Shown piece after piece: positions 1 through 54,316 of a stretch of DNA of 54,316 bases (the stretch's first letter is position 1; every line of letters starts with the position of its first letter). The notes beneath the pieces are model-generated. The model was not told the DNA's origin, did not search any database, and saw nothing but the letters and a program-made list of their open reading frames with translations. The position numbers and the translations under genes were made by a program. Source of the stretch: an uncultured Gammaproteobacteria bacterium (GTDB lineage Bacteria; Pseudomonadota; Gammaproteobacteria; JADZEE01); the NCBI GenBank assembly GCA_964493555.1, contig CAZBOQ010000085.1, positions 1-54,316 of the forward strand. Reading direction: 5' to 3'.

Positions 1-1
1 C

Positions 2-451
2 ACCATTGATGCCACCGAATGGGTGGCGCCGTTCCACGACATGCGCCTAGGACTTGACCGGGCAGCAAAGTACTACTACTACCCTGGCTGGCATGAGCCG
101 GGCACGGTGTTAGAGTTGATTGTAAGCACTCAGGCTTGGCAGAGATTGCCCGAGGACTTGCAACGCACGGTAGAGGTGGCGGCGGCGGCGGTTAACGGTT
201 GGATGCTGCCCCAAATGGAAACTTTGAATTCCGAGGCGTTGGCCGAGCTGCGAACCAAACCGAACCTCGAGGTCCTGCCTTTTCCCGACGATGTGATCGA
301 TGAGTTGCGCCGGCTGACGGAACGAACCCTGGACGAGGAAGCAGCTGCAGATTCTGAATTTGCGGGTGTGCTTGCCGCCTACCGCGCCTATCGTGATGCA
401 AGTAACGGCTGGAACAGCATCGCTGAGGACGCCTACCGCGGTCTGCGCTAA
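2..451 (+). CDS. TRAP transporter periplasmic solute-binding protein (DctP family), 5'-truncated at window edge
   Basis: The frame is open from base 2 ([14 protein letters not shown]...). The C-terminal sequence [24 protein letters not shown] resembles family-7 (DctP) solute receptors. Stop at 449-451. Confidence 0.6.
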
Positions 452-484
452 AGATTGGTGGTAAATTAGATTCGACATAGCCTC

Positions 485-561
485 GCGCCCGTAGCTCAGC
501 TGGATAGAGTGCTGCCCTCCGAAGGCAGAAGTCAGAGGTTCGAATCCTCTCGGGCGCGCCA
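485..561 (+). tRNA. tRNA-Arg (anticodon CCG)
   Basis: Hand-folded cloverleaf: acceptor GCGCCCG/CGGGCGC, D-arm GCTC..GAGT, anticodon stem CTGCC/GGCAG with loop CTCCGAA, T-arm AGAGG-TTCGAAT-CCTCT, encoded CCA. Confidence 0.9.
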
Positions 562-742
562 CTTCATTTTGGCCTTAATTGGCGCACGCTAATACGCTTT
601 CAGGTTAGTCCTTATCTGAGAATTGAGTAACGCCACATGAAATGGTTACGCCTCTCATCAAGCGTGGTAGCGAAACAGCATTGTTATATTGCGATCCGCA
701 ATTTTTCCGCAAGACGCGGGGGCGGCTGAGCCACCGTGGCGG

Positions 743-1384
743 CTATTCCATTCGCTCTGTATCGACCAATTGATCGACCAGCTTTAACAGTTTAGCGAAG
801 TTGCCAGCAGAGGTCGCGGAGGCACGGTATTTGCCGTTAATGATCACTGCAGGCACCCCGGAGATGCCGTATTCTCGGCTCATTAGCATCGCATGGCGGG
901 TTTTGCCGTCGATCGAGAATGAGTCGTAGATCTTATTGAATTCCACTTTAGCTATACCGTGTTTTTCAAAGAAATCCGCCAGTTCGGCTTGATTGAAAAC
1001 ACGCCTGCCGTCCAAGTGCAGGGCCTCGAATAGCGGCACGTGAATTGCGTCGAGTACCCCTAGTGTCTGCGCGGTGTAATACGCTCGGGCGTGGGGGACC
1101 CATTCATCACGGAATACGCCAGGAAGTCTGCGGAATTCGACGTCGTCGTCTTTCGTTTTCAGCCAGTCCTGAACGTAGGGTTCAAAACTGTAACAGTGTG
1201 GGCAGCCGTACCAGAAAATTTCCAACACTTCGATTTTATCGCCCGTCCGAGTCGGTTGTTGCGGAACCACCCGTTGGTAATGCTGACCTTCCTTGAAAAC
1301 CGGCCCGGCCGTTTCGCCGGAAGCCGTGCTCATGAATGCTCCGAAAAGTGCGCTCAGCAGGATGGGAAATAGGACCTGTCTCAC
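743..1384 (-). CDS. dsbA: Thiol:disulfide interchange protein DsbA
   Basis: N-terminal signal peptide. Active-site WYGCPHCYSFEP (CPHC) thioredoxin motif. Typical length of 213 aa. GTG start. Confidence 0.9.
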   Translation of the reverse strand: MRQVLFPILLSALFGAFMSTASGETAGPVFKEGQHYQRVVPQQPTRTGDKIEVLEIFWYGCPHCYSFEPYVQDWLKTKDDDVEFRRLPGVFRDEWVPHARAYYTAQTLGVLDAIHVPLFEALHLDGRRVFNQAELADFFEKHGIAKVEFNKIYDSFSIDGKTRHAMLMSREYGISGVPAVIINGKYRASATSAGNFAKLLKLVDQLVDTERME

Positions 1385-1805
1385 GTGGTTAACTCCTTGT
1401 TAAATTTTCTGTACGAAGGGATTGTACGGGCTTTGTACCTTCGATCTGTAACTAGGCCACGCTGGCAAGCTACTAGCAAGGAGTGGATTGAACCCAATGC
1501 AACCCGTAAATATACGACGAAACAGCGGCAATGTCTTTTTCGCTCAAGCGTTCGGCGATCGTCTACATCATCTGTGTGATGTCGTTGGTGCGTGCTCGGG
1601 CTTTATAAAAAGCGAACCCCATTAACAAACCGATTAATAGCAGGCCGACGTGGAGGGTGTGGAGGGCGGAGAATTTGACCGGTTGTCTGTATCTGTACCG
1701 ATCTGAAATCACACGATGCCCTCCGAAAGCCAAGTTACATGTTGTTGCAAGTGTAGAAGAATACACGAATGATAATACCCAATTACCCAAACTTTGGGCG
1801 GCGTA

Positions 1806-2420
1806 ATGAACACAAATATTCTTGTTGAGGCGGATTTTGGTGCCACCAGTTTTCTCCTCGCGGCACACGAACTTTCTGATCTGCCGTCCGACGATGGTGC
1901 TGAAGTCGCTTTTGTCGGCCGTTCCAACGCAGGCAAGTCCAGTGCACTGAACTGTATTACCGGCAAGTCTGGTTTGGCCCGAACCAGCAAGGCGCCGGGG
2001 CGCACAAGACAAATCGTGTTCTTCACGTTGGATGCGGAAAAACGCTTGGTTGATCTGCCCGGCTATGGTTACGCGAAAACTTCGAAGTCGCTGCAAGCGC
2101 ACTGGGGGCACACGTTGCCAAAGTATCTTGCAACTCGTCGCGCTTTGCGCGCGTTGGTGATCGTTGCCGATGCGCGCCACGGGTTGAAGGATAGCGACCG
2201 TGATCTGCTTGCATGGAGCCGGACGGTAGTACCGATACGTCACGTATTGTTGACCAAAGCCGACAAATTGAGCCGTTCGAAAGCCGCACAAGCTTTGCGA
2301 GTTTTGAAAAAAGAGCTGCGAGCGGATTTTTCCGGAGAATCAGCACAGCTTTTCTCAGCGACTGCTAAAACCGGTCTGGAGGAGGCAAGAAACTTAATTT
2401 GGGGCTGGTTGTCGGAATGA
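1806..2420 (+). CDS. engB: Ribosome biogenesis GTP-binding protein YihA/EngB
   Basis: G1 motif GRSNAGKSSALN, DLPGYGYA (G3), TKADK (G4). The ATG at 1806 aligns with the canonical N-terminus; the ORF track starts at an upstream TTG (1794). Confidence 0.9.
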   Translation: MNTNILVEADFGATSFLLAAHELSDLPSDDGAEVAFVGRSNAGKSSALNCITGKSGLARTSKAPGRTRQIVFFTLDAEKRLVDLPGYGYAKTSKSLQAHWGHTLPKYLATRRALRALVIVADARHGLKDSDRDLLAWSRTVVPIRHVLLTKADKLSRSKAAQALRVLKKELRADFSGESAQLFSATAKTGLEEARNLIWGWLSE

Positions 2421-2471
2421 GTCCGCCTACACCCAAAGGCTCTGGATGTGACTAACGACGCGTGCCGAAAT

Positions 2472-2545
2472 AAAAAAAGCCCCGGCGTTGGTTTTGAGGG
2501 GGTAGTGCTGCCGGGGCCGAAAAAACCCGGCAGGGGAAACCGGGT
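2472..2545 (-). terminator. Two tandem Rho-independent terminators (minus strand)
   Basis: On the minus strand, hairpin ACCCGG-N9-CCGGGT (2545..2525) is followed by U6. Immediately after it, hairpin GCCCCGGC-N23-GCCGGGGC (2517..2479) is followed by U7. Confidence 0.6.
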
Positions 2546-2934
2546 AGACAGTGCCCGCCGGGGGAGGAAGAGCAGGAGGTTGTCTGGCAAAACTTATTAA
2601 ATAGGACGCGCCATTTCGCTAAAAGTTCCCTAACGAACCGATGAAGCGGCAAATTAATGTCCAACCGAGAATGGTAATCTATGTTAGATGGGCCAAGAAT
2701 GCTTGGGTGGGTCGGCCATTTTGAAAAAAACCATTTAACTACCTACAATTAATACAATTATTGTCGTGCTTTATGTGGTGCTACCCGATGTTTTGTTAAT
2801 AGATGTTTTGGGCAACGGTTGAGAGAGTTGACAGTTTCCACAATTGTATCCACAGTGTGTTGCGTATTCGCAACGAAAATAGGCGAACGATGCGGCCCGC
2901 GAGTGGTGTATTAGCCGAAATTAATCGGTGGGTG

Positions 2935-3138
2935 CTATTTTATCCCATACTTGCGGCGGAATTTGTCGACCCGCCCCGCGGTATCAACCAGTTTTTGTTG
3001 GCCGGTGTAGAAGGGGTGACAGGCCGAGCACACGTCAACATGCAGGTCCTCGGTGAGGGTTGAACGCGTACTGAAGGTGTTGCCGCAACTGCAGGTAACG
3101 GCGAGCTCTTGGTATTTGGGATGGATTTCGGCTTTCAT
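2935..3138 (-). CDS. rpmE: 50S ribosomal protein L31
   Basis: MKAEIHPKY...CSCGN...[13 protein letters not shown] matches the Zn-ribbon form of L31. ATG at 3138; the ORF track adds one upstream GTG codon. Confidence 0.95.
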
Positions 3139-3281
3139 CACATGGACCTACTCTATAAGCGCGTTCGCCAAAGGTGGCGGACCGGCGCGATTCTAGCGCT
3201 GGAGGGTTCTTTGAATCAAGCAGTGTTGGCTGCTCAACCATGGTACTAACCCGATAATTTAACTCCGGGCTAGAGGCTGGC

Positions 3282-4025
3282 TTAGGCGAACTCCACCACT
3301 ACTGGCGCGTGGTCGGAGGGTTTGTCCCAGCGACGCGGCGTTTGGTCGACCACGCAACGAATACACTTCCGGGCGAGCGCGGCGCTTACTAAGATGAGAT
3401 CGATACGCATCCCGCGGTTTCGGCGAAATCCGCCAGCACGATAATCCCACCATGAAAAGCCGTCACTGGATTGTTCAAACAAGCGAAACGCATCCGCAAG
3501 ACCTACCGCTTGCAGTTTTGCTAACGCAGTGCGCTCCGGCTCACTCACCAACACTTTGCCGCGCCAGGCATCTGGGTCGTGCACATCCCGGTCCTCGGGT
3601 GCAATATTGAAGTCGCCGAGCAATATAAGCGCTTCATGCTCGATTGCTAAGTGCTCCACATAGTCGGTAAGCGCGGCCAGCCAGTCGAGCTTGTAATCGT
3701 ACTTGTCACTATCGACACTGGACCCGTTTGGTACGTAAAGATCCAGTATCACCAATTGATCGAACTGCACGGCCATCACACGTCGCTGCGGGTCATCGTA
3801 TCCAGGGATGGCATCGGCGAGAACGAAAGCCGGGCGTTTGCTCAGAATAGCGACGCCGTTGTAGCTCTTTTGCCCGGCGTACACGGCCTGGTAGCCGGCC
3901 TCTTCGAGGGCCACTACCGGGAATTCACGATCTTGTATTTTGGTCTCCTGCAACGCCACAATATCGGGAGACTCGGTAGCAAGCCACGTTCGCAAGTGCT
4001 CCATGCGCGCGCGCAGCGAATTCAC
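3282..4025 (-). CDS. xthA: Exodeoxyribonuclease III (start probably further upstream at a non-canonical codon, up to 4046)
   Basis: VALQETK, LGDFNIAP and SDHAPV motifs of the ExoIII/AP endonuclease family. The conserved N-terminal KIATWNVN is encoded in frame just upstream of the GTG at 4025 (see finding). Confidence 0.9.
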   Translation of the reverse strand: MNSLRARMEHLRTWLATESPDIVALQETKIQDREFPVVALEEAGYQAVYAGQKSYNGVAILSKRPAFVLADAIPGYDDPQRRVMAVQFDQLVILDLYVPNGSSVDSDKYDYKLDWLAALTDYVEHLAIEHEALILLGDFNIAPEDRDVHDPDAWRGKVLVSEPERTALAKLQAVGLADAFRLFEQSSDGFSWWDYRAGGFRRNRGMRIDLILVSAALARKCIRCVVDQTPRRWDKPSDHAPVVVEFA

Positions 4026-4081
4026 GTTCCAGGTTGCAATCTTGATTTAGCTGATCTTCCGGAAGGGGTTTGAAAACTGCG

Positions 4082-4801
4082 TCATACGCGGAAGCCTCCG
4101 TGTCGGCGGCGATTGAGGTAATCCATGAAGAACACCCCCCCGCCGAAAGCCAACACTAAGACAATGAGTGTCCACAGAATATTATTGTTGTCACCCGGTA
4201 GATTCGAAGTGGCGAACAGAGCAAATTCCCGGTCCGGGTCCCGTCCTTCACGCATTAATGTGGTTTTGAGTTCCGCATTTTCCATTTCAAGTCGTTTTAC
4301 GTAGGCGCCGCTGGTCATGTCTCCGGTGGCCGACTGCAAGTGACCTAATTTAGCCTGCAGATCGGCGGCCTTCAACCGCTCCGAGCTAAGTTGTTCACGC
4401 AGTTCCACATTTTCTTTAGCCAGGCGTTCATCAGATGATGTTCTGTCGCCACCCTGGCCGGTCCGTAGCGCTCGTATTTGGCTCGCTAGCTCTTTGTTCT
4501 GCCGGTCAAATGCATCGACTACCAGCACTGCCGGTTGCTCTGTCATCAAATATCCGGCGTCAACCCAACCGACCGTGCCAGTGGGTTCGCGCACTTGCGC
4601 TAGTTCCTCATCCCGCTCTAAGACCTCAAGTTCAGTCCCGGTCGGTATCACTTTCAGGATCGGACTGTCCAACGTTTTGGTCTGATGTATGCCGATCAGG
4701 AGTCGATCGATCACATAGGCTGTTTCCGCGCCCGTAATGGTCGGGAATCCGGTCAAAATCAAACACACCATGCAGACAAGAGAGAAACTACTAACGTGCA
4801 T
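4082..4801 (-). CDS. SH3-domain membrane protein (YgiM/TIGR04211-like)
   Basis: An internal ATG at 4801 with upstream GGGGGG gives a signal peptide (MHVSSFSLVCMVCLILTG...), an SH3-like segment (GTVGWVDAGYL), a coiled coil and a C-terminal TM helix. The longer 327-aa ORF would overlap the prlC 3' end. Confidence 0.7.
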   Translation of the reverse strand: MHVSSFSLVCMVCLILTGFPTITGAETAYVIDRLLIGIHQTKTLDSPILKVIPTGTELEVLERDEELAQVREPTGTVGWVDAGYLMTEQPAVLVVDAFDRQNKELASQIRALRTGQGGDRTSSDERLAKENVELREQLSSERLKAADLQAKLGHLQSATGDMTSGAYVKRLEMENAELKTTLMREGRDPDREFALFATSNLPGDNNNILWTLIVLVLAFGGGVFFMDYLNRRRHGGFRV

Positions 4802-4829
4802 TTTGTCCCCCCGAGCCGGTCGTTTCTCG

Positions 4830-6875
4830 TTAAGCAGCAGTATTAATCCCGGACTGTCGCAACAGGGCATCAACCAAGGGCTCCCTACCGCGGAATTCAA
4901 TGAACAGATCCAACGCGTCCTTTGAACCTCCGCGCTCGAGAATACTGTGCATGAAACTTGCGCCGGTTGCCCGGTCAAATATACCGTTTTCCTTAAATTT
5001 CTCGAAGGCGTCAGCAGATAATACCTCCGCCCATTTATAACTGTAGTAACCCGCGGCATAGCCACCGGCGAAAATGTGCGCGAAACCGTTTTGGAACCGG
5101 TTGAATGGTGGGTACGGCACGACCGCGACCCGCTCTCGGACCTGTTCGATAACGGAAATTACATCAGTCCCGCGGGAAGGGTTGAAGTGCATGTGAAGTT
5201 CGAAGTCAAACAGGGCGAACTCGAGTTGGCGGAGCATATGTAGTGCGGCTTGAAAATTTTTTGCCGCCATCATCCGATCGAAAATGTTGCGCGGCAAAGG
5301 TTCCCCAGTCTCAAAGTGGCCGCTGATCAGCGTCAGGGCTTCGTACTCCCAACACCAGTTCTCGGTTAGTTGACTGGGAAGCTCGACGGCGTCCCACGCT
5401 ACTCCGTTTATTCCAGACACGGCAGAACGGTCGATCAGGGTAAGGATGTGATGCATTCCGTGACCGAACTCATGAAACAGGGTGACTACTTCCTCGTGGG
5501 TAAGTAGCGAGCATTCTCCGTCCACCGATGGGGTGAAATTGCAAGTGAGGAAAGCGACTGGAGTCTGTACGTAATCACTAAGTCGGCGACGATTAATGCA
5601 CTCATCCATCCATGCCCCACCGCGCTTGTTCGGGCGTGCGTACAGATCAGTGTAAAACATGCCGCGCAGCTGGTCGTTAGCGTCACTTACACGGAAGAAT
5701 CGCACATCCTTGTGCCAGGTCTGCACGTCGGCGACTTCGACGATCTTAAGTCCATAAAGACGGTCGACAGTAGCAAATAGTCCCGCCATTACACGATCGG
5801 CCGGGAAATAGGGCCGAAGTTCTTCCTGTGAAAACGCGAACTTGTCCACTCGAAGTTTCTCAGAATAGTACGCAACATCCCAGGCTTCGATGTTGCTGTG
5901 TCCCCAATGGGTTGCGGCGTAGTCGGTGAGTTCGCGAAATTCGCGGAGCGCTTGCGGTTTGGATTTGTCCACTAGATCCTGAAGAAACGTGAGGACTTGC
6001 TGTTCGGCCTTGGCCATCTTGGTGGTGAGCGAGAACTGCGTATAGTTCTGGTAACCCAGTAGCGTCGCTAGCTCCTTGCGCAGCGCCAAAATTCGCACCA
6101 TGTGTTCGCTGTTGTCGTATTCGCAAGCGCATGGCCCTTGGTCCGACGCCCGTGTTACATAAGCTTCGTAAAGTTCGAGCCGCAGTTGCCGGTCGTCGGC
6201 GTACCGCATTACTGGCAGGTAGGAGGGCATGTCCAGGGTGAAGGTCCAGCCTTGTAAGCCTGTGTCCTGGGCGGTTTGTCGGGCTAGCGCACGCGCGGAT
6301 TCCGGCAGGCCGCGCAGCTTATCCTCGTCAGTGACGGTCTTTCTCCACGCGGCGGTTGCATCGAGCAGGTTTTCTTCAAACTTGGTCTGTGCCTCTACCA
6401 GTTCGCTTTGAAGTCTCTTATAGCGTTCGCGTTCGTCATCAGGGAGACCGATCCCGGCCAGTTCAAAATCGCGCACTTGGTGCCGAACAAGCTGTTGCTC
6501 GGGTTGGCTTAGTGAGTCGAAATTGGTCGCGGTGGCGATCGAACGGAACAAAGCATAAAGCGCCTCATTCTGGCCAAGTTCTGTTTGGTACTCGGTGATC
6601 TTGCGCATCGCATTTTTGTAGGCTTGGCGCAGCCGCTCATCGTCGCGAACGCTATGCAGGTGCCTAACCGGCGCCCAGGCCCGTTGTAGCCGGTCTTCCA
6701 AATCTTCAAGCGGCAATATGGTCGAGTTGAAATCGTCGGTACGCGCATTGCTGGCTAAGGCTAAAAGACCAGCACGATTGTCCGCGAGGATACGGTCTAT
6801 AGCGGGCTCTACGTGCGCCGAGTCGATGAGTTCGAATGGCGGTAAGAGAGAGTCTTCAAGCAATGGATTCGACAT
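4830..6875 (-). CDS. prlC: Oligopeptidase A (M3 zinc metallopeptidase)
   Basis: 681 aa. HEFGH zinc motif within LFHEFGHGMHH. Overall M3 family architecture. Confidence 0.9.
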   Translation of the reverse strand: MSNPLLEDSLLPPFELIDSAHVEPAIDRILADNRAGLLALASNARTDDFNSTILPLEDLEDRLQRAWAPVRHLHSVRDDERLRQAYKNAMRKITEYQTELGQNEALYALFRSIATATNFDSLSQPEQQLVRHQVRDFELAGIGLPDDERERYKRLQSELVEAQTKFEENLLDATAAWRKTVTDEDKLRGLPESARALARQTAQDTGLQGWTFTLDMPSYLPVMRYADDRQLRLELYEAYVTRASDQGPCACEYDNSEHMVRILALRKELATLLGYQNYTQFSLTTKMAKAEQQVLTFLQDLVDKSKPQALREFRELTDYAATHWGHSNIEAWDVAYYSEKLRVDKFAFSQEELRPYFPADRVMAGLFATVDRLYGLKIVEVADVQTWHKDVRFFRVSDANDQLRGMFYTDLYARPNKRGGAWMDECINRRRLSDYVQTPVAFLTCNFTPSVDGECSLLTHEEVVTLFHEFGHGMHHILTLIDRSAVSGINGVAWDAVELPSQLTENWCWEYEALTLISGHFETGEPLPRNIFDRMMAAKNFQAALHMLRQLEFALFDFELHMHFNPSRGTDVISVIEQVRERVAVVPYPPFNRFQNGFAHIFAGGYAAGYYSYKWAEVLSADAFEKFKENGIFDRATGASFMHSILERGGSKDALDLFIEFRGREPLVDALLRQSGINTAA

Positions 6876-6992
6876 GCGGTTATGGTTTTATTTTTGTTAT
6901 GTGCGACGAGGCTAATGTAACACATCAGGTAGCAAATCGAGGTGATGTTGGAAGCGCCGTCGTTAGCAAGAGGAGATTTCGATGTAATCCGG

Positions 6993-7008
6993 AATGATAA
7001 TAATTATC
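6993..7008. promoter_or_regulatory. Fur box (iron-responsive operator)
   Basis: AATGATAATAATTATC matches 15 of 16 positions of the core of the GATAATGATAATCATTATC consensus. It lies between divergent prlC and bfr, just upstream of the bfr -35 element. Confidence 0.65.
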
Positions 7009-7031
7009 ATTTTAAATCAGCTATTTACAGC

Positions 7032-7059
7032 TTGACAGCAGGCGCTGCTGGTCTATAGT
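7032..7059 (+). promoter_or_regulatory. Sigma-70-type promoter for bfr
   Basis: TTGACA-N16-TATAGT, about 40 bp upstream of the bfr ATG. Confidence 0.55.
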
Positions 7060-7098
7060 GGAACCGAAACTACCGTACCTTCCGCTTAGGAGATCTTC

Positions 7099-7563
7099 AT
7101 GCAGGGCGACACACAAGTACTCGCACATTTGAACGTCATTTTGAAAAATGAACTTATCGCGATTAATCAGTATTTTCTACACTCACGAATGCTGAAGGAC
7201 TGGGGTCTCACGTCACTCGCTGAGCATGAGTACAACGAATCGATCGATGAGATGAAGCATGCCGATGCGTTGGTGCAACGTATTCTGTTTCTCGAAGGCC
7301 TGCCGAATCTCCAGGATCTGGGGCAACTGCGCATTGGCGAGGACACCGCCGAGATCCTGGCTGCAGATCTCGCCCTTGAGCACGATGCAATACCGCCCCT
7401 ACGGGAGGCGATTACCCATTGCGAAGACGTCAAAGACTTTGTCTCACGTGAATTGGTGGAATCGATATTGGAAAGTGAGGAAGAGCACTTGGATTGGTTA
7501 GAGACACAGCTGGACCTGATTGGCAAAATGGGGTTGCAGAACTACCTTCAGTCGGGTACCTGA
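7099..7563 (+). CDS. bfr: Bacterioferritin
   Basis: 154 aa. [31 protein letters not shown] and the ferroxidase-centre E/H pattern (EHEY..E..H, EEEH) are typical of Bfr. Confidence 0.9.
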
Positions 7564-7690
7564 AGGAGGGAAATAGCAGTAGCGGGATCTCGATCAGCTC
7601 TCCTTCCTTTTGGACCCTCCTTAAGGGAGCCCTTTGTTTTCCTTGGTGAGGTGCGTAGCCATCTTAGCGCTGGGTTGCCTTGCATTCGTG

Positions 7691-7736
7691 TTGCGAATAC
7701 TTCTCATTAGTACTACAATTCTTAGTACTACAATTC
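7691..7736 (+). promoter_or_regulatory. Putative bfd promoter containing a perfect 15-bp tandem duplication
   Basis: TTGCGA-N17-TACAAT (7691..7719). TTAGTACTACAATTC occurs twice back to back (7707..7721, 7722..7736), which duplicates the -10-like TACAAT. Confidence 0.4.
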
Positions 7737-7765
7737 AGCTATTGACCAGCGAGAATCGCAATCTT

Positions 7766-7960
7766 ATGTACGTATGTGTCTGCCGAGCGGTAACTGAAAG
7801 AGATATCCAGAACGCTGTTGAAAAGGGCGCTTGCTGTATGCAGGAACTGCAGGATACTCTCAATGTTTCAACCGTTTGCGGTGCTTGCCAGGGTGTGGCC
7901 GAGGCTTGTTTCGAGCGCTTCGCCGGTGTCACAAACGCAACTAACCAAATCGCCGCGTAG
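7766..7960 (+). CDS. bfd: Bacterioferritin-associated ferredoxin (Bfd, 2Fe-2S)
   Basis: MYVCVCRAVTERDI...VCGACQG shows the C-x-C...C-x-x-C Bfd cluster pattern. 64 aa starting at the internal ATG 7766; the longer ORF-track N-terminus is hydrophobic junk over the promoter region. Confidence 0.8.
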   Translation: MYVCVCRAVTERDIQNAVEKGACCMQELQDTLNVSTVCGACQGVAEACFERFAGVTNATNQIAA

Positions 7961-8719
7961 CTACTTTACCGTTTTTTGTTTACCGCAAACCGAGCAATCC
8001 GGATCGCGGTTAAGGGCTATTTTGCGCCACTCCATAGTCAACGCATCCAGCACTAGCAGCCAGCCGCACAATGATTCACCAATTTGTGTTATCAGTTTCA
8101 GCGCCTCCATTGCTTGCACGCTACCGATGACGCCAAGCAATGGCGCAACCACGCCAGTATCGGCGCAGCGCTCCTCTTCGTCCGGCTCATCACTATAGAG
8201 GCAGCGGTAGCAGGGCGAACTTTCCTGCCCTGGCAAAAACACCGTCACTTGGCCAGCGAAGCGCAATGCCGCGCCTGAGACCAACGGTGTACCAGTGCGG
8301 TGGCAGGCCTTATTAATCGCGAAGCGGGTCGAGAAATTATCGCTGGCATCGAGGACAACATCGGCTGCGCCCACTTGCGCGTCGAGTTCCGTTACTCCCA
8401 AGCGAGTGCCGATGGTGGTGACGGTGGTTTCCGGATTCAATGCGACCACGCGGTCCCGCGCCGATTCAACTTTCGGCCGATTCAGATCGGAGCTTGTATG
8501 AATAATCTGCCGCTGCAGGTTCGAAAGCTCAACCTCGTCGAAGTCCACCAGAACCAGATGACCGGTGCCGGCCGCAGCGAGATACATTGCTGCCGGAGAA
8601 CCCAGCCCACCGAGACCGATGATCAATATCCGCGCGCCCAGCAGGCGTTCTTGGCCGGCCAGATCAATCTCCGGTAGCAAGATCTGGCGGCTATACCGTA
8701 ATAATTGCCCGTCTTCCAT
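7961..8719 (-). CDS. moeB: Molybdopterin-synthase adenylyltransferase (MoeB/ThiF family)
   Basis: GLGGLGSP nucleotide-binding loop and two C-x-x-C pairs (CYRC, CSVC). It sits downstream of hemA-prfA-prmC, the position I recall moeB occupying in pseudomonads. Confidence 0.8.
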   Translation of the reverse strand: MEDGQLLRYSRQILLPEIDLAGQERLLGARILIIGLGGLGSPAAMYLAAAGTGHLVLVDFDEVELSNLQRQIIHTSSDLNRPKVESARDRVVALNPETTVTTIGTRLGVTELDAQVGAADVVLDASDNFSTRFAINKACHRTGTPLVSGAALRFAGQVTVFLPGQESSPCYRCLYSDEPDEEERCADTGVVAPLLGVIGSVQAMEALKLITQIGESLCGWLLVLDALTMEWRKIALNRDPDCSVCGKQKTVK

Positions 8720-8724
8720 CCATC

Positions 8725-9579
8725 TCAGCTCGCAAGCACTCCGCCACTGACGCGCGAATGCCCCGACAGATCAGTAAAAGTGGTCACTGATGAGAAACGT
8801 TGAATTGCGAGCAGTTGTTGCACCGCTTCTGCTTGTTTGTCGCCGTGTTCCAACATCAACCATCCGCCGCGGCGGAGATGGTTGCCTGCGCCGTCGATGA
8901 TTTGGCGAATAGCAAGTAAACCGTCCACGCCGCCGATTAGCGCTTTGCGCGGTTCGTGGTGAATACCGCCGCCGGTAAGGGCTGGATCACCATTAGCGAC
9001 GTACGGCGGATTGGCGGTTATTAGTCCAAAGCGCCGGCCTGAGAAAGCGCTGTACCAGTCACCACATACAAACTCAGTGTTGATGATACCTAGACGGACC
9101 GCGTTGCGCTTGGCTACGCTGATGGCGTTCTCTGAGATATCGACGCCCACGACCCGAGCGGTTGGGCATTCCACTGCCAGTGCCAGTGCTATGGCACCGC
9201 AGCCGGTGCCGAGATCGGCGATGGTCCCGACGTCCTTCTGTCGAGCGATTTCCAAAGCCTTCTCCACCAGAAGCTCGGTTTCTGGCCGGGGAATCAGCGT
9301 GTGAGAAGTTACTTGTAAATCTAACGACCAGAATTCCTTGCGACCGAGCAGATACGCAACCGGAACACCGGCTTGTCGTTTAGCGATAAATTGGCGGAAC
9401 CGGGCTTCCTGTGCAAGGTCAACGTTGTTGTTTGGGTTTGCCACCAATGCGGCGCGACCCACCGCCGTTACCTCTGCAAGAAGCACTTCTGCATCCAAGC
9501 GCGGTGAGCTTGACGCGCCAAGCTCGGCGATACCAAACGCGAGTAGTTCCCCGACTGAACGAGTCTCCGGCTCCGCCAT
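8725..9579 (-). CDS. prmC: Release-factor glutamine N5-methyltransferase
   Basis: SAM motif DLGTGCGAIA and catalytic NPPY. Immediately downstream of prfA. Confidence 0.9.
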   Translation of the reverse strand: MAEPETRSVGELLAFGIAELGASSSPRLDAEVLLAEVTAVGRAALVANPNNNVDLAQEARFRQFIAKRQAGVPVAYLLGRKEFWSLDLQVTSHTLIPRPETELLVEKALEIARQKDVGTIADLGTGCGAIALALAVECPTARVVGVDISENAISVAKRNAVRLGIINTEFVCGDWYSAFSGRRFGLITANPPYVANGDPALTGGGIHHEPRKALIGGVDGLLAIRQIIDGAGNHLRRGGWLMLEHGDKQAEAVQQLLAIQRFSSVTTFTDLSGHSRVSGGVLAS

Positions 9580-9587
9580 GTCGTAAC

Positions 9588-10670
9588 TTAGTCCCCGAGC
9601 TCCCCGATCAAATCCGCTTGATGTTCCCGGATCAAGGGTTCGATCAACATGTCCAATTCTCCGGCCAGGATCGCTTCCAAACGTTCGAGCTTCAAGTTAA
9701 TACGGTGATCGGTAACTCGCCCTTGCGGAAAATTGTAAGTTCTGATTCGTTGTGAGCGATCGCCACTTCCCACAAGGTCGCGCCGGTTCTGCGCGATCTC
9801 GGCCTGTTGGCGCTCGCGGTCTGCGGCGGTCAGTTTGGCTTGTAAAAGACTCATGGCACGGGCTTTGTTCTTGTGCTGCGAACGCTCATCCTGGCATTCC
9901 ACGACGATGCCACTTGGCAGATGGGTGATGCGTATTGCAGAGTCGGTTTTGTTCACATGTTGCCCTCCAGCACCCGAAGCCCGAAAAGTATCGATCCTTA
10001 GATCGCCGCTTTGTAACTCAACCTCGCCAATCTCCTCAGTCTCAGGCAGCACCGCAACCGTGCAGGCCGAGGTATGAATACGGCCCTGTGATTCGGTTTC
10101 TGGAACACGCTGTACCCGATGCGCGCCCGATTCGAACTTGAGCCGTGAATAAGCACCACGCCCGGTGACGCGGGCTATTATCTCCTTCTGTCCGCCGAGA
10201 TCGCTAGTGTTTTCATGGAGCACTTCCACGCTCCAACCACGCGCCTCCGCATAGCGCGCATACATGCGAAAGATATCAGCAGCAAACAGTGCGGCCTCGT
10301 TGCCGCCGGTGCCAGCGCGGATCTCGAGAAAAATGTTGCTGTCGTCTGCGGGGTCCTCGGGAAGTAGCATCACCTGCAGTTGTTCCACGAATCGATCAGC
10401 TTCTTGTTGTGCGCCTTGTAGCTCTTCGCTGGCGAGATCACGGATGCCAGGCTCCGTATCCTTCATCATTTCCCGCGCGTTCTCCACCGTCTGTACGGCG
10501 TTCCGGTACTTAGCAAAGCATTGCACCACTGGTGCTATTTCGGCGTGTTCGCGCGAGTATGCGCGGAATTTGGTTTGGTCACGAATGATCTCCGCATCGG
10601 CCAGCAACGCATCGAGTTCAACCAAACGCTCGGAGATTACTTCAAGCTTTTTGGACAGCGATTCTTTCAT
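9588..10670 (-). CDS. prfA: Peptide chain release factor 1
   Basis: 360 aa. The [14 protein letters not shown] (GGQ) motif and RF-1 domain layout are present, and the RF1 codon-recognition tripeptide PET ([10 protein letters not shown]) is in the expected PxT position. Confidence 0.95.
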
Positions 10671-10704
10671 GGTCGCGCGTAGCGATTTACATCCATTGTC
10701 TGGA

Positions 10705-11955
10705 TTAGTCCAAATCGAACAGCGCGCGAGCGATGGCTATGAACTCATCGTTGTCATTTGCGCCGGCTTCGCGCAGTTTTACGCTTGGGTTATGCATGAG
10801 TTTGTTTACCAGCAAATTCATCACTGCTTTAAGGACCACCTCCGGATCTTGGCCTTTGGCGAGACGCTTCTTCGCTTGCGACAACATAGCCTGTTTCAGC
10901 GCCTCGCTTGCAACTCGCATTTCCTGGATTGTGGCAGCTGCGTCATTCGCTTTAAGCCAGTCCTGGTAGCGGTTCGCCTGCGCGACAACGATTTCATTCG
11001 CTTGGGTCGCCGCGACTTCGCGCGACCGGATGTTGTCTTGTACTACCGTACGTAAATTGTCTACTGAATACAGATATACATCGGCCAATGTGCCTACCGA
11101 GGCTTCAATGTCCCGCGGAACGGCGATGTCGACCATAAATATTGGGCGTCGGCGCCGGGTTTTTATCGCTTCCTCGACTGTGTCGCGATGAAGGATCGGT
11201 TCGGACGCCGTAGTGGCCGAAACGACAATGTCCGCATCTGCCAGATGCCGGCTGAGATCGTCCAACTGAATTGCGTAGCCCCCATATTTGCTGGCGAGGT
11301 TCTGGGCCCGCTCTATAGTTCGGTTTGCGACTATCAAGCGGCCAAGGCCATTTTCAGCGAGATGGTTGGCGGTGAGTTCGATGGTGTCGCCGGCGCCGAG
11401 TAGGAGGGCGGTACGTTGTTTCAGATCGCCGTGAATCTGTTGTGCTAGCCGCACCGCGGCGAAGGCAACCGAAACCGGAGAGGATCCGATCGAGGTGTCG
11501 GTTCGTATCTGTTTGGCAACATGAAAGGCGTGCTGAAAGAGTTTGTTCAAACGCTTTCCGACGACTCGCTGATCGACCGCTGCTTTATAGGCATCTTTGA
11601 GTTGGCCCAGGATCTGCGGCTCCCCGAGCACCATGGAGTCGAGCCCCGCGGCGACCCGCAAGATGTGGCGGACAGCCGCGAGATCTTCGCATTCGAACAA
11701 ATGTGATTCGAGTTCGGTTGCCGCCATGTCGTGGAACCGGCTCAACCAATCGGCGAGAGGATTGTCATGTTGCCGTTCGACGCCGCTGTAGATCTCAGTG
11801 CGATTGCAAGTCGATAAGAGCGCCACCTCATCGATGCTGGGGTGTTCGCTGAGCTCGCGAAGCGCCTCGGGGAGAGCATCTTCGCTGACGGCGAGCCGCT
11901 CCCTGACCTCTATCGAAGCGGTGCGATGGTTAACGCCGATGACCGAAAGCAGCAT
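10705..11955 (-). CDS. hemA: Glutamyl-tRNA reductase
   Basis: N-terminal [15 protein letters not shown] and the catalytic LSTCNRTE motif. NADPH-binding GAGDTIEL. 416 aa. Confidence 0.95.
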
Positions 11956-12184
11956 GTGGAGGTTCCTTTGCGACGGCCGATATTGTACGCAATATCCAGG
12001 TGCGATGAGCCCGGCATGCCCTGTAAAAGAGCCGGAAATCAGTATCTGGGCGTTAATTTTACAACCAACTTGGAGTATAGTCGTCAGGCGATCGTAAAGT
12101 GTTTCCTCTCAGTAGACACAGGTTCCGCGTGATCAGAACGAGTGTGAACACGCCGGCCCACCACTGGATAGAACTCGACTTCCG

Positions 12185-13954
12185 ATGAGAGCCACGAAAC
12201 CCGGGCAACTGCGCATATTGCGCTACCATCTCGTCTTCATTTTACAACTGTTGGGACTGGGCTGCGCGACCACAGCCATCGCGCCGGATCGACCCGTTGC
12301 TGATGAGCTGACGGCGATCGAAGAGTCGATTGAGCCTGGCGAACCGGTCCTGTCCCGCAAACCTGGAATATCACAGTTAAGCGAAGATGTTCTATACAAG
12401 TTACTGGTTGCCGAGATAGCGGGGCAGCGTGGCAAAATCGATATCGCGCTAAACAACTATTTGGAAGTGCTAGAAGTAATTCCAGATGCACGGATTGCTG
12501 AACGGGCGACCCGCATCGCTCTGTTTGCGCGCAACACCGGGAAGGCGCTCAAGGCTGGTGAACTCTGGCTGACGTTGGCCCCCGAGAATCTCGATGCCCA
12601 TCAGATCGCCGCCGCGATGTACATCCGCTCCGGGAAGGTTGAACAAGCGTTGGAGCACCTAGAATTCGTTCTCTCTGCCGACGAGCCAGATTCAAATCAG
12701 AAGCTCTTGATGATCGCGAATTTCCTGGGGCGGGAAGAAGACAAGGAAACCGCACTATCCATCATGCAACGTCTAGTCGACAAGCGCGAGGGTGAAACCG
12801 GTGCACTGCTCGCTTATGCACTGCTCTCAATTCGCGCCGAGGACATCGATCGGGCGCGGATCGCGATGGACGAAATCATACAGCTCGCGCCGGACCATCT
12901 CGGCATTGCGATGGCGTATTTGAGTGTTCTGCAACGAACTGAAAATGTCCAAATCGCGGTCGATTGGTTGGAGGCCGTGCTCGCTAAGGCGCCGGAGCAC
13001 TTTGAACTTCGACTTGTCTACGCGCGTATGCTCGCCGACGCAAGGCGTTTCGAAGACGCTCGCGTGCAGTTCAATATCCTCGCTAGGCAAAAACCGGAAC
13101 ACGCCGACGTTCGCTACGCCCTGGGTTTGCTCTATCTACAGGCCAGTCAGCTTGACGAGGCCAAGCAACATCTTCTGATGCTGGTCGGCGAGGAGGAACG
13201 TGAACACGATGCACACTATTACCTCGGCCAAATCCTCGAAGCGCAGAAAAACCACATAGAGGCGGAAGAACACTATCGTTCGGTAACCGATGGCGAACAT
13301 AGTTTCGATTCGCAGTTGCGGATTGTCACGATGATGGCGGACCAATCCAAGATCGAGGAAGCACGCGCCTATTTAAGAACCGTGCATGCCGTAGGCACTG
13401 ACGATAAGCTGAAAATCGTCCGCATCGAGGGTGAAATCCTGGCCGAGGAAGGACAGTATGAAGAAGCAATGGCGGTATACGATGCTGCGCTAGCGGAATA
13501 TTACGATACTGAGCTCCTTTATACTCGAGCCATGTTGGCTGAAAAGATGGATGCGCTCGATATTTTGGAGCGTGATCTGCGAGCCATCATCGAGGAAGAG
13601 CCGGAAAACGCCCAGGCGTTGAATGCGTTGGGTTATACCTTGGCGGATCGTACCGAACGATACCAGGAAGCACATGATCTCATTCGCCGAGCATTGGAAT
13701 TAAGCCCCGCGGACTTCTACATTCTCGACAGCATGGGTTGGGTGTTGTATCGGTTGGGAAGGTTTGAAGAGGCAATCTCCTATCTTCGCCAAGCGCGGGA
13801 ACTACGCGACGATCCTGAAGTCGCTGCCCACCTTGCCGAGGTGTTGTGGGTAACGGGCGACAGGGACGGTGCGCGTGATGTTTGGGAGAGTGCGTTGCGG
13901 ACGACCCCGGGCGACGCGATATTATTAGATGTCATCGAACGGCTTGCGCCCTGA
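12185..13954 (+). CDS. Tetratricopeptide-repeat lipoprotein
   Basis: Lipobox-like LLGLGC near the N-terminus and multiple TPR-like A/L/Y-rich repeats. It occupies the slot between hemA and lolB seen in pseudomonad-type genomes. Confidence 0.7.
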   Translation: MRATKPGQLRILRYHLVFILQLLGLGCATTAIAPDRPVADELTAIEESIEPGEPVLSRKPGISQLSEDVLYKLLVAEIAGQRGKIDIALNNYLEVLEVIPDARIAERATRIALFARNTGKALKAGELWLTLAPENLDAHQIAAAMYIRSGKVEQALEHLEFVLSADEPDSNQKLLMIANFLGREEDKETALSIMQRLVDKREGETGALLAYALLSIRAEDIDRARIAMDEIIQLAPDHLGIAMAYLSVLQRTENVQIAVDWLEAVLAKAPEHFELRLVYARMLADARRFEDARVQFNILARQKPEHADVRYALGLLYLQASQLDEAKQHLLMLVGEEEREHDAHYYLGQILEAQKNHIEAEEHYRSVTDGEHSFDSQLRIVTMMADQSKIEEARAYLRTVHAVGTDDKLKIVRIEGEILAEEGQYEEAMAVYDAALAEYYDTELLYTRAMLAEKMDALDILERDLRAIIEEEPENAQALNALGYTLADRTERYQEAHDLIRRALELSPADFYILDSMGWVLYRLGRFEEAISYLRQARELRDDPEVAAHLAEVLWVTGDRDGARDVWESALRTTPGDAILLDVIERLAP

Positions 13955-14624
13955 GTTTGTGGGCAAAGAACGCACGCTCGCGCAAAACTTGTCATCCAGT
14001 CACACTAGCGGCTCCAACCGTACTGACTGGTCTCTAAAACTTTGCCCTTTAGTGTGTGCCTTCGCGCTCTTTACTGGTTGTGCCACGGTCAGGGAACCGC
14101 GTCCGTTTGATGCTCAACTTTGGCAAACCCGCCAACTGCGGCTAGAGGCTTTAAACTCTTGGGAGTTGCGCGGTCGTATCGCCGTCAAGACCGACGAAGA
14201 GGGTTTCAGCGCCTCACTTGCTTGGCAGCAGCTCGAGGATGATTACGACATTAAAATATCGGCACCGCTAGCACTCAGATCTTTTGAACTCCAAGGAAAT
14301 ACGGTGGGCGTCGAACTGCGCTCGGCTGAGGCGCCGCCACGCTACGCGAATAGTCCAGAATCTTTGTTGGACGATGCATTTGGTTGGTCGGTGCCGGTAT
14401 CGGATCTTCTTTATTGGATCCGCGGGCTGCCGGGTCCCGGCACCCCAGTAGATGATTTACAGTTGGACAGTGACGGGCGGTTGTCGGCACTGTGGCAGTC
14501 TGGGTGGGAGATAAAAATTGAGCGCTATGCGCGGGTTGGTCGGTATCAGTTGCCGAGCAAGTTATCCCTGCAGCGCAGTCTAATCAGAGTTCGTTTAATC
14601 ATTCAGAAATGGAAACAAAAGTGA
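13929..14624 (+). CDS. lolB: Outer-membrane lipoprotein insertion protein LolB (start codon uncertain)
   Basis: Lipobox ALFTGC after a hydrophobic segment. Position directly upstream of ispE. The ATG at 13929 overlaps the TPR gene, and an internal TTG near 13988 is an alternative start. Confidence 0.7.
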   Translation: MSSNGLRPEFVGKERTLAQNLSSSHTSGSNRTDWSLKLCPLVCAFALFTGCATVREPRPFDAQLWQTRQLRLEALNSWELRGRIAVKTDEEGFSASLAWQQLEDDYDIKISAPLALRSFELQGNTVGVELRSAEAPPRYANSPESLLDDAFGWSVPVSDLLYWIRGLPGPGTPVDDLQLDSDGRLSALWQSGWEIKIERYARVGRYQLPSKLSLQRSLIRVRLIIQKWKQK

Positions 14625-15472
14625 GTCGTGGCTGGCCGGCGCCGGTCAAGGTGAATTTGTTTCTACATATCACAGGGCGCAGAGGGGACGGTTATCATAC
14701 TTTACAGACCGCGTTTCAATTCGTGGGCGTTGCGGATAGCCTGGATTTTAAAATACGTAAAGATGGGCGGGTCCGGCGAATTAACACTCCGGATGAGATG
14801 CTGGATGTTTCGGGCGAACGTGATCTCAGCGTGCAGGCGGCACGAACCTTGCAAACTTATAGTGTGACCTCGCTAGGGGTCGATATAGTGTTGAACAAGA
14901 CGATCCCGATCGGTGGTGGATTGGGAGGTGGGAGCTCCGACGCAGCAACGACCTTGGTGGCGCTTAACCATCTCTGGGAACTGGGACTGGAGGTCGATGT
15001 GCTTGCTGAGTTGGGTTTGCAGCTGGGAGCTGACGTTCCTGTCTTTGTACGTGGACACGCGGCGTGGGCTGAGGGGATGGGAGAGCGCTTGGGCGCTAGC
15101 GATCCGCCTAAACTCTGGTACCTCATTGTTACCCCGGACTGTCATGTCGCTACTTCCGAGGTGTTCTCTGCACCTGAATTGACACGCAATACGCCTCCTA
15201 TCACAATGCACGACTTTCTGCGCCAAGGGGGCCGCAACGACTGTGAAGCGGTCGTGCGTAGGCGCTACCCCGCTGTCGGCAAAGCGCTTGATTGGCTTGC
15301 GGGGTACGCGGACGCTAGGCTGACGGGGACGGGAGCGTCGGTGTTTGCGACTTTCCAGACGCGCGATGGCGCTCTTAGGGTTTTGGCCGATGTGCCAGAG
15401 GGTTGGCGTGGCTTCGTAGGCAAAGGCTTGAACCGCTCGCCGTTGCTGGACCGCCTCGTCGTAGGTGATTGA
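14609..15472 (+). CDS. ispE: 4-diphosphocytidyl-2-C-methyl-D-erythritol kinase
   Basis: WPAPVKVNLFLHITGRRGDGYH N-terminus and GHMP-kinase loop PIGGGLGGGSSDAA. Confidence 0.95.
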   Translation: METKVSRGWPAPVKVNLFLHITGRRGDGYHTLQTAFQFVGVADSLDFKIRKDGRVRRINTPDEMLDVSGERDLSVQAARTLQTYSVTSLGVDIVLNKTIPIGGGLGGGSSDAATTLVALNHLWELGLEVDVLAELGLQLGADVPVFVRGHAAWAEGMGERLGASDPPKLWYLIVTPDCHVATSEVFSAPELTRNTPPITMHDFLRQGGRNDCEAVVRRRYPAVGKALDWLAGYADARLTGTGASVFATFQTRDGALRVLADVPEGWRGFVGKGLNRSPLLDRLVVGD

Positions 15473-15542
15473 ACAAGGCTCCTGAAACCGCTAGTGGGGA
15501 CGGATACGTCGTGGGGAGCCGGCGCGATACTACGGTCACAAT

Positions 15543-15617
15543 TGGGGTGTCGCCAAGTGGTAAGGCACGGGGTTTTGCTCCCCGCATTCCCAGGTTCGAA
15601 TCCTGGCACCCCAGCCA
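15543..15617 (+). tRNA. tRNA-Gln (anticodon TTG)
   Basis: TGGGGTGTCGCCAAGTGGTAAGGCA..., anticodon loop TTTTGCT, T-arm CAGGTTCGAATCCTG, acceptor TGGGGTG/CACCCCA, encoded CCA. Sits between ispE and prs. Confidence 0.9.
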
Positions 15618-15670
15618 GATTTCAGCAAGCGTTTCGGCGCGGAAAAACTTAAGGTTATGTAGGTAGCAAT

Positions 15671-16624
15671 ATGCCACTTGAATCGATGACTCTGCTGACC
15701 GGCAACGCCAATCGGAAGCTTGCGATCGCCATTGCTAACAAACTTCACGTGCCGCTCGGTAATGCTACCGTCGACCGGTTCAGTGACGGCGAAATAATGG
15801 TCGAGTTGATGGAGAACATGCGCGCGCGGGACGTGTATATCATCCAATCGACCTGCGCGCCCACCAATGATAACTTGATGGAATTGTTGGTAATGGTCGA
15901 TGCAGTCAGACGTGCATCGGCCAGCCGCATAACCGCGGTCATCCCTTACATGGGTTACGCGCGCCAGGATCGGCGTCCCCGATCGGCACGGGTGCCGATA
16001 TCGGCCAAGGTCGTTGCCAAAATGATTGCCGCAGCTGGTACCGACCGGGTGTTGACGGTGGATCTGCATGCTGATCAGATTCAGGGTTTTTTCGACATGC
16101 CGTTGGATAACATCTATGCCTCGCCGGTCTTGTTAGGGGATGTCTACAAACAAGAGAAAGATGAATTGGTCGTGGTCTCGCCGGATGTCGGCGGCGTGAT
16201 CCGCGCACGTGCACTGGCCAAGCGTCTTGATGATGCGGATCTTGCTATTATCGACAAACGTCGCCCGAATCCGAATGAAGCACAGGTCATGAATATCATC
16301 GGCGAGGTAAGCGGGCGTACCAGCGTCATTATCGATGACATGGTTGATACTGCTGGCACTCTGTGTCAGGCAGCCGCGGCACTGAAGGAGCACGGCTCGA
16401 AAAAAGTGGTCGCCTACTGCACGCATCCTGTGTTGTCCGGGAAGGCGATTGAGAACATAAATGGCTCGGTGCTCGACGAGATAATTGTCACAGATACCAT
16501 CCCGCTAAGCGTCGCTGCGGAGCAATGTGACAAGATTAGACAGGTCTCGGTAGCCGAATTGTTGGCCGAGAGCGTTAGACGGATAAGCGAAGGCGAGTCT
16601 CTAAGCTCCATCTTTGTTGACTGA
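15671..16624 (+). CDS. prs: Ribose-phosphate pyrophosphokinase
   Basis: FSDGEI, the PRPP-binding loop DDMVDTAGT, and VVSPDVGG. The start could instead be the second in-frame ATG at 15686. Confidence 0.95.
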
Positions 16625-16708
16625 GACTTTTTGCCCCAAATAGACTTGGGTCAACCTTGGTCGCGGGGTTGGCGGATAGTAAGGAGCTACTTAAAGGAGT
16701 AAATATTT

Positions 16709-17413
16709 ATGGAACAGTTTAATTTATCTGCCGACGTGCGCGAGACGCAAGGAAAGGGTGCGAGCCGCCGCCTGCGTCGAGACAGCAAAGTGCCAGGCAT
16801 TATGTACGGTGCGAGTAAGGAACCGCTTCCCATACAGCTTGATCGATTCATGTTGAATAACAATCTAGCGCATGAAGCATTTTATTCAAGCATTCTTACC
16901 CTAAGGATAAACGGGGCCGATGAACGGGTGGTGCTGAAAGATTTGCAACGCCATCCCTATAAGGCTCAGATCCTGCACATCGATTTTCTGCGTATCGACG
17001 AGAAACAGGAGCTGACCATTCGGGTGCCGTTACATTTCCTTAACGAGGAGGTGTGCATCGGCGTCAAGCAGGGCGCCATCGTGCAGCGTTTGATCACTGA
17101 ACTAGAAATTGTTTGCCTGCCGAAAGATCTACCGGAATATATAGAAGTGGATGTGGAGGCCTTGGATATCGGTGACACTATCCGTATAGGTGCACTAGCT
17201 GTACCCGAGGGAGTGAAGATCGCGGCGTTGATACACGGCGGCGATCCCAATCAAAGTATCGTCTCGGTGCAAGTGCCCAAGATAATAGTTGAAGAAGAGC
17301 CGACCGCCGAGGAAGAAGTCGAACTGGCCGAAGGCGAGGAAGCACCAGTGCCGGAAGATGGTGCGGAGGGAGCAGAACCTGCTGCCGACTCAGAACGGGA
17401 AGCGAGTACCTAG
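16709..17413 (+). CDS. rplY: 50S ribosomal protein L25 / general stress protein Ctc (long form)
   Basis: N-terminal L25 domain (GKGASRRLRR..KVPGIMYG) followed by an acidic C-terminal tail. Located between prs and pth. Confidence 0.9.
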   Translation: MEQFNLSADVRETQGKGASRRLRRDSKVPGIMYGASKEPLPIQLDRFMLNNNLAHEAFYSSILTLRINGADERVVLKDLQRHPYKAQILHIDFLRIDEKQELTIRVPLHFLNEEVCIGVKQGAIVQRLITELEIVCLPKDLPEYIEVDVEALDIGDTIRIGALAVPEGVKIAALIHGGDPNQSIVSVQVPKIIVEEEPTAEEEVELAEGEEAPVPEDGAEGAEPAADSEREAST

Positions 17414-17459
17414 GCCCCGGCAAGGCACGCGGATCTAGTGCGCGGGCTGGTGGACCCTG

Positions 17460-18068
17460 GTGGCTGATCCGCTCAAGTTGGTTATCGGGCTTGGCAACCC
17501 CGGTGAAAAGTATGCGCCCACTCGGCATAACGCCGGGTATTGGTTCGTTGAGCGGTTGGCGGGCAAATACGGCGGTAGGTTTCGTGATGTGCAGAAGTTC
17601 CAGGGCGCTACCGCCCGCATTGCTACACCGCACGACTGCTGGCTGTTGAAACCGAGTACCTTTATGAATCTGAGTGGCCAAAGTGTGGGCGCGCTGTCGC
17701 GTTATTATCATATCAATCCGCGTGAGCTTCTAGTTGTGTATGACGAACTCGATTTGCCGCCAGGAGTCGCACGGCTTAAGAAGGGTGGTGGTGATGCGGG
17801 GCACAACGGACTGCACGATGTCATCGCTACGCTCGGTACACGGGAGTTTTGGCGATTGCGTGTCGGGATCGGCCACCCTGGACTTGGCAGAGACATTTCA
17901 TCTTATGTGTTGCGCCCGCCTGGAAAGGAGGATGTAGCTTTGATCGGAGAGGCACTGGACAAGGTCGAAGGGGTACTTTTCCGCATTATGGATGGTGAGT
18001 TCAACGAGGCCATGAATGTGCTCAATCGCCGGAACAAAGATGACGTGGATGACAACGGTCTGCAATAG
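17460..18068 (+). CDS. pth: Peptidyl-tRNA hydrolase
   Basis: LVIGLGNPGEKYAPTRHNAGYW and GGDAGHNGL motifs. GTG start. Confidence 0.95.
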   Translation: MADPLKLVIGLGNPGEKYAPTRHNAGYWFVERLAGKYGGRFRDVQKFQGATARIATPHDCWLLKPSTFMNLSGQSVGALSRYYHINPRELLVVYDELDLPPGVARLKKGGGDAGHNGLHDVIATLGTREFWRLRVGIGHPGLGRDISSYVLRPPGKEDVALIGEALDKVEGVLFRIMDGEFNEAMNVLNRRNKDDVDDNGLQ

Positions 18069-18085
18069 CGCAGGAAGGTCTCGCG

Positions 18086-19177
18086 ATGGGTTTTAAATGC
18101 GGCATCGTCGGATTGCCGAACGTCGGCAAATCCTCGTTGTTCAATGCATTGACTCGTGCGGCGGCTAGCGCCGAGAACTACCCCTTTTGTACCATTGATC
18201 CCAATGTCGGGGTCGTCGCAGTGCCTGATGAGCGCTTGAATAGGTTGTGCGACATCGTTCAGCCGAAGCGCCGCATGCCGGCGCAAATGGAATTCGTCGA
18301 TATCGCTGGTTTGGTCGAAGGCGCAGCGGAAGGCGAAGGGCTAGGTAACCAGTTTCTAGCACATATCCGCGAGACCCAAGCTATAGCCCTTGTGACGCGC
18401 TGTTTCGAGGATGAAAATATCACACATGTCACCGGGCGCATCGACCCGGCGGCTGACATCGAACTGATCCACACGGAGCTGGCTCTGGCTGACTTGGCCA
18501 CGGTTGAGAAGGCGCTGGTGCGCCACAAACGCCGTGCCGGTAGTGGCGATAAGCAGGCGCAACAGCAAATAGCGAGTTTGGTGGCGATACAGAACTGGCT
18601 TAGCGACGGCAAGCCGGTTCGCGACATGGAGCTGGGCGTAAGTGCCCTAAAGGACGTTGCCGAACTGCATCTGCTTACCAGCAAACCCGTGCTATATGTT
18701 GCCAACGTCGACGAAGCGTCGTTGAACGGTAATGTGCATTCAGAAGTGGTCGAGAATATAGCGCGCAAAAGCGGTGCCGTTGCGATTCGGCTGTGTGCGG
18801 CAATCGAAGCGGAGATTGCTACACTCGATGAAGATGGAATCAGTGAATTTCTTGCTGAGTTAGGAATAGTCGAATCCGGTCTAAACCTGCTCATAAAGGC
18901 GGGTTATGAACTATTAATGCTGGAGACGTTTTTCACTGCGGGCCCGAAGGAGTGTCGCGCTTGGACCATACCAAAATCTACCTGCGCTCCCCAAGCAGCC
19001 GGCGTGATCCACACAGATTTTGAACGCGGTTTCATCCGTGCCGAAGTCATTGGCTACCAGGACTACATCGTCCATAACGGTGAGCAGGGTGCACGTGATG
19101 CTGGCAAATGGCGACTGGAAGGTAGGGACTATACAGTGCGTGATGGTGATGTAATTGAATTCCGTTTCAATGTTTGA
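18086..19177 (+). CDS. ychF: Redox-regulated ribosome-binding ATPase YchF
   Basis: GIVGLPNVGKSSLFNALT P-loop, 363 aa, C-terminal TGS-like DGDVIEFRFNV. Confidence 0.95.
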   Translation: MGFKCGIVGLPNVGKSSLFNALTRAAASAENYPFCTIDPNVGVVAVPDERLNRLCDIVQPKRRMPAQMEFVDIAGLVEGAAEGEGLGNQFLAHIRETQAIALVTRCFEDENITHVTGRIDPAADIELIHTELALADLATVEKALVRHKRRAGSGDKQAQQQIASLVAIQNWLSDGKPVRDMELGVSALKDVAELHLLTSKPVLYVANVDEASLNGNVHSEVVENIARKSGAVAIRLCAAIEAEIATLDEDGISEFLAELGIVESGLNLLIKAGYELLMLETFFTAGPKECRAWTIPKSTCAPQAAGVIHTDFERGFIRAEVIGYQDYIVHNGEQGARDAGKWRLEGRDYTVRDGDVIEFRFNV

Positions 19178-19334
19178 ATCTTCGCCGCGTCGCCATTACT
19201 CGAGTTCCAGAATATAGCCCCAGTCTTTTGCAGCGCTCGGTGTCACCGATACAGGCTGTTTTTCTGGGGCAGACGTGTTTTTGAAAGTGCGCGACGTTCG
19301 TGCAGCTCCGCTGGCGAGATGGTTCGGTTTAAGA

Positions 19335-19525
19335 GGTGCCCTCCGTAAGAGTGCCGTTACCTAACCTGTCACTTGAACCGTCGGTCCAAGAGGGAACGTG
19401 GCCGAACGAATCAGGCTTGCCGCTGATATGCGGCCATGCACAACATCGTTCCAGGTTCGGTTCCTGCGGTGAGTATCATAGGCTCAAGCATACCGGGTTA
19501 GCTCGCGAACACTACAGAGGGCACC
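19335..19525 (-). ncRNA. ssrS: 6S RNA (SsrS)
   Basis: It lies immediately downstream of zapA on the same strand, the classical zapA-ssrS arrangement. The ends GGUGCCCUC... and ...GAGGGCACC form a 9-bp closing stem. Internal GGAACG/CGUUCC pairing flanks an unpaired centre. About 190 nt with no credible ORF. Confidence 0.7.
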
Positions 19526-19544
19526 AAGTCATTCTAAACTGGGG

Positions 19545-19886
19545 TTAAGTCGACTCCAGTGGGGAGTCAGGGAAAGGTAGTTGCGGAGCTCGTTGCAGCG
19601 CTTCGGCGATCTTGTTTTGGATTCGATGTATCCCAGACCCTACGTCGGTGGAGTAGGACTCTTTTTTCCGTTTGTATTCGAGGTGCTCGTGCGCAATATT
19701 TAGCGCCGCCATGACCGCAACCCGTTCGTTACCGAGCACCTTGCCGCTGTCGCGCAGTTCACGCATTCTCGAATTTAACAAGTCGGCCGATTCGTGCAAG
19801 GACTCGCGCTCATCATCTTGGCAAGCGACTAGATAATCCTTATCCAGGATGTTAACGGTGACCGCTTTCGCCTCTTCGCTCATCAA
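19545..19886 (-). CDS. zapA: Cell division protein ZapA
   Basis: VTVNILDKDYLVACQDDERESL..A..LN follows the ZapA family pattern. About 110 aa. Confidence 0.85.
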   Translation of the reverse strand: MMSEEAKAVTVNILDKDYLVACQDDERESLHESADLLNSRMRELRDSGKVLGNERVAVMAALNIAHEHLEYKRKKESYSTDVGSGIHRIQNKIAEALQRAPQLPFPDSPLEST

Positions 19887-20095
19887 CGTGACTCCATCGC
19901 TTTTAAGCGCGCTATCATAGCTTCCACACGACTGCGCGCGACTTCGGTTTTTTCAATTAAGCTTGCGCGGTCGGTAGTAAGCTGGCCCTGCTGGGAACGC
20001 AGCGCCTCATTTTCGTTGGCCAAGCCGTCGACCTTGCGTATCAACTCATCCACGCGGGCTTCGAGAGCGGCTAGTTCTAGCTTGTCGTCGTCCAT
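19883..20095 (-). CDS. Small coiled-coil protein upstream of zapA (ZapB-like / TIGR02449-like)
   Basis: 70 aa, heptad-rich (LAALEARVDELIRKVDGLANENEALR). Overlaps the zapA start by 4 nt. Confidence 0.55.
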   Translation of the reverse strand: MDDDKLELAALEARVDELIRKVDGLANENEALRSQQGQLTTDRASLIEKTEVARSRVEAMIARLKAMESR

Positions 20096-20238
20096 TTCAT
20101 TTATGACTTTTCAAGGTGATCTTAAATTACTTTAAAGCACACGCTTAAACTTCTGGCAAATATAGTTGTGCATGTGTCGGCGGTCAACCGGCAGAATAAA
20201 TGGTGTAATCTAGCCTGTATATTGCATGAAGGTGAAAC

Positions 20239-20820
20239 ATGACTGGGGCGGTCCTCGACTTCGAGGAAATTGAGCGACGCTTGACTGAAGCAAAAGCCGT
20301 TGTTGGGGCGGCAGAGTGTCACGGTACTTTTAGTGGCATTTTGTGCGCAGGCGGCGGCGCCGAGCCGGAGTTGTGGTTGGATGAGATCCTTGGGTTTGAT
20401 TCATCGGATGATTTCGCCGCGGTGGCCAGTCCACTGTTGGAATTAGCGCTGGAATTGTGGCAAAACGCGGAAGCAGAGCTCGATTCGGAGGATTTTGACT
20501 ACTCGCTACTGTTGCCGGACGATGGATGTCCGCTCACACAGCGGACTCGCTCGCTGGCGTTATGGTGTCAGGGGTTCTTATTCGGCTTTGGCAGTTCCGG
20601 CCAGCCCGCGGCGCTAGATGAGGTCGGGGAGGAATTCATCCGCGATCTGCGGGAAGTCTGCCGGGTCGACAGCGACCAACCTGACGAAGATGATGAGGAC
20701 CAGGAGCAGGCATTTGCCGAACTGGTTGAATACATACGGATTGGGGCTTTGACGCTGCGCCAGGAAGCATTGCTTTTAATTGTGGCGCCTACGCTAGGCA
20801 GCGGCACTCCGGAGAACTAG
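20239..20820 (+). CDS. ygfB: UPF0149 family protein YgfB
   Basis: ECHGTFSGILCAGG motif and an acidic C-terminal half. Conserved ygfB-pepP-ubiH-ubiI gene order. Confidence 0.75.
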   Translation: MTGAVLDFEEIERRLTEAKAVVGAAECHGTFSGILCAGGGAEPELWLDEILGFDSSDDFAAVASPLLELALELWQNAEAELDSEDFDYSLLLPDDGCPLTQRTRSLALWCQGFLFGFGSSGQPAALDEVGEEFIRDLREVCRVDSDQPDEDDEDQEQAFAELVEYIRIGALTLRQEALLLIVAPTLGSGTPEN

Positions 20821-20825
20821 CACTA

Positions 20826-22142
20826 ATGGAAAAAAAGGAATTCACGCGCCGACGCAAACGTTTAATGGACATTGTGAACGTTGGTGGGATCGCAATCCAA
20901 CCAACGTCGCCGGTGCATATCCGCAACCGCGACGTCGAATACCCCTACCGTCCCGACAGCGATTTTTACTACTTAACCGGATTTCCTGAGCCCGAAGCCG
21001 TGGCGGTATTCGTACCAGATCGGCTACAGGGTGAATACATCGTGTTCTGTCGCGAACGGGATCCGAAGATGGAAACGTGGAACGGCAGGCGCGCCGGCCT
21101 TGAAGGTGTTTGCGAACGGTACGGTGCAGACGATGCGTTTCCGTTCAGCGATATGGATGACATCATCCCGGGCTTGCTCGAGAACAAAGATCGGGTGTTC
21201 TATACGATGGGCGTGGACGCTGACTTCGATAAGCGGGTATTGAGTTGGATTAATCAGATCCGGGGGCGTGCGCGTGCAGGTGTAAAAGCGCCGGACGAGT
21301 TCGTTTCCTTGAGCCACAGCGTTCATGAAATGCGCCTGTATAAAAGTCGCCAAGAAATTAAGACGATGCAAAAGGCGGCGAAGATCTCGCACCAAGCACA
21401 TGTGCGGGCCATGCAAATGTGCCGACCAGGGTTGCGCGAATACCAGATTGAGGCGGAGTTGCAATACATGTTTGCGCAGGGCGGTGCCCGCTCGCCCGCG
21501 TATTCCTCGATCGTTGGTGGCGGAGCCAACGGCTGCATTTTGCATTACACCGATAATGATGCTGTGCTTAAAGATGGTGATCTGTTATTAATTGATGCGG
21601 GCGCGGAATATGATTACTACGCCAGCGATATCACGCGAACCTTCCCGGTGAACGGCAGGTATACCCCAGAGCAAACCGCAGTGTACGAAGTGGTGCTCGC
21701 TGCGCAAGCCGCCGCGATCCGCAAGGCCAAACCTGGGAACCACTGGAACGATCCACACGAGGCCGCAGTAAAGACAATCACGCGCGGATTGGTGGATCTG
21801 GGAATATTGAAGGGTCGTGTGCCCACTTTAATCCGCGAAGGTGCCTATAGCCGCTATTACATGCACCGCACAGGTCACTGGTTAGGGATGGACGTGCACG
21901 ATGTCGGTGATTACCGCATAAGTGGCGAGTGGCGACTGCTGGAACCCGGCATGGTGATGACTGTGGAGCCTGGCCTCTATTTTGCCGAAGGAGACAACGA
22001 GCTGGGCGAACGCTGGAGAAACATCGGCGTTCGCATTGAGGATGATGTGCTGGTGACGAAGGATGGCTATGAGGTATTAACCGACGGGATCCCGAAGACT
22101 GTGGCCGAAATCGAATCCGTAATGGCGGATGGTGCAAACTGA
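20826..22142 (+). CDS. pepP: Xaa-Pro aminopeptidase
   Basis: M24B metal-ligand pattern (DAGAEYDYYASDITRT, HRTGHWLGMDVHD, VEPG, RIEDD). 438 aa. Confidence 0.95.
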   Translation: MEKKEFTRRRKRLMDIVNVGGIAIQPTSPVHIRNRDVEYPYRPDSDFYYLTGFPEPEAVAVFVPDRLQGEYIVFCRERDPKMETWNGRRAGLEGVCERYGADDAFPFSDMDDIIPGLLENKDRVFYTMGVDADFDKRVLSWINQIRGRARAGVKAPDEFVSLSHSVHEMRLYKSRQEIKTMQKAAKISHQAHVRAMQMCRPGLREYQIEAELQYMFAQGGARSPAYSSIVGGGANGCILHYTDNDAVLKDGDLLLIDAGAEYDYYASDITRTFPVNGRYTPEQTAVYEVVLAAQAAAIRKAKPGNHWNDPHEAAVKTITRGLVDLGILKGRVPTLIREGAYSRYYMHRTGHWLGMDVHDVGDYRISGEWRLLEPGMVMTVEPGLYFAEGDNELGERWRNIGVRIEDDVLVTKDGYEVLTDGIPKTVAEIESVMADGAN

Positions 22143-23352
22143 GTTTGACTGTGCCGTAGTCGGCGGCGGTCTAGTGGGCGCAACACTTGCGTTGGCGCTG
22201 GGTCAAAACGGGATCCGCACCGCTGTTATCGAAGCTGTCGAGTTTGATGCCAGCGCACAACCTAGTTTCGATGATCGTGGACTTGCTCTCGCTGCGTCTT
22301 CGATCAGAATATTGGACGCGCTAGGTGTTGGAGAATTAAGCACGGCCGACGCTACGCCGATTGCGCGTGTGCACGTCTCCGATGAAGGACATTTTGGCGC
22401 CGTACGTTTGGCGGCTGAGGCTCTCGGTTGGTCGGAGCTCGGGCGAGTCATCATCGCCCGCCGCCTCGGTGGTGCATTACTGGCGCTCGCCAAAACTACC
22501 GAGAGCATAACCTGGTTTTGTCCGGCCCGATTGATCGGATTGTCACAGCAGTCGGACCTGGTCTCGATGCAGGTTGCGGCTGGGGCGGATAAGTTTGAGA
22601 TACAAGCGCCGCTAATGATTGTCGCCGATGGCACGGACTCGCGAACCCGGCTCGCGCTAGGTGTGGGAGTCGCGGAGTTCGACTACCAACAAGGTGCCGT
22701 GGTCACAACGGCGGCACCCGAACGTGAGCATAACAACACTGCTTTTGAACGGTTTACGCGGCAAGGTCTGGTTGCCACACTGCCCTTAGCGAATGGGCGC
22801 TGCGGACTAGTCATAGTCGCCGAACAGAGGGCCGCACAAGCGATAGCAGCGCAGGGCGATGAGGAATTTTGTAATTATATTAGCGAGCGGTTTGGCGGGC
22901 GGCTAGGGCGGGTGAGCGAAGTGGGCCAGAGGAGCGAGTACGGGTTGCGGCGGCTGAGTGCCGAGCACGTTCACGGCGCGCGCTTTGTATTGATGGGTAA
23001 CGCGGCGCAAACCGTTCACCCCAATGCGGCACAAGGGCTGAATCTCGGTTTTCGCCAGGTGGCAATCCTTGCCGAGCTGTTGGTGGACGCCTATCGGCAG
23101 GGTATTGATCTGGGTGAGCCGGCGCTGCTGTCTCGTTATGCCCAAACCGTCGACGACGATCGGCGTCGTATTCTCCGCTTTACCCACGGATTAGGCGAAT
23201 TGTTTTATAACGACTTCCCGCTGGCGATTGCGGCGCGTGGGTCGGCGATGCTCGCTATCGACTTGATCCCGGCACTGAAACGCCATGTTATCGAGGTTCT
23301 TGCGGGCCTTGCGCGTCCGCAACCGAAGTTGGTGCAAGGCCTGCCGCTGTGA
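22129..23352 (+). CDS. ubiH: 2-octaprenyl-6-methoxyphenol hydroxylase (UbiH family FAD monooxygenase)
   Basis: GGGLVGATLALAL dinucleotide fold and the later GNAAQTVHPNAAQGLNLG motif. Synteny after pepP. Confidence 0.85.
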   Translation: MVQTEFDCAVVGGGLVGATLALALGQNGIRTAVIEAVEFDASAQPSFDDRGLALAASSIRILDALGVGELSTADATPIARVHVSDEGHFGAVRLAAEALGWSELGRVIIARRLGGALLALAKTTESITWFCPARLIGLSQQSDLVSMQVAAGADKFEIQAPLMIVADGTDSRTRLALGVGVAEFDYQQGAVVTTAAPEREHNNTAFERFTRQGLVATLPLANGRCGLVIVAEQRAAQAIAAQGDEEFCNYISERFGGRLGRVSEVGQRSEYGLRRLSAEHVHGARFVLMGNAAQTVHPNAAQGLNLGFRQVAILAELLVDAYRQGIDLGEPALLSRYAQTVDDDRRRILRFTHGLGELFYNDFPLAIAARGSAMLAIDLIPALKRHVIEVLAGLARPQPKLVQGLPL

Positions 23353-24587
23353 GTCGTGCCGTGCGCGAACAGCCTGATATGGATGTCGTGATCGTGGGCG
23401 CAGGTGTGGTGGGCGCGGCACTGGCGGCATTATTACAGGTGCATAGACTCAAGGTGCTCGTTGTCGATCGCGGCAAGCCCCCGAGGCTCTCCGACGAGAA
23501 CCCTTTTGGCGGCTACGACCTTCGCACACTGGCACTAACCCTGGCGTCGCAATCCATTCTTACCAATATCGGCGCTTGGCCAGCAATTGCCGAAGAGCGT
23601 ACGGCCGGATTCTCCAGCATGGAAGTATGGGAGGCGAATCATCAGCCTGGGATCCGTTATGAAAGCGCCGCAATTGGTGAGCCCGTGCTTGGGGTTATCG
23701 TCGAGCACTCGGTGGTGCAGGCGGCGCTGTTGAAAGCACTCGTTGGTGCCGGCATCGTTCCGCGTTACGAGCAAAGCGTGGTCGGTTACCAAATCGGGAG
23801 CAAGGGGCTCAGGGTAGAGCTTGATAATGGTGAGTATATAAATACCCGATTGCTGATTGGCGCCGATGGACAGCACTCGCGGGTGCGCGAACTGTCCGGG
23901 ATTGCACTCAGTGTGGCGGATTACTACCAACACGCGGTAGTGGCAACCGTTGCCACGGAAATAGCGCATGGGCAGACGGCGCGGCAGATCTTTTTACCGA
24001 CCGGGCCACTCGCGTTCCTGCCTCTTGCGGACGCAACAACTTCATCTATTGTATGGACCACTACCCCAGCGCTTGCCATGGAGCTCGTGAATTGTGATGA
24101 CGCTGAATTCGGGCGTCGAATTGCACACGCATTCGAGTATCGCCTTGGCGAGGTCCGCTGGTGTAGCGAGCGTAAAATGTTTCCATTGCGGCGCGTACAT
24201 GCGCATCGATATATCGCCGCGCGCATTGCGCTGGTCGGCGACGCTGCGCATTGCGTACATCCACTTGCTGGCCAAGGTGCTAATCTCGGACTGTTGGATG
24301 CAGCCTCCCTTGCAGAGGTAGTCGGCGAGGCTTTGTACTATGGTCGTGATATTGGAGCTGAGCGTGTACTTCGCCGCTATGAACGCTGGCGTAAAGGGGA
24401 GACTACAATGGTGCAATTGGCGCTTGATGGATTGCAGAGGTTGTACGCCGCAGAGAGTGGGGAACTGAAGCGCTTACGGGTTGCGGGCTTAACAATGATC
24501 GATCAAATAGTACCCGCTAAGCGGCTTATCATGCGCTATGCTAGTGGGCTGGCAGGTGATCTGCCGCGTAGCGCTCAACGATCATAA
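23349..24587 (+). CDS. Ubiquinone biosynthesis FAD hydroxylase (UbiI/VisC- or UbiF-like)
   Basis: [13 protein letters not shown] and [18 protein letters not shown] motifs. 4-nt overlap with ubiH. Confidence 0.8.
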
Positions 24588-24613
24588 AAAAGTGTGAAGG
24601 AGGCCGTAAAAAA

Positions 24614-25495
24614 GTGAGAAACACCATATTCGAATCGAACATCGAGGGCTTGGAATTATTGCAGCGCGGTAAGGTTCGGGACATCTATGCAATAGACAAC
24701 GAAAAATTGTTGATCGTCGCAAGTGACCGTATTTCGGCGTTCGATGTCGTGCTGCCCGATCCGATTCCGGGAAAAGGCGCGGTGCTGACCGAGCTGGCGA
24801 ATTTCTGGTTTGAAAAGATGCAAGGCACTATTGCCAATCACCTAACGGGCGATAGTGCGGAGCAATACGTTGGACCAGAAGAGGCGGCGAACCTTGGAGC
24901 GCGCGCCTCTGTTGTGAAACGCTTGAAGCCCTTACCGGTGGAGGCGATCGCGCGAGGTTATGTTATCGGTTCGGGGTGGAAGGACTATCAATCCAGCGGA
25001 GCCATTTGTGGGATTAAACTGCCGGATGGTCTCGCCCAGGCGGCCAAACTTCCCGAACCGATCTATACGCCGTCGACCAAAGCCGAAATCGGTGCCCACG
25101 ACGAAAACATTGATTTTCAGACAACTGTAGATTTGCTCGGTCGTGAGCTCGCTGAGAGGGTGCGGGCGGCGTGTCTGGACGTCTATTCGCGTGCTGCGCA
25201 ATTCGCACTGGACCGAGGCATCATCATCGCAGACACCAAATTTGAATTCGCAATCGACGATGATGGCGTGCTAGTGCTAATCGATGAAGTCTTGACGCCC
25301 GATTCCTCGAGGTTCTGGCCGGCTGACGAATATCGCACTGGCATTAGTCCGCCGAGTTTCGACAAACAGTTCGTTCGGGATTATCTAGAAACGCTGGATT
25401 GGAATAAAACCCCCCCGGCGCCTTCATTGCCTAGGGAGATCATCGAGAAGACAGCAGAGAAATATAGGGAGGCACAGCGGTTGTTGGTGTCATAA
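24614..25495 (+). CDS. purC: Phosphoribosylaminoimidazole-succinocarboxamide (SAICAR) synthase, long form
   Basis: GKVRDIY...[13 protein letters not shown] and ADTKFEF motifs. 293 aa, GTG start. Confidence 0.9.
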
Positions 25496-25629
25496 CTACG
25501 CTGACAGATCTGGCACATCCAAAACGGGTAAGGGTCACGGCATCGGCGTTCGGACGAGAAAGACCGCTGACTTGAGAGTTTCGACGAGCTTAGCGCAGCG
25601 GATTGTGTTGCTCCTGGCGGACCGTGATT

Positions 25630-26799
25630 TCATCGGTCCCTTGCTTCTAATACAGAAACAGCTGGTAGTTCACGACCTTCTAGATATTCAAGAAACGCGC
25701 CGCCGCCGGTGGAGATATACGACACGTTATTGGTGATGCCGAATTTCGATATTGCGCTCAAAGTGTCGCCGCCCCCGGCGATAGAAAAACCTGGTGCAGC
25801 TGCGATCGTTGCAGCCAGCTTCCGGGTGCCGGCTGCGAAAGCGTCGAACTCGAATACACCGACTGGGCCGTTCCAGACGATAGTTCCAGCGGGTAACAGT
25901 AGCCGGGCGAGCGCCTCGGCAGTTTGCGGGCCGATGTCGAGGATCATCTCGTCAGGTTGAACTTCGTTTACCGGTTTGTGTCTTACGTCGGCCAGTGCCG
26001 AAAATTCGCTGGCACAAACAACATCAGTTGGAAGTGGTATCGCCGCACCGAGGGCATTTGCTTTGGCGATTAGTTGGCGCGCGGTTTCGAGAAGTTCCGG
26101 TTCATGCAGTGATTTGCCGATCTCATATCCGGTCGCTTTCAGAAAAGTATTGGTGATTCCGCCGCCGACGATTAACTGATCGACCTTGTCTAGCAGCGTA
26201 TCCAGCACTGTCAACTTGGAGGATACTTTGGCGCCGCCGACGATCGCGACCACCGGCGATTTCGGCGCCTTTAACGCCCGCTCCAAGGCATCGAGTTCGG
26301 CTTGCAACAGCGGGCCGGCACAAACGACGGGCGCAAATTGGGCGACACCGTGGGTTGACGCTTGTGCTCGGTGGGCGGTGGCAAACGCATCATTGACGTA
26401 GACGTCACAGAGTGCTGCAAGCTGCTTTGCAAGTTTATGGTCGTTCGCTTTTTCACCGCTCAGAAAACGAACGTTTTCGCACAATACGAGTCCTCCAGGC
26501 TCCACCTCGACCCCGCCAAGGTATTCCACCGCGAGCGGGACATCCAAGCCCAGCCGCTCACTAAGTGCCACTGCAACGGGCGCGAGTGAATACTGCGGTT
26601 CGGGAACCCCCTCGGTTGGTCTACCTAGGTGCGACAGGACGATCACTCGTGCATTCGCCTCGACAGCGGACCGGAGTGTTGGCAGCGCCGCCTCGATGCG
26701 TGAGGCGTCAGTGATCTGCCCGTTCGCTATTGGCACATTGAGATCTTCACGGATCAGCACGCGCTGACCCGCAAGCGCCAATTCCGACATCGTCAACAT
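25630..26799 (-). CDS. pgk: Phosphoglycerate kinase
   Basis: [26 protein letters not shown] and STGGGAFLE motifs. Confidence 0.95.
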
Positions 26800-26847
26800 A
26801 CGTTTAATAATGTATCGACTTATGTTCGGGACTGCGGCTGGTCGTGC

Positions 26848-27858
26848 TTACGCTTTATAGAGTGCGATCGTGGTATCCAACATGCGGTTGGAAAAGCCCC
26901 ACTCGTTGTCGTACCAAGCTAGCACTTTGACCAGAGTACCGTCGATCACCTTGGTCTGTGATGATTCGTAGATTGAAGATGCTGGGTTATGATTGAAATC
27001 GATCGACACCAGTGGCTCATCGTTGTAGGCAAGAATACCTTTGAGTGATCCCTCTGATGCCGCCTTTAACGTTTCGTGGACTTCCTCTCTACTGGTGGCG
27101 CGGGCGGCCTGAAAGCTCAAATCGACCAGTGACACATTTATAGTTGGTACACGTACGGCAAATCCATCGAGACGCCCGTCGAGATCGGGCAGCACCAGCC
27201 CAACCGCCGACGCCGCACCGGTGCTAGTCGGAATCATCGATTGTGTTGCAGAGCGAGCACGACGTAGATCTGTGTGAAATACATCGGTCAGCACTTGGTC
27301 ATTAGTGTAAGCGTGTATTGTGGTCATCACACCCGAAACGAGGCCGATCGCATCGTGCAGTGGCTTTACCAGTGGGGCAAGACAGTTGGTGGTGCAAGAA
27401 GCGTTGGAGATAACACGGTGTTCGGAGGTTAGATCCTCGTGGTTGACGCCGTAGACGACCGTAGCGTCGACGTTTTTGCCAGCGGGAGCGGAGATAATAA
27501 CCTTATTGGCACCACCTTCCAGATGCGCCGCTGCCTTGTCGCGGCTGGCGAAAAACCCGGTCGACTCGTGCACGACATCGACGCCAAGATCGCCCCAGGG
27601 GAGCTGTGCTGGATCGCGTTCGGATAGCACACGAATACGATCGCCGTTGACGACCATATAATCGCCGTCGACACCTACATCGCCGGGAAATGGACCGTGT
27701 GCACTGTCGTAGCGGGTCAGGTGGGCGTTTGTTTCAGGATCTCCCAGATCGTTGACGGCAACGATTTCTATCTCGTCTCTGCGCTCGCCCTCATATAGTG
27801 CACGAAGTATGTTGCGGCCAATCCTGCCGTAACCGTTGATACCGACTTTAATGCTCAT
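26848..27858 (-). CDS. Type I glyceraldehyde-3-phosphate dehydrogenase (possibly erythrose-4-phosphate dehydrogenase, given its tkt-pgk position)
   Basis: [10 protein letters not shown] Rossmann motif and catalytic [12 protein letters not shown]. It lies between tkt and pgk, where Epd lies in many gammaproteobacteria. Confidence 0.9.
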
Positions 27859-27928
27859 CCGAACTCTCCTTTGTTACATAGTTTTGAATATGGGCGTCTA
27901 TACCTTCGCCGATGCTAAACGAAAGGGG

Positions 27929-28017
27929 CCCACTCCCTCTGGGAGGGAGACACGATGAAGATAGAAATAGTCGTGCTTCTATCGTTCCCACTTCCACATT
28001 CTCCCAGAGGGAGTGGG
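27929..28017. repeat. Perfect 17-bp inverted repeat with a nested inner hairpin in the tkt-gap spacer
   Basis: CCCACTCCCTCTGGGAG (27929..27945) is the exact reverse complement of 28001..28017. The 55-nt spacer contains a second imperfect palindrome (ACGATGAAGATAGAA...TTCTATCGT). Confidence 0.8.
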
Positions 28018-28038
28018 TCGTCATTGTGGTTAGACAAC

Positions 28039-30078
28039 TTAATCAAAAAGCTCTTCCATCCGCGCGACAACGTTATCTTCAGTAAAGCCAAAATGCGCAA
28101 ACAGCTCTGCTGCTGGCGCCGATGCGCCATACCCGTCCATGCCTAACACTTTTCCCTTCAAGCCAACGTATTTGTGCCAGTAGTCCGGGATCCCTGCTTC
28201 GATCGCAAGCCGTCTGGTGACGTTGGGTGGTAATACTTGGTTTCGATAACTCTCTTCCTGCGCATCGAAAATGTCGGTACTGGGCATAGACACCACACGG
28301 ATTTTGCGGCCACGCCCGTTCATCAGAGTCGCTGCCGTTATCGCAAGAGCAACTTCCGAGCCAGTGGCGATCATGATCGCTTCTACCAATCCGCCGCTGG
28401 GTTCGAGCAGTACATAAGCGCCGCGCTCGACATTGGCAAGGGTGGACTCGTCACGCGCCTGCGGCGCAAGGCCTTGTCGGGTGAGGACGAGAGTGGTTGG
28501 GCCCGTCTCACGGCTAATGGCGGCACCCCAGGCAGCGGCTGTTTCCACTTCGTCGCAGGGACGCCAAACTGACATATTCGGCATCAGGCGGAGACTCGCT
28601 GTATGTTCGATCGCCTGATGCGTTGGACCGTCTTCACCCAGCCCGATTGAATCATGGGTATAGACGAATATATTGCGGAGTTTCATCAGCGCGGAGAGCC
28701 GTAAGGCGTTGCGCGCATAATCGGAAAACACCAGAAAGGTGCCCGCGTAGGGTATGAAACCACCGTGCAAGGCTAGTCCGTTCATGATCGCTGACATGGC
28801 GAACTCACGAACGCCGTAATAGAGGTAATTGCCGTCAGGTTGTTCACTTGACAGCGTTGTTGCGCCAGACCACAACGTGCCGTTCGAGCCGGTGAGGTCG
28901 GCTGAGCCACCAAGCAACTCCGGAGTCAGCGGTCCCAGCACGTCCAGCATCGACTTGGAAGCTTGGCGAGTCGCGAGCTTGCGGGGTGACGCTTGCGCTT
29001 CCACTGCGGTGTGTGCCATCGCTACACTGCTTGCCGGATCGAGTTGACCTGTAACGCGACGTTCGAATTCTGCGGCAAGTTCGGGAAAACTCTTTCGGTA
29101 GTGTGCGAACGTCTGGTTCCAATCGTGTTCCAACTCCGCGCCGCGTTCCTTAGAGTCCCAGCCGGCATAGATATGATCGGGTATTTCAAACGACGTGAAT
29201 TCCCAGCCGATCCTGGCGCGTGTCGCGGCGATCTCCTCTTCGCCCAAGGGGGCGCCGTGGCAATCCGCGGTGCCCTCTTTGCTGGGCGCACCCCAACCTA
29301 TCGTCGTTTTGCAGCACAACAGGCTCGGCCGCTCGTGATCTGCAAGTGCTTCATGTAGCGCAGCGTTCACTTGCTCCGAATCATGTCCGTCGACATCGCG
29401 AATGACCTGCCAGCCATAGGCTTCGAATCTTTTCGCAGTATCGTCGCTGAACCAACCTGAAACTTGGCCGTCGATCGAGATTCCGTTGTCGTCGTAAAGC
29501 GCAATTAGTTTGCCGAGGCCCATGGTGCCGGCGAGCGAGCACGCTTCGTGCGAAATCCCTTCCATTAGGCAACCGTCGCCCAGTGCTACATAAGTGTGAT
29601 GGTCGACGATGGTCAATTTGTCGCGATTGAAACGTGCAGCCAATGACCGTTCGGCTATTGCCATTCCCACGGCGTTGGCGAGCCCCTGACCCAGCGGGCC
29701 GGTCGTAGTCTCGACACCGGGTGTTTCGCCGTACTCGGGGTGCCCCGGCGTTTTAGAATACAGTTGTCTGAAGCGTTTTATCTCTTCGATTGAAAGTTGG
29801 TAACCACTCAAATGAAGCACGGCATAAAGCAACATCGATGCGTGTCCGTTCGATAAAACGAAACGGTCGCGGTTGAACCATCCCGGGTTGCCCGGATTGA
29901 AACGAAGATAGTCATTCCACAACACTTGAATGATGTCGGCCATGCCCATCGGCGCGCCCGGGTGACCGGAATTTGCCGTCTGAACGGCGTCCATAGTCAG
30001 GGCGCGAACGGCATTCGCCATCTCACGCCTTTTCTCTTTGGATTCCCCGTCTAAGATTAGCGGACCTGGGTTTTCCAT
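28039..30078 (-). CDS. tkt: Transketolase
   Basis: [18 protein letters not shown], ThDP motif [13 protein letters not shown], 679 aa. Confidence 0.95.
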
Positions 30079-31019
30079 TGCATTTGTTCTTCCTTATTAC
30101 GTTTATGTGGGGTGAGTCGCGCTGGCAATGATAGCGCAAAAGTTTGTCGACAAGTTGACGTTCAGTACTTGTGCGAGCGAAATAATGATTCGATTTTGGG
30201 AGTATCGATTGCTCTTCGATAGCTAACATAATGCACTGCTGGCTGGCACCTCGGCAGCCCGGCGGACAGATGGTTAAGCTGGTTGATAAGCTTGGCAGCT
30301 GCGAAATCACTCCCAGCAGGATCCTATAAGTCGAGTTACCCTAAGGCGCCAAGATGGTTTGCCTCGTCAGTCTTAATCTGTCGCCGATAGATCTCCTGCC
30401 CACAATTACCTTTGAGTTGAAGCTCTAAACACTAAAGAGAAAAAACGACTGGGGGTTAGGCGGCATTTGCAGGGCTAGACGTTGCACTCAACACTCGCGG
30501 ACAATACATAGCGTTGTGGTGTTTATCGTGGAAGCGCAGGTCATACGTATGGGCGCGAGGGAAAAAAATTTACCAGAGCGGTATTGGCGTTTTTAATACC
30601 AAGCCAATAAAGTTCCTTGCATGCCTCTCGTTCGGGCGGCTGTGCCACGTTATGATGCTTTCTGACAAATGGGTACTGGCGGCCTATACGGCGAATGTCA
30701 ACAAGGGTGCTGCTCAGAACGGCAAAATCGCTGCCCGTGATTGCGTGTTCAATGCATGCTCGAGGAGCCTCTGGTTTTTTGGCGGAGGCCCGGCTCGTCA
30801 AGACGATGTAAGCCGTAGTTAGGCGAAGATAGGTGATTATAAGAGAAATTTACGGGATATTTTGGATGATTACCTCCCAGCGTACTCTTAACACTTACTT
30901 GTTTAAAAGAAGACTGAATTTGACAGGGAAGCCTCACCCATGCAGCCCGGAAATCAGGCAGGTGGCTGCGTTCGACGCTATGGTCAGTAAAAACTGTCTC
31001 GAACCGATGGGGTGAGCCG

Positions 31020-32051
31020 ATGGGATGGTTAAGCAGCAAACGTAGCGCCGACGGCGGTTTCGAACCGTCACGCTTGTATCACTGGCTAAAACCTAGTGTT
31101 TCTGGGAACACGGTAAATGGTCTGGGCGAAACAAGCGTGCGGCGGCCGCGCCCGGTCTATCACTACGTATGGGTGAAACACCCGTGGCGGCGTTGGCAAA
31201 ACAGCTTCTATTTCCGTATATCGTTTTCCCTGGGGCACTTGCGCCAATTTGTTCGCGCACTCTATTTGCGGTACGCACCGTTGCGGCGGATAAATCCTCA
31301 AGCGGAGTCGGGCGCACCGGCACAATTGACTGAGGATCTCCGCGAATTCTTGCTCGCCCAAGGCGCCGGTGATGTGGCGGTGGCGAGGATGCAACCGGAA
31401 TGGGTTATGGAAGGCATGCAATGCACTGAGCCTTTTGTGGTCACCATGGCCATTCCCATGGATTATGAATTGATGATGCGCATGGATGAGTACGGCCGGG
31501 ACCTGCGAGCCGGCGTCCACGTCATCCAAAAATACAATGATGGCACCGCACTTGCCCGGCTAGGGGCGAACTGGCTACGCGAGCGCGGTTACCACGCGTA
31601 CGGTTATTGCGGCCCTGCGTCCGGCAAATTCACGTCGATACCGGCGGCCTTGGCTGGTGGCTTGGGCGAAATAGGCAAACATGGCTCGATAATTCATCGC
31701 AAGTTCGGCTCCAACTTTCGCATCGCCTATATTCTGACTGAGGCAGTGTTGCAGGAGGGGCAGCCGACGCAGTTTGGAGCGGATGAGTTCTGTACTAATT
31801 GCCAAGTCTGTATTAAGCATTGTCCGCCTAATGCGATTTCCAACGAAAAGCAGATCGTGCGAGGCGTGGAGAAATGGTATGTAGATTTTGATAAATGCGT
31901 GTCGTATTTCAACGAGACGTACGGCTGTGGTATTTGCCTGCCGGTGTGCCCCTGGAGCAGGCCGGGCGTTGGTGATGGTCTGGTCGCCAAGTTGGCCCGC
32001 CGAGCTAAGCGTAAAGCTGAGAAAGCGCGGGATGCCGCGGTTGACGCCTAA
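31020..32051 (+). CDS. 4Fe-4S dicluster protein of the epoxyqueuosine-reductase / reductive-dehalogenase-like family (N-terminus uncertain)
   Basis: Two ferredoxin-type motifs: CTNCQVCIKHCP and CGICLPVCPW. The preceding GGLGEIGKHGSIIHRKFGSNFRI resembles the QueG/RdhA core. Confidence 0.55.
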   Translation: MGWLSSKRSADGGFEPSRLYHWLKPSVSGNTVNGLGETSVRRPRPVYHYVWVKHPWRRWQNSFYFRISFSLGHLRQFVRALYLRYAPLRRINPQAESGAPAQLTEDLREFLLAQGAGDVAVARMQPEWVMEGMQCTEPFVVTMAIPMDYELMMRMDEYGRDLRAGVHVIQKYNDGTALARLGANWLRERGYHAYGYCGPASGKFTSIPAALAGGLGEIGKHGSIIHRKFGSNFRIAYILTEAVLQEGQPTQFGADEFCTNCQVCIKHCPPNAISNEKQIVRGVEKWYVDFDKCVSYFNETYGCGICLPVCPWSRPGVGDGLVAKLARRAKRKAEKARDAAVDA

Positions 32052-32072
32052 ATCAAAAACTCTCACATGCGA

Positions 32073-33554
32073 TTAAACGAATCGCAACAGCTCTTGTACC
32101 TCCGAGTCGGAACTAGCTGTTCCGAAGATGTAGCGATCCGGTCTAATCAAAACGGCGTTTACTGCGGTGCTATCGAACCAATCTTGAAGGCCGGTTGAAG
32201 CATCGTCGATTACTGCAAACTTTCTTGTGTTGATATTGTTGTCGGACTCAGCTGATAAATGCCGTCTAAATTCAGGTCGCAGGATAAGTGCCGGTCGGGT
32301 GCCGATTTTATCGTCAAGTAGCTCACCGGATTGCAATCTTGGTTGAGGGAATAGGTGGCCATGCCATTTCGTCTGGCCTCCTGACAACCCGGGCCCCAAA
32401 GTCGGTTTAAGTGTAGTGAGTTTTTGCGGCCCATCTGCTGGATCGGTAACGTTGCCCGCGATGATCGCCGAGGTTGTTTGATTGATCATTTGCCCCATCT
32501 GTATCGTGAGCTCGATAAACGCTTTGACGTGAGGGCGCCGTTCGCTTTGATAGGTGTCGAGTAAAGTAGCGGGCGCGCTCTGTTTCAGTACCCGCTCTAG
32601 TTTCCAGCCCAGATTAGCGGCGTCGCGAATGCCAGCGCACATGCCTTGACCCATGAATGGAGGAGTTTGATGGGCAGCATCTCCTGCGATAAACAGGCGA
32701 CCCTGGCGCCATTTTTCAGCGATAGTTGAATGAAAAGTGTAGATGGCTGTGCGCTCTAAATCTGCTTGGTCGGGGCCGATCCATCTTTCAATAAGTTGCC
32801 AGACATTTTTAGGCTTTCGAATTTCCTCTCTGTTGTCGCTGGGTTTCAGTCGAAACTCCCATCTTTTGCGTTTACTACCAACAAACACAGATGAGCCAGA
32901 ACGTGCTTCCTCACAATAGTGTAACGTTTCGCCGGTTGGTTCGGTTTCGGCTGTTTTCAAGAGGAGATCGATAATCAACCAGGACTCTCGAAACCCCAGA
33001 TCTTCGATTCCCGAACTCATACACGAACGGGTGAATGAGTGCGCCCCATCACAGCCGACCACGTATGTTGCGCGTAGTTCACACTGTTCATCGGAAGCGA
33101 TTTTGTTATAACGCAGAGTCGTACCGTACTCATCTTGTGTCAGCCCAGTCACATCAGAGCCCCAGCGCGTCGTCACACAAACGTAGCGTTTCAACCCTTC
33201 ACGCAAAATATTCTCTAAATCAGGCTGATGAAATCGGTAATTTACGCTCCAGTTGTTGGGGCTGAGTGATTTTGGTCGTAGCCAGGTCACCAGAGCCTTA
33301 CCCCCACTATCAACAAAGTGTGCGCTACCGCCGACTTCGGCGATCTCGCACACTCGCCCGGCGAGCCCCATGGTTTGAAAAACACGCATCACTTCGTCGT
33401 CAAAGGAACAGGCTCGAGGCAGACGATAGCCAGATGCCTCCTTGTCCAGAATGATAGTGGAGATGTCGAATTGACCGAGCATGTTGGCAAGCGCGCAGCC
33501 CACAGGGCCGTGACCGATAATGGCAACGTCAAATTGCTCGACTTGGTTGACCAT
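32073..33554 (-). CDS. FAD-dependent aromatic monooxygenase (MhpA / 3-hydroxyphenylpropionate hydroxylase-like)
   Basis: VAIIGHGPVGCALA ADP-binding fold, GCDGAHS, and FIAGDAAHQTPPFMGQGMCAGIRDAANLGWKL. 493 aa. Confidence 0.75.
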   Translation of the reverse strand: MVNQVEQFDVAIIGHGPVGCALANMLGQFDISTIILDKEASGYRLPRACSFDDEVMRVFQTMGLAGRVCEIAEVGGSAHFVDSGGKALVTWLRPKSLSPNNWSVNYRFHQPDLENILREGLKRYVCVTTRWGSDVTGLTQDEYGTTLRYNKIASDEQCELRATYVVGCDGAHSFTRSCMSSGIEDLGFRESWLIIDLLLKTAETEPTGETLHYCEEARSGSSVFVGSKRKRWEFRLKPSDNREEIRKPKNVWQLIERWIGPDQADLERTAIYTFHSTIAEKWRQGRLFIAGDAAHQTPPFMGQGMCAGIRDAANLGWKLERVLKQSAPATLLDTYQSERRPHVKAFIELTIQMGQMINQTTSAIIAGNVTDPADGPQKLTTLKPTLGPGLSGGQTKWHGHLFPQPRLQSGELLDDKIGTRPALILRPEFRRHLSAESDNNINTRKFAVIDDASTGLQDWFDSTAVNAVLIRPDRYIFGTASSDSEVQELLRFV

Positions 33555-33820
33555 CGTTTTTCAGGTTGCAGAAGTTACGGAGCCTGTCCCATGCGCGTTC
33601 AGCGAGCGTCAGTAAATAGTCTAGACTAACTAATGGTTAACAGCTGCGCATCGAAACAAACCGGCTTGAAGCAACGGAAGCTCAGCATTCCCGGTGAGCC
33701 GGTCACGAACGCTCACTCACCTCTATTCCTAAGTTGTGGCGCTGTGCGTTGAAGCCCACAGAAACGTAGGGGCGGGTTGGACTCACGTTGCGTTAGCTCG
33801 CCTGGTTTCTTCCTCTCGGT

Positions 33821-34660
33821 TCAGGAAGCCACGGCGCGAGGTTGTTTGGGTGGCGGTCCACCTCGCTTTAAGCGAGATTTGAACCGCAACACTTGGCAGA
33901 CTAGTGACGCATACCAGGGTTGGAGTGCTTTGACGGCGTGCTCGAAAGAAGGCCGTTGCATGAAATCTGAGGCCCAACGTCGGATGTTGGGATAGTTTTC
34001 GAAGTTAACCATCCCTACGCGCTGCATCAGAAAGTACTGCACGAACCAAGCAATGTCGGCGTAGGTGTATTGATCGCCAACTAACCAGCGATGCTGGCCA
34101 AGGTCCTTTTCGATACTATCGAAGAACGCAAAGATCTGTCGTTCTGCGGCTAGGATGTTACTCTCAGAAAAACCATCCAGCGATTGTTGATGAAAAGCGA
34201 TTAACGCTGGGTCTACCTGCTTAGTTTTGTAGTGTGCCATCTGTTCGGGTTTCTTGGAGGCACCAAAGGCCAACGAATACATATAGGTTTTGACTACGCC
34301 TAAGTGGTTGTCGGTCGCGAGATCCATCCACTTATCGACCTGCTGGCGCTGGGTCGGCTCTGATGGATAAAGCGCAGGTTCCGGAAATTGCTCTTCGATA
34401 TAGCGCAGGATATCCATCGACTCTGTGATCACCACGCCATCATGGATCATCGAAGGCACTAGCCCCTTGGGGTTGATCTTAAAATACGCGTCTTTGGTAT
34501 TCTCCTGCGTAAATAGGTTTACCGAATGCGACGTCCAATTGAGCCCTTTTTCCTCTAGCGCCAAACAAACGCGCTGCGCGCAGTTCGACATGTAGTACTG
34601 GTACACGTGTATCCCGCTCCTTGCATGGATCTCGGGATCAGTTGTTTCGAGGATGGGCAT
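33821..34660 (-). CDS. Glutathione S-transferase family protein
   Basis: Thioredoxin-like N-domain with INPKGLVPSM..DGVVITESMDILRYI, followed by a helical C-domain. 279 aa with a basic, proline-rich tail. Confidence 0.65.
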   Translation of the reverse strand: MPILETTDPEIHARSGIHVYQYYMSNCAQRVCLALEEKGLNWTSHSVNLFTQENTKDAYFKINPKGLVPSMIHDGVVITESMDILRYIEEQFPEPALYPSEPTQRQQVDKWMDLATDNHLGVVKTYMYSLAFGASKKPEQMAHYKTKQVDPALIAFHQQSLDGFSESNILAAERQIFAFFDSIEKDLGQHRWLVGDQYTYADIAWFVQYFLMQRVGMVNFENYPNIRRWASDFMQRPSFEHAVKALQPWYASLVCQVLRFKSRLKRGGPPPKQPRAVAS

Positions 34661-35038
34661 AGCTGAGGTTCCCTACCTTTGGCGAAGAGTGATGATAGCC
34701 CCTCGGTTGTGGCGCAGCAATCCACAACTCTGAGCGAGTTGCGGTGGTGCTAACGGCGTATCAAATTTATCAATGGTGGGTGGGGACATACAACTAACAA
34801 CTCGGGCGGGCTACGACATTCGGTTGGTTGACATCCGTCGTACTGAACAAGGTGTCGTGGAGAGGATTGTAAAACAGTAATAGGATTATTGGACTATGAT
34901 GAAAAGGACAGTTTTGAGGTCGACGATGATTTAAAGCACGATGCCTGTTCGAATATGTATGTAGTGAAGTTAAACATTGCTTTTCCCAGAAGGGTAGGGC
35001 CACCGAATAGCGTTCTGCTATGATCCGCCGTCCCTGAT

Positions 35039-35115
35039 GGCTATGTAGCTCAGCTGGTTAGAGCGCGGCATTCATAATGCTGAGGTCGGTGGTTCAAGTC
35101 CACCCATAGCCACCA
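35039..35115 (+). tRNA. tRNA-Met (anticodon CAT, elongator type)
   Basis: GGCTATGTAGCTCAGCTGGTTAGAGCG..., anticodon loop TTCATAA, T-arm GGTGGTTCAAGTCCACC, encoded CCA. Resembles E. coli elongator tRNA-Met. A lysidine-modified tRNA-Ile2 cannot be excluded from sequence alone. Confidence 0.85.
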
Positions 35116-35305
35116 TCCTAACGATTACTTAATGACCTCTCCGCAACATGGTTTGCTCGTTGCCAGTGGTTCATCATCGCGGGGATATTCACTACGATTA
35201 GCTCGTTTTCTTTTGTTGGTTTCGGCAATGGTTAAGTTCGGCGCGCTCCTTGCCTTCGCGAGGATGATGGTCAAGGTCTCGTTTTGTCGAGGATGCGATC
35301 TGACC

Positions 35306-36292
35306 TTAGAAGATCGCCGTTGGGTTTAAAGGGGATGAGGTGCCGCCTTCGATCGGTAGGGGGGAGGCGGTGAAGAGGAATTCCCAGCGCTTCACGCTGG
35401 CGGCTTTGTTTGCTACCGCTTCGAGGTCGAGGTTGTCGAGGATGGGCATGCCCATGGCGACGAGTAACAGTAGATGCATGGGATAAGGTTCTCCTTCGAT
35501 GCCGGAGGGCATGACATCACTGCCGAGGTCGCTGCCGATGACGGCGACTTCGCGATCGCGCAGCCATTTTGCGCAAGAGGGGTGCAAGCCTGCGCCGCCC
35601 TCGCTAGCAGGCCATGGGCCCTGACTAGCGCGGCGAGCCCAACGGCCGGTCCTGAGTAATAAGACATCGCCGGAACTGAGCTTTGTACCGCTATGCTCTT
35701 CCCAGGCTTCGAGGTCTTTCGGATAGAGGGTTTCGCCTGGCTCCAACCACGGCACGCCTCTCAACCGCGGTATGTCGATCAGTACGCCGCGGGTAAAGAT
35801 ACCATCTTTCAAGTTGTTGATGCCGAGTTTGGCGCAGCCTCTGTCGCTTAGCATCGTCGCCGTGTAGCCGTTATAAAGTTTACCGTTCTTTAACCGATGG
35901 CACAGCGCGTCGATGTGGCTGTGGGCGAAACCGTGGGGCGACACTTTGATAGTATCGAAGCGCCAATCTTCGGATCCGGGGAATTCCATTGTGGTCATGC
36001 TGTGTTCGTAGGGGCTGGCATTATCCGGCGTCTTATCTGTAAGGGCGTTATGCGCTAGTGACACGGGGACGCCCTCAGTAACGAGTTGTGCCGCGGCCTT
36101 GCGCCTCGCCGGAGTGATAAGATTGATAGTGCCAGCTTGGTCGTCCGGACCCCATCGTCCCCAGTTGGATAACTCTTTTGTCCAGCGCTCCAGTACTTCT
36201 ACCGTAACTATTTCTGCCTTCGCCGGTGCCACGCTTGGTAACAGTAAGATCGCGACCAATACTTTGACTGACTTCGTCTTTAGGCGTTTCAT
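35306..36292 (-). CDS. Secreted cyclase-family (kynurenine formamidase-like) hydrolase
   Basis: Signal peptide MKRLKTKSVKVLVAILLLPSVAPAKA. The His-rich PHGFAHSHIDALCH resembles the H-x-G-T-H-x-D-x-P-x-H cyclase motif. Confidence 0.55.
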   Translation of the reverse strand: MKRLKTKSVKVLVAILLLPSVAPAKAEIVTVEVLERWTKELSNWGRWGPDDQAGTINLITPARRKAAAQLVTEGVPVSLAHNALTDKTPDNASPYEHSMTTMEFPGSEDWRFDTIKVSPHGFAHSHIDALCHRLKNGKLYNGYTATMLSDRGCAKLGINNLKDGIFTRGVLIDIPRLRGVPWLEPGETLYPKDLEAWEEHSGTKLSSGDVLLLRTGRWARRASQGPWPASEGGAGLHPSCAKWLRDREVAVIGSDLGSDVMPSGIEGEPYPMHLLLLVAMGMPILDNLDLEAVANKAASVKRWEFLFTASPLPIEGGTSSPLNPTAIF

Positions 36293-36354
36293 TTTACGTC
36301 CTCCAGGACTCGGCGCTTACTAGATGGGTGGCCCTTGGGCTTAACCCTACTTTT

Positions 36355-37197
36355 CTAATGCGTTAAAAAGGCGATCACGAGCCGGTTAAACTCGTCACGC
36401 TTTTCATACTGAACGAAGTGTCCAGCCTCCGACCAAATGTGTACCTGTAGGTGTGGGATTTCGCTAAGCGCCCGGAGTACGCCTTCGACCGGCACCATCC
36501 AGTCTTGGCGTCCCCATAGGAGGAGCGTTTCAGTCTTAAGCTTCGCCACATCCCGCTCGAGATGGCTGAGCCGACTGCCGTCCACCAAGTGTCTGCTCGC
36601 TTCGAGGTGTCCCGGTGTCATGGCGGACTCGTAACGTCGCTCGACGAGTTCGACACTGCGCAGCTCTGGATCGGGTATGAAGAATTCCATAATGGCCTGC
36701 ATGTTTTCTTTCGTTGGGTTGTCCCAGAATTTACCCAATGCCTGGATCCCTGGCGACGGCCGCGGCGATAACATAAGCGGTTGACCAATAATCGAAGAGC
36801 TTGCCTGTAAAATGAGTTTGCCGGTGCGCTCGGGATAATTGAGTGCAAAACGCAATGCAAATGGCCCACTGAAAGATGATGCGTAAAAATGTGCGCGGTC
36901 TATCTCCAATATGTCGAGCAGTCCAGCCATCATGTCGGCGATATACTCGTCTATAGTCTCGTTATCGGGCACCCTAGCTGTCTTATCGGATTCGCCGAAC
37001 CCCGGCAGGTCGATGAGTAATACGCGAAAATGTTCGGCCAGCGTTTCGAAGTTGAAGCGTGTGTTATCCCAGGCATTGGCGCCAGGCCCGCCTCCGTGAA
37101 AGCACAGTAGTGCTGGGCCGCTGCCAGCTTCGTTGAAATGCAACTCGACGTCATTGACCACCACGAATCGATCGCTGGTGGCTTTGTCTGTGGTCAC
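36355..37197 (-). CDS. Alpha/beta hydrolase (meta-cleavage-product hydrolase, MhpC/BphD-like)
   Basis: LLCFHGGGPGANAW....RVLLIDLPGFGESD is the characteristic N-terminal pattern. The nucleophile elbow is atypical (ASSFSG). The GTG start overlaps the upstream stop as GTGA. Confidence 0.65.
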   Translation of the reverse strand: MTTDKATSDRFVVVNDVELHFNEAGSGPALLCFHGGGPGANAWDNTRFNFETLAEHFRVLLIDLPGFGESDKTARVPDNETIDEYIADMMAGLLDILEIDRAHFYASSFSGPFALRFALNYPERTGKLILQASSSIIGQPLMLSPRPSPGIQALGKFWDNPTKENMQAIMEFFIPDPELRSVELVERRYESAMTPGHLEASRHLVDGSRLSHLERDVAKLKTETLLLWGRQDWMVPVEGVLRALSEIPHLQVHIWSEAGHFVQYEKRDEFNRLVIAFLTH

Positions 37198-37766
37198 ACG
37201 TTTGCTCCGCGGTCGTTTTCTATTGTGTTCATGAGGCTTTGCGCCTTGCCTACCCAGTCTTTATTCACGTTAATTTGATTCTCCGCCCAACCTTCTTCGT
37301 AGTTACACAACAGCCGGACGGTCAATATGGTGTGGGTGAGTTTCCATTCGCCGTTAATCTTTTGCATCTCGTCCTCGTAAGCGCCAGCGAACAAGACCGG
37401 GTCATACTTGCCGGTGCGGCCGTTGTGTACGGTGGCGGCTTCCCACAGATACCAATTCGCGGTAGCCGTTTGCCCGTCCTTGCCGATTTCGACTTGTAAT
37501 GGAATGAGGCAGTGAAACATCCATGTGAACGCGTTGACCTCTAGGAACGCCCTGATCTCGTTATGTCCGGTCAGTACCAGACCAAAAGTCGGGATCTCCA
37601 TCACACCGTCTTCCGTATAAAGATTTATCAGCATTTCCATATCCATGAAGGGGTCCGCGGCGATTGCGGAGCGTTGTTTGAGTTTTTTTATCTCGTCAAT
37701 TGATTCCAACCGCTCGAGGCGTTTCAAGATTTCTACCGTAGTAGTTGTATCGCTCATGTTGTTCAC
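37194..37766 (-). CDS. SnoaL-like / NTF2-fold protein
   Basis: 190 aa. The leading LERLESIDEIKKL..... pattern is typical of SnoaL_4-type proteins. Its size is similar to ring-hydroxylating dioxygenase beta subunits. Confidence 0.5.
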   Translation of the reverse strand: MNNMSDTTTTVEILKRLERLESIDEIKKLKQRSAIAADPFMDMEMLINLYTEDGVMEIPTFGLVLTGHNEIRAFLEVNAFTWMFHCLIPLQVEIGKDGQTATANWYLWEAATVHNGRTGKYDPVLFAGAYEDEMQKINGEWKLTHTILTVRLLCNYEEGWAENQINVNKDWVGKAQSLMNTIENDRGANV

Positions 37767-37899
37767 CTATCGTGGATAGTCCGTTTGCAACATTGTGTCA
37801 AACGTCCGGCGCACAGTCTTGCAGCGGCGAAAAGGTCAAGTTCTGGTTAGAGACGGCCGGGAACCCGGATATACCTTTCTTTGTCCGCTTGTCATGTAC

Positions 37900-38221
37900 C
37901 GTACGCTGCCCGTCGAACCTGATACCGCTAGAGGCGTACTGCCTGGCGCCGCCAATCAAAGTATTCCGGAAGGAGAGGCGCCGCGCGAACGCAATCAGCA
38001 TATGGAGTCTGAACTGGAGCTCGCGGCCGCCTTTCAACCCGCGGTACTGCTTAGTGTGTTAAGGGTACGGACCCTGATGGATTACTACAGGGGCTCAGCG
38101 AGCATTTAGACGACCGCGCAGTTGCTACGATCCTCAATGACGATCGCTGTCAGCCGTTACTGGGGTAATTCCTGGTCCTTGGCGTTACTGTGCCACGATC
38201 TGCACAACGCCCAATACCGAT
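37900..38221 (+). pseudogene. Possible relic of a serine-recombinase 'recombinase' domain (interrupted by TAG at 38107..38109)
   Basis: One frame reads ...LMDYYRGSASI*TTAQLL....GNSWSLALLCHDLHNAQYR*. This loosely follows the recalled pattern Y..G.S...IA..L.....W....V..IL.N..Y.G. It runs antisense to both flanking genes in a 460-bp gap. Confidence 0.3.
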
Positions 38222-38227
38222 AGCGGA

Positions 38228-39328
38228 TTACAACGATGCGGCTACATGGCGGTGAATAGCGAGTAGATCTTCAATCTGTTCATTCGGGCGACGGCCGATA
38301 CCGCACTCGGTGGCGAGCCCGGTGGGTCCGTCGAAATGCCGTTTGAAGGTTTCCAGCCGCTTCAACGTGCCCGCTACGCCGTCAGTGTGGTGAACCAGGC
38401 CGGCATAGATAGCGGTATCACCGATATCCAGATCTCCCAATGGTTCGAAGTATGCATCGTCACTGCGATGACGCGGCACCGACATGTGCACGAAGTCGAT
38501 CGGTCGGATTGATTCCTCGTGTGCAGCATTGGCCATTTTGACACTGGCTAACAGATCTTCGGGATCTTTGAAATGCTTGTGGTGCAGGTCTCCATAGCAG
38601 AGATGTAACCCGAGTTTCGTCGAGTCTGGAACGACCGCATTCAACTCGCGAATAAAGCGCCGATAGCGCTCCATTGGATCGCCATGCGGTTTGAATTGCA
38701 TAGGCGGTGTGTCGGGCAAGTGATCGCCGTGCTCGATGGCGATGGTTTCCCAATTTATGTCCCACTGGATGACTAGTTCTTCCGGCGGGATGGCTTCGCA
38801 TAAACGTGCAACATCCCGTTTCAACACGTCGATGTAACAATCGACCATCAAGGCCAGCGAGTCGGCGTCGTTGGTGACCAGCCGGCAGGCGTCTTCGGGG
38901 AAGGGAAGACACTGTTGGAAACGCGTATCGGCAGGGAAAAGGCCGTCTTCGCGCAGGCGACGAAATAGCGCGTAGGACTCCGCGGCTTCGGCAGGGTAGC
39001 CGAGCGTGTCCACGGCTGAGAGTTTGCTTATCCCATCCTTTGCCGCGAACCACTGGAAATCGTGATAACCGCCGGGTACCCAGGACGGCATGCCGGGCAC
39101 CTGTTCCGCGGTCTCTCGCACCAGTTTCATATCCGGGTGACGGCGCCAGGTTTTCTCGGCTATGTAGAGTATCCAGAATCTCCGCATCCCCGGCTCCCCG
39201 TCAGATATACCGATGGCGAGATCGCCTATGGTCGATCCCAGCAAATGAAATACTTCGTCGGCGGTGTCGCGGGCAACGGCGCCGACTAGTAACACAGGTT
39301 TTTCTGCTTTCGACATTACTTTCTCCAC
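38228..39328 (-). CDS. MetE-like / UROD-superfamily zinc enzyme of unknown specificity
   Basis: LHLCYGD (H-x-C) and a late ECGIGRR resemble the Zn-ligand segments of cobalamin-independent methionine synthase (HMCY..., PDCGLKTR). 366 aa. Confidence 0.4.
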   Translation of the reverse strand: MEKVMSKAEKPVLLVGAVARDTADEVFHLLGSTIGDLAIGISDGEPGMRRFWILYIAEKTWRRHPDMKLVRETAEQVPGMPSWVPGGYHDFQWFAAKDGISKLSAVDTLGYPAEAAESYALFRRLREDGLFPADTRFQQCLPFPEDACRLVTNDADSLALMVDCYIDVLKRDVARLCEAIPPEELVIQWDINWETIAIEHGDHLPDTPPMQFKPHGDPMERYRRFIRELNAVVPDSTKLGLHLCYGDLHHKHFKDPEDLLASVKMANAAHEESIRPIDFVHMSVPRHRSDDAYFEPLGDLDIGDTAIYAGLVHHTDGVAGTLKRLETFKRHFDGPTGLATECGIGRRPNEQIEDLLAIHRHVAASL

Positions 39329-39589
39329 AAGTGCATTTCGGAGGTCAATCAGGTCCGATAGTAATACATCAAATCTGTCTTCGAATTGAAGACTGTTACG
39401 CCTAATAGATGACTATAATTACAGGCGAGATCTGTGTCGAAGGTCAGCGAGCGGAACCGCGGGTGTGCCCGTACGTGCGTGATACTTACTGTGAGCCTCT
39501 GACGTACTTAGGTGCCACCGTCGGCGAGCCGGAACCTATGTTTACAAGTACTACATCCCATGAGAACGTTGGATTCTTCTGACCTTTCA

Positions 39590-40453
39590 TCACACACCAA
39601 TTTGCGAAAACACTTTTTGTCCGAGCTCGCCTATCGGATCGCACAATTCCATGACGATGTCGAAATGATTGCGCTGAGCGGCCGCTACGTACGTACAGCT
39701 GAACCCGGCGTTACGCCACGCAGCCGCGTAATCATCGGTTTGCCGCTTGAACTCAGCCGTTTCGTTGCCGCCGTAGGAGACTATCAGCGGGCAGCCATGC
39801 TCCTCCGGCAGGTGATTGGCGGGGCTGTTCCGTTTCGCTGCTGCTTCATCCAAATTCATCCATGTGTTTGCTTCGGCACGTAACAAAGGCTCCAACTCGA
39901 ACAAACCACTTAATGCACAGGCGCCTTTGACAATGTCGGGCCGTACGCCGAACCCGCGATGCCAGCCGCTGGAGATAAGCATGCCTACCAGGTGGCCACC
40001 GGCGGAGCTGCCGCCGATATAGATGCGTTCGCGATCGACGCCGAAACTCTTCGCGTTGTCGTAAGTCCATGCGAGCGCGCGGCGGCATTGCCTGACGATT
40101 TCATCGAGGCTGGCCTCGGGCGCGAGGCTGTAGTTGACCGCAGCGACCGCGACTCCTCTTTTGGTAAACGCTTCTGCCATGAAAGACGATTCTTTCTGAC
40201 TGAGTGCGCGCCAGTAGCCGCCATGAATGAAAATGAACAGCGGCGCATTGTCTCCGGCTGGAAAAATATCAAGCACTTCGTCAGGTGAACTGCCGTAGGG
40301 GATGTCGACTCGACAATCTAGGGATTGGCGGCAGTGTTCACTCAACTGGGTGTAATTTGCGATTGCAGCCTCAAAGACTCCGTCGGAGACTGTGCCACGG
40401 GCGCTGTATTCGCGGTCCAAGGTTTTTTGGTCCATTTTTTTATACGCGGCCAT
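39590..40453 (-). CDS. Alpha/beta-hydrolase fold-3 esterase / arylformamidase-like
   Basis: FIHGGYW oxyanion motif and nucleophile elbow GGSSAGGHL. The ATG at 40453 is preceded by GAGGGAGAAAA; the ORF-track start at 40522 lacks an SD. Confidence 0.7.
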   Translation of the reverse strand: MAAYKKMDQKTLDREYSARGTVSDGVFEAAIANYTQLSEHCRQSLDCRVDIPYGSSPDEVLDIFPAGDNAPLFIFIHGGYWRALSQKESSFMAEAFTKRGVAVAAVNYSLAPEASLDEIVRQCRRALAWTYDNAKSFGVDRERIYIGGSSAGGHLVGMLISSGWHRGFGVRPDIVKGACALSGLFELEPLLRAEANTWMNLDEAAAKRNSPANHLPEEHGCPLIVSYGGNETAEFKRQTDDYAAAWRNAGFSCTYVAAAQRNHFDIVMELCDPIGELGQKVFSQIGV

Positions 40454-40541
40454 TTTTCTCCCTCGGATCCTGGGTAGCGTTATGATTTCCTCTCGCCGCG
40501 AGTCTGGTTTTCGCGGGAGCAACAGACTTCTCCTTACTACA

Positions 40542-42014
40542 TTATCGGTTTAGCCCGGTAGTTAGCGAAGCCTCGAGCTTGTAGCTGTCCATAAATTCGT
40601 CTACCAGGCGCGTACCGCTTTCCCAGTCAAAGGAGCGGAAGCAACGGTCGCGGGCGACGAATGGCGGGCCGGCGTAGAATAGTTCGTAGAGTGCATGCCT
40701 GGAGGCAAACTCGGAACCCAACGCATCCCACGCGAGCTTCATGATCTTTACGCGAGTCTCAGAATCAACATGTGAAGATCGCTGCGTTTGCTCGATGATG
40801 GGTTTCACTTCCGCCGAGCCGAAGTCCTCCACCGAAGATGGCAGCATGATCAGGCCTCCGCCGGCAAGTTCGCGAATTTCCTGAAGGAAGCTGCCGTAAA
40901 GGTCCTGGGTGTAGGCCATGACGCCGTACAAAGTGTCTTTGCGCGGTAGCGAATAGCCGTTCCATTTGACTGGGTCGTGCAATAACGAACGAAACACCGC
41001 ATCCACCATGGTCACTTTCATTGAAAGCCAGCCCAGCGATTGTTGAACGGGTGGGAAGTTGATCGTGCCTATGGTCTCAGTGATTCTTCGGGCGAGCCCG
41101 GCCATGAATCGCATTTTGACCAATAACCGAGCCTGTCCCTGTAGAGTCAGGAAGGCCTCTCCGTAAGTCCGGTGAAACTGCGCTTGCACCAAATCTGGCC
41201 GGCGAAAGACAAAGACTCGATCCCATGGGACTTTGACTTCGTCGAAATAGATGATGGAATCATTTTCGTCGAAGTGTGTGCTCAGGGGGTAATCAAACTC
41301 CGAGGACGCTGCCGTGGCATACGAGCGGCGGGATAAAATCTTAATACCGTTGGCGCCCATCGGCATGGCGAACGATAACGCGTAGTCTTTGTCGTCCGCA
41401 GAAAGCGGGTTTTGTACGCCGGTGAAAATCTCGTCGGCGACGACCGCTGACGTTCCCAACATCTTGGCGCCCGACACCGTTATCCCTGAGGTGTCTTCAT
41501 CCACGACACAACAGGTATGATATTTACTGCCTTGATCACCAACTGCTTTTGAACGATCTCCCTGTGGATTGACAATGGTAAAGGTCAGGAACAGATCGTT
41601 GTCACGAATGTGTTCGAAGTAACCGAGCGCAGCATTTGCACGGGCATCATTGTCATCGCGGAAAAAATCAACATTGGCGACCATCCCCGCAAAACAACCA
41701 CCGACTGCGTCGGGCGAGCGGCCGAAGAAACCACAACTTTGTTCGGCCATTGCTATGTGCGCCTTGCCTCGCATGATAAGTGCTTCTGTGTCGAGCGGGA
41801 TGTCCCAATGCCGCGCTACGCGTTTGCCATTGGTCGGCGACGTTATCGTCATTAACTCTTCGTTAGCCGCCTGGTAGTCATACAGACGCGAAGAGGCCTC
41901 ATAGATGGGTTTGAACGCGGGGTGGTCGGTCGGGTTTTCTACTAGTTTCCCGTCCAGGTAGATCTGGCGATCGTCCTTTATTCCTTTTAGATAGTCTGCA
42001 CCTGTTTTCGACAT
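40542..42014 (-). CDS. HpaB-family (4-hydroxyphenylacetate 3-monooxygenase oxygenase component-like) flavin-dependent monooxygenase
   Basis: 490 aa. The N-terminal GADYLKGIKDDRQIYLDGKLV..... matches the HpaB / 4-hydroxybutyryl-CoA dehydratase family opening. No flavin reductase gene is nearby. Confidence 0.65.
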   Translation of the reverse strand: MSKTGADYLKGIKDDRQIYLDGKLVENPTDHPAFKPIYEASSRLYDYQAANEELMTITSPTNGKRVARHWDIPLDTEALIMRGKAHIAMAEQSCGFFGRSPDAVGGCFAGMVANVDFFRDDNDARANAALGYFEHIRDNDLFLTFTIVNPQGDRSKAVGDQGSKYHTCCVVDEDTSGITVSGAKMLGTSAVVADEIFTGVQNPLSADDKDYALSFAMPMGANGIKILSRRSYATAASSEFDYPLSTHFDENDSIIYFDEVKVPWDRVFVFRRPDLVQAQFHRTYGEAFLTLQGQARLLVKMRFMAGLARRITETIGTINFPPVQQSLGWLSMKVTMVDAVFRSLLHDPVKWNGYSLPRKDTLYGVMAYTQDLYGSFLQEIRELAGGGLIMLPSSVEDFGSAEVKPIIEQTQRSSHVDSETRVKIMKLAWDALGSEFASRHALYELFYAGPPFVARDRCFRSFDWESGTRLVDEFMDSYKLEASLTTGLNR

Positions 42015-42122
42015 TTCGAATTCTCCGATAGCTTTATTAGATCAAAGGTGTTCCCACGCTGGGGGCGTGAGGGGATTGCTCCAGTGTGGAATTTGCGATT
42101 GACTCGTATTGGCCGTGGGTTG

Positions 42123-43307
42123 TCATTCGGTGTTTGTTTCTGGGTTTCTTAATGCCAATGTGACTGGTATTGCCAGTAGAGATATAACTGCCGCACCGAC
42201 GAACACTGATCCCGCAATGCCTGTCAGGTCTCGCAGCAATCCCAAGCTGGTGGCACCAAGGAAGTTGCCGAGGCCCAACATCGCGGCTAGCAGACCGTAG
42301 CCGAAGCCCAGTGTATGAGCTGGCATGATGACCGGCGGCAAAGCGAGGGCGACGGTGGAGACGATAGATGCAAGAACACCAATGACTAATGTCAAAGCGA
42401 AAGGGTTTTCAACCACGAGCGGGATGAGGCCCAACGTCAAAATCAGACCGACGTGCCCGCTCAGCAGAAACACCCAACCGCGGCCGTATCGATCCAACAA
42501 CCAACCGACAGCAGGTCCGGTCAGCATACCGCTCAGCATCGGTCCACTTGCGTATAGCCCCGCTTTTTGAACCGTGAAACCTTCGGCGACGAAATATTCG
42601 AAAGCGAAAGTAAAAAACTGGAAGTACCCGGCGCCGAACACCGCCCAACCGATTCCAAGCCACCATATCTTTCTGCCGCTGCTGTGCAAATGAGACTTCA
42701 ACTCTGAGTATTTAAGTAACTTGTTGCCATCGACTTCGCCATCGGGCGCACGATAGAACAGTAGGAACACTACTAGGGCGGAAACGCTAACGGCTGCAGA
42801 CACAGTGAGCACTGTGTTCCAGCCGTGGCTGGCGCCCAGCACACCGAGACCCATCATCGCGCAGACGGTACCGATGGGGACTGCGGCGTTGAAAACGCCA
42901 ATAGCTACTCCCAATTCTGCATCTTTGAACCAGTGTGCAATCATTCCCGGTATAAAAACCAACAGGACGACCGCGCCAGTCCCACTGACGACGCGGCCAA
43001 GCAATTGCGTCGTGTAATCGCCGCCTGTGGCCACTATGGATGAGCCTGTCGCGAATACTAATAATCCGCTGATACCGACTACTTTTGCACCGAATCTGTC
43101 AACCAGAAACCCTGCCGGGATGGCAACGAAAATTGCAGGTATCGCGAAACTGCCCATCAACGCGGCAGCCTTAGTGTGACTGAGCGATAGATCTTCGATC
43201 AGGCTTGCCAAGATTGGCGGGATAGTCTGAAACACAAACCCATAACAGATAACAACGTAGGTGCCGAGGAGCAGAATGATCCAACGATAGGGACCGGTGC
43301 GACCCAT
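42123..43307 (-). CDS. MFS transporter
   Basis: 394 aa with about 12 predicted hydrophobic helices. D-R-x-G-[RK] type loops (VDRFGAK, LDRYGRG). Confidence 0.8.
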   Translation of the reverse strand: MGRTGPYRWIILLLGTYVVICYGFVFQTIPPILASLIEDLSLSHTKAAALMGSFAIPAIFVAIPAGFLVDRFGAKVVGISGLLVFATGSSIVATGGDYTTQLLGRVVSGTGAVVLLVFIPGMIAHWFKDAELGVAIGVFNAAVPIGTVCAMMGLGVLGASHGWNTVLTVSAAVSVSALVVFLLFYRAPDGEVDGNKLLKYSELKSHLHSSGRKIWWLGIGWAVFGAGYFQFFTFAFEYFVAEGFTVQKAGLYASGPMLSGMLTGPAVGWLLDRYGRGWVFLLSGHVGLILTLGLIPLVVENPFALTLVIGVLASIVSTVALALPPVIMPAHTLGFGYGLLAAMLGLGNFLGATSLGLLRDLTGIAGSVFVGAAVISLLAIPVTLALRNPETNTE

Positions 43308-43325
43308 TTTGTCTTTGCCTCTACC

Positions 43326-43652
43326 CTAAGAATCCACGAAACTACGCTTCATTTTGAAATGCCGCGGATCTATGCCGTCTTCCAACATTGGCTTCTGCCA
43401 TTTAGTGACTGGCCGCTCGGCGTGCAGCATGGACAGCGCAGCGTTTTTCAGGGGCAGATAGTGTACCGGGATTTCGTCCTCCGGAAATTGATTGAGGAAT
43501 TCTATAATCTCCCTCAGGCGAGGTAGCATCGCCCGATGGAAGTCCTGTAACTCGGCTAGCGAACTCATGACTCGTTTTTCAATGCGGGCGCTGACCGTGG
43601 GTAGTCCCCATTCGTTAAGATACGGTTCTAGTTCCGAGAAATCGGGCGTCAC
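43326..43652 (-). CDS. Small protein of unknown function, translationally coupled to the Rieske oxygenase
   Basis: A GTG at 43652..43650 shares one base with the oxygenase TAG stop (TAGTG). 108 aa, with no motif I recognise. The ORF-track ATG at 43751 would overlap the oxygenase by 100 nt. Confidence 0.45.
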   Translation of the reverse strand: MTPDFSELEPYLNEWGLPTVSARIEKRVMSSLAELQDFHRAMLPRLREIIEFLNQFPEDEIPVHYLPLKNAALSMLHAERPVTKWQKPMLEDGIDPRHFKMKRSFVDS

Positions 43653-44854
43653 TAGTTCTTCCCAGTCATGGCGATAACCTTGTTCTGGAAAACTGCCACA
43701 CCAGCCTCCAGATCTGAAAGGTGCACCGTATCGATAGCGCCGCTGGCGCAATTGCTATGGATCCCTTCGCAGACCATAGTGTCTTGGCTGATCGTATCCA
43801 TCTGTTGCAACACGCTCAGCTCGCGATTGAATAATTCACCGAAGTCTTTCGGCGGCCCGACGAAATAGTGATCCATCTCCCAATAGGTTTCGTTCGGGCT
43901 GAGTGGCCAGACACGCTGTACCACAATTTGATCGTCTTCGAATAAGAACACCAGATTAGGAAACACTACATAAAGATCGAATACCCAACGATTGCTTTGG
44001 CTGGCATTGATGGCGCCGGGATAGCGGGCAGCAGCTTGGCTTGTGTCCTTTTCTGTCCACATCCCTGACTTGCTGTAGTTGGCGGCCAGCCGCGCCAGGT
44101 CTGTTTGCGGCGGGGGCTTGCCGTCGGCGGTTCGGGGCCGCGAGACCACGATCTTTGCCATTATCGACGGGCTGTCAGGGAAGATATCAGTGGGGTAGTC
44201 AGCGGGTGTAAACGGCGCCCCTATCGTAGTCTGGTGGAGGAAAGCGGCGTGGTGTCCTTCGCATTGATTGTCGAGGAAGATCTTCCAGTTGGCGTTGAAC
44301 CGGCCGTTGTAGCCGGCAAACCATTGCCAATCTTCATTCGCCAGGTAGTCGGCCAGTGCTGTGGGCAGCTGTTGCAAGAAATCGGCAAGTGTTTGTTCCG
44401 GCTCGGCATCCAGACAGACGAAGATGAACCCGCCCCAGGTATCCAACGAGACGGCATTGAGGTGCATTGCGTCCGTATCGAGCGAAGGGAAGTGTTTGCC
44501 TAAAGGTACACCGATTAACTTTCCTTGGAGATCGTAAGTCCAGCCGTGAAAGGAACAACGGAGTTGTTTGCACGATCCGACACAATCGTACTGCAGTCGC
44601 GCGCCGTGATGCAGGCAGGCATTGTGAAAGGCGCGTGGTTTTTCGTCCTTACCGCGAATTACTATCACCGAGGTGTTGAGTGCCCGCAGGGAGAAGAGGA
44701 AATAGTCACCGGCGTTAGGGATGTCGCTTAGTCGTCCGACCAATAACCACGATGCGCGCCACACTGCGTCCTTTTCGCGCTCGAAGAACGCCGGATCGGA
44801 ATATTGGTTAACCGGTATTTGGGCATACGAAGGGTTGTTGTCTGGATGTGCCAT
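43652..44854 (-). CDS. Rieske [2Fe-2S] aromatic-ring-hydroxylating oxygenase, alpha subunit
   Basis: Rieske motif C-L-H-x17-C-S-F-H (CLHHGARL...CSFHGWTY) and a mononuclear-iron segment NQCEGHHAAFLH. Confidence 0.85.
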   Translation of the reverse strand: MAHPDNNPSYAQIPVNQYSDPAFFEREKDAVWRASWLLVGRLSDIPNAGDYFLFSLRALNTSVIVIRGKDEKPRAFHNACLHHGARLQYDCVGSCKQLRCSFHGWTYDLQGKLIGVPLGKHFPSLDTDAMHLNAVSLDTWGGFIFVCLDAEPEQTLADFLQQLPTALADYLANEDWQWFAGYNGRFNANWKIFLDNQCEGHHAAFLHQTTIGAPFTPADYPTDIFPDSPSIMAKIVVSRPRTADGKPPPQTDLARLAANYSKSGMWTEKDTSQAAARYPGAINASQSNRWVFDLYVVFPNLVFLFEDDQIVVQRVWPLSPNETYWEMDHYFVGPPKDFGELFNRELSVLQQMDTISQDTMVCEGIHSNCASGAIDTVHLSDLEAGVAVFQNKVIAMTGKN

Positions 44855-44868
44855 GGTCGATCAGAGGG

Positions 44869-46302
44869 CTATGCCGCTTCCGGCGGCTTGCGCGATTGCC
44901 ATGGCTGGGCATGTTCGATCTGGGATGATAGCTGCAATAGCGTATCGTCTTCGGCGTAGCGGCCGCCGAAATGCACACCAATCGGCAAGCCTTTTTGGTT
45001 GATCGATAGCGGTAATGAAATGGCCGGGTTACCCGAGACGTTGAAGTGCGCCGTGAACGGCGCATGGTTGAACAAGGCGTCATCGAAGGCATCCAGATCG
45101 TCACCACCCATGTCGATGACGCCATGCGCTAGCGGCGGCCCTGCGGCGGTCGGTGAAAGCAGCACATCATATTTTTCAAAGAAGGCACCGACCTGGCGGC
45201 CAATGGTATGTAGTGCCTGTACGGCACGGGCGTAATCGGCGCCGTTGAAGCGGCGGTACTCGGCCGCGCGTAGGCGGGAGATCTGTTCCAAGTCGTCTTC
45301 GCGCAGGTTGCGTCCTAGTGCAGTAAGCTGATCTTCGATGAGGTTGTGTAAATTGGATGCGACGATGACGCGGAACGCGAACACCATTGCCCCCATATCG
45401 AACTTACAGCTTGCCGGTTCCACATGGTGGCCGAGATCGGTGCAGAGTTTCGCCGCGTTTTCTGCGGCATCGACGCAAGCTTTGTCCACCGTTGCACCGT
45501 TTGCGGCATCGGTCGTTAGGGCGATGCGCAAGGGTGGCGGATCCACACCAATTTCTTCGATAAAAGACCGCTTTGGTGGTGGCACGGCGTAGGGATCACC
45601 AGGCGCCGGGCCATGGCTGACATCCAACAACGCGGCATTGTCTCGAACACTGCGCGTGATTGCATGATCCACGGCCACACCACTCCAGCCCTCGCCGAGA
45701 TCGGGTCCACAAGGGTTACGTGCACGGGTGGGTTTGAAACCGACCAGACCGCAATGCGCGGCTGGCACCCGGATCGAACCACCGGCATCGCCGCCGTGGG
45801 CCGCCGGTAGCATCCCCGCGGCAACCGCGGCAGCCGAGCCGCCGCTGGAACCGCCGCAACTGTATCCGGTTTTCCAGGGGTTATGGGTAGCACCGAACAA
45901 GCGTGGTTCGGTTGCGACGGTCAAGGCGAATTCGGGGGTGTTGGTTTTGCCGAGAACGATCACACCGGCAGCGCGTAAGCGTTCGACCAACGTGCTGTCG
46001 TGATCTGGGACGAAATCGTTGAACAAACGGCACCCCGCGCGAGTCGGTACGCCAGTGTAAAGCAAGCCGATATCTTTAAGCGCGTAGGGCATGCCCGCAA
46101 TGATCCCGGAGGGTAACCCAGTCTCGACTGTGCTTCGCGCTTCGTCGTACATCTTGTGTACGATCGCGTTTAGTTGTGGATTGCTCGATTCGATTTTTTC
46201 AATCGCGGCTTCGAGGACTTCGATTGCCGCTACCTCGCCAGAGGCAATTAATGCCGCAAGGCCAACGCCGTCACAATCAGAGTACTCTTTGAACGTTGGC
46301 AT
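44869..46302 (-). CDS. Amidase (amidase-signature family)
   Basis: GGSSGGSAAAVAAG signature and an upstream catalytic-Lys region (YALKD). The start is set at ATG 46302 (MPTFKEY...), because the 587-aa ORF-track version overlaps the PPOX-like gene. Confidence 0.85.
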   Translation of the reverse strand: MPTFKEYSDCDGVGLAALIASGEVAAIEVLEAAIEKIESSNPQLNAIVHKMYDEARSTVETGLPSGIIAGMPYALKDIGLLYTGVPTRAGCRLFNDFVPDHDSTLVERLRAAGVIVLGKTNTPEFALTVATEPRLFGATHNPWKTGYSCGGSSGGSAAAVAAGMLPAAHGGDAGGSIRVPAAHCGLVGFKPTRARNPCGPDLGEGWSGVAVDHAITRSVRDNAALLDVSHGPAPGDPYAVPPPKRSFIEEIGVDPPPLRIALTTDAANGATVDKACVDAAENAAKLCTDLGHHVEPASCKFDMGAMVFAFRVIVASNLHNLIEDQLTALGRNLREDDLEQISRLRAAEYRRFNGADYARAVQALHTIGRQVGAFFEKYDVLLSPTAAGPPLAHGVIDMGGDDLDAFDDALFNHAPFTAHFNVSGNPAISLPLSINQKGLPIGVHFGGRYAEDDTLLQLSSQIEHAQPWQSRKPPEAA

Positions 46303-46315
46303 AGGTGCTGAGTGA

Positions 46316-46771
46316 TTAGTTGTAGTCGGCGCGGCGCGGCGCGATCGGCGCTTCGGGGTCGTTATTCCAGACCGTCCAGCTGTGTGGGGTAATGACAAAT
46401 CGAACTCGGTTCTCGACTTGTGCCATCGGCCGCTGCATGAATCCGTCCACCCGTTCAGCCGGTAGGTACCGAGCAGCGAGGCGCCGCAGCAACTCATGGT
46501 CCTTGCCGAGGCTTTCGACGAGCTCGGCCTCACCCTCACAAATGATTCCAGCGTAGGGAGTGGTCGGCTTGTCAATGCACAGCGCGACCAGCGGATTGCG
46601 CTTAAGTGCGTTTGTATGGATTGTGTCGTCACGAGTGGAAAGTAGTAGGCGATCGTTTTCCCAGAGGAACCACAACGGCCGGATCAGCGGTGCCTGGGAT
46701 TCGCGCGTTAACGCAATGCGACATAAATAGGGTTGAGCGAGAAAGGCGTCGATGAAGTTTTTATCGCTCAT
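46316..46771 (-). CDS. Pyridoxamine 5'-phosphate oxidase-family (FMN-binding split-barrel) protein
   Basis: 151 aa. The pattern ...CRIALT....PLIRPLWFLWENDRLLLST....K..NL..NP.VAL.ID is typical of the PPOX-like fold. Confidence 0.6.
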   Translation of the reverse strand: MSDKNFIDAFLAQPYLCRIALTRESQAPLIRPLWFLWENDRLLLSTRDDTIHTNALKRNPLVALCIDKPTTPYAGIICEGEAELVESLGKDHELLRRLAARYLPAERVDGFMQRPMAQVENRVRFVITPHSWTVWNNDPEAPIAPRRADYN

Positions 46772-47026
46772 AGGAGTCTCGATTGGGCGGCGAGCCGTTG
46801 CTGGAAAGGACTACTGTAATGGGAATGCATCTCCGCAGCCGAGTCAAGCCGCGCTACAATAGGTCTTTAAAGGAGTCCCCGATCGAGTTTCTGGTGGGTC
46901 GAGGGGAAACCGAATGAGTAATCCGCAGACTTTTCTGCCGGAGCTGGCGCTGCCATTCGAGATGCAGGCGGATCGTCCGTTTTGCTTTGCTATTGGAGTT
47001 CAAGGAATTTGAATGGATAAACTCGC

Positions 47027-47776
47027 ATGAGCTCGTCGCGGGTCGCCATCGTGACTGGCGCTGGCAGTGGAATCGGCAGAGCAAGCGCACTTGGGTTGCT
47101 CAACGACGGGTATCAAGTGGCACTGGCCGGGCGGCGCGGCGATGCGTTGGAAGAAACGGCGGCAATGGCTAATGGTGCGGGTAGCTTAATTGTTCCCACG
47201 GACGTTACCGATCCTAGTTCCGTCAAGCAGTTGTTTGCTCGGACGCGGGAAGTCTTTACGCGACTCGACCTACTGTTTAATAACGCCGGGATCTTTGGTC
47301 CTAAGGTCCTGCTCGAAGACATTACTTACGACGAATGGCGATCGGTGGTGGATATCAATTTAACCGGTGCGTTGTTGTGTACGCAGGAAGCGTTTCGGGT
47401 GATGAAGTCGCAGCATCCCATGGGCGGGCGCATCATAAACAATGGCTCGGTGTCGGCCGTTACGCCGCGACCGGATTCGGCTCCGTACACGGCGACCAAG
47501 CATGCGATGACAGGCCTCACTAAGTCCACGTCGTTGGACGGACGTAAGTACGATATTGCCTGTGGCCAAATCGACATCGGCAACGCTGTGACTGAGCTAA
47601 TCAGCGATCAGCAAACCGGGATGCTGCAGCCTGATGGCTCGATCATCCCTGAAGCGACTATGGAAGTGGAGAACGTGGCCCGTGCTGTGGTTTATATGGC
47701 GAGCTTGCCGCTGGACGCCAACGTTCAGTTTATGACTGTGATGGCCACGAAAATGCCACTTGTCGGAAGAGGGTGA
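47027..47776 (+). CDS. Short-chain dehydrogenase/reductase (SDR)
   Basis: [10 protein letters not shown] cofactor motif, NNAG, and catalytic Y-x-x-x-K (YTATKHA). Confidence 0.85.
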
Positions 47777-47897
47777 GGGAAGCGTAACCTAGGTAGTCTT
47801 AGGAGGTAGGCTTTAGCCTACGAAAAACGAAGGGAGGACCATTCGCAGTTGGAGGTACAGACAATATGCAGGGGTATTTTTCTGCCCCCTACACACT

Positions 47898-49007
47898 TCA
47901 TTCAGCCGTCCTGGAGTGATTTAGCGAATCTAGCCCCAGCTTGACGCGCATTTGCGCTGTTGCTTGTTCTTTATAGCCTTCCAGTGGAATACCGGTAGCG
48001 TCCGCGGCACGTGGGTACCCGTTGAACGCGGCTATCACCCCAGCGATATCCACCAGTGCTCCTTCGCCTAGTGTAGTGACAATCTGTTGGCGTGCTCTGT
48101 CTGCACGAGCTGTTTCACGTCCACAAATAGCCTCAGCGAATTCATTTAACAGAGCGCCGTGCGGCAATCCGCCACCGCTCGCATCCTTACCGATCGCCGC
48201 TTCGAGTCCGTACGCATTGCCGGTGTGTTCGCCGCTCATACTGAGCCGCATTGCATGACTGGTAGTTCAGTAGAAACAATCAAGGTAGGCCGAGACGCGT
48301 GCCGCAAGAAATTCTATTTGGGCACGTGAGATGTCGCGATCGACATTCTCCAATTCGGTAACGGCTGGATTGTTCATGTACAACGGGTCCATAAGATCCC
48401 AAAAACGATTCAGCTCATCCGGTACCAAGGTCAACGAGCGGCGAATGAATTGCTGGCCGCGGTCGTAGAAATCCTGGAGTTCGGGTCCGGTGTCGTCAGG
48501 TCCAATGGTTGGTGCCCAGCCGGGTCCGAGTTTCGCCCCGCCGGGGCGTTGTCGCGGTGGAATACCCTCACCGGCCTCAGCTGGGAGTGGTGTAGGGGTT
48601 AACCCGATACCTCGCATGAAAGTATCGGCACAGGTCACGATGGTGGTGAGGCTTGTCAGCTCGATGAATTCATCTTCCGACATATCATCAGCAATTACCG
48701 ACTCATACCAACTCTCGGTGATACGTCCTGAGTCGGTAACTATACGGTGGACGGCTTCGATCCAGGGCTCGGGTAGGACGCCCAGATGAGCGTGATCACC
48801 ATCGACGGAGTATGGTGACAGCGCTTCTTTGCGACGCCGGCATAGGGGACAATTCCAGGCGTTGCGTGCTTCATTTGCGATCGCGAGGCGCTGCTCGCCG
48901 GGTAGCCAGGCGCCAACCTCGGCAACACTGTTCCAGGTTCTGGCCAGCGCGCCCGTTATGTCCGCGCGCACTGATACCGGTGAAGTGTCTAGCGTCTTCG
49001 CATGCAT
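47898..49007 (-). CDS. Candidate AhpD/CMD-family selenoprotein (read-through of in-frame TGA at 48267..48269); otherwise a disrupted gene
   Basis: Two same-frame ORFs are separated by one TGA and five sense codons. Joined, they read ..VSAYLD-C-F-Y-[TGA]-T-T-S-H-A.., matching the C-x-x-C-x-x-x-H CMD motif. The downstream ATG has no SD. Confidence 0.5.
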
Positions 49008-49122
49008 GTGGTCAATGCTAACCGGGCGTTGTGGGTTTCGACAAGAGATATCATTTGTTACACGCTTGGTGACAGTGGCACTTGCGTCTATGCTGTCGGT
49101 TCACGCTTGCGGGGAGAACAAC

Positions 49123-49617
49123 GTGTCAGCACAACAATCAGTCGAAGCTAAGATCGAGGCTTTAGGGCTATACCTTCCAGAGCCGATCAAGCCGCCGCCC
49201 GGTGTGGTGCTTCCCTTTCAATTCGTGCGGGTGAGCGGCGACCGCGCTTATGTATCGGGGCACGGACCGCAGCAAGCCGATGGATCGCTGGCCGGACCAT
49301 TCGGAAAAGTTGGGACGGATGTTTCGGAAGAGGAGGCCTATCAGGTGGCGCGGTTGGTTACCCTTGCGATGATCGCTAGCCTCAAACGGGAGCTTGGAGA
49401 TTTGGACAGGATCAAGGCTTGGTTGCGGGTATTCGGGATGGTCAACGCGGCGCCGAGTTTCGTCAGGACGCCATTGGTAATCAATGGTTGTTCAGATTTA
49501 CTGTTCGAGTTATTTGGCCCCGAGCGCGGGCAACATGCAAGATCCGCGGTTGGGATGGCCTCGCTACCGTTTGATCTGGCGGTTGAGATTGAAGCTGAGG
49601 TTCTAATTGATGCTTGA
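49123..49617 (+). CDS. RidA/YjgF-family (endoribonuclease L-PSP-like) protein
   Basis: VSGHGP...G..GKVG.....E.A...AR......L...LG.LDRI and a terminal E.E pattern typical of the RidA fold. The GTG at 49123 is preceded by GGGGAG; ATG 49090 is an alternative. The ORF-track N-terminus is antisense to the neighbouring gene. Confidence 0.65.
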   Translation: MSAQQSVEAKIEALGLYLPEPIKPPPGVVLPFQFVRVSGDRAYVSGHGPQQADGSLAGPFGKVGTDVSEEEAYQVARLVTLAMIASLKRELGDLDRIKAWLRVFGMVNAAPSFVRTPLVINGCSDLLFELFGPERGQHARSAVGMASLPFDLAVEIEAEVLIDA

Positions 49618-49704
49618 TCGGGATCTCTGAGAAGGAGGAGAACCAGTGGATAAAAGGCAGAGCTATAGGTGTCTCACTATCGATAGGGAGCCGCTACGTG
49701 GCGG

Positions 49705-52047
49705 TTGTTGACTGGATTCCTGCCTTCGCGGGGACGATGTTTTGAATGGATAACTGTGCAGGGATTTGAAACAAGATTTGCTGATGCCGTTATAGCGGCT
49801 CGCTGGGCGATCATTTCGCTGTCGTTACTTGCCGTATTCGGGCTGGCGAGCGGAAGTCGGTTCTTGTACATGGAGTCCGATTACCGAATTTGGTTCGCCG
49901 ACGACAATCCCGAGTTAGTCGCATTCGAGAGCATGGAGCGTGTTTATACCAAGACCGATAACGTCGCTTTCATTATCGAACCTCAAAACGGTGACGTCTT
50001 CACGGAACGCACCCTAACGGCAGTAAAGGAGTTGACCCAAGCGGCGTGGCAACTGCCGTATTCCAGTCGCGTTGATTCTTTAAGCAACTATCAGCATACG
50101 ACAGCCAACGGCGACGATCTGGTGGTACGAGATTTGGTGCTGGGCAAGCTGAGCCCTCGAGATTTGGATGAGATCCGATCCGTTGCGATCAACGAGCCCC
50201 TGTTAGTGAATCGGGTTATTTCGGCCGCCGGCGACGTAACGTCGGTCAATGTTCGCACGCCGTACCCGGGGATAGATAACACCAAGGAAGTCCCCGAAGT
50301 TGCGAAGGCCGCGATTGCTATGCGTGATGACTTTCGCAGCCGTTATCCTGACATTAATTTCTACCTAACGGGTAGTTTGATGATGTCCGCGAGTTTCCCA
50401 GTTGCGGCGCAAGGTGATGCGCAAACGTTGTTGCCGATTAGTTTCGCATTAATGGGAATAATGTTGGTGATCTTGCTGCGCAGTTTCGGCGGTGCGATGG
50501 CCATTCTCGTGGTGGTCGCGTTTTCGATTGCTGCAGCGATGGGTGCGCGCGGTTACAGCGGCTATTCACTGGCGCCGATTTCCGGCGGTATGCCCATCAT
50601 CATCTTGACGATCGCCATCGCGAACTGTGTTCATGTAATGGTGTCATTTGCAAATGAAATGGGTGCAGGTAAAGACAAGGTCCTCGCAATCAAAGAGAGC
50701 CTGCGCATCAACCTGCAGCCGGTGTTTCTTGCCAGCATCACCACGACGGTAGGCTTTCTGACCTTGAACGCCGCAGATGCCCCACCCATACGCTATATGG
50801 GCAATACTGTTGCCGTAGGGGTGATAGTTTCGCTGATCCTTTCGTTGACTTTCTTGCCGGCGGTGTTGAGCGTTCTGCCGATGCGGGCCAAGAGCGTACG
50901 AAGTGAAGGCGGTAGGCTGACGAGGCTTGGCTGGTTCGTCGTGGGGCAGCGAAATCCATTGTTGCTAGGCATGCTTGCCGTGATCCTCGCGTTGACCGCC
51001 ATGATTCCCCGCAATCAACTGAACGAGGACGCACTGCGTTATTTCGACGAAACCTTCGATTTTCGCCGCGCCGTTGATTTCATGGAGGCGAGGCTCACCG
51101 GCCCTTACACGATTGACTATTCGGCTGACTCGGGGAGTTCCGGCGGTATCGCTGCACCAGAGTTTCTGCGTGGTCTGGCGCGCTTCGCGACATGGTTGCG
51201 CGAACAACCTGAGGTAAGACACGTCAGCGTGTTTACCGACATTATCAAACGGCTCAACAAGAACCTGCACGACGACGACCCTTCTGAATATCGACTCCCC
51301 GATGAAAAGGAGCTGACGGCACAATATCTGCTGCTGTATGAAATGTCGCTTCCCTATGGGTTGGATTTGAATGACCAGATAAACATTGATAAGTCAGCAA
51401 GCCGGGTTACCACGACGATTGAATCGCTGACCATGAAAGAACTGATCGACTTCGAAGAGCGTGTGCAACGTGAAGTACGTGACAATATCCCGGCGCTGAC
51501 GATTTCCGGTGGAGCAGGTACCACGTTTATGTTCGCTTACGTTACCCAGCGGAATGCCTTTAATTTGTTGAAGAGTACTACGGCGGCACTGGTCATTATT
51601 TCTTTTCTTCTAATTATTGCGTTCAAGTCGGTCCGCTTCGGACTGGTCAGTTTGATACCGAACCTGGTTCCTGCCGCTATGGGGTTTGGAGTGTGGGGGT
51701 TGGCCGATGGCATGGTGGGATTAGACATCGCACCGGTCATGGGAATGACTCTTGGGAGCGTCATCGATGATACCGTGCATTTCATGAGTAAATATTTACG
51801 TGGACGTCGGGAAATAGGTGCCAACAGTCCGGAAGCGGTGGTCTACACTTTTCAAACTGTAGGTCGAGCGTTGCTCGTCACATCGTGCGTTCTGGTTGTC
51901 GGTTTCCTTGTGTTGTCTTTTTCACACTTCGCAATGAACGCAAGAATGGCGGCATTAACCGCAATGGTGATTGTCTTTGCGTTGATTGCGGATTTCCTTT
52001 TTCTGCCACCAATATTGATGAGGATAGATAAAAAGAAAAGCGTGTAG
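49705..52047 (+). CDS. RND-superfamily exporter (MMPL / HpnN-like, two 6-TM bundles)
   Basis: About 780 aa with two hydrophobic blocks, each followed by a large soluble loop. Start ambiguous: TTG 49705/49708 or GTG 49756. Confidence 0.7.
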   Translation: MLTGFLPSRGRCFEWITVQGFETRFADAVIAARWAIISLSLLAVFGLASGSRFLYMESDYRIWFADDNPELVAFESMERVYTKTDNVAFIIEPQNGDVFTERTLTAVKELTQAAWQLPYSSRVDSLSNYQHTTANGDDLVVRDLVLGKLSPRDLDEIRSVAINEPLLVNRVISAAGDVTSVNVRTPYPGIDNTKEVPEVAKAAIAMRDDFRSRYPDINFYLTGSLMMSASFPVAAQGDAQTLLPISFALMGIMLVILLRSFGGAMAILVVVAFSIAAAMGARGYSGYSLAPISGGMPIIILTIAIANCVHVMVSFANEMGAGKDKVLAIKESLRINLQPVFLASITTTVGFLTLNAADAPPIRYMGNTVAVGVIVSLILSLTFLPAVLSVLPMRAKSVRSEGGRLTRLGWFVVGQRNPLLLGMLAVILALTAMIPRNQLNEDALRYFDETFDFRRAVDFMEARLTGPYTIDYSADSGSSGGIAAPEFLRGLARFATWLREQPEVRHVSVFTDIIKRLNKNLHDDDPSEYRLPDEKELTAQYLLLYEMSLPYGLDLNDQINIDKSASRVTTTIESLTMKELIDFEERVQREVRDNIPALTISGGAGTTFMFAYVTQRNAFNLLKSTTAALVIISFLLIIAFKSVRFGLVSLIPNLVPAAMGFGVWGLADGMVGLDIAPVMGMTLGSVIDDTVHFMSKYLRGRREIGANSPEAVVYTFQTVGRALLVTSCVLVVGFLVLSFSHFAMNARMAALTAMVIVFALIADFLFLPPILMRIDKKKSV

Positions 52048-52075
52048 GCGTCTATGGCGGAACTCAGCTGGGAGG

Positions 52076-52432
52076 TTAGAGCTTTACATCCAACAAATCA
52101 GCGTAAACCCGATGGGGTTCATCACTTGTAGCCCCTTCGAGTTTCATTCCAATATTTGTGAAATTAAAGTATTCCGACCACTGAGATTGGCGCATAAGTG
52201 ATTCCAACGTGTGCATACGTTCACGATCGGCGACACCAAACACGCCGAGATAGCCTTCATGTGGTGCGTTAGGCAAATCGTGGTCTACTCGGCTCCAACC
52301 AAGCGCAATCATGCCGGCGCTGCGTGATTCGGCGATAGCCCCGTCAACGGTTCTCAAGTGCTCGGCTTTTTCGTTTTCACCTAGGGCGCGCCAGGCGTCG
52401 TTGGGTTCCCACAGGACGAGTAAGATATGCAT
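52076..52432 (-). CDS. Hypothetical protein (118 aa)
   Basis: Clean ORF with balanced composition and no overlap with neighbours. I recognise no motif. Confidence 0.4.
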   Translation of the reverse strand: MHILLVLWEPNDAWRALGENEKAEHLRTVDGAIAESRSAGMIALGWSRVDHDLPNAPHEGYLGVFGVADRERMHTLESLMRQSQWSEYFNFTNIGMKLEGATSDEPHRVYADLLDVKL

Positions 52433-52630
52433 ATTCGTTTCTCCTCGGTTTCGATAGGGGGATTATAGCGCTGCAGGTGCGGCTACAATCACCTGTTAAG
52501 GGGGCGGTAAGCGGTGTGATAACTAGAACAAACGCTCGTAAAACTGTTTCGTCAAAGCAAAGGAAGGGAAAAAGCGCCTGTCGGCTAGAAAAGACCAGCT
52601 TCCCGACCCGGCGCTGGGAATGTTTGACCC

Positions 52631-53851
52631 ATGAATACAGAATACGATATCTCCGCTAAGGATACACGGCTGATAAGCCTCGTCGGGGTTTCGCACGGAT
52701 GGAGTCACTTCTATCAGCTGTCACTGCCGCCCTTGTTTTGGTTTATCCACACCGAAGACGGCCTAAGTTATTTCCAGCTCGGGATGCTCGTGACCGCATT
52801 TTACGTGTGTTCTGGTGTGTTCCAGCCAGCTGCAGGTTTCATTGTCGATCGCTTTGGTCCACGGCGTGTCCTCTACGCCGGAATTGCCGCGATGGCCGTT
52901 GGCACAGCTTTGCTCGGATTGGTCCTTGGTTTTTATGGCATGTTGTTAGCGGCGATCATCGCTGGGATGGGTAACGCGGTTTTTCATCCAGCGGATTTCA
53001 CTATCCTGTCGCACAACGTGAGCGAACAACGTGTCGGTCGCGCATTCGGTATTCACGCTTTCGTCGGTTTCCTCGGCTACGCTGTGGCGCCAATGACCAT
53101 GTTGTGGCTGGCGGACAACCTGGGCTGGCGCGCTGCGCTGGTCGTTGCGGGGGCTGCTGGTTTGGTTTTTCTTATGGTGCTTCGATTCCTTGATCGCGGT
53201 GAGCTCGAAGTGCAGGTGGATGAAGACAGCAACCCAAAGAGTTCTGTAGTCGTGAAACTCGGAACCCTGCTGACATTACCAATCATCGCTTGTTTCTTGT
53301 TTTTTTTGGCAACCGCGATGGCACAAATTGGCCTCCAGACTTTTTCGCCAGCGGCTTTATTGAGCTTGTTCGAAACGCCGAAAGCGGTCGGCAGCGTGGC
53401 CGTGACGCTATTCCTTTTCGCAACGGCTTTCGGCGTGTTGGGTGGTGGAGTTCTGGCCGATCGCAGCACCCGTCATCATATCGTGGCGATGGTCTGCCTA
53501 GGCGTGCCAGCGTTGCTGAGTATCGTGCCTGGATACGTGCAGCTCAGTACGTATTCGTTGTATGTTGTGTTCGTTGTGATCGGCGTAGGTTTGGGTCTGT
53601 CGATCCCCGCTAGAGATATGTTGGTTCGCGCATTGGCACCGGCTAGCGCGCGGGGTAGGGTTTTCGGTTTTGTCTACGCGGGGTTAGACGTGGGCTCAGC
53701 AGTCACACCGGCGGTCTTTGGCTGGCTGCTGGACCACGGATACGCGCCATGGATTTTTATGAGTCTCGGCGTCTTCTTTGTGTGTGCAATGCTCGCCGCA
53801 GCGTTCGCGGCAGCACCTTACAAACTCAGTCCGGTTCTATCGAAGCCCTGA
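52631..53851 (+). CDS. MFS transporter
   Basis: 406 aa with about 12 hydrophobic helices. VDRFGPRR loop between TM2 and TM3. Confidence 0.8.
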   Translation: MNTEYDISAKDTRLISLVGVSHGWSHFYQLSLPPLFWFIHTEDGLSYFQLGMLVTAFYVCSGVFQPAAGFIVDRFGPRRVLYAGIAAMAVGTALLGLVLGFYGMLLAAIIAGMGNAVFHPADFTILSHNVSEQRVGRAFGIHAFVGFLGYAVAPMTMLWLADNLGWRAALVVAGAAGLVFLMVLRFLDRGELEVQVDEDSNPKSSVVVKLGTLLTLPIIACFLFFLATAMAQIGLQTFSPAALLSLFETPKAVGSVAVTLFLFATAFGVLGGGVLADRSTRHHIVAMVCLGVPALLSIVPGYVQLSTYSLYVVFVVIGVGLGLSIPARDMLVRALAPASARGRVFGFVYAGLDVGSAVTPAVFGWLLDHGYAPWIFMSLGVFFVCAMLAAAFAAAPYKLSPVLSKP

Positions 53852-53969
53852 GGGCGTGCCCGAGCAATCTTCTCGGCGCATTGTGGTCTTTTGCCACGTC
53901 GTTTAGCACGTCGTATTCCATTTCTGAGGTGTCTCCATCCCCCCGCGCGCCTTAGTGTATTCTGTTCGC

Positions 53970-54316
53970 ATGCAACCTAGGCTAGTAGTGCTGCTGATCG
54001 CTGGCGTGGCCGTATTGTTCATTGGCATCGGAGTACGTAGCTGTTTTGGTTTATTCCTTACGCCGATGAGCATTGATCTTGGGTGGGGGCGCGAGACTTT
54101 CGCGTTTGCCATTGCCGTGCAAAACATTGTCTGGGGTCTATCGCAACCGATGGCCGGCGCGATTGCTGATCGCTACGGCGCCGGGCGGGTCGTTGTCGTT
54201 TGCGTCGGGCTGTACGTCGCCGGCCTATACTTGATGTCGGGTGCTGCAACGCCGTTCGACATTACGCTGAGTAACGGTTTGCTAATGGGTCTCGGCATGT
54301 CGGGACTCGGATTTCC
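53970..54316 (+). CDS. MFS transporter, 3'-truncated at window edge
   Basis: The ATG at 53970 opens a stop-free frame to the end of the window (MQPRLVVLLIAGVAVLFIGIG...AIADRYGAGR...). Absent from the ORF track because it has no stop codon. Confidence 0.6.
   Translation, partial: MQPRLVVLLIAGVAVLFIGIGVRSCFGLFLTPMSIDLGWGRETFAFAIAVQNIVWGLSQPMAGAIADRYGAGRVVVVCVGLYVAGLYLMSGAATPFDITLSNGLLMGLGMSGLGF

What the first reader, a model, noticed from the sequence alone, without database searches (positions are those of the whole stretch)
47898..49007. In-frame TGA at the second Cys of a C-x-x-C-x-x-x-H motif: candidate AhpD/CMD-family selenoprotein split into two ORFs
The 246-aa ORF (48267..49007, minus) ends ...RAQIEFLAARVSAYLDCFY-TGA. 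The 117-aa ORF (47898..48251) is in the same frame, only five sense codons later (ACT ACC AGT CAT GCA, then ATG). Read-through gives ...YLD-C-F-Y-U-T-T-S-H-AMRLS... That is the C-x-x-C-x-x-x-H redox signature of the AhpD / carboxymuconolactone-decarboxylase fold, with TGA exactly at the second Cys. The downstream ATG has no Shine-Dalgarno sequence, so independent initiation looks unlikely. A short imperfect hairpin in the mRNA (48248..48230: CGGCUC-AGUAU-GAGC[GG]CG) puts a GU-containing apical loop 24 nt after the UGA, roughly where bacterial SECIS elements sit. AhpD-like selenoproteins have been reported from marine metagenomes, as far as I recall. This locus would be mis-annotated as two hypothetical proteins by any ORF caller. 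The alternative is a Cys(TGY)-to-TGA nonsense mutation or a base-call error.
Basis: partly seen in the sequence, partly recalled or inferred. Interest (0 to 1): 0.8.

Follow-up and report, generated by a model that had tools for sequence, protein, structure and literature searches.

The report
Known AhpD-related selenoprotein gene, mis-split

Summary
On the minus strand, the 246-codon ORF (49007..48267) ends ...YLDCFY-TGA and continues in frame to a second TGA stop at 47898. The 369-aa read-through matches NCBIfam NF041238, 'AhpD_rel_CFYUT, alkylhydroperoxidase-related (seleno)protein', over its full length (E 4.5e-126, 421 bits, cutoff 175).

- **Conserved TGA.** In 80 related genomic loci from several phyla, 78 have TGA at exactly this codon and 2 have TGC. 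The rarer full-length homologues have Cys there.
- **Downstream part is coding.** It stays open in 79 of 80 loci. It is as conserved as the upstream part (dN/dS 0.12-0.17).
- **SECIS hairpin.** A 7-bp stem starts 17 nt after the UGA. It shows compensatory changes and has an invariant G in the loop. It meets all four constraints of the published bacterial SECIS model. It is absent from 5 of 6 Cys-form genes.
- **Link to Sec machinery.** In one relative the gene sits directly beside selA-selB-tRNA-Sec-selD.
- **Not a sequencing error.** An independent assembly of a near-identical strain has the same TGA.

The family was first reported in 2005 as 'hypothetical protein 1' of the Sargasso Sea selenoproteome. 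The Sec machinery of this particular genome could not be checked, because it is not in the window.

Verdict: real, correctly interpreted, already known.

The parts
47898..49007 (-). Complete selenoprotein gene: 369 codons including one Sec-UGA, plus the terminal TGA stop at 47898..47900. Member of NF041238 (AhpD_rel_CFYUT).
   Evidence: sequence and frame. (NF041238: E 4.5e-126, 420.9 bits against a cutoff of 175, model 1-356 of 357). (tblastn matches in 80 loci run across the TGA to residue ~363-368).
48267..48269 (-). In-frame TGA read as selenocysteine (residue 247), the second position of the C-x-x-U redox motif.
   Evidence: TGA in 78 of 80 related loci and TGC in 2. Cys in all 14 full-length Cys-form proteins aligned; the same TGA in independent assembly L083.
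48231..48249 (-). Bacterial SECIS-type hairpin within the coding sequence. The 5' arm is GCGGCUC (48249..48243), the loop is AGUAU (48242..48238), and the 3' arm is GAGCGGC (48237..48231). There is one G.G mismatch. The invariant loop G is at 48241.
   Evidence: 88% of cells are paired, against 23-48% when the partner is slid. Four of 7 pairs show compensatory changes, and 0 of 500 shuffles reach the observed score. G29 is invariant in 79 of 79 sequences; the window hairpin folds at -10.4 kcal/mol. Cys-form loci have 2-5 of 7 pairs, and five of six fold at -0.3 to -3.8 kcal/mol.
48255..48314 (-). Active-site segment E232-x11-C244-F-Y246-U247-T-T-S-H251. These are the five positions of the AhpD proton-relay and redox motif.
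   Evidence: E232, C244 and Y246 are invariant or nearly so. H at +4 in all 80 loci. (PMC3141380): the spacing is the same as Glu36/Cys48/Tyr50/Cys51/His55 of P. aeruginosa PA0269 and Glu118/Cys130/His132/Cys133/His137 of M. tuberculosis AhpD.
47901..48452 (-). C-terminal AhpD-like lobe (residues ~186-369) that carries the C-x-x-U site.
   Evidence: PDB sequence matches 2pfx (query residues 186-340), 6k40 and 3c1l; the AlphaFold model of Cys-form homologue P0135 (pLDDT 90) matches AhpD-core structures 2prr, 3c1l and 6k40 (probability 1.0, TM 0.52-0.67 on the target).
48453..49007 (-). N-terminal helical lobe (residues 1-185) with invariant C53-x-x-C56, H72 and H87. Probably a diverged second AhpD-like domain.
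   Evidence: invariant columns. (all-helical, two lobes). (whole-length match to Sestrin2, TM 0.40-0.45). (hhalign of N lobe against C lobe is weak, E 0.009, but aligns C53xxC56 onto C244xxU247).

Best explanation
Window 49007..47898 (minus strand) is a single gene for a 369-residue selenoprotein of NCBIfam family NF041238, an AhpD-related protein. This family was first reported as 'hypothetical protein 1' of the Sargasso Sea selenoproteome.

Shown here:
- The UGA at codon 247 is conserved.
- It aligns with Cys in the minority Cys forms.
- It is followed by a conserved hairpin that fits the bacterial SECIS model.
- The sequence after it is under purifying selection as protein.

Inferred from the established bacterial mechanism: SelB carrying Sec-tRNA(Sec) binds this hairpin while the ribosome is at the UGA and inserts selenocysteine instead of terminating.

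Inferred for function: the product is a two-lobed, all-helical thiol/selenol oxidoreductase. Its C-terminal lobe carries the complete AhpD relay (Glu232, Cys244, Tyr246, Sec247, His251). Sec takes the place of the second Cys of the C-x-x-C pair and cycles with Cys244 through a selenenylsulfide. Its physiological substrate is unknown. It could be a peroxide, or a peroxiredoxin or other disulfide partner as with AhpD.
For: - **Family membership.** NF041238 hit at E 4.5e-126, full length.
- **Conserved TGA.** 78 of 80 related loci across Gamma- and Alphaproteobacteria, Acidobacteria, Lentisphaeria, Myxococcota, Methylomirabilota and Entotheonella have TGA in this column. Two have TGC.
- **Mis-calling elsewhere.** Nearly all database proteins of the family are called as ~245-aa fragments ending C-x-Y.
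- **Cys forms.** Full-length Cys forms have Cys in the U column.
- **Downstream region.** It is open for 114-166 codons in 79 of 80 loci, with identity equal to the upstream part. dN/dS is 0.12-0.17.
- **No conserved internal start.** The internal ATG is replaced by Ala or other codons in many relatives.
- **Hairpin.** It shows compensatory changes and an invariant loop G across three different amino acids at that codon. It meets the four bSECIS constraints quoted in PMC13188914: 5-nt loop, 7-bp stem, G at loop position 2 followed by U, 24-nt spacing, and -10.4 kcal/mol.
- **Hairpin tracks the TGA.** It is lost in 5 of 6 Cys-form genes.
- **Sec machinery linkage.** L044 has the homologue immediately followed by selA, selB, tRNA-Sec and selD. 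L063 has selA adjacent.
- **Independent assembly.** Contig L083 differs by 3 SNPs in 1141 nt and has the same TGA and hairpin.
- **Fold and motif.**
Against: - No selA, selB, selD or tRNA-Sec lies in the 54-kb window. The rest of the genome is not available, so Sec competence of this organism is only inferred.
- The window hairpin alone is not more stable than shuffled sequence when a 76-nt stretch is folded (z = 0.08). Support for it comes from comparison, not from thermodynamics.
- No Rfam family matches it.
- No selenium incorporation or enzyme activity has been measured for any member, as far as the papers read here show.
- The Pfam CMD and TIGR AhpD models score below their cutoffs.
Confidence: 0.93

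Rival explanations
1. Pseudogene: a Cys codon (TGC/TGT) mutated to TGA in this lineage, leaving a truncated 246-aa product and a decaying downstream remnant.
For: A single transition or transversion would do it. No sel genes are visible in the window. Gene callers treat it as two ORFs.
Against: The TGA is the ancestral and dominant state, found in 78 of 80 loci from several phyla. The downstream part has no further stops or frameshifts and matches the family model to its end. dN/dS is 0.12-0.17. The hairpin is intact.
Confidence: 0.03
2. Sequencing or assembly error at 48267..48269. The real codon is TGC/TGT and this is an ordinary Cys protein.
For: Single-base errors occur in metagenome assemblies.
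Against: An independently assembled contig from another run (Logan DRR683870, L083) has the identical TGA and flanks, while differing at 3 other positions. Seventy-eight other genomes have TGA here.
Confidence: 0.01
3. Two separate genes: a 246-aa protein that naturally ends at ..CFY, and an independently translated 117-aa protein.
For: There is an ATG six codons after the TGA in this window, and annotation pipelines call two ORFs.
Against: There is no Shine-Dalgarno sequence before that ATG. The ATG is not conserved: it is Ala in many alphaproteobacterial loci, and several loci have no start codon in the first 12 codons. The frame is always kept. The catalytic His251 and the rest of the AhpD-like domain lie after the TGA, so either fragment would be half a domain. 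Cys forms are single 349-386-aa proteins.
Confidence: 0.02
4. UGA is decoded here, but not as Sec. It could be read by near-cognate read-through (Trp/Cys) or through a reassigned genetic code.
For: Without the genome's sel genes, Sec insertion is not directly shown.
Against: TGA is the commonest ordinary stop in the window, ending 17 of 40 long ORFs including this gene's own end. So the code is not reassigned. The hairpin has the specific SECIS features, and the family is physically linked to selA-selB-selC-selD in L044.
Confidence: 0.01

Closest known systems
NCBIfam NF041238, AhpD_rel_CFYUT, 'alkylhydroperoxidase-related (seleno)protein'. Equivalent to 'hypothetical protein 1' of the Sargasso Sea selenoproteome (Zhang, Fomenko & Gladyshev 2005, PMC1088965; equivalence stated in PMC13188914).
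   Same: Full-length match far above the curated cutoff. It has the same C-F-Y-U-T motif, the same C-x-x-U redox motif and the same SECIS position.
   Different: Nothing of substance. This is a gammaproteobacterial member, 70% identical to the nearest representative genome found (L001).
AhpD-like selenoproteins of marine metagenomes (AhpD-like 1: COG2128/TIGR01926; AhpD-like 2/CMD: PF02627; Zhang & Gladyshev 2008, PMC2398784).
   Same: C-x-x-U motif in an AhpD-type helical domain. Marine and environmental distribution.
   Different: Those are single-domain proteins of about 180 aa. This family is twice as long, with an extra N-terminal lobe. It scores below the cutoffs of TIGR01926 (28.7 against 81.8) and PF02627 (18.1 against 23).
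M. tuberculosis AhpD and P. aeruginosa PA0269 (AhpD-like structural family, PMC3141380).
   Same: The same five-residue relay with identical spacing (Glu-x11-Cys-x-Tyr/His-Cys-x3-His) and the same all-helical fold.
   Different: Sec replaces the second Cys. The architecture is two-lobed. There is no evidence for an AhpC or lipoamide partner. Sequence similarity is marginal (PDB E-values 0.004-0.04).
Sestrin2 (PDB 5dj4, 5t0n).
   Same: One chain built of two AhpD-like helical lobes. It is the best whole-length structural match (TM 0.40-0.45, probability 0.98).
   Different: Eukaryotic, with no Sec. Sequence identity is 11-13% and the Foldseek E-value only 0.03. The resemblance is architectural, not evidence of common function.
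E. coli fdhF-type bacterial SECIS and the bSECIS consensus model (as summarised in PMC13188914).
   Same: A hairpin in the coding sequence just after the UGA, with a small loop and G then U near the start of the loop. Spacing and energy are within the model's limits.
   Different: The sequence is unrelated to fdhF. No bulged U could be assessed. SelB binding is untested.

Membership tests
NF041238 AhpD_rel_CFYUT (seleno)protein | HMM score above the curated equivalog cutoff over the full length | tested here: met
   420.9 bits against a cutoff of 175, E 4.5e-126, model positions 1-356 of 357, protein residues 13-363.
NF041238 AhpD_rel_CFYUT (seleno)protein | C-F-Y-U-T motif with Sec (or Cys) at the fourth position | tested here: met
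   C244-F-Y-TGA-T; the same column is TGA in 78 of 80 loci.
Bacterial selenoprotein gene | In-frame UGA that aligns with Cys in homologues and with UGA in homologues of other organisms | tested here: met
Bacterial selenoprotein gene | bSECIS model: 3-9 nt loop, 4-16 bp upper stem, G in the first two loop positions, 16-37 nt between UGA and loop, MFE <= -7.5 kcal/mol (PMC13188914) | tested here: met
   loop AGUAU (5 nt, G second, U third), 7-bp stem with one mismatch, 24 nt spacing, -10.4 kcal/mol. There are compensatory changes in 4 of 7 pairs across 69 distinct sequences.
Bacterial selenoprotein gene | Coding sequence continues under selection after the UGA | tested here: met
   (open in 79 of 80 loci, with identity similar to the N-terminal part). 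(dN/dS 0.12-0.17).
Bacterial selenoprotein gene | selA, selB, selD and tRNA-Sec present in the same genome | not testable with these tools
   None are in the 54-kb window, and the rest of the genome is not held. At family level, L044 has selA-selB-tRNA-Sec-selD directly after the homologue, and L063 has selA adjacent.
Bacterial selenoprotein gene | Selenium incorporated into the protein (75Se labelling or mass spectrometry) | not testable with these tools
   Requires an experiment.
AhpD / CMD superfamily (PF02627, TIGR00778) | Score above the Pfam or TIGRFAM cutoff | tested here: not met
   PF02627 scores 18.1 against 23. TIGR00778 scores 14.5 against 27.8, and TIGR01926 scores 28.7 against 81.8. 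It is a distant relative only.
AhpD / CMD superfamily (PF02627, TIGR00778) | Glu-x11-Cys-x-x-Cys-x3-His relay motif | tested here: met
   E232, C244, Y246, U247 and H251. The spacing is identical to PA0269 and MtAhpD.
AhpD / CMD superfamily (PF02627, TIGR00778) | All-helical AhpD-core fold | tested here: met
   This was tested on the Cys-form homologue P0135 (41% identical), not on the window protein itself. The AF2 model has pLDDT 90. Foldseek gives probability 1.0 and TM 0.52-0.67 to 2prr, 3c1l and 6k40.
AhpD / CMD superfamily (PF02627, TIGR00778) | Alkylhydroperoxidase or AhpC-reducing activity | not testable with these tools
   No ahpC or lipoamide-system gene is next to it. An enzyme assay is needed.

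The most novel reading that the evidence does not exclude
The family may not be a simple AhpD-type peroxide-defence adaptor. It may instead be a self-contained two-centre redox enzyme. In this reading, the invariant N-lobe C53-x-x-C56 (with H72 and H87) passes electrons to the C-lobe C244-x-x-U247. The enzyme would serve oxygenase-based catabolism, for example reductive detoxification or dehalogenation as in the AhpD-fold debrominase Bmp8.

Three hints point this way:
- Rieske oxygenase genes recur within 10 kb in 17 of 84 loci, including Cys forms. They are the divergent immediate neighbour in the gammaproteobacterial relatives.
- The N-lobe CxxC aligns weakly but in register onto the C-lobe CxxU.
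- Sec forms outnumber Cys forms heavily, which is unusual among selenoprotein families.
Probability: 0.1. Interest if true: 0.45.

Novelty: already known. Interest (0 to 1): 0.2.

Why it matters
There is little new biology here. The family has been known as a selenoprotein since 2005 and has a curated NCBIfam model.

The practical value is for annotation. The locus should be recorded as one 369-residue selenoprotein rather than two hypothetical proteins. The same mis-split affects almost every database entry of this family seen here: about 119 of the best 120 hits are ~245-aa fragments. The gene also marks its host as very probably selenocysteine-competent.

The function of the family is still unknown.

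Tried and rejected
- **Rfam.** Scans of the whole window at gathering thresholds and of 48100..48350 at E <= 10 found no SECIS family match. This is uninformative, because bacterial SECIS elements are short and gene-specific.
- **Single-sequence folding.** Folding 76 nt after the UGA gave z = 0.08 against shuffles. Thermodynamics alone does not single out the hairpin.
- **Sec machinery in the window.** tblastn with E. coli SelA, SelB and SelD, and ARAGORN for tRNA-Sec, found nothing in the window.
- **Other selenoprotein genes in the window.** A scan for redox-motif TGA read-throughs found only this one as a credible case.
- **Full-text search for 'CFYUT'.** No papers.
- **Conserved operon partner.** None was found. 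The window's neighbours are not syntenic across loci, apart from a loose recurrence of Rieske oxygenases.
- **Internal duplication.** hhalign of the N lobe against the C lobe is suggestive only (E 0.009, probability 4%).

Full report
**Observation**

- A 246-codon ORF starts at ATG 49007 and ends ...RVSAYLDCFY-TGA, with the TGA at 48269..48267.
- The same frame continues ACT ACC AGT CAT GCA ATG and a further 116 codons, to a TGA stop at 47900..47898.
- The read-through product is 369 residues and contains E232-x11-C244-F-Y-U247-T-T-S-H251.
- There is no Shine-Dalgarno-like purine run before the internal ATG.

**What it is**

The read-through product, with U written as C, matches NCBIfam NF041238.1. 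This model is 'AhpD_rel_CFYUT', an equivalog model named 'alkylhydroperoxidase-related (seleno)protein'. The match has E 4.5e-126 and 420.9 bits against a curated cutoff of 175, and covers model positions 1-356 of 357.

General AhpD/CMD models score below their cutoffs:
- PF02627: 18.1 against 23.
- TIGR01926: 28.7 against 81.8.
- TIGR00778: 14.5 against 27.8.

So the protein is AhpD-related rather than a typical CMD-family member.

[quoted passage not shown] The 2005 Sargasso Sea paper reported that family from four sequences. It noted a conserved CXXU motif and a SECIS-like stem-loop (PMC1088965). AhpD-like CxxU selenoproteins in general are among the commonest marine selenoproteins (PMC2398784).

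**Comparative evidence that the TGA is decoded**

A protein search returned 444 relatives. Almost all of the best 120 are 243-249-aa fragments that end C-[FYLVM]-Y. Gene callers stop at the same codon everywhere.

A scan of one genome per GTDB species returned 80 loci with tblastn matches running across the TGA to residue ~363-368. The loci come from Gamma- and Alphaproteobacteria, Acidobacteria, Lentisphaeria, Myxococcota, Methylomirabilota and Entotheonella, and share 33-70% identity with the query.
- In 78 of the 80 loci the codon is TGA. In two (L060, L075) it is TGC.
- A search with the one full-length hit (P0108) found a small group of 349-386-aa Cys forms. All of those aligned have Cys in the U column.
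- The region after the TGA stays open for 114-166 codons in 79 of 80 loci. Its identity to the window equals that of the upstream part, for example 69%/73% in L001, 54%/63% in L012 and 40%/42% in L049.
- Its dN/dS against L001, L002, L003 and L009 is 0.12-0.17.
- The internal ATG is not conserved. It is Ala in many alphaproteobacterial loci, and some loci have no start codon at all in the first 12 codons.

**The recoding signal**

An ungapped alignment of the TGA plus 51 nt from 79 Sec-type genes (A2) shows a hairpin. Columns 21-27 pair with columns 33-39, and the loop is columns 28-32.
- 88% of cells are paired, against 23-48% when the 3' partner is slid by 1-3 columns.
- Four of 7 pairs have compensatory changes: CG to UA at 27-33, GC to AU at 24-36, CG to AU at 22-38, and GC to CG or AU at 21-39.
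- None of 500 shuffles reach the observed covariation.
- RNAalifold independently finds the core of the hairpin.
- The loop G at column 29 is invariant in 79 of 79 sequences, although the codon it sits in encodes Arg, Ser or Gly.
- The Leu codon that forms the 5' core is CTC in 72 of 79 sequences. The Ser codon of the 3' core is always AGY, except for two GGC.

In the window, the stem is 48249..48243 / 48237..48231 and the loop is AGUAU. The spacing from the UGA to the loop is 24 nt and the folding energy is -10.4 kcal/mol. These values satisfy all four constraints of the bacterial SECIS model as quoted in PMC13188914.

Six Cys-form genes (L060, L075, L084-L087) have only 2-5 of the 7 pairs. 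Five of them fold at -0.3 to -3.8 kcal/mol and lack the loop G. The exception, L087, keeps a hairpin and the G.

Folding the window sequence alone is not distinctive (z = 0.08), and Rfam has no matching family. The support is therefore comparative.

**Link to the Sec machinery**

The window contains no selA, selB, selD or tRNA-Sec. This says little for 54 kb of a genome.

At family level the link is direct. In L044 the homologue (4248-5312) is followed by selA (5497-6861), selB (6894-8768), tRNA-Sec (8866-8961) and selD (10306-11292). In L063, selA abuts the homologue.

**Alternatives**

- **Base-call error.** This is excluded. Logan contig L083, from a different sequencing run, differs from the window at 3 of 1141 positions and has the same TGA and hairpin. 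There too the gene is called as 246 + 117 aa.
- **Reassigned code.** This is excluded, because TGA ends 17 of 40 long ORFs in the window, including this gene.
- **Lineage-specific nonsense mutation.** This is contradicted by the phylogenetic breadth of the TGA.
- **Two independent genes.** This is contradicted by the missing and non-conserved start, the fixed frame, and the fact that the TGA falls in the middle of a domain.

**Protein architecture and likely chemistry**

PDB sequence search aligns residues 186-340 with AhpD-type proteins. These are 2pfx (motif CFYCLVAH), 6k40 (D. radiodurans AhpD) and 3c1l.

The model has pLDDT 90 and pTM 0.89, and is an all-helical two-lobed protein.
- Foldseek matches the AhpD-core structures 2prr, 3c1l, 6k40 and Bmp8 with probability 0.92-1.0 and TM 0.52-0.67.
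- Over the whole length it matches Sestrin2, itself two AhpD-like lobes, with TM 0.40-0.45.
- Foldseek E-values are weak throughout (0.03-0.7).

E232, C244, Y246, U247 and H251 reproduce, with identical spacing, the relay Glu36/Cys48/Tyr50/Cys51/His55 of PA0269. They also reproduce Glu118/Cys130/His132/Cys133/His137 of M. tuberculosis AhpD (PMC3141380).

My inference is that Sec247 is the reactive nucleophile and that it forms a selenenylsulfide with Cys244 during turnover. The substrate is unknown.

The N lobe has its own invariant C53-x-x-C56, H72 and H87. A profile comparison of the two lobes is weak (E 0.009) but places C53xxC56 on C244xxU247. This is compatible with an old internal duplication.

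**Context**

The gene stands alone on the minus strand. An SDR gene (47027..47773, +) lies on one side and a YjgF/RidA-type gene (~49155..49614, +) followed by an MMPL transporter lies on the other. Further downstream are PNPOx, amidase, Rieske oxygenase, MFS and HpaB genes.

This order is not conserved in relatives. Rieske oxygenase homologues do recur within 10 kb in 17 of 84 loci. They are the divergent immediate neighbour in five gammaproteobacterial loci. I did not establish a background rate for this.

**Verdict**

The locus is an ordinary member of a selenoprotein family that is already described and curated. The remaining gaps are the Sec machinery of this particular genome, which is not available here, and any experimental proof of Se incorporation or activity for the family.

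Noticed in passing
window 19336..19523 (-): 6S/SsrS RNA gene, Rfam RF00013, 72.4 bits, full length.
   Followed up: no
L044 4248..11292: In an alphaproteobacterial MAG, the homologous selenoprotein gene is directly followed by selA, selB, tRNA-Sec and selD. This forms a compact Sec-machinery-plus-client cluster. L063 has selA adjacent to its copy.
   Followed up: partly
L080 ~14744 and 4816..5025: A Methylomirabilota locus carries a second TGA-containing AhpD-like paralogue (CHY-TGA-TNSH). It also has a SelD-like fragment abutting a 5'-truncated copy of the family gene.
   Followed up: no
L087 520..1680: One Cys-form gene (P0206, CAFCAPIH) still has a stable hairpin (-9.2 kcal/mol) and the loop G at the SECIS position. 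This may mark a recent Sec-to-Cys switch.
   Followed up: no
L045 ~10678: This is the only locus where the reading frame after the TGA closes after 40 codons. It may be a pseudogene or an assembly error.
   Followed up: no
window 48840..48851 (-), plus H72 and H87: The N-terminal lobe has an invariant C53-x-x-C56 with two invariant His. A weak profile alignment puts this CxxC in register with the C-lobe CxxU. This suggests an internally duplicated AhpD-like domain and perhaps a second redox or metal site.
   Followed up: partly
window 43655..44854 (-); L004, L006, L007, L008, L040 ~9353..9781; L084, L085: Rieske-type oxygenase genes recur near family members, in 17 of 84 loci within 10 kb. They are the divergent immediate neighbour in the gammaproteobacterial relatives, and they also occur near Cys forms. 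L084 additionally has amidase and RidA genes, as the window does. No background rate was computed.
   Followed up: partly
window 48829..49617 (+): The 262-codon TTG-start ORF that overlaps the 5' end of the selenoprotein gene on the other strand is an over-extension. Only its last ~150 residues match YjgF/RidA. In L083 the caller gives a 200-aa product that starts 8 nt from the selenoprotein ATG, so the two genes are tightly divergent.
   Followed up: no
protein database hits: Sec forms of this family vastly outnumber Cys forms: about 119 of 120 best hits, and 78 of 80 representative genomes. Nearly every public entry is a truncated ~245-aa 'hypothetical protein'. This is a systematic annotation error across databases.
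   Followed up: partly
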